Of a DNA stretch of 64,000 nucleotides, positions 1 through 64,000 are shown in pieces. The position numbers and the translations under genes were made by a program. Numbering within the stretch: position 1 is the first letter of the stretch; every line of letters starts with the position of its first letter. The stretch lies in the NCBI GenBank assembly GCA_020427005.1, contig JAGQOY010000001.1:65716-129715 (forward strand). The letters run 5' to 3'. Under the pieces are notes generated by a model. The model did no database searches, was not told where the DNA came from, and worked only from the letters and a program-made list of their open reading frames with translations. Source of the DNA: Planctomycetales bacterium. Its GTDB lineage: Bacteria; Planctomycetota; Planctomycetia; Pirellulales; Pirellulaceae.

Positions 1-3000
1 GTTTTCGGACGTGACGGCGCGGATTATGGAAATGATCCATTCGCGTACTGGCGATTTGACATCTCCAGGCTAAGTAGCGAGAGCATTGTTGATGATGGTG
101 GATTCGACAACAATCACGGGGTTTACGCTCGCTTGGAAGACGCAGAGTCATTCGAGACGTTGCTATACGCCAGTACTAGACCAAATTGTTTTGATGTCTT
201 TCCATTTGGAACTTTTTTTGGGCAGCCTTCGTATTGTGATTGGCCGGATCCATTGCCCCCTGCAGTCGTGTCATCATTGCCTCAAGCCATTTTGCCAGAA
301 GAAATGACGGTATCCGAGGGAAGTTCGGCCACGGTTGACGTGTTCAAATCAATTTTGCTGGAGCCCGAGCATCAAGTTATTTCGTGGGACACCGAGTACG
401 ACGGTGTTTCATTTGTCGAGCGAGCAACCACCGATTTGGTCGTACCCCTGAACACAGCGGATGGTCCAAATTCCTACAGAGTGGCTTTGAAGATAAGAGA
501 CACTTGGGGCCACGAGAGCGTGGCGGTGACTCAAGTCCATGTGGTCAATGAAAAGCCGACGGTTGAAGGCTTGAACGACATTTCGGGTCCAATTGGCAGT
601 CCGATTATGATCTCCGCAAACATCTTTGATGTCGGAGCTAATGACACTCTCAGTATCCGCTGGGAGATTGACGATACTCTCGTGGCGGAAAATGTGTCGA
701 CTTTCGAGAAGACCTTCACGGAGGTAGGCGAGCATTTCGCCAGATTAACGGTTACTGACAATGACAACGCAGAAACCGTGAAACAATTCCGAGTCGTAGT
801 CGGTCCTCCCGTCACGCTCCAGGCCTCAGCCGCATCCCTCGTTGAAGGTCAGAGCGTTCGTCTAACTGCTTCTATTGAAAGCCCGCTCGAAGACGATGTG
901 TTGGTACCACTGAGCTATGGCGGAACAGCTGAGCCAGCGAAAGACTTTGGAGAATCTTCGCAATCTCCACAGCCACCAACTCATATCCGTATACCTGCTG
1001 GAAGCCGGAGTGGCTTTGTCGATATCACCAACTTGCAAGACAGCATCGATGAGGAAGTGGAGATTCTGCAAGTCATCCCAGGTATCCCGTCCAACGCAAG
1101 TCTTGCTTCCTCTGTTCCCTTAAGCATCGAATTGACGGACGACGATGAGGCACCAAATGCATTCGTCGCATCTTCTTCCCAGGTCATCGTCGAGCAAGGA
1201 ATCACTTTGCCCGTGATTGTCAGCCTTGATACTGTGTCGGGGCGGGATGTCGTTATCAGGCTGGGCACGTCCGGTACTGCAACTCCTGGAGCGGATTACG
1301 TGCTGCAAGAGCGTTTGCTCGTGATTCCCGCCGGCGAGCTTACAGCAGCTACAACGCTAACAATTTTCGACGACAACCTGGGCGAAGGGACCGAGCAGAT
1401 TGTTATTTCCATCGAATACGCTCAGAATGCAACTGCGACGGGTGAGTCGTTGACCCATGTTGTTCCAGCCAATGATATTCCCACCATTGGCTTTGACAGT
1501 GTTCTGCGAAACGTTAGCGAGGCGGCCCAGACACATGAGTTCATTATCAACATTTCGAACCCGGCTGATTCCGAGATCGTCGCCAACGTCACACTATCTG
1601 GCGACGCCATTGCGGGGGTCGATTACGTCGTTCCCCCATCGAATCTCGAGGTGACAATTCAGCCAGGGCAAACCAGTGTATCCATTCCAATTGCCCTGAT
1701 CGACAATGAATATTCTGAGCCCGACAGGTCGCTGATTGCTTCGATCTCTGGCATCATAGGGGCAACTCCCGGGCCAAGCTTGGAGCATCTTACAAGGATC
1801 GTGGATGATGACAGCTTTTTCTTGACGGTATCTTCGCCATCTTCTGTGTGGGAGGACGAAGGATTATTCATTGTGCGGGCCGAGCTGACTAAAGAAGCCA
1901 TCGACAGTATTGTGATCCCTCTTGTATTCAGCGGTACAGCTGTTCGAGACAAAGATTATCGAATTGCATTTGACTCGATTGTCATTCCACCGGGCCAGAC
2001 ATTCGGCGAGGTCGCCATTGTCTTTGATGATAACTTTACGCCAGGTTCCAACCTGCGTATCGAAACGACGGTGATTTCACCACCAACGGTTAAACTGCGA
2101 GGACAGTCGACCGTTGCGACGACGATTCGCGACAACGACCCATTTGTTACGTTTTCTGCACTCGGAAAGCCTCCATCGACCATGCTTCTCAATGAAGGTG
2201 GCGGAAGCAGAGACGTTCAAATCTATCTGGACCGCCCGGTAAATCATGACGTCACGGTGAATTTAAAAGCGTACGCAGCGACCGCTTCAAAACACGACTT
2301 TAGTGTCCCTTCGTCCGTCACCATTCCAGCGAATCCAAATCGCCCGGCCATTGGCTCGTTCTCGGTAAAACCTACTGACGATCTGACCAACGAAGCCAAT
2401 GAATCGTTTTCCATCGCCATTTCATCTGTAAGCAATGGTTATGGATGGGTGCCGCATCCTCAAATACGGACTTTTCAAATCGTCGATAACGATGCGCCAC
2501 CCGAGCCGTACTGGATTTACTCAGGGGCTACTGTCCAGGAGGGCAGCAGTTCTCTCATATTCATTGGGGTGCAACTTGCAAGGACAGCAGAGACCGATGT
2601 TAACGCAAAAATATCACTCGGCGGAACCGCGACGCTAGGCGCTGACTACTCCGTTCTTGGGAAGAGCACATCAACATTTACACTCACGTTTTCCCCAAAC
2701 ACTCTCGAGCAGTGGATTCCGATTGTTATTTATGATGACGATGGGTACGAGGGAATTGAGTATATCGATTTGCATCTAAGTACCGGTGGCCGTGATCCGA
2801 AGACGTTTACAATCCCCCTTAAGGACAACGATTCGAAGCCACGCAAACGCACACAATTCGAAACATTTGTCGACAAGACTACTGACTATTTCAAAGATAC
2901 GGTCCCTTTCTCAAATCTGATTTCAACCGAGGCCCTCAGTGAAGCTTGGGAGTCACTAAAACGCACCAGCATCAATGATCTTAAGAATATTGAAGCGCAG

Positions 3001-6000
3001 GTCTGCATCGGTCTTGCTGAAATTCCTACTCTGTGGGGTACTTTCTTGCCGAAAGGTTGTGTTTCCGGCGAGCAAATCCAATGGTTCATCGATGCAGGCA
3101 TAGATTCCGTCCGCAATTCCGAAGCAATCCACGGAGCTGTAGATGGGGCGACGCTTTTTGTTGATTTGAACTTCAACGAAGTTCAAGATTTTCTTGATCT
3201 CAACTCAAATGGTGTTCAAGATTTTGGCGAGCGATCGGAACCATCATTTGAAACCGATTATGCCGGCGCTACGCCCGTTGCCATGACTTCCGATATGGAC
3301 GCAGACCGAAATGGGCAGTTTGACGATGATGAGCTGCAACTGGTTTCGGTCGGTGGAACGGATATATCAACCGGCTACGAAATCTCCGTACCTTTGGTTG
3401 CACCTGCTAGCTTTTCAATTGTTTCGCCATTAACGACGCTTGTCGCAAAACTGGCTCGCCTTAAGGACATGAATACGGAACAGGCGATGTCACGCGTGGC
3501 GGCGGCTTTGGATTTGCCGCGAAAAGACCTGTTGAACGTGAATTTGTTGCTATTGGCGCGAAACGATGACATGCTTGCTGCGGACGCGTTTTCAAAAAGC
3601 ACTCAAGTTTACTCGACGGCACACCAAATCGCCTATTTCCTATCCGGATTTGACAATGCACCTGGAACGCAACTGCTGGGCTCATTGGCCATGCAAGACA
3701 TGGCGGAAAAAATCCGTTTTGAAGGAAGTCTGTTGGACTTATCCGATGTATTCGTCGTGCAATCTTTGATTCGAGGGACAATCTCGCGAAGTGACATCTC
3801 CGCTCCGGATAGTAGTTTGATCGCAGCCGCAGCCACCGTGATCGCAAGCTCGAATGCGATGATGGGAGCTGTTGCAGAAGCTGACGGACGAACGTATGTC
3901 GAAGAAGTTGCGCGGATTCAAAAGGTCAGCGAAGGTAGTGCAGCAGAGCGACTTCGGGCGCTTGCCGAAGGTACAGCAACAGAGCAAGCCACTGTCAATG
4001 AATTCACCGGTGATCGCCTCGCCGCCCTGGTGGATGCATCTGAAATTGGCAATGTGGTCATTCCCTACATCGTTGCCGACGATATTGCTGTCGTTGAAGG
4101 TGATCAAGGTACGCAGATAGTCATTATCAACGTCGGCATCACCGATCCGTCCAATCTGCCCGTCTCAGTCAACTACTCAACGGTGGATGTGAGTGCAACG
4201 GCAGGTAGTGACTATGGCTCCGTGACAGGAACGCTAACCTGGTCTCCAGGAGACACTACGGTACAGCAGATACAGATTCCAATCTATGGAGACAGCTTAG
4301 CTGAAACCAACGAACTGTTTCACTTACTTTTGACAGATGCTGTGAATGCCGCAACGCTTGAGACAATCTCTTTTGTTCAAATTGTAAGCGATGATCCGAT
4401 TGAAGTCGCATTGGAGGATTCAGTAGCGGTTCACGAGTTGTATTTGCGAAATGGCGAAGCAGGCCTTCAATTACTCGATAATGGCGACGCTATATTTAAA
4501 GGTAGCGTAATAGTGAATCAAGAGTTGCTGATCGAGTCAGCAGCCGATTCCCAAAGCAATCTGACTGTATCTTTTCAAACCAATGAATCTTCTCCCCGGG
4601 TAACGATCAGATATCTCGGTAATGGTGCCAACAGTTCCTTGATAATCGATCCTTCAAACGCTGCTTCAATCGAACATATCTTCTCGTCCTCACAAGAGGG
4701 TCGCTTCAATATCGATGGCCGCACAATTATCTACGAGGACATCGGCAATGTTGTCAGTCCTGTCAGCCCTGTTATCAGCGGGATTCCGACGGAGTCTTTG
4801 AGGTATGGCGATTTGCTGACGCTCGTTGGCACTCCACCGTCGTGGTTTGATTCCGGTCTCGCGACTAACGAGATATGGACTCTCACTCGTGATAGTGAAC
4901 AAGTAGCAAGTGTCGTGGGAAGTAGCCTCTCGATCAACGTCGATGCCGTTGGTGTGTACCGCATGACATATACGGCGAGTCAGGAAGGCTACCTGCCTGC
5001 GGTTGCCACCTTTGAGTTTGCTATACTCAATATCCCACCGATCGGAGCTGACGATACAGTGACCACCGACGAAGACCACTTTCTATCAGTCGCTGCCAAC
5101 AATGGTCTACTCTCCAACGATTCGGACGAAGTTCCCGGCGAGTTGCGAGTGGCTTCGATCAATGGTGTACCTGTCAACGAAGAAACTCCGTTCGGACTTG
5201 CCTCTGCGACGCAGAATAGTAGCATCGCCTATTCCACGATGAATGTGAATGCGGGCAATTACTACGGCGTTCGCTTTGAGGTGACTGAGCCCATCAACAT
5301 CGATCGTGTGGGAGCGAGTTTCGGCTACGGCTTGGGCCAAAACCCGTTCGCGGCAATCATTCGACTCGACAACGCAACCGACGTGCCGGACTCGTACGAT
5401 CTGACTTCCGATGATGTGCTCGCAAGGACCACCATCCCCGTCGCCTACAACGATAGCGGAGATCGCTTTGGCACAATGGACCTGGAGATTCAGCCAGGTT
5501 GGTACGCACTTATGGTAGGTGGTGAAGGTGATTCCAACGCGGCTTTACGACTGGACAACGTCGCGCTAACAAATCCTTCACTCTACCTGCATTCGCGTCT
5601 GGGGGTGCCAGAATACTTTTCCATTACAGCGGCGAATCCGACCAGTCGTATGCGATTCATCGTTGAAGGTTCGTCCACCGGCGGTGCTGCGACCATTCTC
5701 CTGGGTTCGGGCGCAACGGTCACCGCCAACTCCGACGGCAGCTTCAGGTACGATCCGGCGAACAGTTTTGAATATCTGAATATCAGCGAAACTGCGATGG
5801 ATCAGTTTGTATATACGATCACTGACGTCGGCGGCCTCACTGCCAACGCAACAGCTACCGTGACAGTCAACGGTGTGAATGATGCGCCCGTCGCTTCAGA
5901 TAACTCTTACTTGGTTTCCGAAGAGTCACTGATGTCTCCCGCTGCCTCCGTGGGTTTATTATCGAACGATTCCGATGTCGATAGCCAGGAATTAAGCGTC

Positions 6001-9000
6001 TTCCGGATCGAAAATCAACCTTTCGGTAACGCGGTGACTCTCCCCTCGGGAGCCATTGTTACCGCCGCCGAGGAACCCAACCGATTCATTTATGACCCAC
6101 GGTTCGCCTTCAACCATCTGACGTTTGGACAGATCGGTTCAGATAGTTTCACCTACACCATCGAAGATGAATATGGCGCGCAGGCGACAGCCACGGCATA
6201 TATAACTATCAATGGGTGGAACGATGCGCCTGTGGCTCTGGATGATAACTACGTGGTGTCCGAGGATTTACTATTATCGCCTGCACCCGAAGTTGGTCTG
6301 CTAGCAAACGATTCCGATCCTGAGGATAGCCAGCCCTTAGTGACTTACATCGAGAACCAGCCATTCGGCACGATGATCACCCTGGCTTCTGGCGCGGTAA
6401 TAACCGCTGCAGACGAGCCCAATCGATTTATCTATGACCCTCGCGCAGCGTTCGCCTATCTGCCAGGTGGACAAACCGGACACGATAGATTTTCGTATCT
6501 TGTCACGGACAAGGATGGATTGACTGCAGTTGCCACAGTCAACCTAACGATTAATGGCGTCAACGACGCCGCGCAGATTACCGGTGATTTAACGGAAGAT
6601 ATTGCTGAGGATACCGATTTCATAAGTGGTTTGTTGTTCGTAAGCGATGTCGATTCTGGTGAGTCGTCGTTTGCGATCCGCGATCTCCAAGGAACTTATG
6701 GTAGGTTTATCCTGGCCGACAACGGTTCATGGGTTTACGATTTGAATAATGCCCTGGTGCAATTCTTAGATACGGGCGAAACCGTCAGCGAGGCGTTCAC
6801 CGTTTGGTCGTATGATGGTACCGCACAGGCCACTCTAACCTTCCTGATTATAGGTGGTAATGATTCAGATACCGATGGAGTGGGTGACGATGTTGAACTT
6901 GCTGCCAGTGCCTATTGTACGATCGATAACTTCAGTGATTGCAACCGAGACGGAGTTGACGACCGTGATCAGGATAACCAAGTCGCCACGTTGCCGAACG
7001 CAGTGACAGGCGATTCGCTCACGGTTTCGTCGCCGGATGGAACCACGCTGACTCACGTTATGTCCACGACAACGCCTTCATTCGACGTAGATCTGCCCGC
7101 TGATGTCGAATTCCCCATTGGATTTACGCAATTCACTGTGGAACTCGCGCCTGGTATGGAAGCAACAGAAATCACACTCTTCTTTGAGAAAAATCAGGCC
7201 TTCAATGCCGTCTACAAGTTTGGTTTCCAACCTGGTCAGGATCCAGAAACCGACGAACCGTCTGTCTTCGAGTTCCCCACTTATGATGAGTCCACAGGAA
7301 TTGGTGCGGAGATTCACCCGGATCGCATCATTCTTCACCTGCGTGATGGTCAATTCGGAGACTTGGATCTCCAGAAGAATGGCTTCATTTCGGATCCAAT
7401 TGGTTTGGCCCTTAAACCAGGAATTGGAGATGATTATGTTGGCTTAGACGAAGATGGTGTGTTGTTCTTTGATCCGTTGCTGAACGATATCCTTCCCGGA
7501 TTGATCTCAATTACTTCATGGACGCAACCTGCATTTGGTACCGTGACCTTTGGGTCGGGAGTATTTCGATTGGAACCGGATCCCAATGCGAATGGGCTGG
7601 ATCAGTTCGACTACTCCGTGATCGATGGCAACCACCAGCAGTCCACTGCCACGGTCTACGTAACGGTCAAACCCATCAACGATGTACCTGTGATCGAGTC
7701 TGACACGATTGCTGTGGAGATTGACGAAGGTGCTATTGCCACCGTCACCGGAACATGGCGTGATGTGGACGTGGGTGATTCTGTGACGCTCTCCGTTTCG
7801 TTGGGCACCATCGTCAAGTCAGCGGATGATCGTTGGACTTGGAGTTTCGCCAGCTCAGATGGACCCTCAGAGTCGCAAACCATTACCGTTACTGCTGATG
7901 ACGGATATGGTGGAGTCACTGACATCACTTTCGATCTGACGGTACTAAACGTTGCTCCCAACTCGGTGACTATTGATCCGGAGGTCTCCGAGGCAGTGTT
8001 TGCCGTAGGTGGATTGCAGCAGTTTAGAGGTAGCTTTGAAGATGCAAGTCCCGTGGATACCCACAGCGGAAGCAGTACCTACTGGACGTTCACGCACCTG
8101 GACGAACAGGGAGTGTTGATAAGCGAAACGCGGCTGGCAAGTGTGACGCCCGACCGACAGATCGACGACAGTTTTGCATTTGAGAATGCAGGCGTGTATT
8201 ACGTGACATTGACTGTCACCGATGACGATGGAAGTTCAACCACGTCCGCGCCCTCGACGTTTGTTGTCTATGATCCATCGGCTGGTTTTGTAACGGGCGG
8301 CGGCTGGATCAATTCACCGCCAGGGGCCGACCGACAGAATCAGGATCTTGCCGGCCGCGTCAGCTTTGGCTTCATCTCCAAATACCAAAAGGGAGCCAAC
8401 ACACCCAGCGGACAAACGCAATTTAACTTCGCGGCAGGCGACCTGGATTTTCATAGCGACTCTTACGAGTGGCTAGTCGTTTCAGGTGCCCGCGCACAAT
8501 TCAAAGGCACTGGTACCATCAACGGCCTTGGGAATTACGGTTTCCTCCTGACGGCCATCGATGGGCAAGTCAACGGGGGCGGCGGTGTTGACAAATTCCG
8601 AATCAAAATCTGGGATCGCGAAAATCTAGATACCATTCGCTACGACAATCAAGTTTCCGATGATAACGACGATAATGCTACGCCCAGCACCGAATTGGGC
8701 GGTGGCCAGATTCTGATCCACAGCGGTGGCAAGAAGCAGACAATGGATGACGGCGGTGCTCCGTTGAATACCGTCTCCGCGCCCTGGTTGACCAAAGATG
8801 AATTGCAAGTCTTGATTGTTGAGGGTATTAAGCATTGGAGTCAACAAGGATTCTCAGCTGGCGCGCTGGATGCGCTGTATCACGTAGAATTCGCCTTGGC
8901 CGATTTACCGGGTTACACTCTGGGGACGACTTCCGATTCGACTAACTTGATATGGATCGACGTGGATGCGGCCGGCAAAGGATGGAACATCGGATCGCAA

Positions 9001-9432
9001 CCATTCCAAGTTTCATCTGGCCGAGTCGATCTGTTGTCCACGATCACCCACGAATTGGGGCACGTTCTGGGATTGACTCACGATCTGATCGATGCCTACT
9101 TGGAGCCTGGACTGCGGAACCTGCCCCATCTGCTCGATGACCGTCCGCAAACCGATTTTCCAGTATTTCCAACTTACCAGCTTGCAGGCCTCGATGGCCA
9201 TGAGCATACCAACCCATTGCTCGAGCAACGGGATGCAAGGCCGATCAAAATCCTGCAGTACATAGGGGTCAGTAGCAGGCCAACTTCCACGGCGGAGTTT
9301 GGATCTTGGCTTGATGAACCTCTGCTGATCCAGCGTGATCGAGAGGAAAAACAAGCCGAAGGACATGAACTGGCAATAGACGAGGCACTGGACGCTCTGA
9401 TGCAGGACCAGTTGGACGATTGGGTACGCTAA
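1..9432 (+). CDS. Giant surface/exported adhesin-like protein, 5'-truncated: PKD, multiple Calx-beta, cadherin-like/VCBS repeats, choice-of-anchor U-like domain, C-terminal metzincin-like motif
   Basis: Frame +1 is open from base 1 (VFGRDGADYGNDPFAYWRFD...), so the ORF-track start at 133 is not the true start. Repeated Calx-beta-like units (GTATxGxDY...VxIPAG...IxDD), repeated NDAPVAxDD...GLLxNDxD units, a GFVTGGGWINSP domain, and HELGHVLGLTH at 9049-9081. Confidence 0.85.
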   Translation, partial: VFGRDGADYGNDPFAYWRFDISRLSSESIVDDGGFDNNHGVYARLEDAESFETLLYASTRPNCFDVFPFGTFFGQPSYCDWPDPLPPAVVSSLPQAILPEEMTVSEGSSATVDVFKSILLEPEHQVISWDTEYDGVSFVERATTDLVVPLNTADGPNSYRVALKIRDTWGHESVAVTQVHVVNEKPTVEGLNDISGPIGSPIMISANIFDVGANDTLSIRWEIDDTLVAENVSTFEKTFTEVGEHFARLTVTDNDNAETVKQFRVVVGPPVTLQASAASLVEGQSVRLTASIESPLEDDVLVPLSYGGTAEPAKDFGESSQSPQPPTHIRIPAGSRSGFVDITNLQDSIDEEVEILQVIPGIPSNASLASSVPLSIELTDDDEAPNAFVASSSQVIVEQGITLPVIVSLDTVSGRDVVIRLGTSGTATPGADYVLQERLLVIPAGELTAATTLTIFDDNLGEGTEQIVISIEYAQNATATGESLTHVVPANDIPTIGFDSVLRNVSEAAQTHEFIINISNPADSEIVANVTLSGDAIAGVDYVVPPSNLEVTIQPGQTSVSIPIALIDNEYSEPDRSLIASISGIIGATPGPSLEHLTRIVDDDSFFLTVSSPSSVWEDEGLFIVRAELTKEAIDSIVIPLVFSGTAVRDKDYRIAFDSIVIPPGQTFGEVAIVFDDNFTPGSNLRIETTVISPPTVKLRGQSTVATTIRDNDPFVTFSALGKPPSTMLLNEGGGSRDVQIYLDRPVNHDVTVNLKAYAATASKHDFSVPSSVTIPANPNRPAIGSFSVKPTDDLTNEANESFSIAISSVSNGYGWVPHPQIRTFQIVDNDAPPEPYWIYSGATVQEGSSSLIFIGVQLARTAETDVNAKISLGGTATLGADYSVLGKSTSTFTLTFSPNTLEQWIPIVIYDDDGYEGIEYIDLHLSTGGRDPKTFTIPLKDNDSKPRKRTQFETFVDKTTDYFKDTVPFSNLISTEALSEAWESLKRTSINDLKNIEAQVCIGLAEIPTLWGTFLPKGCVSGEQIQWFIDAGIDSVRNSEAIHGAVDGATLFVDLNFNEVQDFLDLNSNGVQDFGERSEPSFETDYAGATPVAMTSDMDADRNGQFDDDELQLVSVGGTDISTGYEISVPLVAPASFSIVSPLTTLVAKLARLKDMNTEQAMSRVAAALDLPRKDLLNVNLLLLARNDDMLAADAFSKSTQVYSTAHQIAYFLSGFDNAPGTQLLGSLAMQDMAEKIRFEGSLLDLSDVFVVQSLIRGTISRSDISAPDSSLIAAAATVIASSNAMMGAVAEADGRTYVEEVARIQKVSEGSAAERLRALAEGTATEQATVNEFTGDRLAALVDASEIGNVVIPYIVADDIAVVEGDQGTQIVIINVGITDPSNLPVSVNYSTVDVSATAGSDYGSVTGTLTWSPGDTTVQQIQIPIYGDSLAETNELFHLLLTDAVNAATLETISFVQIVSDDPIEVALEDSVAVHELYLRNGEAGLQLLDNGDAIFKGSVIVNQELLIESAADSQSNLTVSFQTNESSPRVTIRYLGNGANSSLIIDPSNAASIEHIFSSSQEGRFNIDGRTIIYEDIGNVVSPVSPVISGIPTESLRYGDLLTLVGTPPSWFDSGLATNEIWTLTRDSEQVASVVGSSLSINVDAVGVYRMTYTASQEGYLPAVATFEFAILNIPPIGADDTVTTDEDHFLSVAANNGLLSNDSDEVPGELRVASINGVPVNEETPFGLASATQNSSIAYSTMNVNAGNYYGVRFEVTEPINIDRVGASFGYGLGQNPFAAIIRLDNATDVPDSYDLTSDDVLARTTIPVAYNDSGDRFGTMDLEIQPGWYALMVGGEGDSNAALRLDNVALTNPSLYLHSRLGVPEYFSITAANPTSRMRFIVEGSSTGGAATILLGSGATVTANSDGSFRYDPANSFEYLNISETAMDQFVYTITDVGGLTANATATVTVNGVNDAPVASDNSYLVSEESLMSPAASVGLLSNDSDVDSQELSVFRIENQPFGNAVTLPSGAIVTAAEEPNRFIYDPRFAFNHLTFGQIGSDSFTYTIEDEYGAQATATAYITINGWNDAPVALDDNYVVSEDLLLSPAPEVGLLANDSDPEDSQPLVTYIENQPFGTMITLASGAVITAADEPNRFIYDPRAAFAYLPGGQTGHDRFSYLVTDKDGLTAVATVNLTINGVNDAAQITGDLTEDIAEDTDFISGLLFVSDVDSGESSFAIRDLQGTYGRFILADNGSWVYDLNNALVQFLDTGETVSEAFTVWSYDGTAQATLTFLIIGGNDSDTDGVGDDVELAASAYCTIDNFSDCNRDGVDDRDQDNQVATLPNAVTGDSLTVSSPDGTTLTHVMSTTTPSFDVDLPADVEFPIGFTQFTVELAPGMEATEITLFFEKNQAFNAVYKFGFQPGQDPETDEPSVFEFPTYDESTGIGAEIHPDRIILHLRDGQFGDLDLQKNGFISDPIGLALKPGIGDDYVGLDEDGVLFFDPLLNDILPGLISITSWTQPAFGTVTFGSGVFRLEPDPNANGLDQFDYSVIDGNHQQSTATVYVTVKPINDVPVIESDTIAVEIDEGAIATVTGTWRDVDVGDSVTLSVSLGTIVKSADDRWTWSFASSDGPSESQTITVTADDGYGGVTDITFDLTVLNVAPNSVTIDPEVSEAVFAVGGLQQFRGSFEDASPVDTHSGSSTYWTFTHLDEQGVLISETRLASVTPDRQIDDSFAFENAGVYYVTLTVTDDDGSSTTSAPSTFVVYDPSAGFVTGGGWINSPPGADRQNQDLAGRVSFGFISKYQKGANTPSGQTQFNFAAGDLDFHSDSYEWLVVSGARAQFKGTGTINGLGNYGFLLTAIDGQVNGGGGVDKFRIKIWDRENLDTIRYDNQVSDDNDDNATPSTELGGGQILIHSGGKKQTMDDGGAPLNTVSAPWLTKDELQVLIVEGIKHWSQQGFSAGALDALYHVEFALADLPGYTLGTTSDSTNLIWIDVDAAGKGWNIGSQPFQVSSGRVDLLSTITHELGHVLGLTHDLIDAYLEPGLRNLPHLLDDRPQTDFPVFPTYQLAGLDGHEHTNPLLEQRDARPIKILQYIGVSSRPTSTAEFGSWLDEPLLIQRDREEKQAEGHELAIDEALDALMQDQLDDWVR

Positions 9433-9672
9433 GCGTACGCAATCGTCCTAAAGTTCGATTGAGAATCGAGTCTCAAGTGAGACAATAGTTCACGGTGCGC
9501 CTGATCTAGTTGACCAACTGCAACTGAACAGTTCGTACCAAATCAGCATAGAAAAATCGTGCGTGTGAAAACCAACACCACTAACGAACGCGAGAAACGG
9601 CGGGCAATCACTGCAAAAACTGACTCTTACTGTCCCAAAGGTTGAAAACACATTTGCCTACAGGCAAAATGT

Positions 9673-10539
9673 GTGTACGACCATCGACAGAAATTGGCTA
9701 CAACGTTCTGGGAAACCTTTTTCAGGGAAACAGTTAAAGTCATGCCAATTGCAGAAAAAGACTTTGATGGCGTCCACGTTAGCTTGGAGTCCTTTACTGC
9801 CGTAGAAAACCCGACTGGGGAAGGTGAGTTGGATTTTGAGGTAATCAAGGATTCAAGATTTGAAGTAAATGGACAGAATGAGTCAGGGCATTTGATAAAA
9901 ATTGCGTACTTCGGAGGCGGATCGGTTTTCGGGACAAGGGAGACGGAGCCTGCGATTAGATTTGAAGCATCCTTTTCCGTAACACCTGACGACAACCGTG
10001 ATATTAGACTAGGCTTTATTCAATTCGTGGAGCGTACTGAGCGTGTGGCTTCCTACGATGGCGGGGTCCTGTTCTATAAGCGTTCCGAGGAACGTCTGTT
10101 AGACTGTATGCCTGCTCGGGATCTTGAACGAGAAATCGCTTCCGGCAGCCAAGGTTCGGCTCTTGTAGCCCGGAGTGATTTTGGGTTGTACCCGTTCCTC
10201 GGCAAAAGCGTTCGGGCGGCGTCTGCCACGGAGACTTGGGCGACGGACAATCCCAATTGGTCAGCACCATTCAAATTTCGTGGACGGGAAATCTCGTCGT
10301 TGAAAGTTGCAGACTCCTTCACAACGTACTTTGCGGTCGATCTCGGAGGAGTCTTTCGCACACTTGCAAGAGTCAAATGGAATATTGATTATGATTACTT
10401 TCCATTCGGCGCAATTGACATTGGAAACGCCTTAGGCTTTCTCACAATTGAGGGAGTCTTGCCAGTCGACGACGAGCTGTTGGTGGATCTACCAGTTGCA
10501 AACAGCCTGAACACGCTGGGGACACATCGAACTTCTTGA
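9673..10539 (+). CDS. Hypothetical protein with possible FAM78-like fold (likely start ATG 9742)
   Basis: 288-aa open frame. Motifs GFIQ, YPFLG, DNPNWSAP, DSFTTYF and TLARVKW occur in the order I recall for FAM78; this is unverified. Confidence 0.6.
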   Translation: MYDHRQKLATTFWETFFRETVKVMPIAEKDFDGVHVSLESFTAVENPTGEGELDFEVIKDSRFEVNGQNESGHLIKIAYFGGGSVFGTRETEPAIRFEASFSVTPDDNRDIRLGFIQFVERTERVASYDGGVLFYKRSEERLLDCMPARDLEREIASGSQGSALVARSDFGLYPFLGKSVRAASATETWATDNPNWSAPFKFRGREISSLKVADSFTTYFAVDLGGVFRTLARVKWNIDYDYFPFGAIDIGNALGFLTIEGVLPVDDELLVDLPVANSLNTLGTHRTS

Positions 10540-10616
10540 AAGCGTTCGACTTGCAGAATCCCCAGGGCGCAATTGATTTGTTCACCGATTTATGAATGGA
10601 TGGTTCAGAAGAATTA

Positions 10617-10646
10617 GCGTTGGTTCGCGGAGCGAACCACGACTAT
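10617..10646 (-). repeat. REP element, family 1 (ATAGTCGTGGTTCGCTCCGCGAACCAACGC), directly after the RAYT stop codon
   Basis: Exact 30-bp copy containing the 8-bp hairpin TGGTTCGC-TCC-GCGAACCA; its first base is the last base of the RAYT TGA. Confidence 0.9.
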
Positions 10647-11104
10647 CAGTAATATCTTCGATAGAGGTACTCGCCTGGATTTAGACCGGCTTTGTCGGGA
10701 TTCGATTGGATGTACTGGCGCAAGTATTCGTACTGCTCTGGACTGCGAACGAGGTGATCGAACGGCTCCTGCTGCCAAAAGTGTTCGCAAGATCCGATCA
10801 CTCGGTTTATGCGAAATGCCGTGTAGTGCAACCAGGAATCGAATTGCTTTTCCATGCGTTCAGGTGTGTCGAATGCAGCCAGCAAGTGAACATGGTTTGG
10901 CATGATTACAAAGTCGCCCATCCGGTATCGATCGCCATCAAAGTGCAGCAGCGAATCGGCCACGATTTGAGCTAGCTCTGGTTTTTTCAGCAAGCATGCT
11001 CCGAGGCATTCATCGAGTTTCATTTCACGGCAGCGATTGAAATGAAACTCGAATGGATGCCGCTCCGCATCCGTCAGCAGCGGCAATAGCCTTGACCAAT
11101 GTTG

Positions 11105-11134
11105 ATAGTCGTGGTTCGCTCCGCGAACCAACGC
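11105..11134 (+). repeat. REP family 1 copy inside the RAYT coding sequence
   Basis: Exact 30-bp copy; read as ALVRGANHDY in the RAYT frame. Confidence 0.9.
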
Positions 11135-11220
11135 CTGTTGATTTCTGCAATCGACACTGTCTTGTGGATTTGAGTCGTTAGCATTGTGGCCTGTGGGTGA
11201 TGAACTTGGATTAGTTTCAA

Positions 11221-11249
11221 GCGTTGGCTCGCAGAGTGAACCACGAGTG
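11221..11249 (-). repeat. Degenerate REP family 1 copy inside the RAYT coding sequence, inverted partner of 11105-11134
   Basis: gcgttggctcgcagagtgaaccacgagtg versus consensus gcgttggttcgcggagcgaaccacgacta; read as TRGSLCEPTL in the RAYT frame. Confidence 0.8.
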
Positions 11250-11441
11250 CCGAGTACACGCACAATCCAAGTTTGTTTTTCGCTATCCCAGCGTGTGAGG
11301 ACTTCCTTTGGGATGGAGTCCACTGTACGAAAAGTCACAAAGACGATTGCGCCCGCTTGAGACCAGTGCGGCCGCAATCGTTCATGAACAAGGACTTCCG
11401 CTTTCGGGTCAAACAGTTCTCCAAGCACCGTTAGCCTCTTA

Positions 11442-11689
11442 ATAGTCGTGGTTCGCTCCGCGAACCAACGCTTCTTAAATCAACACTCCTCCCACGCTCC
11501 AACTCGCCGATGCTCTTCCAGTCAGGATTTCTCCGCTAATACAAACTAGTTTTTTCAAAGCGTTTGCAGTATCCAGACTGTGCGGGATGGACAGCGTTCG
11601 GGCGGTTCGCAAGGTTATAGCATACTGCAAATTGAATGCTGAGATGCAATTGTTAGGAGGCGTTGGTTCGCGGAGCGAACCACGACTAT
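11442..11689. repeat. Inverted REP doublet (REPIN-like) upstream of RAYT: arms 11442-11471 and 11660-11689
   Basis: Two exact 30-bp copies in inverted orientation, separated by a 188-nt spacer. Confidence 0.9.
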
Positions 11690-12089
11690 TTTGCACTCCA
11701 CACGAATACGCTTCCACGCTGATTTTTGACTGAGTAGCATCAACGGAAAATTAAGAGATTTCAGATTATTCGCCAAGCGAAGAATCCTTGAACAGTGAAG
11801 CAGTTAGGCTAGCTTTCTTTAGGTGTAGGTTGGCAAATTCAATGCTACTTTTAGATTCGAAACAAGCAGCAATTGGCACCAGTTCATTATGAGAGCGGTC
11901 GTCCGGATAACGACGAAATCGCTAAACGCGATCAGGACTTTGATACTGCTGGCGATGATGCGTCTAAGATTCGCCGGCTGGGCATTTGCGATTCATAGGA
12001 ATAGACATGTTGGAGTACACGGCCGAATTAAACTAAGTTAGACTACTTTTGGTGTACGAAAAAGAAGTGCGATTCTGAACAGCAGACTA

Positions 12090-13754
12090 GTGGCCTGCAT
12101 TGCAGGGAACGCGAGATTAAGAGGCATGAAAGCGATGAGAGTAATGCAACGTCGATCGTTTGTCGCTAAATCTGTATATACCGCTTTCGGTTCCGCTTTA
12201 GCAGCACAAGCCAACAACGTTTATGGTTCGGAGACGGAGGAATACGAATACATTGTAGTTGGTGCTGGTTCATCTGGCTGTGTGCTGGCCAACAGGTTGA
12301 GTGCTGTCGGAAAACGAGTGTTGTTGTTGGAAGCTGGTGGAAAAGACGATGATGAAATGATCTTTGACTTCAGAAATTTCAGCGATTTGCAAGGGACGAA
12401 GTTTGATTGGCAATACAAGACCGAAGAAGAGCACAATCTAGGTGGCCGAACGATTGCGTGGCCACGTGGGAAGGTACTGGGAGGAAGTAGCGCCATAAAC
12501 GCTATGATCTATATTCGGGGGCATCGTTTTGACTACGATTCCTGGGGATACTTTGGGAACGCTGGCTGGAGCTACGATGAGCTGTTACCGCTATTCAAAC
12601 ATTCGGAGAAGAATGCGAATTTTTCAGACCAGTATCACGGCACGGAAGGGCTGCTTAACGTTGCCAGATCACCTTTGGAGGAAAACCCGATTGGCATAGC
12701 TTTCCTTTCTGCTGCAGAAGAATGTGGTTTTAAGAGCTCGCCTCTGTGGGATTTCAACGGGAAGAACCAAGAGGGCGTGGCCAGCTACTACCAACACACT
12801 GTGAAGAATGGTAGAAGGCACAGTACTGCGAGCGCGTTCTTAACGCCATTCCTTGAAGAGTTTAGCGGCAATCTTGCCGTGCGAACGATGGCATTTGTGA
12901 CGAAGATACTCTTGAATGCGACCAACAAAGCAACAGGAGTCCAATACTTTGACGCTAAACGTGAACAGCTTTGTGAGGTCCATTCAAGGGAAACAATTCT
13001 ATGTGCTGGTTCGATAGACTCACCCCAGCTACTCATGCTATCGGGGATTGGCCCAGCAAAGCATTTGAATTCCGTGGGTGTCGAAGTGAAAGTAGGCCTT
13101 CCAGGTGTCGGCAAGAATCTAGTCGATCATCCAGTCTTAGTGGACGACTATCCGAGCAATATTCAGTTTAATGGGGCAATCCCTTGCGGCGGGTTGTTCG
13201 TTCGTAGTAAACATTGCCCTGTATCCGCAAGTCCGGATCTTCAATTTCACCCTTATGGCTTTAGCAATCCAACTGGCGAGTCACGGTTCGGCTTTTTGCC
13301 GACGCTTGTCCGTCCCAAAAGTGTTGGCAGGATTCTTCTGGCGAACAACGATCCTCGGGCAGCTCCTAAGATTTTTGCGAACTATCTATCGAGTCGCTCT
13401 GATATGCACATTCTGGCCGAAGGTGTAAAACTGTCCCAAGAATTTGCCAATGCCAAATCGTTCGAAGGTTTGCTTGGTTCGGAAGCGAATTTGAAGAAGA
13501 AAGAAGTCACTCAATCGACCATTGAGGACTACATTCGCCGAAACCTTTCGACGCTCTATCATCCAGTCGGAACTTGCAAGATGGGTAACGATGCCAGTGC
13601 TGTGGTGGATGCGCATCTCCGCGTCCATGGCGTCGAGGGACTTCGAGTCGCAGATGCGTCCATTATGCCTTCGATCGTCAACGGTAATACTAACGCGGCC
13701 TGCATCATGATCGGCGAAAAGGCCGCTCGGTTGCTTCTTTCAAGTTCTAATTAG
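12090..13754 (+). CDS. GMC oxidoreductase (choline dehydrogenase/BetA-like family) with twin-arginine leader; likely start near 12135
   Basis: FAD-binding [33 protein letters not shown], catalytic YHPVGT and GNTNAAC; QRRSFV at the N-terminus. Confidence 0.9.
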
Positions 13755-14054
13755 TTCGGCCAACAATTCTTTTGGAAGGGGCCGTTTGATATAGCCAACA
13801 ACTGTGCTTCCATTTCGATCCGACGGACATCTCAAAGGTTACGTTTGGGTTTCAATTCCGATTGAGGTCGTCACCGAATTAAGTGTGGTCTCGACAAATT
13901 TCTTTCTGAATTCTGGCGGTATTCATCCCCAGAAAATGCACCTGGAGAAGATGCAGGATTCCTGATTTTCGTAATTTCGTGAGACATCTGCGATTAGCTT
14001 GCGCATTAGGTATTGGTGTAACAATCGATTCCAATTTTTGCAACGAGGTCTACG

Positions 14055-14852
14055 ATGCCTAATCCAACTTATCACGTGGTTGTTTTCCGACTTGCCGTGG
14101 CGCTTGCTTTTGTCCCTTTGAACTGCCGCGTAGGCGTTACCCAGACTGTTCAGAAACTCGAGGGAACATACCTTGGCATCACCACCAACCTGGAGGCAGC
14201 TCGGCCACTTTCGGCTTCGATGCTCATTGACTCCCAAGAGAACCGGCAATTCGATGGTCTGCTGGACATCGAAGCTGAGGACGGTATCGGAACGCTATAC
14301 AAATCTGTGATCGGAACCATTGCGGCCAGCGGAAATTGTGTTATCCAGGCGGATGGTTTGGATGGGAAATCTGTTCTTTCGCTCGATTGGACAAAAATCG
14401 ATTCCGCTGGACTGTTGGTCGGCAAGGTGGTGATCAATCACGAGGAGCAATTTCGCCCCCTGGCCCTGCTACGACCATTCAGCGATCTGAGCGTAAACTG
14501 GGGAGGTGGCGTTACTATCTCAATGCCAGTGAAATTCATGAGCGCATTCACGGGCAAAGTATCTGAATTGCCGTTGCAGATCACCGGCGGCACCATCGGA
14601 GTAATGGAAGCAGAGTATATCGAGCAGGAAACCTTGATGCGAATGCTTCTCACGACGAATCGAGACGGGCATTTTGCTGGAATTTCGGTCACCGAATCCA
14701 GCACTTATGTTCTGGAGGGTCAAGTAAAGTTCGATGACTTTGGGAATCCAGGAACACTGCTCGGGAGCTATTCCAATTTCTCAATCACCGGCAAGTTGAT
14801 CGACGCCGGAAGTGTTGAGCTTTGGACCTCATTCGAGGAGACTGAGAAGTAG
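14055..14852 (+). CDS. Hypothetical exported beta-rich protein
   Basis: 265-aa ORF with a hydrophobic N-terminal leader and a Gly/beta-strand-rich body; no recognised family. Confidence 0.6.
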   Translation: MPNPTYHVVVFRLAVALAFVPLNCRVGVTQTVQKLEGTYLGITTNLEAARPLSASMLIDSQENRQFDGLLDIEAEDGIGTLYKSVIGTIAASGNCVIQADGLDGKSVLSLDWTKIDSAGLLVGKVVINHEEQFRPLALLRPFSDLSVNWGGGVTISMPVKFMSAFTGKVSELPLQITGGTIGVMEAEYIEQETLMRMLLTTNRDGHFAGISVTESSTYVLEGQVKFDDFGNPGTLLGSYSNFSITGKLIDAGSVELWTSFEETEK

Positions 14853-15159
14853 TCGTCAGCCCTCAAGAAATTAAGACTTTTCTGCAAATTGGATTCGCAA
14901 AAACGTAATGTATTGTCCAAGTACGGAGCTATCAAACGTGCATGTGGTGGTGTCTTGACTACTATTAACCTAGTTAGTCATGCGATGTATGTAACCGGTA
15001 CAAAAGCGAGTCCAATTGCTCACGCAGTAGAGTTGTGTAAGTCCTCGGATGACGAGTCTTTTGCCAGAAACTGCCGGTGTCGCATATACTGGCTCGCCGA
15101 TGTCTGATTTAGAAACCTGTTCAAACGTCTTTCCAAGCTTGAACACTTGAGCGTTGCCG

Positions 15160-15371
15160 GATGAATCAATCGTCTACTATTGAATGCAATACAAGATGAT
15201 AGAGATTGGGCATAAACTGTTGGCAGTAGAGATCGACCTGGTGAATCTTCAGTCCTTTGTGCAGGATCCGCTCGAAGCTTCGTAGTCCGTATCCTTCTTC
15301 AAGATTTCGGCGCGCATGTTTGCACGTTTCAGGGCGTAATAGAGTCCGCCCGCTTCGTCAGCTCGTGGCAT
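15160..15371 (-). pseudogene. RAYT/Y1 transposase remnant 1 (N-terminal part, frameshifted)
   Basis: Manual translation gives MPRADEAGGLYYALKRANMRAEILKKDTDYEA, then a 1-nt loss, then ERILHKGLKIHQVDLYCQQFMPNLYHLVL (degenerate MPNHxH motif). Confidence 0.7.
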
Positions 15372-15612
15372 GCCGAGTGCATAACAAACCCAAATTTCAA
15401 ATCAAGAATGATCAATCCTGGCAACTGAATTTGGAAGCGGATATGAATCGAAGCAACCAATTAGCTGCTTCGATTATGGGTGGTGTATTAAAAGTCAATT
15501 TACATTTGCTAAACTTGCGGTTTGGTTTGCTGACCTATTTCCATGAAGTACGTGTGGTTGATAGCTTTAGTCGAATCGTGAATGGGTACAGGGAAGAATA
15601 GCTTGACCTTTC

Positions 15613-15684
15613 AAACACTGAGTCACAGAGGGCACGGCGAATTCTCCCGCGCATCATCTCTGTGAGCTCCGTGCCTCCGTGTTT
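15613..15684. repeat. Imperfect inverted repeat of CACAGAG/CACGGAG type (REP/MITE-like)
   Basis: aaacactgagtcacagagggcacgg ... ctctgtgagctccgtgcctccgtgttt. Confidence 0.55.
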
Positions 15685-15771
15685 CAAAACCTCGATGCCG
15701 AACATCGCCCCGGCCCGCAACGAAAGCATACTACGAACCAGTCCCATTCACTCTCTATTTGTCGCCGCCAG

Positions 15772-16204
15772 ATCGAGTAGGGTGAGCCACGGGGATCATC
15801 CGTGACTCAGCCCTCTCACAGAACCGTACGTACGGGTCCGTATACGGCTCCTGTTTCAAGTAATCTCAATGAAGTAGGGGCAAAACTCCGGTTTCGACTG
15901 TGGTCAGATCGAAGAGGCCAAGTTCGTTGAACCATGCAATGGGCATGGACCAACTGGCGAGGGGACTCCGCGAGCTACGCCAGCGACGCATGCGGATTTT
16001 CTGGAACTCGCCTTGATAGCCCAACTGCCACAGGCGGCGGTGTAGGCGACTCGGTCGTTTCCAGAGTGCAAGTTGCTTGGCGCGTAACCGCCGTCGTATC
16101 CACGTCATCAAGTCGCGAAACAGCCCTTTGCAGTTGGCCATCTTGAAATAGTTCGCAAAGCCTCGTAGCACTGGGTTCAGGTCCGCAAGGATCTGGGATA
16201 GCAT
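15772..16204 (-). mobile_element. 3' fragment of a group II intron (class C-like): maturase X-domain remnant plus RNA domains V and VI
   Basis: Domain V GAGCCGTATACGGACCCGTACGTACGGTTCTGTGAGAGG (15850-15812), domain VI hairpin ending CCCTACTCGAT at 15772, and the maturase ORF tail immediately upstream. No RT domain or 5' intron end is visible. Confidence 0.88.
15866..16204 (-). pseudogene. Group II intron maturase-specific (X) domain fragment, 112 aa
   Basis: LNPVLRGFANYFKMA...WIRRRLRAKQLALWK...WFNELGLFDL; in-frame stop about 8 codons upstream; RT domains absent. Confidence 0.85.
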
Positions 16205-16209
16205 TGCAC

Positions 16210-16660
16210 AGTCTGGTGAAACGATTCAACCATCCATGGAGCAACAGCAAGTCCTCGACGGAAGACTGGATGAACTCGAACGGTTTCCCGAACGTCTTAC
16301 CGAAGCAAACGAAGCTATTCGAGAACTAATGGATGAGTAATGCCAAAACGCGTCGTCTTGATTCATTCGGCGAAAATCGCTTAACGCGAAACGCGACTCT
16401 GGCTTATGTATATCGTCGAGAAAACAAAGGGGTCAGGCGTCTTTGTTTTGGTTTGGAGAATGGAAGCGGAATCGAGGACGCATCATGTGAGTACCTCCAG
16501 CCAATGAATCAACTCATTTCACCGTTGCCAGTTCGACGTGTCAACCTTCAGGACTTCGTGCAGGATCCGCTCTAGGCTTCGTAGTACGCATCCTTCTGAA
16601 GGATTTCGGCGCGCATGTTGGCAAGATGCGGGGCGTGATAGGAGAAAACAAACAAGAAGA
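16210..16660 (-). pseudogene. RAYT/Y1 transposase remnant 2 (internally deleted, frameshifted)
   Basis: Fragments SYHAPHLANMRAEILQKDAYYEA / ERILHEVLK / GEMS*FIGW-GTHMMR; about 80% nucleotide identity to remnant 1 over about 100 bp by manual alignment. Confidence 0.65.
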
Positions 16661-16714
16661 AATTGTGCCGACAATTGCGATCTCCATCGATGCAAGCATG
16701 GAGGAAACCAGAAG

Positions 16715-16763
16715 ACCCTCCCCGACCGCATTGCGGTCGACCCTCCCGAATTTTCGGGAGGGT
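16715..16763 (+). repeat. REP-like double hairpin, family 2
   Basis: GACCGC-ATT-GCGGTC followed by ACCCTCCCGA-ATTT-TCGGGAGGGT; related copies near 24968, 52714 and 60806. Confidence 0.7.
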
Positions 16764-16926
16764 AAGTTGCATTCCGTGCAAGATTAAGAAAATGTCCAGG
16801 TTAGTTGCGAAGATCGCGCATCAGCATCTTTCGTTCCGAATAAGTTTTTCTCAGGTCTCCGTAGAGACCCCTAGGGGGCTCCGAGCAAGAGTAAAGCAAT
16901 GACAGGGCAGCGTTCACTTAGAAGAG

Positions 16927-17916
16927 TCACTTTGGTTCATCGTCAGCCTCACCGGTGACTGCGGTGGCGGTAGCGTAAATGATCAGCCGTGGTTTCTCCG
17001 ATGCACCCGAGTACAAGAAAATAGTTTCACCTTCGCGGTGGAACTCGCCTCCACGATAACGATTGCCAACCGGAGAGTCGGGTACGGGATCGATGAGCAC
17101 ATAACGCTCGCCGCCGTCACCCACAGGAGTGAATCGGTTGTCTATTTCCACGTATTTGAGAAGGCCGCCTCGGTAGCCGCTGTGGTCTGCGTAAACAATG
17201 AACTTCCTCCCCTGCCACTGGAGCAACGAGGGGCAATAGAGGTCGTTGCCTTCGCCCTCGATAGGTTCCACCAAAGGAGTCCGCAACTGAGTCCAGTTGG
17301 TGCCGTTCTTAGAATGAGCCAACCATACGCAACGGATGCCTCGCTGCTCGAAGAATCCGGAGTAGAGCATGATGTATTTGCTGCCGAATTGTTCGAGTGG
17401 ATACTCGTAGGTGCGGGTGTACGTCGCGTTGCGTGTGCCGATGTTCTTGGCTGTGATGCTGACGCTGTGGTAATTGAAATGAATTCCATCCGGGCTAGTC
17501 CACATCTCGGTTTGAGAATTTTTTCGGTGCCCCCAGATATGGAATCGGCCCGTTTCCTCGAACCATCGAATATCGGGAATGGCCGCAGCTTCGATCAGCG
17601 GGTTGTCTCTATATTCCGTCCATGGCCCTTCGATGCTGTCGGAATACGCGAGACCGATCCCGGCATGCTTGTGGGGTGAGTAGTAGAGGTAATATTTACC
17701 AAGTGGGTTCGCAATACGTCCGTCCATTTTGATAATCGAGGCGCGCTCCAATTCACCCGTGGGAGCAAAGGTGAGGTTCTTTCCTTCTAGCGCAATTCCT
17801 TTGAACGTGAATTTCGGTAAGGGGCCCTCGCCACTTATGGCGATTGAGATTGCAAATAGGTAGCTAGAGCAAAGCGTTATAAGACTAAAGATATTGATAT
17901 TCATTTGTCTGTTCAC
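16927..17916 (-). CDS. Exported glycoside hydrolase-like beta-propeller protein (GH43/GH130/GH32-type five-bladed clan)
   Basis: Signal peptide; repeated blades GKYYLYYSP...IGLAYSDSIEGPW...NPLI and KYIMLYSG...VWLAHSKNGTNW...PLVEP. Confidence 0.7.
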   Translation of the reverse strand: MNRQMNINIFSLITLCSSYLFAISIAISGEGPLPKFTFKGIALEGKNLTFAPTGELERASIIKMDGRIANPLGKYYLYYSPHKHAGIGLAYSDSIEGPWTEYRDNPLIEAAAIPDIRWFEETGRFHIWGHRKNSQTEMWTSPDGIHFNYHSVSITAKNIGTRNATYTRTYEYPLEQFGSKYIMLYSGFFEQRGIRCVWLAHSKNGTNWTQLRTPLVEPIEGEGNDLYCPSLLQWQGRKFIVYADHSGYRGGLLKYVEIDNRFTPVGDGGERYVLIDPVPDSPVGNRYRGGEFHREGETIFLYSGASEKPRLIIYATATAVTGEADDEPK

Positions 17917-18044
17917 TTGTCATGGGCTGTAGTCTCTGACTTCGTGGTCAGCGGAGAACGAGTCGCACCTACGTAAAGCGTGTGTCTTCAAGAAAATCAT
18001 GGATCAAATGGGCGAAGTGACGTTACTCTGATATGAACTTTGCT

Positions 18045-19562
18045 CTAATCTTGCGCGCCGGGGCCAAAGGAACCTTGGTCGGCGAGGTTGGATGGGTCAT
18101 ATTTCTGAATCTCGGGATCGGCGTTTGGATTCGGCTTTGGAAAGTATGCTCCGGCTGCGGTCAAATGATCCATCATCGTCTGAAACAAGGCGTGCGACGC
18201 ATCGGGGTGACCAGTGGCGATATTACTTTGCTCGCCAAGATCCGAGTTCAGATCGTAATAGAACTGCGAGTCGGGCCATTCGTAGAAATAAAGCAATTTG
18301 TGGTCGCCAGCGATAATCGCTGAACTGGGCGGCGAGACGCGATAATGCGGATAATGAAAGTAAAGTGGTCGTTTTACCAAGTTCTCATGGACCGGCTGAC
18401 CGAGCAGAACCGGTTTGAGGCTCACGCCATCCACATCCCTCGGAATCTGACTGGAGATGCCCGCAAGATCTGCAATCGTTGGCAGCCAATCGTAGCCTAC
18501 GACGTTCATCGCGCTGCGCGTACTGCTAGGCACTCCAGGTCCGCAAACGATAAGCGGTACTCGCAATCCACCATCCCAAATCCACCACTTGCCGCCTCGT
18601 AGCGGTGCCTGTCCTTCATTCCAGTCTTGATGGCCATTATCCGACGTAAAAATGACAAAGGTATTGTCAGCGATGCCAAGTTCATCCAGTTTATCCAATA
18701 CCTGGCCGATCGACGTGTCGAGATCGTCGGTCATAGCCGCTGAGAGCTGTGAATTTGCCTGCTCGCGTTTGACCGCGATCTGTTGGAACACCTGATTGTT
18801 CTGATATTTCTCCAGGGTTGCTGTGCGTGCCTGATACTGGCCGTGATTGGCGTAGTGAGATAGTTGAACGAAGAAGGGTTTGCCGGCTTGGGCCTGCCGT
18901 TCGATAAAATCTATGCTTCGCTTCGTGATACTGAACATGAACTTGGGATCTTCCGACGTATTTGTCTTTTCGCCAGTGGCAGCATCAATCGGACGGAAAG
19001 TCTTGTTGTCGGTTTCGCCGTCGCTCTCGTCGTAGCCGTGCTTGTCTGGGCCGCCGCCGTACAAATGCCACTTGCCAAAATGTGCCGTAGCGTAGCCAGC
19101 CTGCTTCAGCACGTCGCCGATAGACGTGTGCCGAATATTTCCTTGTGGCTCAGGGCACAACAGCGGCAGCGTGGCATCTTTCCCGCGGCTGAGATACTCG
19201 ACGGTCCCATCGGTCTTGTCACCAAATCCTCCATTGCCGCTATAAAGATGGCGCGCAGTCATCATGCCAGTCTGAATCGAGCATCGCGAAGGAGCGCACA
19301 TTCCAGCCGCAGCGCGGGCGTTGCGGAAGACCATCCCCTGCCTCGCGAGCTTTTCGACATTTGGCATTTCGAGATAAGCCATGGCCGAGCCGGGATTGTC
19401 CGCGTCCATGCACACTGAAGTACCGTACCAGGGCATGTCATCAATCAGGATAAATACAATGTTTGGTTTCAGTTGTTGGTCAGCGTGCGATGGACGCATC
19501 GGCGTAAAGACACAACACATAAGGCTGCAGATGGCTGCGATTCGCATTGGATTCATCGTCAT
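18045..19562 (-). CDS. Sulfatase (formylglycine-dependent, arylsulfatase A-like)
   Basis: PNIVFILIDD, CAPSR, GKWHL, FTSDNG, LRGGK. Confidence 0.92.
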   Translation of the reverse strand: MTMNPMRIAAICSLMCCVFTPMRPSHADQQLKPNIVFILIDDMPWYGTSVCMDADNPGSAMAYLEMPNVEKLARQGMVFRNARAAAGMCAPSRCSIQTGMMTARHLYSGNGGFGDKTDGTVEYLSRGKDATLPLLCPEPQGNIRHTSIGDVLKQAGYATAHFGKWHLYGGGPDKHGYDESDGETDNKTFRPIDAATGEKTNTSEDPKFMFSITKRSIDFIERQAQAGKPFFVQLSHYANHGQYQARTATLEKYQNNQVFQQIAVKREQANSQLSAAMTDDLDTSIGQVLDKLDELGIADNTFVIFTSDNGHQDWNEGQAPLRGGKWWIWDGGLRVPLIVCGPGVPSSTRSAMNVVGYDWLPTIADLAGISSQIPRDVDGVSLKPVLLGQPVHENLVKRPLYFHYPHYRVSPPSSAIIAGDHKLLYFYEWPDSQFYYDLNSDLGEQSNIATGHPDASHALFQTMMDHLTAAGAYFPKPNPNADPEIQKYDPSNLADQGSFGPGAQD

Positions 19563-19601
19563 ACGGAAGGCCTGATCATTTGATTGATTCGGTGCATGTG
19601 A

Positions 19602-21617
19602 TCAGTGACCGACTTCTTCGACTTGGACTGTACGAATCGTCAGGTCTTGGAAGAATTCGTTGGGTGTAAACTTGCCGGCGCGGGTGTCCTTGCCGTTGGT
19701 CCATAGCGGTGTTGTACTGCCGTCGGCGTGGCGGATACGGAGGTTATCAAGGTAGATAGTAAATTTGCCTTTCGTGCCACCGCTGAAGACGACGCCATGT
19801 TTGCCAAGCGGCCCAGGAGCGGTACTCGAGAGCCCGACAATGCGGTGTTCCCAAACGCTTTCGCGGTCGGCAATTCCCGGTCCGCTACTCTGGTCTCGAC
19901 CAAGCTGATCGACTCCCATACCAACTTTGAAGAGCGGTCCAAAGGGTTTTGAATTGTTTCCCTCCAGAGGTGAGAAATACGGATGCCTGCGGGGCGACTC
20001 GGCCGAGAACGCGATGTCGAACTCGATCCAGTCGGTTGCGAACTGGGTGGCGCCCCAATTGGCCACATTGATGGCCAGACGATCCTTCGGCTGAGCTTGA
20101 TCGGTTATGGTGACCGCGACGGCCAGCACTTCGCCGGCCGGTGCAGCGGGTGCATGGTACTTTTTCGGCGCAGGACGGTGACTGAGAGCGACGCCCAGCG
20201 AATCGGCCCAGGTATCCATCTTGGCAGTCAGGGTCGCCACCACATCAGGATGTGCATCCGCGACGTTGCTGGATTCCGTTTCGTCGGCAATCACGTCGTA
20301 AAGTTCGTAGCGATTGAAGAAGCGATGTAGTTTCCACTGCCGTGTGCGGATGGCGTCCTCGTCGCGCCAGACAAAGTAGTAGCCTTCGACCGGGCTCGGT
20401 TGGTTGTCGCGCAAGGCCGTCCAGATATTCTTTCCGTCGAGAGGGCGTGTTTCTGGCATCGTTGAACCGGTCATCGCCATCAATGAGGGAAACATATCCA
20501 GCGCTCCGCAGAGTCCGTCCCATTTCGTCCCGCCGACCAATCCGCCTCGCGGCCAATGAATCACGGTTGGCAAACGCACACCGCCGTCATAGATCGTGTG
20601 TTTGTGGCCACGCAGCGGCAAACTGCTACCGGCCTCCATCGCACCGTTGTCACTGGTGAAGACAACAATCGTATTCTCGCGCAAGCCAAGCGAATCAAGC
20701 TCGGCGAGAATGGCTGACACGTTATTGTCCATCGAACGCAGCATGGCCGCGTGGATGTGTTTTTCTTCCGCCGTTGTTTTTTCGCTTGCAGCGGGAAGTA
20801 CTGCTGCTTTGTCGGGATCGATCTTGGCCAGATCGATGTCCTTGGCCTGTAGTGGCGCATGGGCAATGTGGAAAGGGATATAGCAAAAAAATGGCTGATC
20901 CTTGGTGTCTCGGATAAAGTCGATGGCATACTGCGTAACCAAGTCGTCGGTATACCCGGCATCGTTCCTACGAAATTCGCGGTTATGCCACCAGGAGACC
21001 GGTCCACGGCCTTGCACCGTGCGGCGATTGAAGTAATCTGCACCGCCGCCGTAATACACCCAAGCCTCGTCAAAGCCGTGAGCATTTGCGCCATAGCCGC
21101 CTACTAGCTTCTTGTTCGGCATCGACTGAAACGCATCGTAAAACGCGTGGCTGAACTCGGGGGTATCCGGGTCGCTTCCGTTGTGCCACTTACCAAAGAC
21201 TCCGGTCCGATAGCCGTTTGCCTTGAATCCCTCAGCAATGGTCGTCTCTTCTAGCTCCAGTTCACCACCGACTTCTGGGCCAGTGCCGACGCGGATCGGA
21301 TGCCGACCGGTCAGTAGCATTGCGCGCGTTGGGGAACAAACGCACCAGCCCATGAAATTGGTCAGCTCAACACCTTGTGAAAATAGTCGGTCTATATTGG
21401 GCGTTGGCACGCCGCCTCGGTGGACACTCAGGTCGCCCCATCCCACATCGTCAGCCATGATATAAACGACATTCGGGCGATCTGCGGCTAGCGACGTGGC
21501 CGGGAGGCTTCCGAGCATCTGGACGGATACAGTCGCGAGCAACGTTATCGCGGCTGGTCCAAGAGTGCAATTGTACAGCGCTCGTGCGTAGACCATTTGA
21601 ATATTCATAATTAGCAC
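19602..21617 (-). CDS. Sulfatase with C-terminal beta-sandwich extension
   Basis: PNVVYIMADD, CSPTRAMLLTGR, GKWHNG, FTSDNG, LRGHK, plus about 190 extra C-terminal residues. Confidence 0.92.
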   Translation of the reverse strand: MLIMNIQMVYARALYNCTLGPAAITLLATVSVQMLGSLPATSLAADRPNVVYIMADDVGWGDLSVHRGGVPTPNIDRLFSQGVELTNFMGWCVCSPTRAMLLTGRHPIRVGTGPEVGGELELEETTIAEGFKANGYRTGVFGKWHNGSDPDTPEFSHAFYDAFQSMPNKKLVGGYGANAHGFDEAWVYYGGGADYFNRRTVQGRGPVSWWHNREFRRNDAGYTDDLVTQYAIDFIRDTKDQPFFCYIPFHIAHAPLQAKDIDLAKIDPDKAAVLPAASEKTTAEEKHIHAAMLRSMDNNVSAILAELDSLGLRENTIVVFTSDNGAMEAGSSLPLRGHKHTIYDGGVRLPTVIHWPRGGLVGGTKWDGLCGALDMFPSLMAMTGSTMPETRPLDGKNIWTALRDNQPSPVEGYYFVWRDEDAIRTRQWKLHRFFNRYELYDVIADETESSNVADAHPDVVATLTAKMDTWADSLGVALSHRPAPKKYHAPAAPAGEVLAVAVTITDQAQPKDRLAINVANWGATQFATDWIEFDIAFSAESPRRHPYFSPLEGNNSKPFGPLFKVGMGVDQLGRDQSSGPGIADRESVWEHRIVGLSSTAPGPLGKHGVVFSGGTKGKFTIYLDNLRIRHADGSTTPLWTNGKDTRAGKFTPNEFFQDLTIRTVQVEEVGH

Positions 21618-21739
21618 CCTTTCGATTCTATCGTCATCTCGCCACTGCTATTCTATCGGAGTCTCAGGATGGTCGTTTTAATATTGCGATGGTCTAAGAC
21701 TACTAACCAGAAACACCACAGCTTGTTGCTTTTATCACG

Positions 21740-21817
21740 ATCCGAAACGTCAGTGAGGCACCGATTCATGTCGTTTTGGTCTTTACTGGAGTTAGTCCCT
21801 CGTTGACACATCGGGTT
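21740..21817. repeat. Inverted REP doublet, family 3 (degenerate)
   Basis: atccgaaacgtcagtgaggcac ... gtccctcgttgacacatcgggtt; the same family occurs at 58141-58194. Confidence 0.6.
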
Positions 21818-21982
21818 GTGAATTTTTTCTGCCAAGCAGCGCGCTACAAACGACAATCATGCATAAACCGTAACTTCAGAAAGATCGTACTGGACTTTAC
21901 GATTGCAGGCATTGGGTTGTGTTCGCCTGGTGTTTATGAAAAACTCACTTGATGAATCAAGCGTTCCTCGGGAGAACATAGG

Positions 21983-23110
21983 ATGTCGGAATATCAGCTA
22001 GTAGAATTTCGTGCAGTTGACGCTCCTCTCAATGACGCGGCGTTAGAGTTCATGTGTGCTCAGTCGACTCGAGCTGAAGTGAACCGATGGAAGTTTACCA
22101 ACGAATATCACTATGGTGATTTTCGCGGCAATGTCTTAGAGATGATGCGTCGCGGCTACGATGTGCATGTGCATTATACAAACTTTGGGCTTCGCCGAAT
22201 CGGCTTTCGAATCCCCGACGGATTTCCTCATGCAGAACGACTTAAACCCTATCTTTATGAACCTGAAATTCAGTGGACGCCTGACAAGAAGGGTACTGGA
22301 GGCGTTCTCATGTTAGAGCCGTGCGGAGATGCCGGAACTTGGGACTGGATGGATGATATAGACGATTTGGCGAGCGATTTGATTCCCGTGCGCGAACTGA
22401 TTCTCGCTGGTGATTTCCGTGCACTTTACCTGGCTCATATTGCGTTCAACTACGATGATGGTGCCGTCGAACCTCCGGTTCCGCCGGGACTCGCCGCTCC
22501 GCATCGCGGCCTAATTCGGTTGACTGAGTTTTACGAGATAAGCTTCGATCTAATATCAGTCGCAGCAGAGAAATCTATCGAATTTCCGTCCGTTGAATCC
22601 GATGATGAAATGATAGGAAAATGGGTGGCTAATCAAGCCACAAATGAATTGGCTGACCATCTTGCTAATTGCCTCAAACGACCGAGAGATTACCCAAACC
22701 AATTGCTCCGAATCGTTCGTCGGGTAGCATTGAAGTCTCTTAGAGTGGAACAGCCGGGTAATCGAACCATCGAAGAACTTCGCCAACAGGCAGCGGATAT
22801 TGCTGCTGAACGTCAAACCGCGCAAGAGGAAATTGCTGCCAGCAAGGCGGAGGAGCGAAAAGTGGCTGCGGAGAAAGTAAAGCAAGCTACTCTGTCTGCG
22901 ATCGCTTCCAATCCAGAGAAATCGATTCAGCGAATTGATGCCGCGATCGAGGAGAGGAACCGTCCGGCCTATCAACGAGCAGCTGAGGAGCTACAACTGC
23001 TTGCCGAAGCCTGTGGAAAGTCGACGGCGGCTGCCAAGGTTGAAATGATTCGAAAAACCTATCCAACACGCAGTGCGTTGGACAGCATTCTTCGAGAGGC
23101 GGGGTTCTAA
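21983..23110 (+). CDS. Conserved hypothetical protein (MSEYQxxEFRAxDxPL family)
   Basis: 375-aa ORF with the N-terminal signature EFRAVDAPL...YHYGDFRG, an EPPVPPGL motif and a helical C-terminus. Confidence 0.75.
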   Translation: MSEYQLVEFRAVDAPLNDAALEFMCAQSTRAEVNRWKFTNEYHYGDFRGNVLEMMRRGYDVHVHYTNFGLRRIGFRIPDGFPHAERLKPYLYEPEIQWTPDKKGTGGVLMLEPCGDAGTWDWMDDIDDLASDLIPVRELILAGDFRALYLAHIAFNYDDGAVEPPVPPGLAAPHRGLIRLTEFYEISFDLISVAAEKSIEFPSVESDDEMIGKWVANQATNELADHLANCLKRPRDYPNQLLRIVRRVALKSLRVEQPGNRTIEELRQQAADIAAERQTAQEEIAASKAEERKVAAEKVKQATLSAIASNPEKSIQRIDAAIEERNRPAYQRAAEELQLLAEACGKSTAAAKVEMIRKTYPTRSALDSILREAGF

Positions 23111-23245
23111 CGACGGGCAGCTAAGAACTCAGTTGCGAATCTGGCTATACTCTATTGACCGACATTCAGACTTAAGTCGGATACGTTAAACCGTTAGCTT
23201 GTGTTAGTGTCTGACTTCCTCGTTTGCTTTAAGTGCCGTGGATAA

Positions 23246-24793
23246 ATGAATCTCATATTTCGGAACAGTCTCGCCGTTTTATCTATTGTTTGGGGATTGG
23301 CTCTGCCACTTTTGGCGAAAAGCCCTAACGTCTTGTTCGTGGTGATTGATGATTTGCGACCGGAACTCGGGTGCTACGGTTGCGAAGAAATCGAAACGCC
23401 AGGCTTTGATGCTTTTGCGCGAAGTGCGGCTGTGTTTCGTCGCGCTTACTGTCAGGCTGCGGTATGCGCTCCTTCACGTGCCAGCGTGATGACGGGCTTG
23501 CGTCCAGATTCGACTCGGGTGTGGGATTTGCGTGGTAAATTCCGTGACAACATGCCTGACGTGGTAACGATTCCGCAGTATTTTCAAGAGCATGGTTACT
23601 ACACCGTTTCGATGGGAAAGATCTTCCATAACTTCATGCCGGACCGAATTTCATTCGATGAACCTGATTTACGTCCCGCAAAATACATGACTCCCGACAT
23701 GATCGGGCGAGAGCCTGAGTCACTCTATCACGACGAGCGACTGCTTGCTGAATTGGCAGAAGTAAGAAAACGTCGGCTTGCAAAAAATCCCAATGCATAT
23801 GCCGACGGTTGGGCCTACGGGCGTGCGACTGAATCTTACGAGGCTCCAGACCATGAGTTTTACGATGGTGCTCAGACTGACTCGGCAATCCAAACGCTTT
23901 CTCGCCTGAAAGAGAACCACCAACCATTTTTCTTGGCGCTGGGATACTATCGACCTCATTTACCGTTTGTTGCTCCCACGCGGTACTGGAATCTCTATGA
24001 TCGCCAATCGCTGTCCTTAGCAGACAATCCGTTTTTACCGGTAGACTCGCCAGTCATGGCCATGAACTCAATGTATGAACTCTTAGGATGCTATGACTTT
24101 GAACACGTCCAGCATCCTGCTACCGCCAGTTTGACGGAACAAGAGGCACGACTACTGAAACACGGGTACTACGCCTCGGTCAGTTTTGTCGACGCTTGTT
24201 TCGGTAAGCTCATGCGTGGCCTAGATGAACTAGGGTTAGCAGAGAATACGATCGTGGTCGTTTGGGGAGATCATGGATGGAAACTGGGAGAACACGGAAG
24301 TTGGTGCAAACAAACGAACTACGACATAGATATCCGCGTACCGCTACTCATGCGGGTTCCCGGTCTGGCTGCGTCAGGCGTTAAGTGTGACCAGATCGTT
24401 GAGCTTGTGGATATCTATCCAACTCTCTGCGATGCGGCGGGCATTGCGATCCCACCGATTATGGAGGGAACAAGCTTCCTGCCATTGCTTTCCGAGCCAA
24501 ATCTCAATTGGAAGTCGGCCGCATTCAGCCAGTTTCATCGTACTCCCAGAGTTTCTCCAGATGGTGGCCGTTACATGGGTCTTTCGATGGTGACACCGAG
24601 GTATCATTATGTAGAGTGGCATCACTGGGATCTTGAAAATGAATCGGTCGGTGATCTCGTAGCTGTCGAATTGTACGATTTTCAAGCTGATCCCGAAGAG
24701 AATGCGAATATTGCCAACACGACTGGCAATGCGAAACTCCTGACTGAACTGGCGGCCCAGCTTCAGCAGGGTTGGCGGGCTGCCTCCCCGTAG
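23246..24793 (+). CDS. Sulfatase (iduronate-2-sulfatase-like)
   Basis: PNVLFVVIDDLRP, CAPSRAS, GKIFH, RPHLPF, WGDHGWKLGEH. Confidence 0.92.
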   Translation: MNLIFRNSLAVLSIVWGLALPLLAKSPNVLFVVIDDLRPELGCYGCEEIETPGFDAFARSAAVFRRAYCQAAVCAPSRASVMTGLRPDSTRVWDLRGKFRDNMPDVVTIPQYFQEHGYYTVSMGKIFHNFMPDRISFDEPDLRPAKYMTPDMIGREPESLYHDERLLAELAEVRKRRLAKNPNAYADGWAYGRATESYEAPDHEFYDGAQTDSAIQTLSRLKENHQPFFLALGYYRPHLPFVAPTRYWNLYDRQSLSLADNPFLPVDSPVMAMNSMYELLGCYDFEHVQHPATASLTEQEARLLKHGYYASVSFVDACFGKLMRGLDELGLAENTIVVVWGDHGWKLGEHGSWCKQTNYDIDIRVPLLMRVPGLAASGVKCDQIVELVDIYPTLCDAAGIAIPPIMEGTSFLPLLSEPNLNWKSAAFSQFHRTPRVSPDGGRYMGLSMVTPRYHYVEWHHWDLENESVGDLVAVELYDFQADPEENANIANTTGNAKLLTELAAQLQQGWRAASP

Positions 24794-24967
24794 GATTGAG
24801 CGAGATTGACCATGTAATGGGTTGCTCAAAATAAACTCACTCGCCCTGGAGATGCCTATTCAACTTTTTTGCTCAGACAATGGATTGCCAGTCTCCAGGA
24901 CCGCAAGGCTAGCATGCATTTCAATATGAGTTTTCCGAACTAACACACGCAAATCAGTATCCTGCCA

Positions 24968-25033
24968 ACCCTCTCCGGAAAAGGAAGCGTCTACGCAAGG
25001 TTTCCATTTCCGACTATCCCAAGCTTTGGAGAG
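24968..25033 (+). repeat. Degenerate REP-like element, family 2
   Basis: accctctccggaaaagg matches accctccccggaaaagg at 52714; ends in a degenerate hairpin. Confidence 0.4.
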
Positions 25034-25112
25034 TTAGTTAATGAAAATCGGTGAACGCACGGCTGAACTTTAAAATGTAAAGCCACCTTTCAGCAACAAT
25101 CAATAGCGAGAA

Positions 25113-25823
25113 GTGTCCAACATCTTAGGAGACAAAGTCTTGAATAGATTCGTTACTTCACTGTTTGTGATGACAATCCTTGGCGTCCTAGTTTCGAGCG
25201 CTCAGGATGCGACTCAATGGACGGAACTGTTTGATGGTAAGACTCTGGAGGGTTGGGTCCAAAAGAACGGTACAGCTACATACATCGTCAAAGACGGTAG
25301 CATTGTTGGCACGACGGTAGAGGGAAGTTGGAATTCCTTTCTATGTACCGAAAAGGAGTATGGCGACTTTGAACTCGAATTTGATGTGAAAGTGGATAAT
25401 AAGTTGAATTCCGGAGTTCAGATCCGATCGACAACACGCAAAGAAACCATCGGTGAAGGCCCAAACCGAGCTGCGGGGCGCGTCATCGGACCACAGGTTG
25501 AGATCGAAGCCAGCGGCGCCGACGGTGCAGAAGCTGGATATGTCTATTTGGAGGCTACGGGCAAAGGCTGGATGACGCCCGAGGATCGATTGAAGCCACA
25601 CAAGCACTTCAAAGATGGCGAGTGGAATCATTTCCGTATCGTTGCTGCGGGACCAAGGATTCAGACTTGGATTAACACATCGAAGATTGAGGACATAAGC
25701 GACGAAGAAGCGTATTCAGAGTACCCTCGAGGCTTCATCGGTTTGCAAGTTCATCGAATCCAGCCAGGTGTTGGCCCTTATCAAGTAGCTTGGCGTAATA
25801 TTCGTATTAAGGAGAGCGACTAA
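25113..25823 (+). CDS. DUF1080 / 3-keto-disaccharide hydrolase family protein
   Basis: LFDGKTLEGW, YGDFELE, NSGVQIRS, GEWNHFRI, GFIGLQVH. Confidence 0.92.
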   Translation: MSNILGDKVLNRFVTSLFVMTILGVLVSSAQDATQWTELFDGKTLEGWVQKNGTATYIVKDGSIVGTTVEGSWNSFLCTEKEYGDFELEFDVKVDNKLNSGVQIRSTTRKETIGEGPNRAAGRVIGPQVEIEASGADGAEAGYVYLEATGKGWMTPEDRLKPHKHFKDGEWNHFRIVAAGPRIQTWINTSKIEDISDEEAYSEYPRGFIGLQVHRIQPGVGPYQVAWRNIRIKESD

Positions 25824-26543
25824 GCCAAGAGTGATGGGGCGAGCGTTTTACTCGTTACTATATTGCCGCCAATTGACGTGGACAAATTGACCATGGATTC
25901 CATCGTCAACTAAACTATTAATTGGCTATTGTTTTCATATCACGCCCCAGACGCTACGGATGTGAACGAATTGCAGCTGCTGCTCCAGCAATTAAATGTC
26001 CGATCAGAATTGGTAAGGGCAGCATGACGATGGTTAGTAGCAAGAATAGAAATATCCAGTACAGGAAAACCATCTGCTCTCCAGCCGCCAACCAAGTACG
26101 CCACACTCGGGGATCGAGCATCATATCGGATGCGGACTTGTTCTCGTCCAATTGCGCTCATGATTGCACGGAGCGTATAGCCGCTGTCTTTTTCTAATTC
26201 TCTGCCCACAGAGTTTGCATACAAAGCATAGGATTCGGTAAAAATCTTTCGCAACACAACAGTACAATTTACTGCGAATGATCCAGAATTTTGCTGATCT
26301 GTAGCACTTAGTTGAATTCCGTTGGGGTTGCGGTTAGGGTATAAGCTCCAATTATGGAAATTCGTCTCTTTTGATTGGGGGAGTGTATTCGCCAATTCAG
26401 TATGTGTTGCGGTAACCTCGCTTGTCAGATCGACTTTGGTGATGGAACCAAATGGATGTTGAGTTGATTGCCAATAGGCAGCCGAAACAAAATCGACTGA
26501 CAAGCAGAATCTCAGATCTATTAATCCATATGATGATCCGCCC

Positions 26544-29500
26544 ATGAGAAACGCCCTTCGACGTCTATTGCCGCGATTTCAACAGGTTAAACAGAACAAT
26601 CAAAAGAAACGATTAGGTTGCTTCGAACAGCTGGAATCGCGGCATCTATTGGTAGCAGCCGTTTGGAATAACGTGATTAACCCATTAAATGTGAATGGAG
26701 ATTCCGCAGGATTCGTTACGCCAATTGACGCTCTCTTGGTCATTAACGAATTGAATGGAACGAGACACTCCGATCCCGCATCCGGTCGACTCCCACGCCA
26801 AGTTCAAGCTGAAGTGACATTGCCCTATTTAGATGTGAGCTGCGATGGATTCGTTTCACCATTGGACGCACTGATTGTAATCAACTATCTCAACTCTAAT
26901 CCCTCGCAACCTGGAAGTTCCTTTCAATCGGGCGGAGGAACGTGGATCGCAACAGCATGCTCTCCACAATTGTTGGAGGGAACTGGTTTTACAACTGAGT
27001 TTTCACGGGTGCTAACTTTACCTGATGATTCTTCTGCGATAAGAATTCTCTTTGAAGCCCCTGATTTTGATACGTCAAGCAAAAGGACTATCCGTGATGC
27101 CTTTGAGATCGCAATTACAGACCTGGATGGCAATCCAGTGACCTGGCCGTATTCACGCGATCAGAACGTAGTTTACAACTGGACCGAAGACCTAGAACCA
27201 ATATTTAGCTCAACGACGCGAACCACCACAGCTCCGCTAGGTCAAGATTCGTCGGTGATTGTGGATTTAGCGGGGTTGCCAGCGCTTTCGCAAGTGCGCG
27301 TGACGGCAAGGCTTGTTAACAACGATTTCGATAACGAAACAAGTGTCATTGTTCGTGGCATCGAAGTAGTAAACTCCGCAAGTCAGTATTCTACGGGACA
27401 AGTGCCAGCGCAACTGAGCTCATCTGTTTCCACGAGATTGGATTTCAGTGTGTTGTCGGACGTTACTAGTAGTGTGTCAGCGACGTACAAACACACTTCT
27501 TTCGACGATACAGTTGAAACATTGGTTGCGGAAGTCGCATTATTCAATGAAGCAGGGTTTGCTATAGACGGTCCGATCGTTATGGCGATCAAGAACATTA
27601 CCAATCCTAGCGTCGGAGTTGGCGGCAATGACGGCTATACTCCTGATGGAGCACCCTACTTTGATTTCACAAGGCTCATCGATCAAAACTCATTGGATCC
27701 CGGAGATATTAGTGAACCGCTTTCGCTTTTTTTTCATAATCCAACTGGGGAGCGATTTGGCTATGATCTAGTTGTTTATGGACAGCTCAATCGCGCCCCC
27801 ATAATCGAATCTACGCCCATCATAGACGCGCAGTCAGGTAGAAGTTACATCTACGACGTTGAAGCTCGTGATCCAGATGGTGACCAACTGGATTATCAAC
27901 TGACTGTAGCGCCATCAGGGATGACTATTGATCGTCAAACTGGCTTAATTCATTGGCAGCCGACGATGAATGATAACGGCAGTCATGTGGTGGAGGTCGA
28001 CGTATACGATGGCCGCAATGGACGAGAAAACCAGGTATTCTCGCTTAGCGTTTGGAGCTTTCTTCCTAATCGTCCTCCAGTGTTCACGTCAGTGCCTCCT
28101 GTTAACACGTCCGTTAATGCATCATACGAATATCTAGCCAAAGCGCGCGATCCCGACGGCGATTCACTTAGCTATTCCCTACTCTCCGGCCCTGACTCAC
28201 TGACCATCGACTCGTCTGGTTTGGTCAATTGGAATCCACTAGCTGGCCAAGTTGGAACTTTCGCTGTTGCGTTGCAAGTTGATGACGGTCATGGTGGTTT
28301 GGCCACGCAGAGTTTTCAGATTCAAGTTGCAGCTGAAATTGGAAATGGATCTCCCTATTTCGTCAGTGATCCTCTGGATTTTTTCCACCTGCCCGCAATG
28401 ACAAATCCTTCAAGCGGAAACGTTGCACCAGTGGAACTAGAATTGGATTTGCCTCCAGGGGAATCCATTGTTCAGTCGATCTCCATCACATTACCCCCCG
28501 ACGGTGGTCACGGTGGGTTTGCAGATATCGTACTGATCGTTGACGAATCGGGCTCCATGGTCGGCGAGCACGCGTGGCTGGCCGAGATGGTACTCAGTCT
28601 CGAAGCTCAGCTGGCGGCTCGCGGGATCGGCCCAAACCGCTACGGACTGGTCGGTTTCGGCGGAATCGGCGATCGTGAGCCAGGGCATGTCTTCTATCTG
28701 GCCGACAGCGCGGTAGGAGCTCAATGGCGGCTCTATGGTCCTGCGGGCGAGTTAGTATCCGCTTCAAACCACCTTGAGGGCATCGACTTTGCCGTCACCA
28801 GCAGAGGAACTCACACGCTGGTTTTGGGAGTTGATGACAACCAGTCAACAGTGGGCGAATATGACTTTCGTTTCGAGGAGGTTGCCCAGGTACCAGTCAC
28901 ATCTTCCGGTTTCGATGTGTTACACGCCGGGACGATCACAAGTGCCCACCCTTCCGATGTGTTCCATTTTCAAGCCAATGCTGGCACCGAGATCCTGATC
29001 GATGTTCTCGCAAGCAGATCAGCAACGCTAACTCTGGAGATTTGGGACCCGGAAGGCAACTCGTTGCACCTAGATGCACTGAATCGCGACCTGGGCATTT
29101 ATGCGTTGCCCCAATCCGGCGAGTACACAATTGAAGTAAAAGGAATAACCATTGATGACGAAGGCGATTATGCTTTCCGCGTGGTGGATCTTTCCCAGTC
29201 GACAACGGTGGATTTTGATCAAATGATACAGGGTAAGCTCGAATCCAGCTATCAAACGACAGCTTTTCACATCACGGGGCAAACCGGAAAGAAACTCGAG
29301 TTTGTAGTAAATGGTAATGTCGCTGATGCCAACTTCCGATTGATTGGACCCGATGGACGAACTGTCGTTACTCCCGGGCAATTCGCTGATTTCATAGCCG
29401 AAATACAAGCGACCGCCGACTACGTGCTGTTGGTTGAAAGCATGGTCGACAACCTCGACTTTGCTTTTACGGTTTCAGAAATAATGCCAGCAGCGGACGC

Positions 29501-41500: not shown

Positions 41501-41960
41501 AGATCTCGAGAGCTATATTGATAAGCTTCTAATAAATGAGAGCTTTCAGAAGTATCTAACCCCCAATTTCTTTAGGAATGCGTCATACAGCTTGAGGGAC
41601 AATTCTGCTCGTCTTTTTTCAACAGTGATTAGGTTTAAAACGGCGCAAATCGTCGGTGATCGGAACCTCAAAGGCGGGCGTTACTATTTGTATCTGCCTT
41701 CTCCACCGACTCGAGCGTTAATCCCGAGAATAAACCCGATCCCAATCCCAAAGATAAAAATTCTGGACAAACCATTAGTGCTCTTTACAAACAAACGTAC
41801 GTGGCGTTTGTGGGGTGTAGGTTATGGCAAGAGAACAAGCCCCCAACAGTATTTTAGAATGGACTACGGACCCTTTGATCATGATAATGACGATCCCAAT
41901 CGAGTGTGGAGAGACGGTGCGTACCATTATCATGTTCCCACGAGCGGAGAACAAAAATAG
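26544..41960 (+). CDS. Giant RHS/YD-repeat protein, 5138 aa: Planctomycete extracellular motif, dockerin-like repeat, cadherin/putative Ig domains, split vWA, PPC-like repeat array, PKD/Ig, RHS core, C-terminal toxin-like tip
   Basis: FEQLESRHLL; two NPLNVNGD/YLDVSCDG...PxDAL-VIN dockerin-like repeats; many NxxPxxxSxP...YxYxxxAxDPDGD units; DESGS MIDAS motif; YD repeats; core end RYLYANGNPALFIDPSG. Confidence 0.93.
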   Translation: MRNALRRLLPRFQQVKQNNQKKRLGCFEQLESRHLLVAAVWNNVINPLNVNGDSAGFVTPIDALLVINELNGTRHSDPASGRLPRQVQAEVTLPYLDVSCDGFVSPLDALIVINYLNSNPSQPGSSFQSGGGTWIATACSPQLLEGTGFTTEFSRVLTLPDDSSAIRILFEAPDFDTSSKRTIRDAFEIAITDLDGNPVTWPYSRDQNVVYNWTEDLEPIFSSTTRTTTAPLGQDSSVIVDLAGLPALSQVRVTARLVNNDFDNETSVIVRGIEVVNSASQYSTGQVPAQLSSSVSTRLDFSVLSDVTSSVSATYKHTSFDDTVETLVAEVALFNEAGFAIDGPIVMAIKNITNPSVGVGGNDGYTPDGAPYFDFTRLIDQNSLDPGDISEPLSLFFHNPTGERFGYDLVVYGQLNRAPIIESTPIIDAQSGRSYIYDVEARDPDGDQLDYQLTVAPSGMTIDRQTGLIHWQPTMNDNGSHVVEVDVYDGRNGRENQVFSLSVWSFLPNRPPVFTSVPPVNTSVNASYEYLAKARDPDGDSLSYSLLSGPDSLTIDSSGLVNWNPLAGQVGTFAVALQVDDGHGGLATQSFQIQVAAEIGNGSPYFVSDPLDFFHLPAMTNPSSGNVAPVELELDLPPGESIVQSISITLPPDGGHGGFADIVLIVDESGSMVGEHAWLAEMVLSLEAQLAARGIGPNRYGLVGFGGIGDREPGHVFYLADSAVGAQWRLYGPAGELVSASNHLEGIDFAVTSRGTHTLVLGVDDNQSTVGEYDFRFEEVAQVPVTSSGFDVLHAGTITSAHPSDVFHFQANAGTEILIDVLASRSATLTLEIWDPEGNSLHLDALNRDLGIYALPQSGEYTIEVKGITIDDEGDYAFRVVDLSQSTTVDFDQMIQGKLESSYQTTAFHITGQTGKKLEFVVNGNVADANFRLIGPDGRTVVTPGQFADFIAEIQATADYVLLVESMVDNLDFAFTVSEIMPAADAIVFGNTTKGVIDTPGVKKTHRISIEADSLVYVDSLTADIDLLWSLTGPRGEEVVDEPWTRNRNNFLALVPGDYRLTVQGSGDATGGYAFRVLNVATASLMTPGMPVSGVLEPGNLTHQFQLNALAGEQYYFDVRQRASGEWRLFDPYGGQVFGNTFGDVETIKISNSGRYTLLVEGRFSELDSQVYSINVQPVVNSHNSLTLGETISDRIGVAGEQDTYSFTLASDALVTFDSLLDSELRWSLSGPRGEEVNNERLGTSDARNSNSVLRLVAGDYQLTIDAIADGTGDYAFRLLDLSSAVSITTGTEVSGSLIPGNQTHLYQLSAQAGDQFTFDAIQTANGYWRLVDPYGRQVFSNSFSVVDMLTAPVSGVYTLMIEGQVTTVDPQEYSFGVQFLGNNPPTSFSGTPLSLGDTVQGSIVSSGEQDGFTFTLASDSYLLIDSLTNNSQLRWSVVSHRGGEVTEQRFDSLGAGAAGYLFSLVPGDYQLIVRGIGDATGDYGFRLLDLASATLLTPAVPVSGTLDPGNQTHLYQFNALVGEQYFFDVLQAATAYWRLVDPYGGEVWGGRNFTDQETLSLPASGIYTLVVEGRVTENDPQDYSLNVQRVVVTSEAITLGSIVGGSIGVGGEFDEYRFTLATDAQLVFDSLTNSSLRWSLIGPRGDEVVNRRLDGSDAVSSNYVLSLVAGDYLLTVDGSGDATGDYAFRLLDLASAVSIVPGTILSGTLNPGNATHIYEFQAEADDLFYFDALDLTNGHWRLLDEYGGQLFSNSLADVDTLSLPHSGRFTLLVEGSAAAMDPQGYVFNVQPIAMTTLALTLGDTISESISVAGERDAYTFTLASDSYLAFDALTNTRLLWNLFGPRGDEVLNQRFDLSDSRNANNVLSLVAGDYLLTVDGSGDASGDYAFRLLDLATGSLITPATPVSGTLDPGSQSHAYRLAASAGDQFFFDVLQRPTGFWRLIDPFGNQIFSNALSDVNMQTLPVSGDYTLLVEGRVSTSDPQDYSVKVEFLGNDPPNAFTGQALSLGETISDSIAAVGEQDAFTFTLASNSQLIFDSLTNDAQIRWSLQGRSGEEVVNRQLSLSDASSTNFVLPLAAGDYQLTIHGNGAATGDYAFRLLDLASAVSIDSGMTVSGMFDPGNEIRLYQFGAQAGEQLFFDALQSPLGYWRLIDPFGGQVFSNTFSDVGRLTMPSSGQYTLIAEGRISESDPQAHTFAIWSDRTIRDEISIGPTVFGEASISGDRDLYSIRLHRGQKIFFDSIDSIPDVQIRLTAPLGELVYEGSLNADSPLIEISFDGLYALTTDTQGTETGRYAFRIVDQASSDSINVDRQYQGNFSPVRQLQLFEFEGSVGQRFRLTSSGDPYLVDAATLVAGTSQLVTAGDTEDGYDAIDSALTDYEFREAAALNFVLITDEDRDILDSNLGFESVLAGLSSRNILLNGVLDASFVDGHGSVPVGVDFQGNAYLPDGHGGFTRSEGGQFVSGQGTTKQDYVDLAWTTGAAAWDLNQLRSGGLLAESFTQAFVEIKAREIHQQLQLDLAITDPTVSFSNQTGPLSGIAPGETATFDIQLTGDGHAHNFDVQFVRAGGTVIGTLPVTLNAAYHYPARAIDPEGDQLTFRLVAGPDGAVMDAQTGIITWIPRMPGVYSFEIAASDGRGGVASQCFDVTVDLGGPNEIPVVTSLPLEVATVLRPYHYLVTAENSDGDPLSFYFLDAPIGMSIDRTSGVISWTPERLQIGAHPVTVHVLDGRGGEAVQSFTIDVGIDRANSAPTIHSSPSALVKVGYLYSYSVVATDLDADRLQFDLPVKPKGMQISSTGEMSWIPEPNQVGTHRVILLVRDGHDGVDVQDFSITVAALNNAPVITSSPAGPATVGFPYEYRVTAQDADDDILDFQLDAAPQGMTIDQMTGRIVWSPTSNDIGTNSVAVLVRDARDGLTVQSFDLQVVANSTNEPPVVSSIPREKVLVGHQYRYQIVAADPNGDPLNYSATKATIGMTLDSNGLLVWHPSSDQFDSHDVSITVSDGRGGQVTQDFQIAVVTSIVNQPPRIVSEPRFYALIDEQYQYDARATDGDNDALFWELTDGPLGMSIDPVLGTVRWTPSLKDGGVHDVVITVVDENGGGFSQSYSINVRPVNLPPMFESFPPTVALVGQLYSYRVAATDPDSDLVAISLDPAAIDRGMTIDSSTGLIQWTPELAQVGAHNVRITAADVPHGATVNQEFSIVVSEMAGGRPPTFTSLPPFFATAGQLYSYAVVATDPEGQPVRLEVVAANSPQGMSFVAGTGTLEWIPTSSQLGQNSVSIVAIDPQGNVGRQNFSIDVMSSNLPPEFVGQVRSSVILGNVYRTDIRAIDPDGDDSAITFVLDSDSISRGLMIDPLGRIEWTPTLPDLGENEVAVTATDERGASRNAKFVVRVVPDSQPPQVSLSLAQNPVEIGNPVVAFANVTDDVGVELIEYYIDGVAVAREPNGILDYLFTTAGNYEIKVVATDASGNVGQASAQQTVTGGTVTDLDGEGDPPQLTFESLLTQSGEVIQIAGGLARRTIEITNLTQVFATITDEDNNLTSYTLSYAPRGEAFIDILRVESPLGETLSPLDNANIGTFDPTTLANGSYTLRLTAQDAGGNRVRRFLQLEVGGDLKIGNFTLSFTDLAIPVSGIPLTVSRTYDTLNANTQNHLGYGWRLEIQDANLQTSVRPTGTEKFGSYNAFYNGARVYVTLPGGRRTGFTFQPKLVTLPAGVQIPFYEPVFVPDPGVTSELSVSAETYLWLSGGGYSVSGRPYNPADPVFGGRFFMTTDAGISYEIDAASGQIRTVADTNNNTLSFTESGIISSTGKSITFERDPRGRITAVIDPMGNRVEYAYDQNGDLVGVIDRTGNQTTFAYGDPTQPHYLTNVIDPLGRSGIRTEYDDQGRMIRMIDSDGNPVELIHDPEHSIETVVDQLGNRTTHEYDTLGNVVKTVDAEGGVTTRTYNDPVNPTLETSITDPLNRTTTYVYDSASNVISQTDPLGNSTLLSYQQLTVSSGVYSLVKRTIASPTVRVDPLGNLTTYDYDASGNLLTAQNSEGQFGSLVYDTTGNPTHVSILAQETVFQHNAAGNVIRQQVEGGVTRTFSFDANGNQLTESILGSDSDRFKNIVSSHLFDGEGRVIKTTTAEDDVLLYVLASIYDTVGNRIAAIDGLGNVTKYVYDSRGLLIETILPDDTPSDDTDNLRQKTEYDAAGNAIAETDEAGRVVRYEYDGLGRQTKVILPIATSDDPNDEDPSDNPFIETVYDLAGQVVMEIDARGNATHFEYDAVGNRTTTILPDETPLDLSDNPRIFESYDASGRRISTTDPLGRVTQFSYTAGGLSLTTVYADSTSTSNSYDARRQLTARTDQNGSTTKYDYDSSGRLVAVVQPLGGWDLRTEYEYDRFGNLIVQRDASGREARFEYDGLRRPTKTMLPDDTPGNLADNLYSTTEYDLLGRVVSTTDFNGNIVQFEYDTLGHLIKKDFPTGTDVTYTYTTTGQRETVSDARGVTSYQYDFQDRLVQRVDPDGATISYTYDAAGNRTSVTTTVPGSAPRTTEYSYDAQNRPLTVTDPEGLITSYFYDAVGHLVRTELPNGTYETRDYNDVGSLVAVQSFGGTDQILFGIQYELDAVGNRTRIVEETSDGRRGVDYAYDELYRLVGETMFEDVVDPLDLANETADRIIAYVYDNVGNRLQRNDSAEGVTTYEYDSMDRLLSETLTEQAGDVVTITYSYDDNGNTVSKSTDRNGNPVDTVLYGWDYENRLIAVDTDGDGTDDIEYEYDAYGIRVSRADNGDKSNFLVDNNRPYAQVLEEYTPAGVIKVSYVHGLDLISQNRPAETGKSFYLVDGLGSTRALSDALGIITDRYVYKAFGQLIAQNGVTPNVHLFAGEQHDAVTELDYLRERYLSASAGRFLTRDTYAGSHASPMSMHRYLYANGNPALFIDPSGLFSISEQAAVEDLQGIFRSTVANVTKLFELLDRAESTATTLDLIISLLNVTTNMTDLESYIDKLLINESFQKYLTPNFFRNASYSLRDNSARLFSTVIRFKTAQIVGDRNLKGGRYYLYLPSPPTRALIPRINPIPIPKIKILDKPLVLFTNKRTWRLWGVGYGKRTSPQQYFRMDYGPFDHDNDDPNRVWRDGAYHYHVPTSGEQK

Positions 41961-42021
41961 GGACTGAAGGGGGCAGGCTACCGATTGAGCTGGCGGGTAG
42001 GCCAATATCTAATTTGTCGGC

Positions 42022-42249
42022 AGTGTGGCACTGAAAAGTTTGATGCGTCGTATTGTGTGGCTCTTCTGGCGTCGCCAGTGGGATCTGATGTTAGCAGCTT
42101 GCGCGGGCTTGAACGCTGGTTCTACCTGAAGAATTGACGTCCACATAGATCGCATCTCGAGCTTAGTGAGGTGCTTTGCTCGTGGTTTAGGGGCGCCCGG
42201 GAAATCAAGCTGGCAAAGAACAGCCACACTGGTGAAGCAGTGCCACACT
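42022..42249. repeat. Inverted-repeat element with 12-bp arms AGTGTGGCACTG / CAGTGCCACACT (REPIN/MITE-like)
   Basis: Perfect 12-bp inverted arms at 42022-42033 and 42238-42249. Confidence 0.55.
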
Positions 42250-42310
42250 CTTGCGAACTAGTTGTACCGCACCGAATTACGGCCGCCCTGAAGCCCATGC
42301 GTCAACGTGA

Positions 42311-42460
42311 ATAGTGAGCCCAACCCGCTAGCGTAGGGTTTATCAGTTATGAATGGGGTAAACCGGTGTGAGTTCAACGCAATATCGCACAAGGGTGGGG
42401 TATCGTACTGGGGGCGTTTTGTAACGCGGGACCCTCGGCTAACGCCGTAGGCTCAGTTAT
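42311..42460. repeat. Degenerate inverted REP-like doublet starting ATAGTGAGCC (family 4)
   Basis: atagtgagcccaacccgctagcgtagggt ... accctcggctaacgccgtaggctcagttat; related single copy at 51480-51508. Confidence 0.5.
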
Positions 42461-42760
42461 GGGTAACCGTTAATAGCTTTCGGTGCTTACAAAAGCAAAC
42501 CACTCATCTAGTGCAAGCAAATCCCCCTGACCGCTAGAACTTTTCGTTGAGTTCACCGCTACGTCATAAACCTTATGGATCTAAATCTATAGGGACACTA
42601 TGTATGGCTTTGAAACTAAACCGTGAACGGTTACGAAAATTTTGCTGTCTTCCTTCAGGTATAGGATTGGTTGGAAGATTGTTTTGTGGGCCGTAGAATG
42701 AAATTGTCGTCCTAGGAGACTCTAGTTAGATCGCAGTTACCTTATTTGAGGAGTGCGAGA

Positions 42761-43636
42761 ATGACTAAGCAACTCGATTTCGCTTCCGTGTTGCGTGCTG
42801 TGGATTCGACACTGCTGCAGGCAGGCCTACCAAACCTGACAGTAGATGCTCGGGTATTCGAAGAGTTCATGTCTCGAATGGACCGAGTCAACGGTGCCAT
42901 GCAGGCTGATGCTCGTCGATTGGCAGCCGACCTTGAGCCATTTGATCCTGTGTTGCTAGCGCGAGGTTACATCGCACGGCTTATTTTGGTCGGAATTAGT
43001 AATCGGCAACTACTGCAAGGTGTCTACGAAGAAATCCAACGGATAGGAGTCCACGAGTTCATCGAGCAAGTAAGAGCAAGGCCTCAACTAGTAAATCAAA
43101 TTTCTGGAGCAGCCGAGGCCTATCACGATGTCACGTGCTTTGCGAATGCAACAAGCAAAATGCTGAGTGAAGCTGTCATGAAGTTAATGCTGATAGCTGG
43201 GCAGGATGATCCGAATCGTCTGCAAGAACTGGTAAGGATCTCAAGCCATCTGTCGAATCTAAATGCCGAGGCCGCGCGCCGTCAGCGCGAACAGGCCGTA
43301 GAGGAGGCGAAAGAAGCCGAGATGACTCCCGGAATTTCGGAAGTATTTGAGATCATAAGGTGGATCGTTATTGTAGTGGCGATCCTGATCATTGTTGTGA
43401 CTGCAATTATTGTCACTCCACACTCTGCATCTCAGAACCGCGTGCTTTTTTGCCCCATACTGATTTCCGTTACGTATCAGTTACAGCGGGCAAATCAGAT
43501 TGCTGGTGGTTGTGTGAGTCAGGCCAAGTTAGATTACGAAAAGTGTTTAAGGTTAGCGACAAACCCAAATCAAATCGCCAAGTGCACATCCAGGTACCTG
43601 GCAAGTTTGGCTCGAGAATGCAGGCTAGCGAATTAG
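42761..43636 (+). CDS. Hypothetical helical membrane protein with Cys-rich C-terminal tail
   Basis: GAGGAG ribosome-binding site before ATG 42761; hydrophobic segment IIRWIVIVVAILIIVVTAIIV; five Cys in the last ~60 aa. Confidence 0.75.
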   Translation: MTKQLDFASVLRAVDSTLLQAGLPNLTVDARVFEEFMSRMDRVNGAMQADARRLAADLEPFDPVLLARGYIARLILVGISNRQLLQGVYEEIQRIGVHEFIEQVRARPQLVNQISGAAEAYHDVTCFANATSKMLSEAVMKLMLIAGQDDPNRLQELVRISSHLSNLNAEAARRQREQAVEEAKEAEMTPGISEVFEIIRWIVIVVAILIIVVTAIIVTPHSASQNRVLFCPILISVTYQLQRANQIAGGCVSQAKLDYEKCLRLATNPNQIAKCTSRYLASLARECRLAN

Positions 43637-43707
43637 ACGCGGTGGCCAAACCAAAGATTGATCGAGCACGTTACTTTCGATGTTTCAACCAGTCACGTTT
43701 ACGTTCG

Positions 43708-44070
43708 TTACGATTCACCGTCCTCGGTGGAATCCAGGGTGTCGTTCTCTGGTTTTTCTGGGCGCCAGCTCGGCCGCTGCCGTCTGGCTCGCGGGTGATG
43801 ATGGGCTTTCAGTTCGGGTGCGTCGCTAGGTTGAATTTTCATGGCCAGTGGTCGAGCACTTCGCCGGACGCGAGTGGCCTGCAACTTCCGCTTCTCAATC
43901 TTATCGAGTTCATTTATTTCATATTCGACTTCATCCCCTTCGCGCAAATCTAAGCTACCAACCTTCTCTACTTTGGAAAAATGGAAGAAGACATCTTCTT
44001 TCAAATCTTCCGAGCGAATAAAGCCTATTTTTTTGTCTGGAATTACTTTAACAACAACACCTACGCGCAT
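43708..44070 (-). CDS. Cold-shock domain protein
   Basis: GVVVKV...GFIR...DVFFHFS...EGDEVEYE (RNP1/RNP2-like motifs) and a basic C-terminal tail; likely ATG at 44070. Confidence 0.88.
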   Translation of the reverse strand: MRVGVVVKVIPDKKIGFIRSEDLKEDVFFHFSKVEKVGSLDLREGDEVEYEINELDKIEKRKLQATRVRRSARPLAMKIQPSDAPELKAHHHPRARRQRPSWRPEKPENDTLDSTEDGES

Positions 44071-44183
44071 AGAAGCATTCAGTACAAGAGGGAATATCGG
44101 AAACTGGCGGCCTGAGTTCGGACACTTGTAACACAAGGTCACTCGTTGACAACACGGTAACGAGTTATGCCTACAGAATAGCG

Positions 44184-44777
44184 TCAGTTGTCAAAAATGC
44201 TATTTGGCACAATCTTAACGCCGCAAATCCTGGCCACGAAACTGTTAGCAATAATTCGCATCGCCTGAACCCACATTTTTTGCTCGTCAGCAAAGACAAT
44301 TTGTGGTGAAACTGGAACTGGCAGCCAAATCTCATCTCCCAGTTCTTGCTCAAGCTGCCCCGGCCCCCAATTGGCTTGACCTACAAAAATTCGGACTTCG
44401 GCTTCGGTCTTGGAGACCAAACTTCGTAGGCTTGCAACTTGCGCTGCTACGTACACGCCGTCGCCACCTGTGTATTCAGCGAATTCTTGACAATCATGAA
44501 TGGCAACCACGGGTCCCGCCTGGGGGCCGCCAAAATGAAGCGACTTTGGAGTTAGCTTTTCGCTCGATAGTCCAAACAGTTCCTTCCAAAATTTCGGCGA
44601 AGATTGAATAGTTCGGTTTAAGCAGACCCCAATCGCGCCCTGTTCGCTGTGGTGGACAAGCAGGCAAACCGCGCGCTGCCAAGGTCCAGTGGAGACGTTG
44701 GGGGATGCGACTAGCAATGTGCCACGCAAACTGAGATCGCGCAAAGTGGGATTGGAAAGTGAACTAAATCGATTCAT
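44184..44777 (-). CDS. yqgE: YqgE/AlgH family protein (DUF179)
   Basis: LLVASP, VCLLVHH...GAIGVCLNR, HFGGP, FVGQANWGPGQLEQEL...W. Confidence 0.9.
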   Translation of the reverse strand: MNRFSSLSNPTLRDLSLRGTLLVASPNVSTGPWQRAVCLLVHHSEQGAIGVCLNRTIQSSPKFWKELFGLSSEKLTPKSLHFGGPQAGPVVAIHDCQEFAEYTGGDGVYVAAQVASLRSLVSKTEAEVRIFVGQANWGPGQLEQELGDEIWLPVPVSPQIVFADEQKMWVQAMRIIANSFVARICGVKIVPNSIFDN

Positions 44778-45148
44778 GGCAAGTAAAGTTCGACAAAAAC
44801 GATGCCCCTTAAAACAGGTTGCTCAACACCGATCACTCCTACCAAAAGGCAGCAGAGTATCCTGAGCCGTCGAGGCTGTACTTACACTTCAGTAAATGGG
44901 CAAATTCACGAAAGCTGCCAGCGTGGCATGGAGCAATGAACAACCATCCATTTCTATTGCAACTCACGTGCCAATGGATATGCTTAGTGATAAAAATCGT
45001 ATCTGAGTGGAACTGCATGCTAAATGGGAATCGCGAACAAGCCCTTATGCCGGGTCGAAAAGGTTGTCAGAATGACAGTAGGATGTAAGTAATAGATTCA
45101 TTGTTAGGTATGTTCGGTCGACTGCGATACGTTCTTAGGAGAAATCAA

Positions 45149-45793
45149 ATGGATTTGCATGAGTTGCGGCGAAATTATGACCAGCAGACTTTAAATCCCG
45201 GCAATCTCAGAAGTGACCCGATTCAGCAATTTCGCGAGTGGTTTGAGCATGCACGTGCGACTGACAGTGCGTCGTGGTTCGAACCAAATGCTATGACAAT
45301 GTCCACGGCCGATCAGCGCGGTCGGGTCTCGAGCCGCATCCTACTGTTGAAAGCCGTGTCGGAAGAGGGGTTCACTTTTTTTTCCAATTATCAGTCGGAC
45401 AAGGCGCGGCAGCTGGTTGAGAACAATCAAGCCAGTTTGCTATTTTTCTGGCCACATGTCGAACGACAGGTTCGCATCGAGGGCACGGTGGTACGAACGG
45501 ATGCACAGACCAGCGACGAATACTTTGCCGGTCGTCCTCGAGGAAGTCAAATAGGGGCCGTTGTGAGCCGCCAGTCTGCGATTCTGCCTTCGAGGGACAA
45601 GCTTGAAGCCGACGCTGCGGATCTTGAGAAGCAATACGCGGACAAGCTGATTCCCCGCCCGGACTTTTGGGGTGGCTATCTTCTGACTCCTGTACGGGTG
45701 GAATTCTGGCAAGGCCGTCCTAGTCGCTTGCATGACCGATTTCTGTACACGCGTGACGGTGATTGCTGGCAAGTTGTACGTCTGTCGCCATGA
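45149..45793 (+). CDS. pdxH: Pyridoxine/pyridoxamine 5'-phosphate oxidase
   Basis: AGGAGA ribosome-binding site; EPNAMTMST, SRILLLK, QVRIEG, YFAGRPRGSQIGAVVS, EFWQGRPSRLHDR. Confidence 0.95.
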   Translation: MDLHELRRNYDQQTLNPGNLRSDPIQQFREWFEHARATDSASWFEPNAMTMSTADQRGRVSSRILLLKAVSEEGFTFFSNYQSDKARQLVENNQASLLFFWPHVERQVRIEGTVVRTDAQTSDEYFAGRPRGSQIGAVVSRQSAILPSRDKLEADAADLEKQYADKLIPRPDFWGGYLLTPVRVEFWQGRPSRLHDRFLYTRDGDCWQVVRLSP

Positions 45794-45921
45794 CGATGTA
45801 AATCTATGGTCGAGCATAGGACGGGTTATAATCAAATATCAACTTCAACGCGCGGAAATGACTTAAATCAGCAATTTGAAGTTGAAAGCCAGGCAATTTC
45901 CCAATCAGGCTAGGATTCATT

Positions 45922-47373
45922 ATGTGGCGTTCACCGCTTTCGCTCCCCTTCCCTGTCGGTTCGCGACGAACTTTTCTAGGCCACCAAGCCGGTGGTTTAG
46001 GTGCATTGGCTTTGGTTGATTTACTTACTCGAACTTCTCGCGCCGCCGACAAGGATTCAACCGCAGACGCGGCGCCCTGGCGGGGCGTTGTTCACCCTTA
46101 TCATTTCCCGCCCAAATGCAAGCGAATCATTCATCTGTGCATGGCTGGGGGCCCGAGCCATTTAGAGACGTTTGACTTCAAGCCCAAATTGAAATCGCTC
46201 GACGGACAACCGATGCCCAAGAGTTATACCGAAGGCCAACAAATTGCTCAGTTGCAGGGGCAAAAAGACAATCTCAAATGCCTAGGGCCACAACACTCGT
46301 TCAACAAGTTTGGGCAGTCGGGAATCGAAGTTAGCAGCATTTTGCCAGAGATCAGCTCCATCGTGGATGACATCTGCGTGATCAATTCGATGCACACCGA
46401 TCAGATCAATCACGATCCCGCTCACACGCTGATGAATACTGGTAGTGCAGTTCCAGGGCGTCCTAGTATGGGAGCCTGGTTGTTATATGGCCTGGGATGT
46501 GAAACGGATAACTTGCCAGGCTATGTGGTGATGACTAGCGTGGGTGGTGGTCAATCTCAACCGATTGCCTCGCGTCAGTGGCACAGCGGGTTTTTGCCAA
46601 GTCGATTTCAAGGTGTTGAATTTCGCTCTTTGGGCGACCCGGTTTTATATGTTAAGAGCCCCGCTGGAGTTAATATTCAAAAGCAACGTGATGTGATTGA
46701 AGCGATTGAAAGTCTTAATTCGATCGGCAATCAGGTTTTTCATGATCCTGAAATCGATACACGCATCGCCCAGTATGAACTTGCTTTTAAAATGCAGACC
46801 AGCGTTCCGGAGCTCATGGACATATCCAACGAACCACAGCACATTTTGGACCTGTATGGGACGCCCGGAGGCGACGGTTCCTTTGCAGCCAATTGCCTTC
46901 TCGCCAGACGTTTAGCGGAACGAGACGTACGGTTCATTCAGCTTTATCATCGAGGCTGGGATCATCACGGTGGCATCAAGGACGGTTCCGCCACAACGGG
47001 TGCCTTGGTTGACAGAGGAACTGCGGCTCTGGTGAAAGACCTAAAACAACGCGGTATGTTAGACGAAACACTGATCATTTGGGGAGGCGAATTTGGCCGT
47101 ACGCCTATGGCCCAAGGTTCTGGCCGCGATCACCATATCAAAGGGTTTTCGATTTGGATGGCTGGCGGCGGCATCAGGGGCGGCATGAAATATGGCGCGA
47201 CGGACGAACTTGGTTATGCGGCCATCGAAAACCCAGTCCATGTAAATGATCTCCATGCCACGCTGTTATATTTATTCGGTATCGATCATGAACGCCTAAC
47301 CTACCGTTTTCAGGGTCGAGATTATCGGCTTACCGACATTGCCGGAAAATTGATCCAGCCCATTCTGGCTTAG
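45922..47373 (+). CDS. DUF1501 domain protein (planctomycete-type, twin-arginine-like leader)
   Basis: SRRTFL, GGPSHLETFDFKP, RPSMGAW...YGLG, WGGEFGRTP, VHVNDLHAT, RLTD. Confidence 0.92.
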   Translation: MWRSPLSLPFPVGSRRTFLGHQAGGLGALALVDLLTRTSRAADKDSTADAAPWRGVVHPYHFPPKCKRIIHLCMAGGPSHLETFDFKPKLKSLDGQPMPKSYTEGQQIAQLQGQKDNLKCLGPQHSFNKFGQSGIEVSSILPEISSIVDDICVINSMHTDQINHDPAHTLMNTGSAVPGRPSMGAWLLYGLGCETDNLPGYVVMTSVGGGQSQPIASRQWHSGFLPSRFQGVEFRSLGDPVLYVKSPAGVNIQKQRDVIEAIESLNSIGNQVFHDPEIDTRIAQYELAFKMQTSVPELMDISNEPQHILDLYGTPGGDGSFAANCLLARRLAERDVRFIQLYHRGWDHHGGIKDGSATTGALVDRGTAALVKDLKQRGMLDETLIIWGGEFGRTPMAQGSGRDHHIKGFSIWMAGGGIRGGMKYGATDELGYAAIENPVHVNDLHATLLYLFGIDHERLTYRFQGRDYRLTDIAGKLIQPILA

Positions 47374-47413
47374 GTTGTTTTAGGCTTTGCCTTGGACGCA
47401 GATTATTGCCTCT

Positions 47414-47445
47414 CCGCGAAATTAGCAGCAATCGCTGCTTTGCGG
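47414..47445. terminator. Possible hairpin terminator between convergent genes
   Basis: CCGCGAAATTAGCAGC-AATC-GCTGCTTTGCGG; lacks a clear U-tract. Confidence 0.3.
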
Positions 47446-47486
47446 ATCAGCATCTAACTTGAGACAAAATTTAGCATTCGTGGGGC

Positions 47487-48926
47487 TTATTTCGATTGCT
47501 TGTGCAGCTCGTTCATCATCTCGAGCATCTGGCCTGTGATCATCTCAGATGCATCTAATTGAACTCGATTGGTACCCATCCATGTCTCATAGCCTCCGAG
47601 TGCGTGCTGTTCCGGGGTCGGTAGGTATCCGTAGGACCCGCCTGCTAGCTCGATAGTAAAGCAATCTGCTAACGGGCAATTTTTCTTGATCTCCAAGCCG
47701 ATCTCTGTGAATACTTCAAATGGGATAGCGGCAATCGCGAGTTCGCCAATTCTTAGCGCTTGCAGTGGAACAACGACCGTATCGGGTGAGTTTGCCAACT
47801 GAGCAACTCGCTCGGCATAAGTTAGTTCATGTTGGTGATAGGCAGGTTGCCCTGCAGGTCGAGCCTTGACCTGTTCAAAGTACTGCAACATTTCTGCGGT
47901 TGGATGGCGTACAGAAAGCGTTAGTTCGGTTCTTCGGGCGTCGAGTGAAACCCATGAATGATACTGGATGCCTGGCATAGCTTCTGCCACGCGCCGAGCA
48001 ACAAGTCTACCTACTTGTTCCATCTTCTCAAAAGGTGGTAGCGAGGGTCCACGATCGCGAAAGTTGATGTTGTTCACGTCTCCACTCGTGCCATTGCTGA
48101 GGATACCAACAAATGGCGGATATTGTGGCTGGACCTGCAATTCATCCGCCAATCGCCTAGCAAAGACGGCAAAATAGTCAGCCGAAATGACGCGCGACGG
48201 CACGCCCCCCACGTAGTGCAATGAATAGTTTGCCACTACGGCTAACGGCCTTCCATCCATTGATTTGACTGCCAAAAAAGAAAGCTCCGGGTCGACAGGT
48301 CCGGCTGGTCGCAGCAACGTTGATTTGCCGGGGTTCATGCGCACCTGGTCGACACCGCCAAACGGATTCCGTCGTTGATCTTCTTCTGCTACAAACCATC
48401 GTCGATTGAACAATTCTGATGGCTCCTCGACACTGCCCCATCCGACCTGGGCTGGTTCCAAACGTTTATGGGCAATTCGAACGGCGTCTACAATCCGGTC
48501 CGCCAAGAATTCCTGATAGTTATCCAATTGTTCTGCCAAGACCGTTGGATTTTCGCTACGTGCGGAACTGGCCGAGTGCGTATGGGTGGCCGCGTAGAGT
48601 TGATTCTCGGGAGGGATATCGAGTTTTTCGCTCACCCGCTTGCGAGCCGCGTCGAAAACTTCGCGAGGTATGCCTACATTGTCGCACAAGCCGATGACTA
48701 GCTGTGTTTGGCCATCATCCAGAACTAGGCATCTCACATGCAGTTCATCGTGAACTTCGTCTGCTGGTAATGGCGTCCAACCACCAACGATCAAGGCACC
48801 CAACGGCGGCGTGATGTTACTTGTAGCCGCCCCAGCACGAAAAACTCTCTCTTTTTCCTCTGCTGGAGACAATCGACACAGAAGAAGAGAGTTTATCAGT
48901 AAACAAACAGCGATATAGCGTTTCAT
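47487..48926 (-). CDS. Neutral/alkaline ceramidase-like hydrolase (exported)
   Basis: RAGAATSNITPP, ATHTHSA, NYSLHY, GTSGD, PFEVF, GYLPT; signal peptide. Confidence 0.8.
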   Translation of the reverse strand: MKRYIAVCLLINSLLLCRLSPAEEKERVFRAGAATSNITPPLGALIVGGWTPLPADEVHDELHVRCLVLDDGQTQLVIGLCDNVGIPREVFDAARKRVSEKLDIPPENQLYAATHTHSASSARSENPTVLAEQLDNYQEFLADRIVDAVRIAHKRLEPAQVGWGSVEEPSELFNRRWFVAEEDQRRNPFGGVDQVRMNPGKSTLLRPAGPVDPELSFLAVKSMDGRPLAVVANYSLHYVGGVPSRVISADYFAVFARRLADELQVQPQYPPFVGILSNGTSGDVNNINFRDRGPSLPPFEKMEQVGRLVARRVAEAMPGIQYHSWVSLDARRTELTLSVRHPTAEMLQYFEQVKARPAGQPAYHQHELTYAERVAQLANSPDTVVVPLQALRIGELAIAAIPFEVFTEIGLEIKKNCPLADCFTIELAGGSYGYLPTPEQHALGGYETWMGTNRVQLDASEMITGQMLEMMNELHKQSK

Positions 48927-48953
48927 GGAATACTCTACTAACTCAGGGCACTG

Positions 48954-50456
48954 TTACTTGTTGTTTTCACGAATTACCAGCAATCGTGGTTCGGTCATGT
49001 CCTCGATAGCATAGCGTACACCTTCGCGCCCCAGCCCGCTATCCTTGACTCCGCCATAGGGCATATGGTCGACGCGCCAGGAGGGAACATCGCCAACCAC
49101 CACGCCACCGACCTCTATTTCGTCCCAGGCTCGCAGGGCTCTGTACAGATCACGAGTGAAAACACCTGCTTGCAATCCAAAATCACTTGCATTGACCTGT
49201 CGAAGTGCATCCTCGAAGTTGGCATATTGGCTCAGGATCGCTACCGGCCCAAAAACCTCGCGTGCACAAACGGGTAATGCCTCAGGCACATCTTCAAGCA
49301 GAGTGGCGTCGACCATGCAGCCGTTTTGGTTGCCACCACAAAGCAGACTCGCCCCACCGGCAACCGCTTCATCAATCCAAGCCTTAATGCGTTGGGCTTC
49401 GGATAAGGAAATAATCGGACCGATAAATGTTTTTTCGTCCCGTGGATCTCCCATTTGCAGCGTGCGGGTCCGCGCCACTAGCAATTCTCGCAATTGTTCG
49501 TATACAATTTCATGCACCAGAATCCGCTGGACGCTTATACAGCTTTGCCCAGATTGGTAGAATGCCCCCACGATCAGTCGCTCGACAACATCATTTAGGT
49601 CGGCATCTGGTTCGACGATAGTAGCCGCATTACCCCCAAGTTCTAAGGTAACCTTCTTCTTTCTCGCTCGGGCTTTCAAGTCCCAGCCGACGTTTGGCGA
49701 GCCTGTGAAACTCAGCAACTTAATTCTGTCGTCAGTAACAATCGGTTCGGCAGCTGTTCTCGTACAGGGCAAAATTGAAAAAGCGCCGGTTGGCAAGGAT
49801 GTTTCGGCCAATATCTCGCCGATCACTAATGCCGATAGCGGTGTTCGACTGGCGGGCTTCAAGATCCATGGGCAGCCTGCAGCAATGGCTGGAGCGATTT
49901 TGTGTGCGGCTAAGTTGAGCGGAAAATTGAAAGGTGAAATGAACGCGCATGGTCCCACCGGAACTCGCTGTACCATGCCGCGATATCCATGTGCTCGGGG
50001 AGATATTTCTAGGTCCAGGACCTCGCCATTAATGCGAACGGTTTCTTCGGCGGCGATGCGAAATGTATCGATCAACCGTGTCACTTCCCCTCGACTATCT
50101 CGAATCGGTTTCCCTGCTTCTAGACACAGCAGCTGTGCCAACTCCTCACGACGTTGTTCAAATCGCGAAATACAGTTCAGCAGGATTGCTTGACGCTGAT
50201 AGGCTGGCAGTTTTCGCATTTCGTGCGAAGCAGCTGCGGCGGCAGCGATGGCACTTCGTACCGTTTCTTCACTTGCTAAGGCAACTTTTGCAAATTCGAG
50301 TCCGGAATACTTATCGGTGACGGACAAGGCCGTGTTGGGCATTTGCGGTTGATTGGCTAACCAATACGGATGTTCAGAAACCATGTTTTGAACTCGTGAA
50401 TGCTTGCTTCCAGTAGTGACCATGTGGTTCCATTTCTTGGACGCATCGATGGCCAT
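48954..50456 (-). CDS. NAD(P)-dependent aldehyde dehydrogenase family protein (start may be 50384)
   Basis: PFNFPLN, FTGS, LELGGN, GQSCIS (catalytic Cys), EVFGPV, PYGGVKDSG. Confidence 0.93.
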   Translation of the reverse strand: MAIDASKKWNHMVTTGSKHSRVQNMVSEHPYWLANQPQMPNTALSVTDKYSGLEFAKVALASEETVRSAIAAAAAASHEMRKLPAYQRQAILLNCISRFEQRREELAQLLCLEAGKPIRDSRGEVTRLIDTFRIAAEETVRINGEVLDLEISPRAHGYRGMVQRVPVGPCAFISPFNFPLNLAAHKIAPAIAAGCPWILKPASRTPLSALVIGEILAETSLPTGAFSILPCTRTAAEPIVTDDRIKLLSFTGSPNVGWDLKARARKKKVTLELGGNAATIVEPDADLNDVVERLIVGAFYQSGQSCISVQRILVHEIVYEQLRELLVARTRTLQMGDPRDEKTFIGPIISLSEAQRIKAWIDEAVAGGASLLCGGNQNGCMVDATLLEDVPEALPVCAREVFGPVAILSQYANFEDALRQVNASDFGLQAGVFTRDLYRALRAWDEIEVGGVVVGDVPSWRVDHMPYGGVKDSGLGREGVRYAIEDMTEPRLLVIRENNK

Positions 50457-50596
50457 GTAGATCAGTTTAGTGCCGAAAAATCGTTCGTGAAAACCCGTGA
50501 CCTTGCAAACAAGCTACTCACGCATTCTACGCGTGAAAATGTCGTAAAATGGGCTCTTGCTGTCAGCTCCAGTCAACCTAGTTTAAGGAAAGAACA

Positions 50597-51451
50597 ATGC
50601 TCCGTCCAATTCTGGTTTTTTGTTTGCTTGGCCTAATGACGCTTGGATTGGACGCGGCGGAAATGATGGTGCGACGCGACATTGCCTATTGTCAACCGAC
50701 GAACGAAAGGCAATTGCTCGATATCTATTCTCCCAGCGCGGGCCAGGATCATCCTATCATCGTTTGGATTCACGGTGGCGGTTGGACCAAGGGGAACAAA
50801 ACGTCTGTACAAAACAAACCTCGTGCGTTTACGGAGCGGGGGTTCGTGTTTGTATCTACCAATTATCGTTTTGCGCCAGTTGTTGGTGTTAAGGAGATGG
50901 TTGGCGATGTGGCCAAGGCGATTCGTTGGGCTCACGACCATGCAAAGGAATTTGGCGGCGACCCGAACTCGGTTTACGTAATGGGGCACTCGGCGGGAGC
51001 CCACCTAGCGGCTCTGGTTTGTACCGACGACCGCTATCTAACAGCCGAGGGTCTGTCGCTGTCGATCATCAAGGGCTGTGTACCGGTCGATGTGTCGGTC
51101 TATGATATTCCCAAACGAATTCGGGATAGCGGCGCCACAGCACCGCCACCAGGGTTGGAAGCAATTTTTGGGGATTCGGAGGAATCTCACCAAGACCTTT
51201 CGCCTGTCACGCATATTACGAAGGGAAAAAATATTCCACCTTTCTTGATCTTGCACGTGGCAGACCGCCCCGAGACCAAAACTCAGTCGCAGTGGCTGGC
51301 AGAAAAACTTGAAGGTGCCAGTGTATGGGCGGAAGTCGTGGCAGCCGAAGGCAAGACACATGGCACGATCAACACCGAATTGGGCCTGTCCGAAGACAAG
51401 CCCACTCAGAGTCTGTTCAAGTTTTTAGCTGAGGACCATCGCAAGCCTTAG
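50597..51451 (+). CDS. Alpha/beta hydrolase (HSL-like esterase/lipase), exported
   Basis: HGGGW oxyanion motif, GHSAG nucleophile elbow, C-terminal THG. Confidence 0.9.
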   Translation: MLRPILVFCLLGLMTLGLDAAEMMVRRDIAYCQPTNERQLLDIYSPSAGQDHPIIVWIHGGGWTKGNKTSVQNKPRAFTERGFVFVSTNYRFAPVVGVKEMVGDVAKAIRWAHDHAKEFGGDPNSVYVMGHSAGAHLAALVCTDDRYLTAEGLSLSIIKGCVPVDVSVYDIPKRIRDSGATAPPPGLEAIFGDSEESHQDLSPVTHITKGKNIPPFLILHVADRPETKTQSQWLAEKLEGASVWAEVVAAEGKTHGTINTELGLSEDKPTQSLFKFLAEDHRKP

Positions 51452-51479
51452 TAGTAAGACCTCGCGTAGTGGCACTGCC

Positions 51480-51508
51480 CCGGCCACTCGCACATCGCGG
51501 CTCACTAT
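51480..51508 (-). repeat. Single REP-like element, family 4 (ATAGTGAGCCGCG...GGCCGG)
   Basis: The reverse complement begins atagtgagcc, as at 42311. Confidence 0.45.
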
Positions 51509-51603
51509 ATTAACTCGCCAGCTTGTCTCGCTGTTACAGGTTATTGGTCGCCCGTGTCATCGGCGGTGGAACTGAGTTTGATGCCGAGTTGACCTGAGGG
51601 GCG

Positions 51604-52611
51604 TTAAGGTTGCACGCGGACGAGCTTCATAATGCGTCCTGAGACGTTCCAATCCTGCACATATAAGTTTCCGTCCCGATCCCAATAAGAGCCGTGTGTG
51701 CCACTGAAGATGCCTTCGATCCATTGTTCTTGGGGTACGTTGAAATTGCCGCGTTTATCGGGATCAGGATTGTGGCCAAGGACCGCCATGATGGTGTTGC
51801 TTTTATCGAGGATAACCAATCTACCATGCAAATCAGGAACTGAAACGTAGTCTCCTTGAATGGCGACCGAGGTGGGCATTCCCAATCCTGTGATAACTTC
51901 TTCGATGTACTCACCTTCCAACGAGTAATGCAAGAGCCTACCCTTGGGCTGGTGGTTGCGATCGCAAATCAATAGGCGAGGCGGATCGTATCGCGTATCC
52001 AGCGTCATCCCATGCGCGGTGTTGAACTGCTTGAGTTCGTTACCTTTCTCTCCAAAATGCATTTGGTACTTGCCGCGAGGGTCATATTTGAAGATGTAGT
52101 TACTGGCGTAACCGTCTGACAGATAAATATCCCCGTTGGGAGCCACGGTTATGGCAGTGGGGTTGAATTTGGTAAGCCCTAGTCCACTCTCCTCAGGGAA
52201 TTTAAGTCGTAATACAATTTCCCCGGAACGAGCGTTGAACTTAATTCCTTCAGCGTCTTGATTGCGCGCACCATAAATAAATTCCTGACCTTCCTCCTCA
52301 CGAATCTCCATGTCGTGGATATTACTGTAGTCGCTGCCTAAATAAGACTGCACGACCTCTCCCTCCGGGGAAAACACAAACACTCCTGCTCGTGCACTCG
52401 TGTAGATGTGTCCATCCTTGTCAATCACGACCGAACCGTGTGTTGGACCAATGGATGACTTGCCGTCGGGTCGCAATCCCCACCCTGGAACAGTATCAAA
52501 TGTCATTATGCCACAGCCCATGCGAACAGGTGCAGTTAATTGTTGCGCAATAAGAGGGCAGGCCGTACTTAACAGACAGAGGACAGTCAAGAGTTGTGTT
52601 TGCATATTCAA
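51604..52611 (-). CDS. NHL-repeat six-bladed beta-propeller protein (peptidylglycine amidating lyase-like)
   Basis: PTAITVAPNGDIYLSDGY, FNTAHGMTLD, ICDR, HGSYWD...GNLYVQDWN; signal peptide. Confidence 0.8.
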   Translation of the reverse strand: MNMQTQLLTVLCLLSTACPLIAQQLTAPVRMGCGIMTFDTVPGWGLRPDGKSSIGPTHGSVVIDKDGHIYTSARAGVFVFSPEGEVVQSYLGSDYSNIHDMEIREEEGQEFIYGARNQDAEGIKFNARSGEIVLRLKFPEESGLGLTKFNPTAITVAPNGDIYLSDGYASNYIFKYDPRGKYQMHFGEKGNELKQFNTAHGMTLDTRYDPPRLLICDRNHQPKGRLLHYSLEGEYIEEVITGLGMPTSVAIQGDYVSVPDLHGRLVILDKSNTIMAVLGHNPDPDKRGNFNVPQEQWIEGIFSGTHGSYWDRDGNLYVQDWNVSGRIMKLVRVQP

Positions 52612-52713
52612 GTACCAAAATTCGGAAGAAGCAAGGATTCACAAAAAGCAGTATTTGAGAAACATAAGTGGAAGTTAGTCAGCGATTTTCAGACGCAACT
52701 ATCGAACACGCGA

Positions 52714-52778
52714 ACCCTCCCCGGAAAAGGCGTCGTCGAATCGCCGCCGCCGTTTCCTACCCTCCCAACCGGGAGGTT
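52714..52778 (+). repeat. REP-like element, family 2
   Basis: accctccccggaaaagg...accctcccaaccgggagg. Confidence 0.5.
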
Positions 52779-53090
52779 TGTTGTACAGTTGTTTTGGGGT
52801 CGTTCATTTTGCCCGACGATTTTGCACACCTTGGGGGTCGCCTTCAAATCAGCATCCAACCAATGTCATAGCTTTGCAAGACAAAAGGCCAAATAGCAAA
52901 CGATACTCTCGTCAGGCAGGTGAGAGTATACCTTATTCTTGGTGCGTTATTGGTAACATCCGTCGCTTTGCAGATCCTGGGCCGTTTTTGCATCGCCCCT
53001 GTCCAAAGTTCCCTAGCATGGGCAAGCTTAGAGCGGGTGACTGGCAATCTTAGGACGTCCAGATTATCGCAGGCAAATTAGGTTATAATT

Positions 53091-55868
53091 TTGCCTCTCC
53101 ACGTGGTGGCAAAAAAACAATTCAAGCTCGCCATCCTGAGTCAACATTTTTCTTCCAGATCGAAGGTGACGTCGATGAGAACTTTCTCTTGCCTGGCCAT
53201 TTGGTTACTTTGCTTGGTTGGCACGAGAGCCTTTGCTCAGCCTGCGCTTCAATTGCTGCCGAATGACCGTATCTGCCTCGTTGGAAACGCACTTGGCGAA
53301 CGGATGCAACATCATAATCACTGGGAAACATTGCTTTACCAAAGTTATCCAGACCACAAATTGTCGGTACGCAACCTGTGTTTTCCGGGAGACGAGCCCG
53401 TATTGCGACTACGGTCCAAGAACTTTGGAACACCCGATGAGCACTTGGCTCATTCTCAAGCAACGGTGGTGCTTTATTTTTTCGGATTCAACGAGTCGTT
53501 TGCAGGTGAGCAAGGTCGGGGTGAGTTTGGCAAGCAGATTCGTGAGTTGATCGAACATACGCGGAAGCAGAATTACAGTGGTCGAGGTGAACCACGCATT
53601 GTATTGGTATCTCCGATAGCCTTCGAAAATACGGGTGACCCCAATTTGCCTACCGGCGATCAACAAAATGTCCAGCTCAAGGCCTACACCGAAACTTTGG
53701 CATCCGTGGCCAAGGTTTCTGGAGTTGGATTTGTCGATTTGTTTTCGCCCTCGATGCAGTTGTTCCAGTCCAGTGATCAGCGTCTAACACTTAACGGTGC
53801 CCATCTAAACGATGCCGGATACCGCAAATTGGCTCCTATTCTGATGCAAGGACTTGTTGGAGAAACTCCCGTAGCGAGTTCCTTGGATACCAAGCAGATT
53901 GCTCGTTTAAAAACGGAGATTGATGACAAGAACTTTCACTGGTGGCATCGCTACCGGGCAGTCAATGGGTTTTCGATTTATGGTGATCGAGGGCAAGCAG
54001 GCTCCGACGGTACCTATAACAATACCGATGTCATGGAACGGGAACGATCGATTTTGGATCAAATGACTGCGAATCGTGACGAAAGGATTTGGTCACTGGC
54101 CAATGGAAAAGAGGTGTCGGTCACATGCGATGACAGCAATACCTTGGCATTTATTGAACCTCGTACCAATGTAGGCATTCCCGATGATCCTAATATTCGA
54201 AATGGAAAGTTAGGATCGCTGGATTACCTTTCAGCTAGCGAACAACAAAAAATGTTCAAGTTGGCAGCCGGTTACGAAATCAGTTTGTTTGCCTCGGAAG
54301 AGCAATTCCCAGAACTGGCCAACCCTGTCGCCTTGAACTTCGATAATGCGGGACGATTGTGGGTGGCTACCATGCCTTCGTATCCGCAATGGAAACCGAA
54401 GACGACACTCAACGATCAGCTCATAATTCTTGAGGACAAGAACAGCGATGGCAAGGCAGATGATTGCAAGGTATTTGCTGGCGGGCTGCATCAACCAACC
54501 GGATTTGAATTTGGCAATGGAGGTGTCTACGTTGCCCAACAGCCGGACTTACTATTCCTTCAAGATACGGATGGAGATGATCGAGAAGACACGCGAATTC
54601 GACGTCTCGTTGGATTGGATTCTGCTGATTCGCATCATGGAATCTCAGCGTTTACATGGGGACCCGGAGGCAATTTGTATTTCCAGGAAGGTACTTTCAA
54701 GTATTCTCAAGTTGAGAGCCCTTATGGATTGACTCGCTTGGCGGAGGCTGGAATTTGGCGATACAACCCACGGACCGAAGAGGTCGCAGTCCACGTGTCG
54801 TTTTCGTTTGCCAATCCTTGGGGGCACGTTTTCGATCGATGGGGGCAAGATCTAATTGCAGATGCTTCGCCGGGATTCAGTTATTGGGCTGCTCCAATTT
54901 CGGGGCATGTCTCCTATCCTCGGAAACATCCGGGTGGCTCGCAATACAAACGCGTGGCCGAACTGTTTGATATGGACCCGTCGATTGATTACCCAACATT
55001 CTATCCCAAACGGACGCGCCCATCGGCAGGTTGCGAATTGGTCTCAAGTCGACATTTTCCTCCTGAAGATCAAGGTAACTTTCTGTTGACCAACTGCATC
55101 GGTGATCGAGCGGTTCTCAATCACAAAGTGAAGGATGGTGATTCAGGTTTCGATGGAGAAGAAGTTACGCCACTGGTTTACTGTGAAGACGGAAATTTCC
55201 GACCTGTTGACATACAATTCGCGCCAGATGGTTCGCTATACATTGTGGACTGGCATAATGCGTTGATTGGTCACCTGCAACACAACCTGCGCGAGCCCAA
55301 TCGAGATCATTCGCATGGCAGAATTTGGCGTGTGACTTACCAGGGCCGCCCGCTGGTAGACGCTCCAAATATCGCTGGACAGAGTATTGAAATGCTTCTG
55401 GAGGCATTAAAGGAGCCCGAAGATAGGACGCGTTATCGCGCCCGACGTGAGATTGGCGAACGTCCGACTGAAGAAGTCCTTGCGGCCACCGAGAATTGGC
55501 TGAAACATCTTGACGGCAATGATCCGGAAGCTGTGCATCATGAGCTGGAGGCGCTATGGGTTTACCAATCGCACAATACGTTGAATCAGAATCTGCTGGA
55601 GAAGTTGCTAACATGTTCCGACTTCCGCGCACGAGCGGCCGCAACTCGGGTCCTAAGTTTCTGGCTGACCAAAGCAAAACGGCCAATGGAACTGTTGAAA
55701 GTACTCGTTAATGACGAGCACCCGCGCGTAAGGTTGGAAGCTGTCCGAGCGCTCAGTTTTTCAACAGACGAAGGGGCAATGGAAATCGCCTTGGATGTCT
55801 TGAACCACGAAATGGATGAGTATTTGCAATACACACTTGACGAGACCATGAAAACACTCGAGCAATAA
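53091..55868 (+). CDS. PVC-type membrane-bound dehydrogenase-like protein: SGNH/GDSL domain, sugar-dehydrogenase-type propeller, HEAT repeats (likely start 53175)
   Basis: SGNH block (GNALGER, FGFNES, GAHLN); propeller motifs FASEEQFPELANP, FRPVD...PDGSLYIVDW, HGRIWRVTY; HEAT-like helical C-terminus. Confidence 0.85.
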   Translation: MPLHVVAKKQFKLAILSQHFSSRSKVTSMRTFSCLAIWLLCLVGTRAFAQPALQLLPNDRICLVGNALGERMQHHNHWETLLYQSYPDHKLSVRNLCFPGDEPVLRLRSKNFGTPDEHLAHSQATVVLYFFGFNESFAGEQGRGEFGKQIRELIEHTRKQNYSGRGEPRIVLVSPIAFENTGDPNLPTGDQQNVQLKAYTETLASVAKVSGVGFVDLFSPSMQLFQSSDQRLTLNGAHLNDAGYRKLAPILMQGLVGETPVASSLDTKQIARLKTEIDDKNFHWWHRYRAVNGFSIYGDRGQAGSDGTYNNTDVMERERSILDQMTANRDERIWSLANGKEVSVTCDDSNTLAFIEPRTNVGIPDDPNIRNGKLGSLDYLSASEQQKMFKLAAGYEISLFASEEQFPELANPVALNFDNAGRLWVATMPSYPQWKPKTTLNDQLIILEDKNSDGKADDCKVFAGGLHQPTGFEFGNGGVYVAQQPDLLFLQDTDGDDREDTRIRRLVGLDSADSHHGISAFTWGPGGNLYFQEGTFKYSQVESPYGLTRLAEAGIWRYNPRTEEVAVHVSFSFANPWGHVFDRWGQDLIADASPGFSYWAAPISGHVSYPRKHPGGSQYKRVAELFDMDPSIDYPTFYPKRTRPSAGCELVSSRHFPPEDQGNFLLTNCIGDRAVLNHKVKDGDSGFDGEEVTPLVYCEDGNFRPVDIQFAPDGSLYIVDWHNALIGHLQHNLREPNRDHSHGRIWRVTYQGRPLVDAPNIAGQSIEMLLEALKEPEDRTRYRARREIGERPTEEVLAATENWLKHLDGNDPEAVHHELEALWVYQSHNTLNQNLLEKLLTCSDFRARAAATRVLSFWLTKAKRPMELLKVLVNDEHPRVRLEAVRALSFSTDEGAMEIALDVLNHEMDEYLQYTLDETMKTLEQ

Positions 55869-55952
55869 ACTTGCAAATCAAAAGTAGCCCAACCATTTTG
55901 AAAACGTTCTGAGTTCCTGCTTAGCCAGCTCACTGCTTGATGCCTTGACAGT

Positions 55953-57923
55953 TTGCTTTTCGTTGAGAGTTTCTTTATGTACGGGATAGGTTCTGCGCGA
56001 TCGGTCTCAATTCTGATTGCTCTATTTAGCTTGGGATCCACTCAAAGTCTATTTGCCCAACACGATCATTCGGATGAGACCGCTAAGGTCAGTGTCCCGA
56101 AAATCTATTTGGACAAAAGCCCAAAAATCGTTGAATACCAGCTCCAGCGACTTTCAAACGATCAATTGTTAGCTATTGAACGCACTTCGGAGGATTTGAA
56201 ATACGTGCCTGTATATAGCGCCATCCTGATGCGAGAGGGTATGCCGCGGGCGGAGCGAGGTGCTGCCTTGGATGCGTTGGTGAAACTCAAGAAAACATCT
56301 CCAGTTCATGAATTGGTCGAAGCACTCAAGACACTTCCCGGTAGCTCAAAGGGCAATGAGGGAAGGCGAGCCAGTTTGGCGGAATCGTTGTATTTACAAA
56401 GCAAGACCGCCCTCACCGAACATCAGGAATTGTTACAGGACTTAACCAAGCATAGCGATGATCAGCTAAGTGCGATTGGTTATGCGGCTCTCTTCGTGGC
56501 CGGACAAGCAGATGCCTTGTGGCAGTCCTCTGAATCGGCCACCCAGATCAACCGATTGCTCAGCGGCTTGCAGATGGTTCCTCAGGCAGCTATTCGTACC
56601 GCTCAACATGCTCAAGTATTGGCTCAAGTTGACTCTCCCGTGACTGAGAAATCTCGTCAGATCGCCATTCAAACGTTGGCCCATGTACCCGCTGGTTTTG
56701 AAGCCACGTTTCGTACACTTGCGCCGCTGATCGATATTCCACAATTGAGGGCAGATGTAATTCATACATTGCTGAAGGTTCCGCCCGAACATTTGCCACC
56801 AAAGTCCAGTTCAACACTCGCATATAAGTTAGTTGAGTACGCTGAAAACACTCCTGCGGCGGAACGAACTAACGAGACTTTTTTGGATACGGCTCAGTTG
56901 GTGGACTCATTACTGGCCAAATTGCCAAGTTCGAAATCTCAGCCGCTGCGTGAGAGATTGCGAGCAACTACAGTTCGGGTTATTCGTGTGCGAACTGTCC
57001 ATGAAGAGATGCGATACGATCTGCCCTATTTTGCTGTCGAGGCAGGTAGGCCCGCCCAAGTCGTACTGATCAATGAAGACCTGATGCCGCATAATCTGGT
57101 AATTACTGTGCCCGGGGCTCTCCAGGAAGTTGCTGAGTTAGGCATGCAGGTCGGGCCCAATGGCGGATTGGATGGCAAACAATACGTGCCTCACAGCGAA
57201 AAAGTCCTTTTTGCGACCAACATGGTACCGTCCGAGCAGCAAGAAATGCTGACGTTCGTGGCACCAAACGAACCAGGCGAGTACCCTTATGTATGCACCT
57301 TTCCCCGGCACTGGATGCGCATGTACGGAGTCATGGTGGTTGTGGAAAATCTCGATGCCTGGTTACAAGATCCGCAAATACCAACCGACCCTGTAGGTAG
57401 CAATCGTTCCTTCGTAAAGAACTGGAGCGTTGAGGATTTTCCTGTGGAGGAACTCGCAGCTTCGATGCGAGGTCGGTCACCCTCAATTGGTAGCCGATTA
57501 TTTCAAGAAGCGTCTTGTGCCCAATGCCATCAAGCAGGCGCATGGCGAGACGGTACAGTCGGGCCGAATCTTGATGAACTGCTGGTTAGACAAAAAGGGA
57601 GTTGGCCAGCCGTCGTCCGAGAAATACTTGATCCGTCCCATACCATCGATCCAAAATATGCAGTGCACATTATTTTGACCGTCGAAAATCAAACGATAAC
57701 TGGATTGATCATTGGTGAAGACAAAGAGCAAGTCCTGGTATTAGATAATCCGGAATCTCGACAACCCATTCACATTCCACGCGATGACATTGAGATTATG
57801 CGCCGCACTACTATTTCGATGATGCCCAAAGGGTTGCTGGATCGGTACTCGAGAGATGAGATCTACGAACTGCTTGGTTTTTTGGAATCGATTCAGAAAG
57901 GACTTGCAGAAACAAGTCGTTGA
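55953..57923 (+). CDS. HEAT + blue-copper (azurin/auracyanin-like) + c-type cytochrome protein (likely start 55977)
   Basis: MPHNLV and YVCTFPRHWMRM type-1 copper ligands; CAQCH heme motif followed by VGPNL; SMMP axial Met motif. Confidence 0.88.
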   Translation: MLFVESFFMYGIGSARSVSILIALFSLGSTQSLFAQHDHSDETAKVSVPKIYLDKSPKIVEYQLQRLSNDQLLAIERTSEDLKYVPVYSAILMREGMPRAERGAALDALVKLKKTSPVHELVEALKTLPGSSKGNEGRRASLAESLYLQSKTALTEHQELLQDLTKHSDDQLSAIGYAALFVAGQADALWQSSESATQINRLLSGLQMVPQAAIRTAQHAQVLAQVDSPVTEKSRQIAIQTLAHVPAGFEATFRTLAPLIDIPQLRADVIHTLLKVPPEHLPPKSSSTLAYKLVEYAENTPAAERTNETFLDTAQLVDSLLAKLPSSKSQPLRERLRATTVRVIRVRTVHEEMRYDLPYFAVEAGRPAQVVLINEDLMPHNLVITVPGALQEVAELGMQVGPNGGLDGKQYVPHSEKVLFATNMVPSEQQEMLTFVAPNEPGEYPYVCTFPRHWMRMYGVMVVVENLDAWLQDPQIPTDPVGSNRSFVKNWSVEDFPVEELAASMRGRSPSIGSRLFQEASCAQCHQAGAWRDGTVGPNLDELLVRQKGSWPAVVREILDPSHTIDPKYAVHIILTVENQTITGLIIGEDKEQVLVLDNPESRQPIHIPRDDIEIMRRTTISMMPKGLLDRYSRDEIYELLGFLESIQKGLAETSR

Positions 57924-58090
57924 TTCATGGTTGCTAGCCTAACAATGAGTTTCAAAATGGTTGCCAGCACTTGCGCCCTGCACCGCCTGAGGGCTACTAG
58001 AATCAGACCTTGCGTAAGGGTGGTGTTGCTTCAGCCGCTTAATCAACGATTTCGTTGAAAATACCCGCTACTGGTCAGTGCGACTTACCT

Positions 58091-58214
58091 TAGCAGGCTG
58101 CTGAAAAAGTCGAATTGCAAAATCTTGTGGACGATTAGAATCCCGACGCGTCAGCGAGGGACCGAACAAGAATCCCTCACTTACGTTTCGGGTTACTTTT
58201 TCAGCAGCCAGCTA
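58091..58214. mobile_element. Putative 124-bp MITE with 20-bp terminal inverted repeats, enclosing a REP family 3 doublet
   Basis: Left TAGCAGGCTGCTGAAAAAGT and right (reverse complement) TAGCTGGCTGCTGAAAAAGT, 19/20 identical; internal cccgacgcgtcagcgagggac...tccctcacttacgtttcggg. Confidence 0.6.
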
Positions 58215-58286
58215 GTGTGAGTCGCACGGGACGTATAGAGTGTTTTCAGGGAAATCATTGAACAAATAGGCGAAAATACGCTACTC

Positions 58287-59072
58287 TTATGTGAAATGCG
58301 CTCTAGGACCGGCACTTGGTGACCAATCGAGATTATAGAATTGGCTCAGCAAGTCATAGACCTCAGGCCATTCCAGTTTGAGTTGGTAGGGAGCCTGAAA
58401 AAAAGTTTCGCTGCAGACAGCGAAAAACTCGGCCTGATTACTTGCCCCATAGCAATCTAAAATTGATGGCTGCCTGTTACTGCACAAACTCGCCAACCGC
58501 TCTCTATCACGGTGCATTACTTCAAGCCAGCGTTCGGCAAATGGCACCGATTCTAATACGGGAACGCCATCAGCATGCGCTCCGTTTTGCATATCCAGCT
58601 GGTGTGCAAACTCATGAATGACGACATTGCTGGGTAAACGCCGCTCTATGGTTTGTTCCAACTCATCCCAGGCTACTATTACGGGGCCACCGGCCCATGC
58701 CTCCCCGGCTCGAGTGGATTGGTACTCGAGGACCATGCCACCCACATTTTCACGAGCTGGAGCTACATATGCAGTAGGGTAGACCAGGATCGAAAGTACT
58801 TTGTCAAAGTATTCGAGTGCGAGTCCGAGCGTCATAACCGCCATCTGAGTGGCAATTGAAACGCGATGCAAATCATGTAACTTCAATCCATTGCAGCCTT
58901 CCCAATTTTTTTCAGCGACAAAACACTGTACCTTCGCTCCCAACAACTTGCGGTGATTATCTGTGAGCAGTTCGTAGAATGGGATCGCATGTGAAATTAT
59001 CGTTTCCCATCCTTCAGGCAATGGCTTGCTAGAGAGAATTCGTCGGCGGTACCCCCTCCACCATTGCCACAT
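58287..59072 (-). CDS. mtfA: MtfA-like zinc-dependent peptidase (M90 family)
   Basis: FVAEKNWEG, ILVYP, GEAW..GPVIVAW, NVVIHEFAHQLD, YGASNQAEFFAV. Confidence 0.9.
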   Translation of the reverse strand: MWQWWRGYRRRILSSKPLPEGWETIISHAIPFYELLTDNHRKLLGAKVQCFVAEKNWEGCNGLKLHDLHRVSIATQMAVMTLGLALEYFDKVLSILVYPTAYVAPARENVGGMVLEYQSTRAGEAWAGGPVIVAWDELEQTIERRLPSNVVIHEFAHQLDMQNGAHADGVPVLESVPFAERWLEVMHRDRERLASLCSNRQPSILDCYGASNQAEFFAVCSETFFQAPYQLKLEWPEVYDLLSQFYNLDWSPSAGPRAHFT

Positions 59073-59242
59073 GGTTGATCACCTCACAAGCAAAAGGAAT
59101 GGAGTTTGGTGCACGACACGATGCATAAGAGGGACGATAGATCGTCTGGGATGTGCAACTGATAAGTTCCAAGAATTTGTGCTTCCATGACACAACACAG
59201 CAGCACAAATTCAGTTGATCGACAACGCACAAGAACTCAGCG

Positions 59243-59878
59243 TTATTTGATTGGCCAGATCTTGATTTCATCCAGTGTTAGATAGGCGCCGCGAGCTATG
59301 AATCGATAGTTGGGTTTATCTACATCCAGTGAATCATGTGAAGCGGAAAGTTGAACTCCTGAATCCGTTTGCACGATAACATCTTTGCCCTTCATCTCAA
59401 CCTGCAAAGTGTGCCATTTCTCCGGTTCAAAATTCGTTTTGGCCGTAGCCAACACTTGCACTTTGGAATTAGGATCTTTCTTGTCCTTATCCAGCTGAAT
59501 GGAGATTGTCTTAGGGGTTACCACAACGCGGAACAAGTGCCCGCTTTTATGGTTCAGGCTCAAGTGCATGCCGTCAGTAGAGCCTTCCACACGGAAAGCA
59601 AAACGGATGATCGAATTGCGATTGGGAAGTTGGTAACTCAATACGGCTGCGTGCTTGTCGGATTCCAATTCCTTGCCACGCAAGACACCGTTTTCAACCT
59701 GCCAATCGCCCTTGACCGTTTGCCAAGGCTTGTCCATTGCCCGCTCAAAGGGCTCACTGACACTGGGATTGTCTAGTTTGTTTACTAGCTTCGGTGGCAT
59801 TTCCACTGCTTGTTGAGCGAGAGATAAAGACGAACAAACACATAAACACATGGATAACAATGCAAATGCTGGCCGCAT
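59243..59878 (-). CDS. Exported hypothetical protein, concanavalin A-like/LamG-like beta-sandwich
   Basis: Signal peptide; KGDWQVENGVL, HAAV, EKWHTLQVEM..., LDEIKIW pattern. Confidence 0.7.
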   Translation of the reverse strand: MRPAFALLSMCLCVCSSLSLAQQAVEMPPKLVNKLDNPSVSEPFERAMDKPWQTVKGDWQVENGVLRGKELESDKHAAVLSYQLPNRNSIIRFAFRVEGSTDGMHLSLNHKSGHLFRVVVTPKTISIQLDKDKKDPNSKVQVLATAKTNFEPEKWHTLQVEMKGKDVIVQTDSGVQLSASHDSLDVDKPNYRFIARGAYLTLDEIKIWPIK

Positions 59879-59929
59879 TTTTGGTTTTCCTGAATAAGAG
59901 CAGCTGATTTCATCACGGGTCGGAATGGG

Positions 59930-60640
59930 CTATCTCGACTCGGACCTCAAAGTCTCTTCAATGACTCGAATAACATCCTTGGCGAGAATATCGTAGCCTT
60001 CTTTGGTGAAATGCACATTCTTGGGTAGCATTATCTTGTCTTGCTGACCCTTTACCAACTTGTACATATCGTGGATGGGAATGTCATTTTCCGCCATGAC
60101 TTTGGCGGCAATCTCATTGTACTTGGCAGCGTCACCTACAACACGTCCCGCCGCACCCTCGGGAACTGGTGTTGTGTTTCTCCATATCAATTTCGCACCA
60201 GTTGCTTTCAGTTGAGAGACTAACTCACGCAAGTTCTTTTCGTATTCGTCGGGAGGGACTTGCTGATGATTCTTGGGGTCTACCGGATCTTGGAGATTGG
60301 TTCCATCGGGGCCCATATACTTCAGATCATGAAGTCCCCAATTAAAATGGATCACATCCCATCGACTTTCACCTAACCATTCGTGTAATGATTTTAGACC
60401 GTTAATTGTAGGGCCACAGTTGGTGGCCGGCCTATGCACATTTGCTTTTCCAGACATCCCGTCACGTACAGGTACGGTATAGCCAATTGAAATGGAGTCG
60501 CCAATCAACAACACTCGTGGTAACCCGTCAACATCTTGGACCTTTTCATAGGCAGGGTTTACACGTCGGTTTTGCTGAGCGACCAAGCTGCTAGGCAGTA
60601 CCATGCCGATGATCAATAGAAATCCAGATAAATAGCGCAT
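59930..60640 (-). CDS. SGNH/GDSL hydrolase family protein
   Basis: LIGDSISIGY, FNWGLHD, NVHF. Confidence 0.9.
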   Translation of the reverse strand: MRYLSGFLLIIGMVLPSSLVAQQNRRVNPAYEKVQDVDGLPRVLLIGDSISIGYTVPVRDGMSGKANVHRPATNCGPTINGLKSLHEWLGESRWDVIHFNWGLHDLKYMGPDGTNLQDPVDPKNHQQVPPDEYEKNLRELVSQLKATGAKLIWRNTTPVPEGAAGRVVGDAAKYNEIAAKVMAENDIPIHDMYKLVKGQQDKIMLPKNVHFTKEGYDILAKDVIRVIEETLRSESR

Positions 60641-60805
60641 GACATGAGTCCGAGGTTAAAGTGCGTAGATTATTTGCAAACTCAAACTGCTTATCGTACT
60701 AAAAAGTCGACAACGCCGTGTGGCTAAACGTGTTTGAACGGACACTTCTCCGCGAACTACGCCACAATCTTTCACGGCAATGTACCTCACGAACCGAGAA
60801 GAAGA

Positions 60806-60851
60806 GCCCTACCCGCTCGCGTTGCTCGCGACCTTCCCAAATTGGGAAGGT
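60806..60851 (+). repeat. REP-like double hairpin, family 2
   Basis: ccctacccgctcgcgttgctcgcg followed by ACCTTCCCAA-A-TTGGGAAGGT. Confidence 0.55.
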
Positions 60852-60995
60852 AAGTTTTGGAAATTTGCTAACTGCAATCTATAAGTACACCAACCGCAGT
60901 ATTTCAATATCCCGCTGGCCCTCAAGAAGTGGCCGGGTAAGAGGGCAAGTCGCCTTTGCTGTTGGGTAGCATAATGTTAGTAACGTATCTGAAAT

Positions 60996-62645
60996 TCATG
61001 TTGTCGAAATCCATCCCCAGTGTTGCATCAACTGCATGATCCATGGCGAAGTCCAAGGGTTATCCCAGGGGTAATTGGCAGAAAATAGGCTAATCGCAAG
61101 CAAGGCACATACGATGGTCCAGACAGGCTTGGACCGAATTTCACGCAGTCCGTGGATAGCCAACCATACCCACAGCGGTGTTAGCCAAAATGCCCAACGA
61201 AATCCGCTGGAGACACCTCCATAATTGCGATCCTCTAGCGGGCGTGCGAGATAGAAGCCGATCGAGACACAGCTGGTGGCCGTAATGGCCAGCATGAGCC
61301 ATAAACGTGGCTGTAACCATAGAAAAGAGCCACGAGCCCTGTGAGTCCATATACCAACTGCGCCTAGTAACGATACGCACCAAAAGGGAGTCAAGCTGAA
61401 AATCCCATGGTGTCCGATAAGGCAATGCACGATGTAGATGCCACGATTGGGCTCGCCTCTATCAACTCCCTGCTTGCGTTGCGAAGTCCAATAGCTATTG
61501 GGATAGTCATACCAATCTCGCCACTCATAGACTCCGATTTGATTGTTTGCATCCATCTTCAGCCCCCACCGCTGCTGGCTGCGTGGATCAAATAACTCGA
61601 AAATGCCGTCTCGTCGCCCCCTTCGCAATTGGCTCTCTGTCGAGCATGCGATGCCCTGCTTCATTAGACTCGCTACCAGCTGTTCAGGAGTGGCTTGCGA
61701 TAATTCAATTTGCAGTTCTTCTAGCGTACACAGTTGTTTTCCTAGACCGCGATGAGCGTATGCAGGGGACCATTCTCCATGGGCCAAGTAGTTCGATAGG
61801 AAAAAGGCAATAGCAACCGGCAGCAAGCTTGGAGCATAGACAGTCAGTGTTTGACGCGGATACAGAACGATCAGCAAACCTCCTGCGGCAGCAAGCCAAC
61901 TCAGTGCGGGCAGTTCGTTGGCGGCCGCGAAACTTGTAGCCAATCCACACACTGCAAACCACCACCACTTTGCGTCTTGCAGAACCAGAATTTGGTACAG
62001 CGCCCATAGACTCACCGCGACAGCAATGGCCGCCGGCAAATGGTTATTGAGCGTATTCGCAAACGTAGATAGAAAAGTCCCACATCCCAAAAATAATGCT
62101 AAAACGTTCAGGCCGAGAGTACCTAGATTCTCGCGTTCGGCCAATCGCATCAATAAATACCACATTGCAATCCAGGGAATTAGATTCACAACCACCAGCA
62201 TGATCTTGGCGATCGCAAAAGTGTCCTGCATGATGGAAAGGCCCGTTAATTGCCTGATACTTAGGTAAACGCCTGTAAAGATGGTGGGAAGCAAAGGCGG
62301 TTTGCTACTGTAATAATGCTGCTGTCCATCTTGTCCTCGATGGCGAACAAGATCGATCGTGTACCAAGTGCGACGACGGGATTGCGGATCTCGCAACTCA
62401 ATCACGTCATCAATTTCATAGTTTCCCTGTATTGCTAAGGCTGCAATAGTACACCAGCGACTCCTGTCGTTGGCGCTATGAAACGGGACTTCGCCCGTTG
62501 CAGAGTGTACGTTTAGAACGCGAATTAGTTGGAGCGCCAATGTCAGCAGTCCGATTCCCCATACACTCCACGGCAACCGACTAGCTCCACGAGGATTATT
62601 GTTGATCGTTTGAGGATGCGAATTGACCAATGCACTAGCTTCCAT
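60996..62645 (-). CDS. Polytopic membrane protein, probable GT-C-type glycosyltransferase
   Basis: Many hydrophobic segments; SANDRSRW in the first loop, YSSKPP, NNH, ELP; overlaps the upstream GT2 stop by 11 nt. Confidence 0.7.
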   Translation of the reverse strand: MEASALVNSHPQTINNNPRGASRLPWSVWGIGLLTLALQLIRVLNVHSATGEVPFHSANDRSRWCTIAALAIQGNYEIDDVIELRDPQSRRRTWYTIDLVRHRGQDGQQHYYSSKPPLLPTIFTGVYLSIRQLTGLSIMQDTFAIAKIMLVVVNLIPWIAMWYLLMRLAERENLGTLGLNVLALFLGCGTFLSTFANTLNNHLPAAIAVAVSLWALYQILVLQDAKWWWFAVCGLATSFAAANELPALSWLAAAGGLLIVLYPRQTLTVYAPSLLPVAIAFFLSNYLAHGEWSPAYAHRGLGKQLCTLEELQIELSQATPEQLVASLMKQGIACSTESQLRRGRRDGIFELFDPRSQQRWGLKMDANNQIGVYEWRDWYDYPNSYWTSQRKQGVDRGEPNRGIYIVHCLIGHHGIFSLTPFWCVSLLGAVGIWTHRARGSFLWLQPRLWLMLAITATSCVSIGFYLARPLEDRNYGGVSSGFRWAFWLTPLWVWLAIHGLREIRSKPVWTIVCALLAISLFSANYPWDNPWTSPWIMQLMQHWGWISTT

Positions 62646-63636
62646 GATCTAAGGATTGTCGACCGGTCCCTTGCGAATGCGTATCTTCAGCTAAACTATA
62701 CGGACTTTGCGTGGGGCGATTTTGGGCAGTTATCAACTCCGCAATAAATCCGATCGAGATAAGTTGTACGCCAAGCAAAATAGCGAGAATGCAGTAGTAA
62801 AAGACGGCTCGGCTATGCAGATGAATATCTGGCATGTCGGTTAAACGGCTTACTACCCATAACATGGTCAGACTGCACAGGCCAGCGCTACCCAACAAGA
62901 AACTTGACAGGCCAATAGTACCTAGCAAGTGTTGGGGACGATTTCCGAAGCCAGTAAGGAATTTTACGGTTAACAAATCCAAAAATCCTTTGACAAAACG
63001 TTCGAGACCGTATTTGCTGACCCCGTGCATGCGAGGATGGTGTTGAACGATCATTTCCGATACTCGAAACCCGCGTGCTGCTGCCAAGACGGGTACGAAT
63101 CGGTGCATTTCTCCGTAGAGCTGGATTTCTCGGATGACATCCCGCCGATAAGCTTTTAAGCCACAGTTGTGATCATGTAGTCGTACGCCAGTCAGCCAAC
63201 TGATCAACCAATTGAAAATTCTACTTGGAAGGACTTTATGCCAAGGGTCGTGCCGCACTTGCTTCCAACCCGTAACGACATCAAAGCCTTCATTCAGTTT
63301 GCTTACGAGTTTCGGAATCTCGGCAGGATCATCTTGTAGGTCGGCATCCATGGTAATGATGACCTGTTCGTCGCAACGTCTTGTGCCCGCGGCATCGAAT
63401 CCGGCTGCCAATGCTGCGGCCTTGCCAAAATTGCGTCGCAATCGCAAGCCTTGTATTCCGGGCCGTTGCGATGCTAACTGTGCAATATGTTTCCATGAGT
63501 CGTCTCGGGAACCGTCATCTACAAAAATAATTTCGTGTTCATAGTTCGATTCCTGACAAACGGATTCAATTCTGTGAGCTAATTCCTGCAGGCTATCTTG
63601 TTCATTGAATACGGGCACGACTATGGTAATCAACAT
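62635..63636 (-). CDS. Glycosyltransferase family 2 (polyprenol-phosphate glycosyltransferase, DPM/ArnC-like)
   Basis: VVPVFNE, DDGSRD, RRNFGKAAAL, MDADLQDDP, HRFVPVLA; two C-terminal transmembrane helices. Confidence 0.93.
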   Translation of the reverse strand: MLITIVVPVFNEQDSLQELAHRIESVCQESNYEHEIIFVDDGSRDDSWKHIAQLASQRPGIQGLRLRRNFGKAAALAAGFDAAGTRRCDEQVIITMDADLQDDPAEIPKLVSKLNEGFDVVTGWKQVRHDPWHKVLPSRIFNWLISWLTGVRLHDHNCGLKAYRRDVIREIQLYGEMHRFVPVLAAARGFRVSEMIVQHHPRMHGVSKYGLERFVKGFLDLLTVKFLTGFGNRPQHLLGTIGLSSFLLGSAGLCSLTMLWVVSRLTDMPDIHLHSRAVFYYCILAILLGVQLISIGFIAELITAQNRPTQSPYSLAEDTHSQGTGRQSLDHGS

Positions 63637-63682
63637 ACTTGGTCTTTCGATTCACAGCTCTTACAGAATTGTTTTGCGTAGC

Positions 63683-64000
63683 TCATTCGTTCGTAACTGC
63701 GGTGCTATTCGGTGGCTGGTGGCTCCAAGCTCGTCTTCCTAATAATAACCCAAACAAGCCGGCCATCGTAACTTCCGTAGCCAACCAGACGACACGCAGC
63801 CATACGGCGGCACACAATGCGGCGATAGGGCCTACCACGGGAGTCAAGACTGCGGATAGCACTACTTCGCGCACTCCTGCTCCACCGGGAACCATGGACA
63901 CAAATCCCAGTACGACGGCTAGACCGCAGGCGGCAACGCAACTGAGAGTCCAGATGTAGATTACAGCAAGGTTACTGGGATCGTCGTTTTTTACGAATCC
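63683..64000 (-). CDS. Lysylphosphatidylglycerol-synthase-TM / flippase-like membrane protein, C-terminal part (starts beyond the window)
   Basis: PGGAGVRE motif within hydrophobic helices, LRVVW; lies directly upstream of the GT2 gene. Confidence 0.75.
   Translation of the reverse strand, partial: GFVKNDDPSNLAVIYIWTLSCVAACGLAVVLGFVSMVPGGAGVREVVLSAVLTPVVGPIAALCAAVWLRVVWLATEVTMAGLFGLLLGRRAWSHQPPNSTAVTNE

Follow-up and report, generated by a model that had tools for sequence, protein, structure and literature searches.

The gene at positions 9742..10539 (+ strand) of the window, i.e., the whole 64,000-nucleotide stretch of Planctomycetales bacterium DNA that was analyzed, quite probably encodes a stand-alone protein that belongs, as a highly divergent member, to a beta-sandwich family holding the vertebrate proteins FAM78A/B together with C-terminal modules of a few Planctomycetota proteins. 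The earlier note had likened the product of this gene, here called P0002, to human FAM78A on the strength of an ordered set of motifs. By our sequence comparisons, P0002 is with good probability a FAM78 homologue in a remote, transitive sense, linked via bacterial intermediates. The resemblance stands when vertebrate and bacterial sequences are combined in a joint profile, but it does not stand as a direct match to FAM78 alone.

P0002 is 265 aa long when read from the ATG at 9742, and an alternative in-frame start, the GTG at 9673, gives 288 aa, with the TGA stop at 10537-10539 (+ strand). Both start forms are recorded, and the 90% cluster of P0002 consists of just two start variants of one gene. 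In a codon log-odds model whose training set was 883 long ORFs from this genome, ORF 9742-10539 scores 0.182 per codon, compared to 0.171 +/- 0.036 for long genes, and the other five frames at this position score from -0.30 to -1.11. Since the codon score matches that of the genome's long genes and the remaining frames are negative, the frame is not open by chance but is a genuine coding gene resident in this genome. Its product has an acidic pI of 4.65, a mass of ~29 kDa and a single Cys. With no signal peptide, hydrophobic N-terminus or membrane helix detected by hydropathy from either start, P0002 should be soluble and cytoplasmic. No recognizable ribosome-binding site precedes the ORF. A promoter-like site at 9642..9670 (+) consists of consensus matches only, in a number expected by chance, and it is overlapped by a perfect palindrome, TTTGCCT-GT-AGGCAAA, at 9653-9668 just 5' of the ORF.

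All motifs quoted in the earlier note are found in the translation of P0002 and in the order given there. Numbered from Met 9742, these are FEASFSVTP at residues 74-82, LGFIQ at 90-94, YPFLG at 150-154, TDNPNWSAP at 168-176, ISSLKVADSFTTYFAV at 184-199, TLARVKWNIDY at 207-217 and PVAN at 251-254.

By itself, P0002 is an orphan without close relatives. It has no match in the Pfam, NCBIfam, PADLOC and PHROGs libraries or among the PDB sequences, word-indexed protein searches with the whole protein or with residues 72-225 returned only P0002 itself, and an exhaustive phmmer search of 1.84 billion cluster representatives gave self only and no homologue at E <= 0.001. Three weak phmmer matches (an ankyrin-repeat, an Ig-repeat and a membrane protein) were judged spurious. 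Searches of 60 relatives and of 400 genomes from its order likewise gave no homologue, and a search of its own genome with P0002 itself gave no paralogue. Weak tblastn and HMM matches in the relatives (L002-L011, E 0.004-0.04) were rejected because their numbers fit chance, and those inspected lay in wrong frames or in unrelated proteins; the match in L006 is antisense to a 329-aa ORF that by eye looks like a phosphatidylserine decarboxylase. The ESM Atlas neighbors of P0002 are unnamed clusters with chance-level scores, and its language-model neighbors do not overlap with those of FAM78B.

To our knowledge, FAM78A/B are conserved vertebrate proteins without a known fold assignment, domain model or function, and the family presumably goes by this name in PANTHER/InterPro. 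A 61-residue FAM78 fragment served as a hook only and proved to be a 100% match to mammalian FAM78B; all work after this seed used database sequences only. The seed search returned 278 FAM78A/B proteins, and among the matches listed, 120 of 120 are from vertebrates. An alignment of 24 full-length FAM78A/B sequences (A1) has a mean column identity of 66%, i.e., vertebrate FAM78 is strongly conserved, and P0002 is a singleton. Pfam contains no model for FAM78. The motifs that the earlier note gives for FAM78A were essentially right, as A1 contains FRASA[QR]V, GWIQ, YPWYG and NDNFYPSVTW[AG]VP, together with the further motifs RDQSFTTWLVA, LQTIKW and PNAND. Nearly all full-length FAM78A/B in A1 also carry MGC[IL][QH]S, either N-terminally or after a predicted leader extension. 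MGCxxS is an established consensus for N-myristoylation plus palmitoylation, and the FAM78 motif fits this pattern on paper; a literature search joining FAM78 with myristoylation found no paper. P0002 begins with MPIAEK (MYDHRQ from the GTG) and has neither Gly2 nor Cys3, so that MGCxxS is absent.

The similarity of P0002 to FAM78 alone is not significant. BLASTP of P0002 against FAM78A/B gives E-values above 4, hhalign against A1 gives 0.3% and aligns the F-x-A-S/G-F-I-Q stretch only, and the FAM78 HMM has no match at E <= 10 in the genome of P0002. With all filters off, this HMM scores P0002 at -2.2 bits, which is equaled by 253 of 2000 shuffles, and a FAM78-only profile ranks P0002 2104 among the genome's 18,598 ORFs. 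An alignment to the A1 profile with lenient gaps recovers the motif pairing proposed in the earlier note (139 columns, 40 identities). By this score P0002 is 13th of 914, with 12 of 913 native proteins of similar length equaling or beating it, a rank that is about chance level for a family proposed without a database search.

As to bacterial INTERMEDIATES, the FAM78 profile A1 gave one match over 401 genomes of the phylum Planctomycetota (G452, E 2.2e-4). This match, the last 200 residues of a protein that contains FN3, bears the FAM78 motifs, and hhalign aligns the domain (P0127) with A1 at 91% (E 1e-6). Relatives of the G452 domain come from MAGs and metagenome contigs, the sources being the small-genome Planctomycetota MAGs G452, G488, G539 and G838 (loci L021-L031) and the contigs Ga0208373_1004100 and Ga0265292_1000413 (with metagenome L030 among loci L021-L031). 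Six bacterial domains make up alignment A2, which matches A1 in hhalign at 95.4% (E 1.9e-8, 142 columns). The MAG-type domains are always the C-terminal module of proteins of 600-1045 aa, most of them with fn3 and FIMAH domains, and the proteins carrying these modules are presumably extracellular. A third, more distant type is found at the C-terminus of a 1224-aa protein with CarboxypepD_reg (G766:C31, L039:1381-2181) and has the motifs LRVGLAQNL, SNDTPS, HFVTWVV and FANDAP. Pfam has no model for the bacterial domain, and the family profile has no match among PDB sequences. Pattern scans with A1 in GTDB genomes gave nothing, and those with A2 gave one known MAG, two metagenome contigs and zero viral contigs. 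Because the bacterial domain family was found with the FAM78 profile and P0002 was not used, it is independent of P0002. Judged by these profile matches, the FAM78-like family is not vertebrate-only. In the literature searched, whose coverage was partial, FAM78 appeared in association and expression lists only, and we found no report of bacterial FAM78 relatives.

On the genome of P0002 itself, the A2 HMM matched not P0002 but P0128 (E 1.2e-7), a 475-aa protein encoded outside the window on the + strand of contig C22 (G000 contig C22:27,007-28,431 = L032:607-2034). The C-terminus of P0128 is a FAM78-like domain that ends in the fashion of FAM78 with PTANDSITIHWRKP (P-T-A-N-D-S-I-T-I-H-W-R-K-P). 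The protein has ~270 extra N-terminal residues and no recognizable signal peptide; part of this extension resembles, on visual inspection, a peptidoglycan-binding repeat, with Pfam blank at E 0.01. Orthologues of P0128 are present in 1 of 48 genomes of the genus (G033, 71%) and in 0 of 400 genomes of the order, and Pfam annotation of its neighborhood (RTX-calpain, Ser/Thr kinase, group II intron RT, PqiA/MlaD) gave no functional lead.

P0128 is the nearest single sequence to P0002. BLASTP aligns the two at E 0.004 with 32/136 identities (24%), colinear and in the expected register over P0002 residues 87-217, and P0002 and A2 align colinearly in hhalign over 126 columns (P 0.0076). A profile called F+A+B was built from 8 FAM78 sequences, 7 MAG domains and two P0128-type domains, with P0002 left out. 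It was run by hmmsearch --max on the genome's full set of 18,598 stop-to-stop ORFs with a length of 90 aa or more. P0128 came first and P0002 second (E 5.4e-4, 19.9 bits), which makes P0002 the top non-member; the best ORF after it has E 2 and 8.2 bits, i.e., there is an 11-bit gap to the noise. The F+A profile, which contains no sequence of P0002's genome, also places P0128 first (1.3e-10) and P0002 second (E 0.0076). With other profile make-ups, P0002 ranks 2-3 when only bacterial sequences are used and 17-23 when one bacterial clade is used with or without FAM78. The HMMER E-values for P0002 are modest, ranging from 5e-4 to 0.03 by profile make-up, and several make-ups were tried. Since the ranks drop with FAM78-only or single-clade profiles, the signal of P0002 needs the diversity of the joint profile.

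The hmmsearch domain covers residues 66-218 of P0002 (98-250 of the 297-aa stop-to-stop frame) at 17.6 bits. In hhalign, P0002 matches the joint vertebrate and bacterial alignment A3 at 93.5% (E 2.4e-7, 137 columns, residues 66-219, score 54.4). The same comparison gave at most 4.7% and a score of at most 25.5 for 250 native proteins, 0% for the reversed P0002 and at most 1.5% for 40 shuffles, and in a separate shuffle control 3000 shuffles reached at most 4.5 bits compared to 20.3 for P0002. When all members were aligned with MAFFT, P0002 matched 15 of the 24 columns conserved at >= 80%, in order. The match to A3 thus extends over residues 66-219 but not over the full length, as the first 65 residues of P0002 match nothing.

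In the window, the FAM78-like core lies at 9937..10398 (+; residues 66-219) and is aligned to the family profile by hhalign with A3, hmmsearch and BLASTP with P0128. The motif order of the family is W-x-x-G-x-[IL]-Q, Y, D, P, D-[NT]-x-x-P, F-x-T-W-x-x-A-x-N, L ... W, P-x-A-N-D, W. P0002 keeps the conserved G, Q, Y, D, P, D-N-P, P, F-x-T, L, W, P and P-x-A-N, and it has lost the first W (Ile), the W of T-W (Tyr), A-x-N and T-x-E as well as, C-terminally, the D of A-N-D (Ser) and the last W. LGFIQ at 10009..10023 (+) corresponds to the family motif W-x-[LVI]-G-[WYFL]-[ILM]-[QE], with G and Q kept and the W three residues upstream replaced by Ile. LLDCMP at 10096..10113 (+) pairs with L-[LA]-L-D-x-x-P of the bacterial MAG clade; this pairing comes from hhalign with A2, while the family-wide MAFFT left LLDCMP unaligned, and the FAM78 counterpart is AISDSDG. 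The stretch YPFLG ... TDNPNWSAP at 10189..10269 (+) has its FAM78 counterparts in YPWYG and NDNFYPSVTWAVP, and the two-strand hairpin that FAM78 has between them (strands 121-125 and 132-141 in the FAM78B model) is absent from P0002. DSFTTYFAV ... TLARVKWNIDY at 10312..10392 (+) represents the family beta-hairpin F-x-T-W-L-V-A-x-N ... L-x-x-x-K-W, of which P0002 keeps F, T, L and W, has Y in place of one W, and has lost A-x-N and T-x-E. The C-terminal stretch P ... LLV-x-x-P-V-A-N-S at 10462..10506 (+) resembles P-x-x-x-A-L-V-K-P-N-A-N-D of FAM78 and P-P-L-A-N-D of the bacterial domains; it is aligned in the multiple alignment (MAFFT) only and lies outside the local alignments of hhalign and HMMER.

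It is unlikely that P0002 is instead a lineage-specific orphan whose resemblance to FAM78 is due to chance or convergence, e.g., through beta-strand patterns and aromatic plus Gly motifs. Such an origin would fit with the failure to find any homologue at E <= 0.001 in the 1.84 billion representatives, with the absence of P0002 from the 60 relatives and 400 order genomes searched, with the ~1 in 75 native proteins that equal its FAM78-only profile score, and with the fact that significance arises with mixed profiles only. However, chance would hardly put P0002 second of 18,598 and 11 bits above noise, second again with a profile free of own-genome sequences, and at 93.5% in hhalign where none of 250 native proteins exceeds 4.7%, and its matches sit on columns conserved across the family (15/24). 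A different origin is suggested by the neighborhood. The other bacterial members seen are all C-terminal domains of proteins of 475-1224 aa, P0002 being the only leaderless single-domain bacterial member, and a giant Calx/cadherin/Big_9/PKD surface protein ends at 9432, with the ORF starting 310 bp downstream, its strand (+) and reading frame being those of the giant gene. Together with the several family invariants lost in P0002, this would suit a decaying remnant, formerly a C-terminal FAM78-like module and cut from a large surface protein such as the giant adhesin.

We nevertheless consider a remnant very unlikely. A 17-bp inverted repeat at 9414..9448 (+; 94% complementary, 1-nt gap) straddles the stop codon of the giant gene, and five more in-frame stops follow before the ORF opens, giving six in total. 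Because of the six in-frame stops and the stop-straddling hairpin, the ORF stands as a gene in its own right rather than as a C-terminus that has recently split off, and the description of P0002 as a stand-alone bacterial protein of 265 aa is thereby upheld. In addition, the first 65 residues of P0002 are its own, its frame of 265 codons is intact and its codon usage is fully native, and neither of the two paralogous giant genes (on C496 and C502) is followed by a similar gene. Less likely still, to the point of being barely credible, is that ORF 9742-10539 is no gene but a chance open frame in an intergenic region beside REP elements. The lack of homologues and of a recognizable ribosome-binding site and the chance level of the promoter-like matches are in line with such a frame, but it would have to remain open for 265 codons in a genome of ~50% G+C, to equal the mean codon score of real genes with five other frames negative, and to yield a significant profile match to a protein family.

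As a divergent member of the FAM78-like family, P0002 would fold like the FAM78B model, i.e., as an all-beta sandwich with core strands including FKASARV, WVVGWIQ and SFTTWLVA...KWRMRV. The sandwich would be without one internal hairpin and would be preceded by the protein's own 65-residue, beta-rich N-terminus. The AF2 single-sequence model of P0002 is poor, with a pLDDT of 33 (the Atlas model has a pLDDT of 0.36), and has predicted strands at 192-201 and 204-214; the strand positions in this poor model fit those of FAM78B at two places, the F-x-A-S strand and the S-F-T-T/K-W hairpin. Foldseek and VIA-align searches with the FAM78B model returned generic sandwiches only. Its best structural neighbors are Ig-like and ASF1-like beta-sandwiches, with scores that are common for unrelated sandwiches; this structure comparison was made for the FAM78B model alone, and no PDB chain is related by sequence.

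Tentatively, the likeliest mode of action for the family would be that of a putative non-catalytic binding module. This is suggested by the conserved set, which consists mainly of aromatics, Gly, Pro, Asp, Asn and Gln and contains no His, Cys, Ser or Lys, and by the C-terminal location of the bacterial domain in FN3/FIMAH/Ig-rich surface proteins, a place typical of a binding module. It is equally conceivable that the D, E, N and Q conserved in the family belong to an enzyme's active site or to a metal site, and P0002 would be inactive if catalysis depended on T-x-E or A-x-N.

Like P0002, the vertebrate FAM78A/B are stand-alone proteins of ~260-290 residues without a signal peptide. They share with P0002 the ordered motifs F-x-A-S, G-[WF]-I-Q ... 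Y, Y-P-[WF]-x-G and D-N ... W-x-x-P, and further S-F-T-T-[WY], L ... K-W and P-x-A-N. Unlike FAM78A/B, P0002 has no MGCxxS, no counterpart of the FAM78B 121-141 hairpin, no T-x-E turn and no final L-M-W-R-P, and its first 65 residues are unrelated. P0128 resembles P0002 in that it is from the same genome, has no recognizable signal peptide and is nearly an orphan, whereas it differs in being a clear family member (A2 HMM 1.2e-7; F+A 1.3e-10) with its ~270 additional N-terminal residues. The FN3/FIMAH modules of the MAGs share L-G-[FY]-[IL]-Q-x-V ... Y, L-L-D-x-x-P, D-[TN]-P and P-[LV]-A-N with P0002. However, the MAG and G766 modules end multi-domain proteins of 600-1224 aa (fn3, FIMAH, CarboxypepD_reg), while P0002 is a single leaderless domain.

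A wider reading, which we put forward as speculative and rather improbable, is that FAM78 is part of an unrecognized beta-sandwich family with a patchy distribution in Planctomycetota, that the vertebrate genes arose by transfer from bacteria, and that the leaderless bacterial proteins share an ancestral activity with them. The Planctomycetota forms would then comprise surface-protein modules, a non-FN3 multi-domain protein without a recognizable signal peptide, and a leaderless single domain. If this were true, the activity of FAM78 could be worked out in bacteria. The bacterial relatives offer a more diverse alignment that shows which residues define the FAM78-like domain, as well as genomic contexts and small soluble proteins for expression, crystallization and ligand screens. 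For annotation, about 12 'hypothetical' Planctomycetota proteins can be assigned to one definable domain family that is missing from Pfam. The expectation that P0002 would give a tractable handle on FAM78 suits other bacterial relatives better than P0002 itself; it is the most divergent and least informative member of the family, and the clearer homologues P0128 and the MAG proteins are the better handles.

Regarding the surroundings of the gene, the location between a giant adhesin and a RAYT is as described in the earlier note, with the giant gene ending at 9432 and a RAYT-like gene on the minus strand at 10646-11428 (260-codon frame; Y1_Tnp E 0.0017). The giant adhesin-like protein contains HELGHVLGLTH (HExxHxxGxxH, zinc-metalloprotease-type) at 9049-9081, ~125 residues before its C-terminus, and its C-terminal region has two paralogues in the genome, with 52% (C496) and 47% (C502) identity. 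Another 265-codon ORF, at 14055-14852 (+), has no Pfam match and is unlike P0002. Rfam gave nothing over 9300-11800. Five REP-type palindromes (core TGGTTCGCGGAGCGAACCA) lie around the RAYT-like gene (window 10617-11690), at 10617, 11103, 11221, 11441 and 11660. The first of these (10617..10646, +) is located 78 bp past the stop of the ORF and may form a 3' hairpin for its transcript. Two REP copies lie inside the RAYT-like frame and are read through in frame, which may explain why the Y1_Tnp match is limited to the C-terminal part of the RAYT-like protein.

Follow-up and report, generated by a model that had tools for sequence, protein, structure and literature searches.

In a 64,000-nucleotide stretch of the draft genome of a sludge bacterium of the Planctomycetales (hereafter the window), we found a gene for a RAYT, a domesticated transposase that cuts hairpins, whose reading frame holds two inverted REPs around an 86-nt spacer, read in frame as residues 61-108. 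Comparison with homologous sequences confirms this insert as real, old and clade-wide, at a fixed codon position. We consider it likely that a REPIN of the RAYT's own family entered the gene in the ancestor of the clade and has been tolerated there as a passenger, its arms homogenised with neighbouring copies.

The RAYT gene and the REPs in and around it

The features of the locus are listed here with their coordinates in the window.

10617..10646, plus strand: 3' flanking REP, adjoining the gene, its foot overlapping the TGA stop codon
10646..11428, minus strand: RAYT (TnpA_REP-like Y1/HUH) open reading frame (ORF) of 260 aa with a GTG start, from the ORF list
11105..11134, minus strand: internal arm 2, exact REP copy whose ATAG foot is on the template strand, encoding ALVRGANHDY (residues 99-108)
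11135..11220, minus strand: REPIN spacer of 86 nt, a low-complexity loop predicted to be disordered, about residues 70-98
11221..11250, plus strand: internal REP arm 1, degenerate (24/30), encoding (G)TRGSLCEPT
11442..11471, minus strand: upstream flanking REP, exact, 13 nt before the GTG start
11660..11689, plus strand: distal upstream REP, an exact copy

The exact 30-mer GCGTTGGTTCGCGGAGCGAACCACGACTAT is present in four copies in the window, at 10617(+), 11105(-), 11442(-) and 11660(+), where shuffled sequences lead one to expect 0 matches. The RAYT gene is bracketed by inverted REPs, with exact copies at both ends, and the 3' flanking REP forms a 32-nt perfect inverted repeat with arm 2 (10617-10648 and 11103-11134). 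On the upstream side, the REPs at 11442-11471 and 11660-11689 make up an extragenic REPIN with a 188-nt spacer and arms of 38 nt that are 95% complementary, and a Shine-Dalgarno-like AAGAGG lies between the nearer of them and the GTG start. A promoter and terminator scan gave nothing above shuffles, and an Rfam search with the REP found no family.

Inside the gene, the two arms are 86% complementary around the 86-nt spacer, as in a REPIN hairpin. An earlier note on this DNA, made from the letters alone, had described one exact and one degenerate REP lying inverted within the coding sequence, and this description stands (11105-11134 exact, 11221-11250 matching at 24 of 30 positions). The junction that it gave for the protein with the doublet removed, ...WIVRVLG/QHWSRLL, is also correct, with residues 61-108 (TRGSL...ANHDY, 48 aa) encoded by 11105-11248. 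Its span of 11106-11249 lies one base off the codon boundaries, and its count of exactly 48 codons is obtained with the 29-nt core only; with the 30-mers the doublet measures 146 nt, and in the orthologous locus L021 122 nt, which is not a multiple of three.

Only one of the two internal arms of the window, arm 2, is a canonical REP. In arm 1 the ATAG foot has changed to GCAC and the stem contains one mismatch and one wobble; orthologues have at this position the canonical ATAGTCGTGG..., translated as SRGSLREPT. The spacer of the window has no second copy in the genome, so that the doublet is not found here as a replicated whole. It is found as such in L073, where the internal and the downstream REPINs have their spacer in common. 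From its sequence, the element of the window looks partly decayed within an intact RAYT ORF.

About 18 copies of the REP were detected in the genome at six or fewer mismatches, roughly 15 of them above background. Some 13 further copies are dispersed outside the locus, and since many of these lie within 300 nt of contig ends, the REP family may be under-assembled. The dispersed copies begin CCGTTGG and the four exact copies at the RAYT locus begin GCGTTGG. Longer conserved flanks (aacacaaagc...ccaaacaagc) were seen around dispersed copies (contigs C41, C79, C151, C221 and C387). By sequence, the REP foot in this RAYT's family appears to be ATAG, against GT[AG]G in described RAYT REPs.

The RAYT ORF encodes NHVH at residues 178-181 (10886-10897), WQ at residues 218-219 and Y239-x3-NP (10697-10714), and the HUH, WQ and Y---NP columns are invariant in alignments of 24 and of 38 sequences. 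The earlier note had called the HUH and catalytic Tyr motifs intact, in agreement with H179 and H181 (10886-10894) and Tyr239 (within Y239-IQS-N243-P244), which are intact here and invariant in the family. The AlphaFold model has a core pLDDT of about 90, and its first Foldseek match is the REP-bound TnpA_REP of Escherichia coli (4er8_A; E 2.5e-4, probability 1.00), followed by the TnpA proteins of IS608, IS200 and ISDra2, giving a Y1 HUH fold like that of E. coli TnpA_REP. A protein search of the 7.87-Mb draft genome found the RAYT family in single copy, and the low copy number together with inverted flanking copies of a dispersed REP is what characterises a RAYT. The ORF scores 44.7 bits against the NCBIfam model REP_Tyr_transpos (NF047646; cut-off 80) and 18.9 bits against Pfam Y1_Tnp (PF01797; cut-off 23), matching only the C-terminal two thirds of the latter profile, and these scores below threshold mark it as a member of a distant RAYT subfamily. 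Many of the homologues (P0007, P0010, P0024 and others) are named 'type I restriction enzyme R subunit' by JGI, which looks like a propagated misannotation.

The AlphaFold model places the insert between a helix at residues 41-60 and a helix at residues 111-117, upstream of the HUH strand, with pLDDT below 50 for residues 69-106. Across the insert-bearing clade, the insert is predicted to be translated as a disordered loop of 37-52 aa whose sequence is nearly free to drift.

Distribution of the insert among homologues

Among 2156 homologues a length of 216 aa is typical, and the EKxxW-FNRCRE linker spans 28-31 aa in typical members versus 75 aa in the RAYT of the window. The alignment with homologues that had been proposed as a check comes out as predicted: the 216-aa proteins lack residues ~58-106. 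In 60 related genomes, the query matches in two blocks, residues 1-57 and residues 107-259, that are separated by only 4-6 codons, and these short gaps together with the 28-31-aa linkers identify the segment at residues 61-108 as extra sequence. The earlier note was right that a REPIN of the RAYT's own family is translated in frame, and most homologues lack it.

The closest homologues (P0002-P0011; 63-74% amino acid identity, 249-283 aa) have an insert at the same place, with SRGSLREPT and ALVRGANHDYQ at its ends, as the two REP orientations are translated. A full-length gene (63-74% amino acid identity) with the REP doublet at the same codon position is present in at least seven further Planctomycetota MAGs, and at least eight genes of other species, assembled independently, have the same architecture. 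In L021-L026, L036 and L073 (the last from a JGI metagenome, the other full-length orthologues from Planctomycetota MAGs), a REP(-) lies at nt ~180-210 and a REP(+) at nt ~263-329 of the gene, and REPs or REPINs are present on both flanks too. The start of arm 1 is the same to within one codon, and both arms are in the same reading frames, in all insert bearers.

In a maximum-likelihood tree from which the insert columns were left out, the 17 sequences whose linker is lengthened group on a single branch (98% SH-aLRT support); their linkers reach at least 50 aa in 15 cases and are shorter in two. Rooted on distant paralogues, the tree nests this clade among insert-free sequences, at nodes of only 80-87% support and with long outgroup branches, and the nesting indicates that the insert is derived. 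Several members of the clade (P0012-14, P0013, P0021, P0120 and P0023) have shortened inserts with arms no longer clearly recognisable and intact ORFs, and L074, the locus of P0012, retains a flanking REP. L063, which had been taken as an outgroup, belongs to the insert clade and carries a frameshift. In a 401-genome sample of the order, no further full-length copy with the insert was found.

A recent insertion private to this genome is rejected, as the insert is clade-wide and old, sits at a fixed codon position and has arms that evolve with the flanking REPs.

Evolution of the arms, the spacer and the gene

Third-codon identity among seven orthologues (L026 left out) was 0.95 in arm 2, 0.76 in arm 1, 0.39 in the spacer and 0.565 in the rest of the gene. 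Across seven to eight orthologues the value for arm 2 was 0.93-0.95, and the maximum of third-position identity over the whole gene, in windows of ten codons, falls on this arm. Closer pairs of orthologues have a dS of 0-0.24 for both arms together versus 0.34-1.7 for the rest of the gene; dN/dS in these pairs is 0.04-0.14 in the rest of the gene and 0.28-1.2 in the spacer, for which dS is not reliable, as dN/dS is not for arm 1 and arm 2. The enzyme surrounding the insert is, by these ratios, under strong purifying selection.

Spacers change in length by multiples of three only. They are homologous and gradually diverging within the subclade of L021, L023, L036 and L024, and cannot be aligned between subclades. 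Some of the length changes come from tandem duplication, seen within two of the inserts, a 12-nt unit present three times in L024 (RLPA x3; 3255-3295) and an 18-nt half-REP present three times in L026 (3180-3250), read as SRGPLL SRGPLL SRGPL, which suggests slippage at hairpins.

The internal arms do not drift but are maintained as hairpins able to fold, with the same sequence as the REPs on either side of their gene. The six REPs detected at the L025 locus all have the form GGATCGC...GCGATCC, and all REPs of L026, L069 and L073 are of the form GGACCAC...GTGGTCC. The arm upstream of the spacer in L023, L036, L038 and L068 is of an AT subtype that is found among the flanking copies as well. L023 and L036 thus have internal arms of two different subtypes, as do the arms bracketing the truncated gene of L038; arms of unlike subtype produce mismatches in the long inter-arm stem, and each arm's own hairpin is perfect. 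Five variable stem pairs are kept (5/5) in every canonical internal arm, and the stem variants differ by compensatory double or quadruple changes, with the result that the encoded peptide reads VRGAN, DRGAI or DHGVV. L073 has an internal and a downstream REPIN that are near-identical also in their spacers. What is conserved is the single REP and not the long REPIN stem, and the arms are kept at the DNA level, in step with the REP variant that flanks the gene in each genome. That the arm peptides are conserved at the protein level was considered and rejected: the synonymous sites are conserved, and the amino acids change along with non-coding flanking REPs.

G439, the genome of L026, has two REP subfamilies, a majority of GGATCGC...GCGATCC and a minority of GGACCAC...GTGGTCC, and its insert-bearing RAYT is flanked and interrupted by the minority type only. 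In G441, which has a truncated RAYT, the GGACCAC...GTGGTCC type is seen only at the RAYT locus among the matches listed. At L021:2917-2972, L023:2916-2971 and L030:2111-2166, two REPs are joined directly by their tails, without any spacer (56 nt, ATAG...CTAT).

According to the reading that we favour, a REPIN (two inverted REPs and a spacer) of the RAYT's own family would have inserted in the ancestor of this Planctomycetota RAYT clade, and its arms would since have been kept by templated exchange with neighbouring REPs, through gene conversion or RAYT-mediated strand transfer. Selection for hairpins that the RAYT can recognise may be an additional cause of arm upkeep. The insert would then be a tolerated, self-inflicted passenger and a still live member of the REP population, and not a protein domain. 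In the lineage of the window, the spacer without a second copy and the decaying arm 1 mean that exchange is not keeping both arms perfect. Two further points count against the favoured reading. Selection on arm function would give the same synonymous-site pattern, and the non-alignable spacers between subclades would also fit repeated replacement by new REPINs.

Half genes and a second REP insertion at the same linker

At five loci of the insert clade the gene is reduced to one half, broken at the internal REPs: the N-terminal part alone remains at L069 and L068, and the C-terminal part alone at L030, L038 and L047, where a REPIN and unrelated sequence stand in front of it. Aligned to the intact L073, L069 shows a deletion between the internal and the downstream REPIN, two elements with a common spacer, and its place on a 2.4-Mb contig makes it the strongest case of a half gene; most relatives are MAGs, in which joins made at repeats during assembly could account for some of the half genes. 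The frameshifted pseudogene at L063:3001-3360 derives from an insert-bearing RAYT, reading ...AESRGPLRS...LDRGAI before it goes out of frame, and has GGACCGC...GCGGTCC REPs on its flanks. With a REPIN inside it the gene is fragile, since either half can be removed by recombination or cleavage involving this element and external REPs or REPINs.

Two other interpretations of the broken and bracketed genes were rejected. A split gene with its halves complemented elsewhere does not agree with G441 (L069), which lacks the C-terminal part, or with G442-G444, which lack a matching N-terminal part. As for an invertible switch between 10617-10648 and 11103-11134, an inverted half was found at no locus or relative examined, inversion within the source population lying beyond the reach of k=31 contigs.

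A RAYT paralogue of 39% identity in a genome of the same genus (G030; L011:1441-2490) has a different palindrome, TCACGACTCGGAGAGTCGTG, flanking the gene at both ends and placed in frame at the same linker. It represents a separate, independent insertion of a REP at this site. In the insert-free clade, P0032 and P0081 have small extra inserts at the same linker, and the linker is permissive for such insertions or preferred by them.

Alternative explanations

The internal REPs may instead be a selected cis element, serving as a RAYT binding or cleavage site, as an mRNA hairpin that limits expression (by autoregulation, RNase III-type processing or attenuation), or as a protected master REP. We regard this as possible but unlikely. 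Synonymous sites of the arms are conserved where dS of the gene is saturated, the coding arms show stem-preserving covariation, and a different REP has inserted independently at the same linker in the distant paralogue L011, all as a selected element would have it. The doublet region also folds into a long hairpin, at -62.1 kcal/mol (z = -6.2) as RNA of the sense strand and at -31.3 kcal/mol (z = -4.4) as DNA, and the RNA value is a further point in favour of a selected element. However, P0012-14, P0013, P0021 and P0120 keep an intact ORF with a decayed or shortened insert, L074 doing so with a flanking REP still present. The long stem is mismatched in L023 and L036 by arms of unlike subtype (and so are the bracketing arms of L038), the sense-strand arm of the window has no ATAG foot, and a search for RNA runs found none holding the RAYT gene.

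A more specific form of selection is that the internal REPs are a self-recognition site, at which the RAYT would work on hairpins of its gene or mRNA and so throttle or switch off its expression, up to irreversible self-deletion of half the gene, and at the same time a master copy, protected from deletion, that homogenises the local REPs; we hold this to be doubtful.

Repeated REPIN insertion, once per lineage at one hot or permissive site and with no single old insertion followed by homogenisation, strikes us as improbable. It would account for the unrelated REP at the same linker of L011, for the small linker inserts of P0032 and P0081, for spacers that cannot be aligned between subclades and for the near-identity of the internal and downstream REPINs of L073. 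Against it, the insert bearers all fall on the one 98% branch, arm 1 begins at the same codon (within one) and both arms keep the same frames throughout, and the spacers of the L021/L023/L036/L024 subclade are homologous and diverge gradually.

The assembly was compared over 10500-11800 with Logan contigs of four independent activated-sludge and wastewater runs (2015-2021). The pieces 10619-11132 and 11443-11687 recur with zero differences in runs X1 and X2, and the piece 11107-11470, which covers the spacer together with the degenerate arm and the coding sequence of the N-terminal part, is unchanged in three of the four (X1, X2 and X4). These contigs are built with k=31 and break at each exact REP, as expected for that k, so that they do not confirm linkage across the exact REP at 11105-11134, for which the evidence comes from the original assembly and from other species' assemblies with an identical architecture. 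The check for an assembly artefact put forward in the earlier note thus turned out well up to the breaks at exact REPs. As to the insert-free alleles that it proposed to look for, related genomes have insert-free homologues, and no joint skipping the doublet was seen in the contigs of the four runs, which show presence only. An assembly artefact, a chance match or an ordinary protein segment resembling a REP can be dismissed, with 0 matches expected from shuffles, the spacer piece reproduced in independent runs, the same architecture in the orthologue assemblies of other species, and arm peptides whose changes from VRGAN to DRGAI to DHGVV track the non-coding flanking REPs.

Relation to described REP and RAYT systems

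The earlier note knew of no described case. Quentin, Siguier, Chandler and Fichant (2018, BMC Genomics 19:475; PMC6006769) report REPs inserted in frame within tnpA_REP genes, predominantly in subclass 2.4 and there between HuH and Y; some members described under subclasses 2.7 and 2.8 also carry a REP insertion, with no detail given on its site or conservation. Since in-frame REPs in tnpA_REP genes were published in 2018, and intragenic REPs in 2013, this kind of arrangement is already known.

Subclass 2.4 (RAYT group 4) is like the present family in that the REPs on the flanks of the gene recur within it and leave the reading frame unbroken, a feature of the RAYT of the window as well. The inserted region is in both cases variable in length and sequence, with short repeats, and forms a peripheral loop, and the 'double-foot' REPs of subclass 2.4, two REPs fused tail to tail, have their counterpart upstream of L021, L023 and L030 (PMC6006769). 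The insertion site differs: here it precedes HuH and falls in the linker that joins the first helix to the helical block after it (residues 61-108, ahead of H179). The HuH-Y distance is about 58 aa here (H181 to Y239) against a median of 88 in the subclass 2.4 described, the Y motif is YIQSNP (the motif of the window) or YIAxNP against YIxNNP, and the hosts are Planctomycetota in place of mainly Cyanobacteria and Bacteroidetes. In site, spacing and Y motif the RAYT of the window differs from subclass 2.4 as there described. Subclass 2.7 is given a median of 213 aa, the motifs [ND]HVH, WQ and YI[LR][NQ]NP, long REPs and a variable N-terminal region; the present family, with 216 aa, NHVH, WQ and YI(A/R)(Q/E/D)NP, resembles it by length and motifs, and its REP foot is ATAG where subclasses 2.7 and 2.8 have GT[AG]G.

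In the available text of the same article there is no mention of this phylum, of insertion upstream of HuH, of a full doublet, of a quantitative treatment of concerted evolution between internal and flanking REPs, or of REP-bounded half genes. To judge from that text and our sequence comparison, the case of the window extends the subclass 2.4 observation to another RAYT lineage, another phylum and another insertion site.

REPIN-RAYT systems and the E. coli REPtron (Bertels and Rainey 2011; PMC3116915) have, like the locus of the window, a single-copy RAYT flanked by inverted REPs and REPINs, a bulged REP hairpin with a 5' xTAG foot and co-evolution of RAYT and REP, and the fold matches 4ER8. 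In those systems the REPINs are extragenic (PMC3116915), whereas here one lies within the RAYT reading frame, and the REP family is very small here, with about 15 copies. Intragenic REPs in other genes were catalogued by Di Nocera et al. (2013; PMC3733652). Rickettsia RPEs and the intragenic GTAG and CGTC REPs (PMC3733652) are likewise in-frame palindromic repeats or dimers of 20-30 or more residues that are presumed to form loops. Their hosts are unrelated housekeeping genes, while the host here is the presumed mobilising enzyme, and the arms in the present family, unlike those elements, stay homogenised with flanking copies.

Significance for the RAYT family

RAYTs and REPINs serve as the principal model of 'replicators' that persist in bacterial genomes over long times and are inherited vertically. 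The finding shows a cost within such a system, in that the gene is repeatedly destroyed by breaks at its internal REPIN. If the reading of the internal REPs as a self-recognition site were true, the recurrent insertion of REPs at one linker in unrelated RAYT lineages would be adaptive and not merely permitted. The clade also forms a natural series of enzymes and hairpins, with three stem variants, TTCGC, ATCGC and ACCAC, co-varying in coding and flanking copies, decayed inserts and REP-bounded deletions. This series could be used to study RAYT specificity, the homogenisation of REPs by conversion and the effect of an intragenic REPIN on expression.
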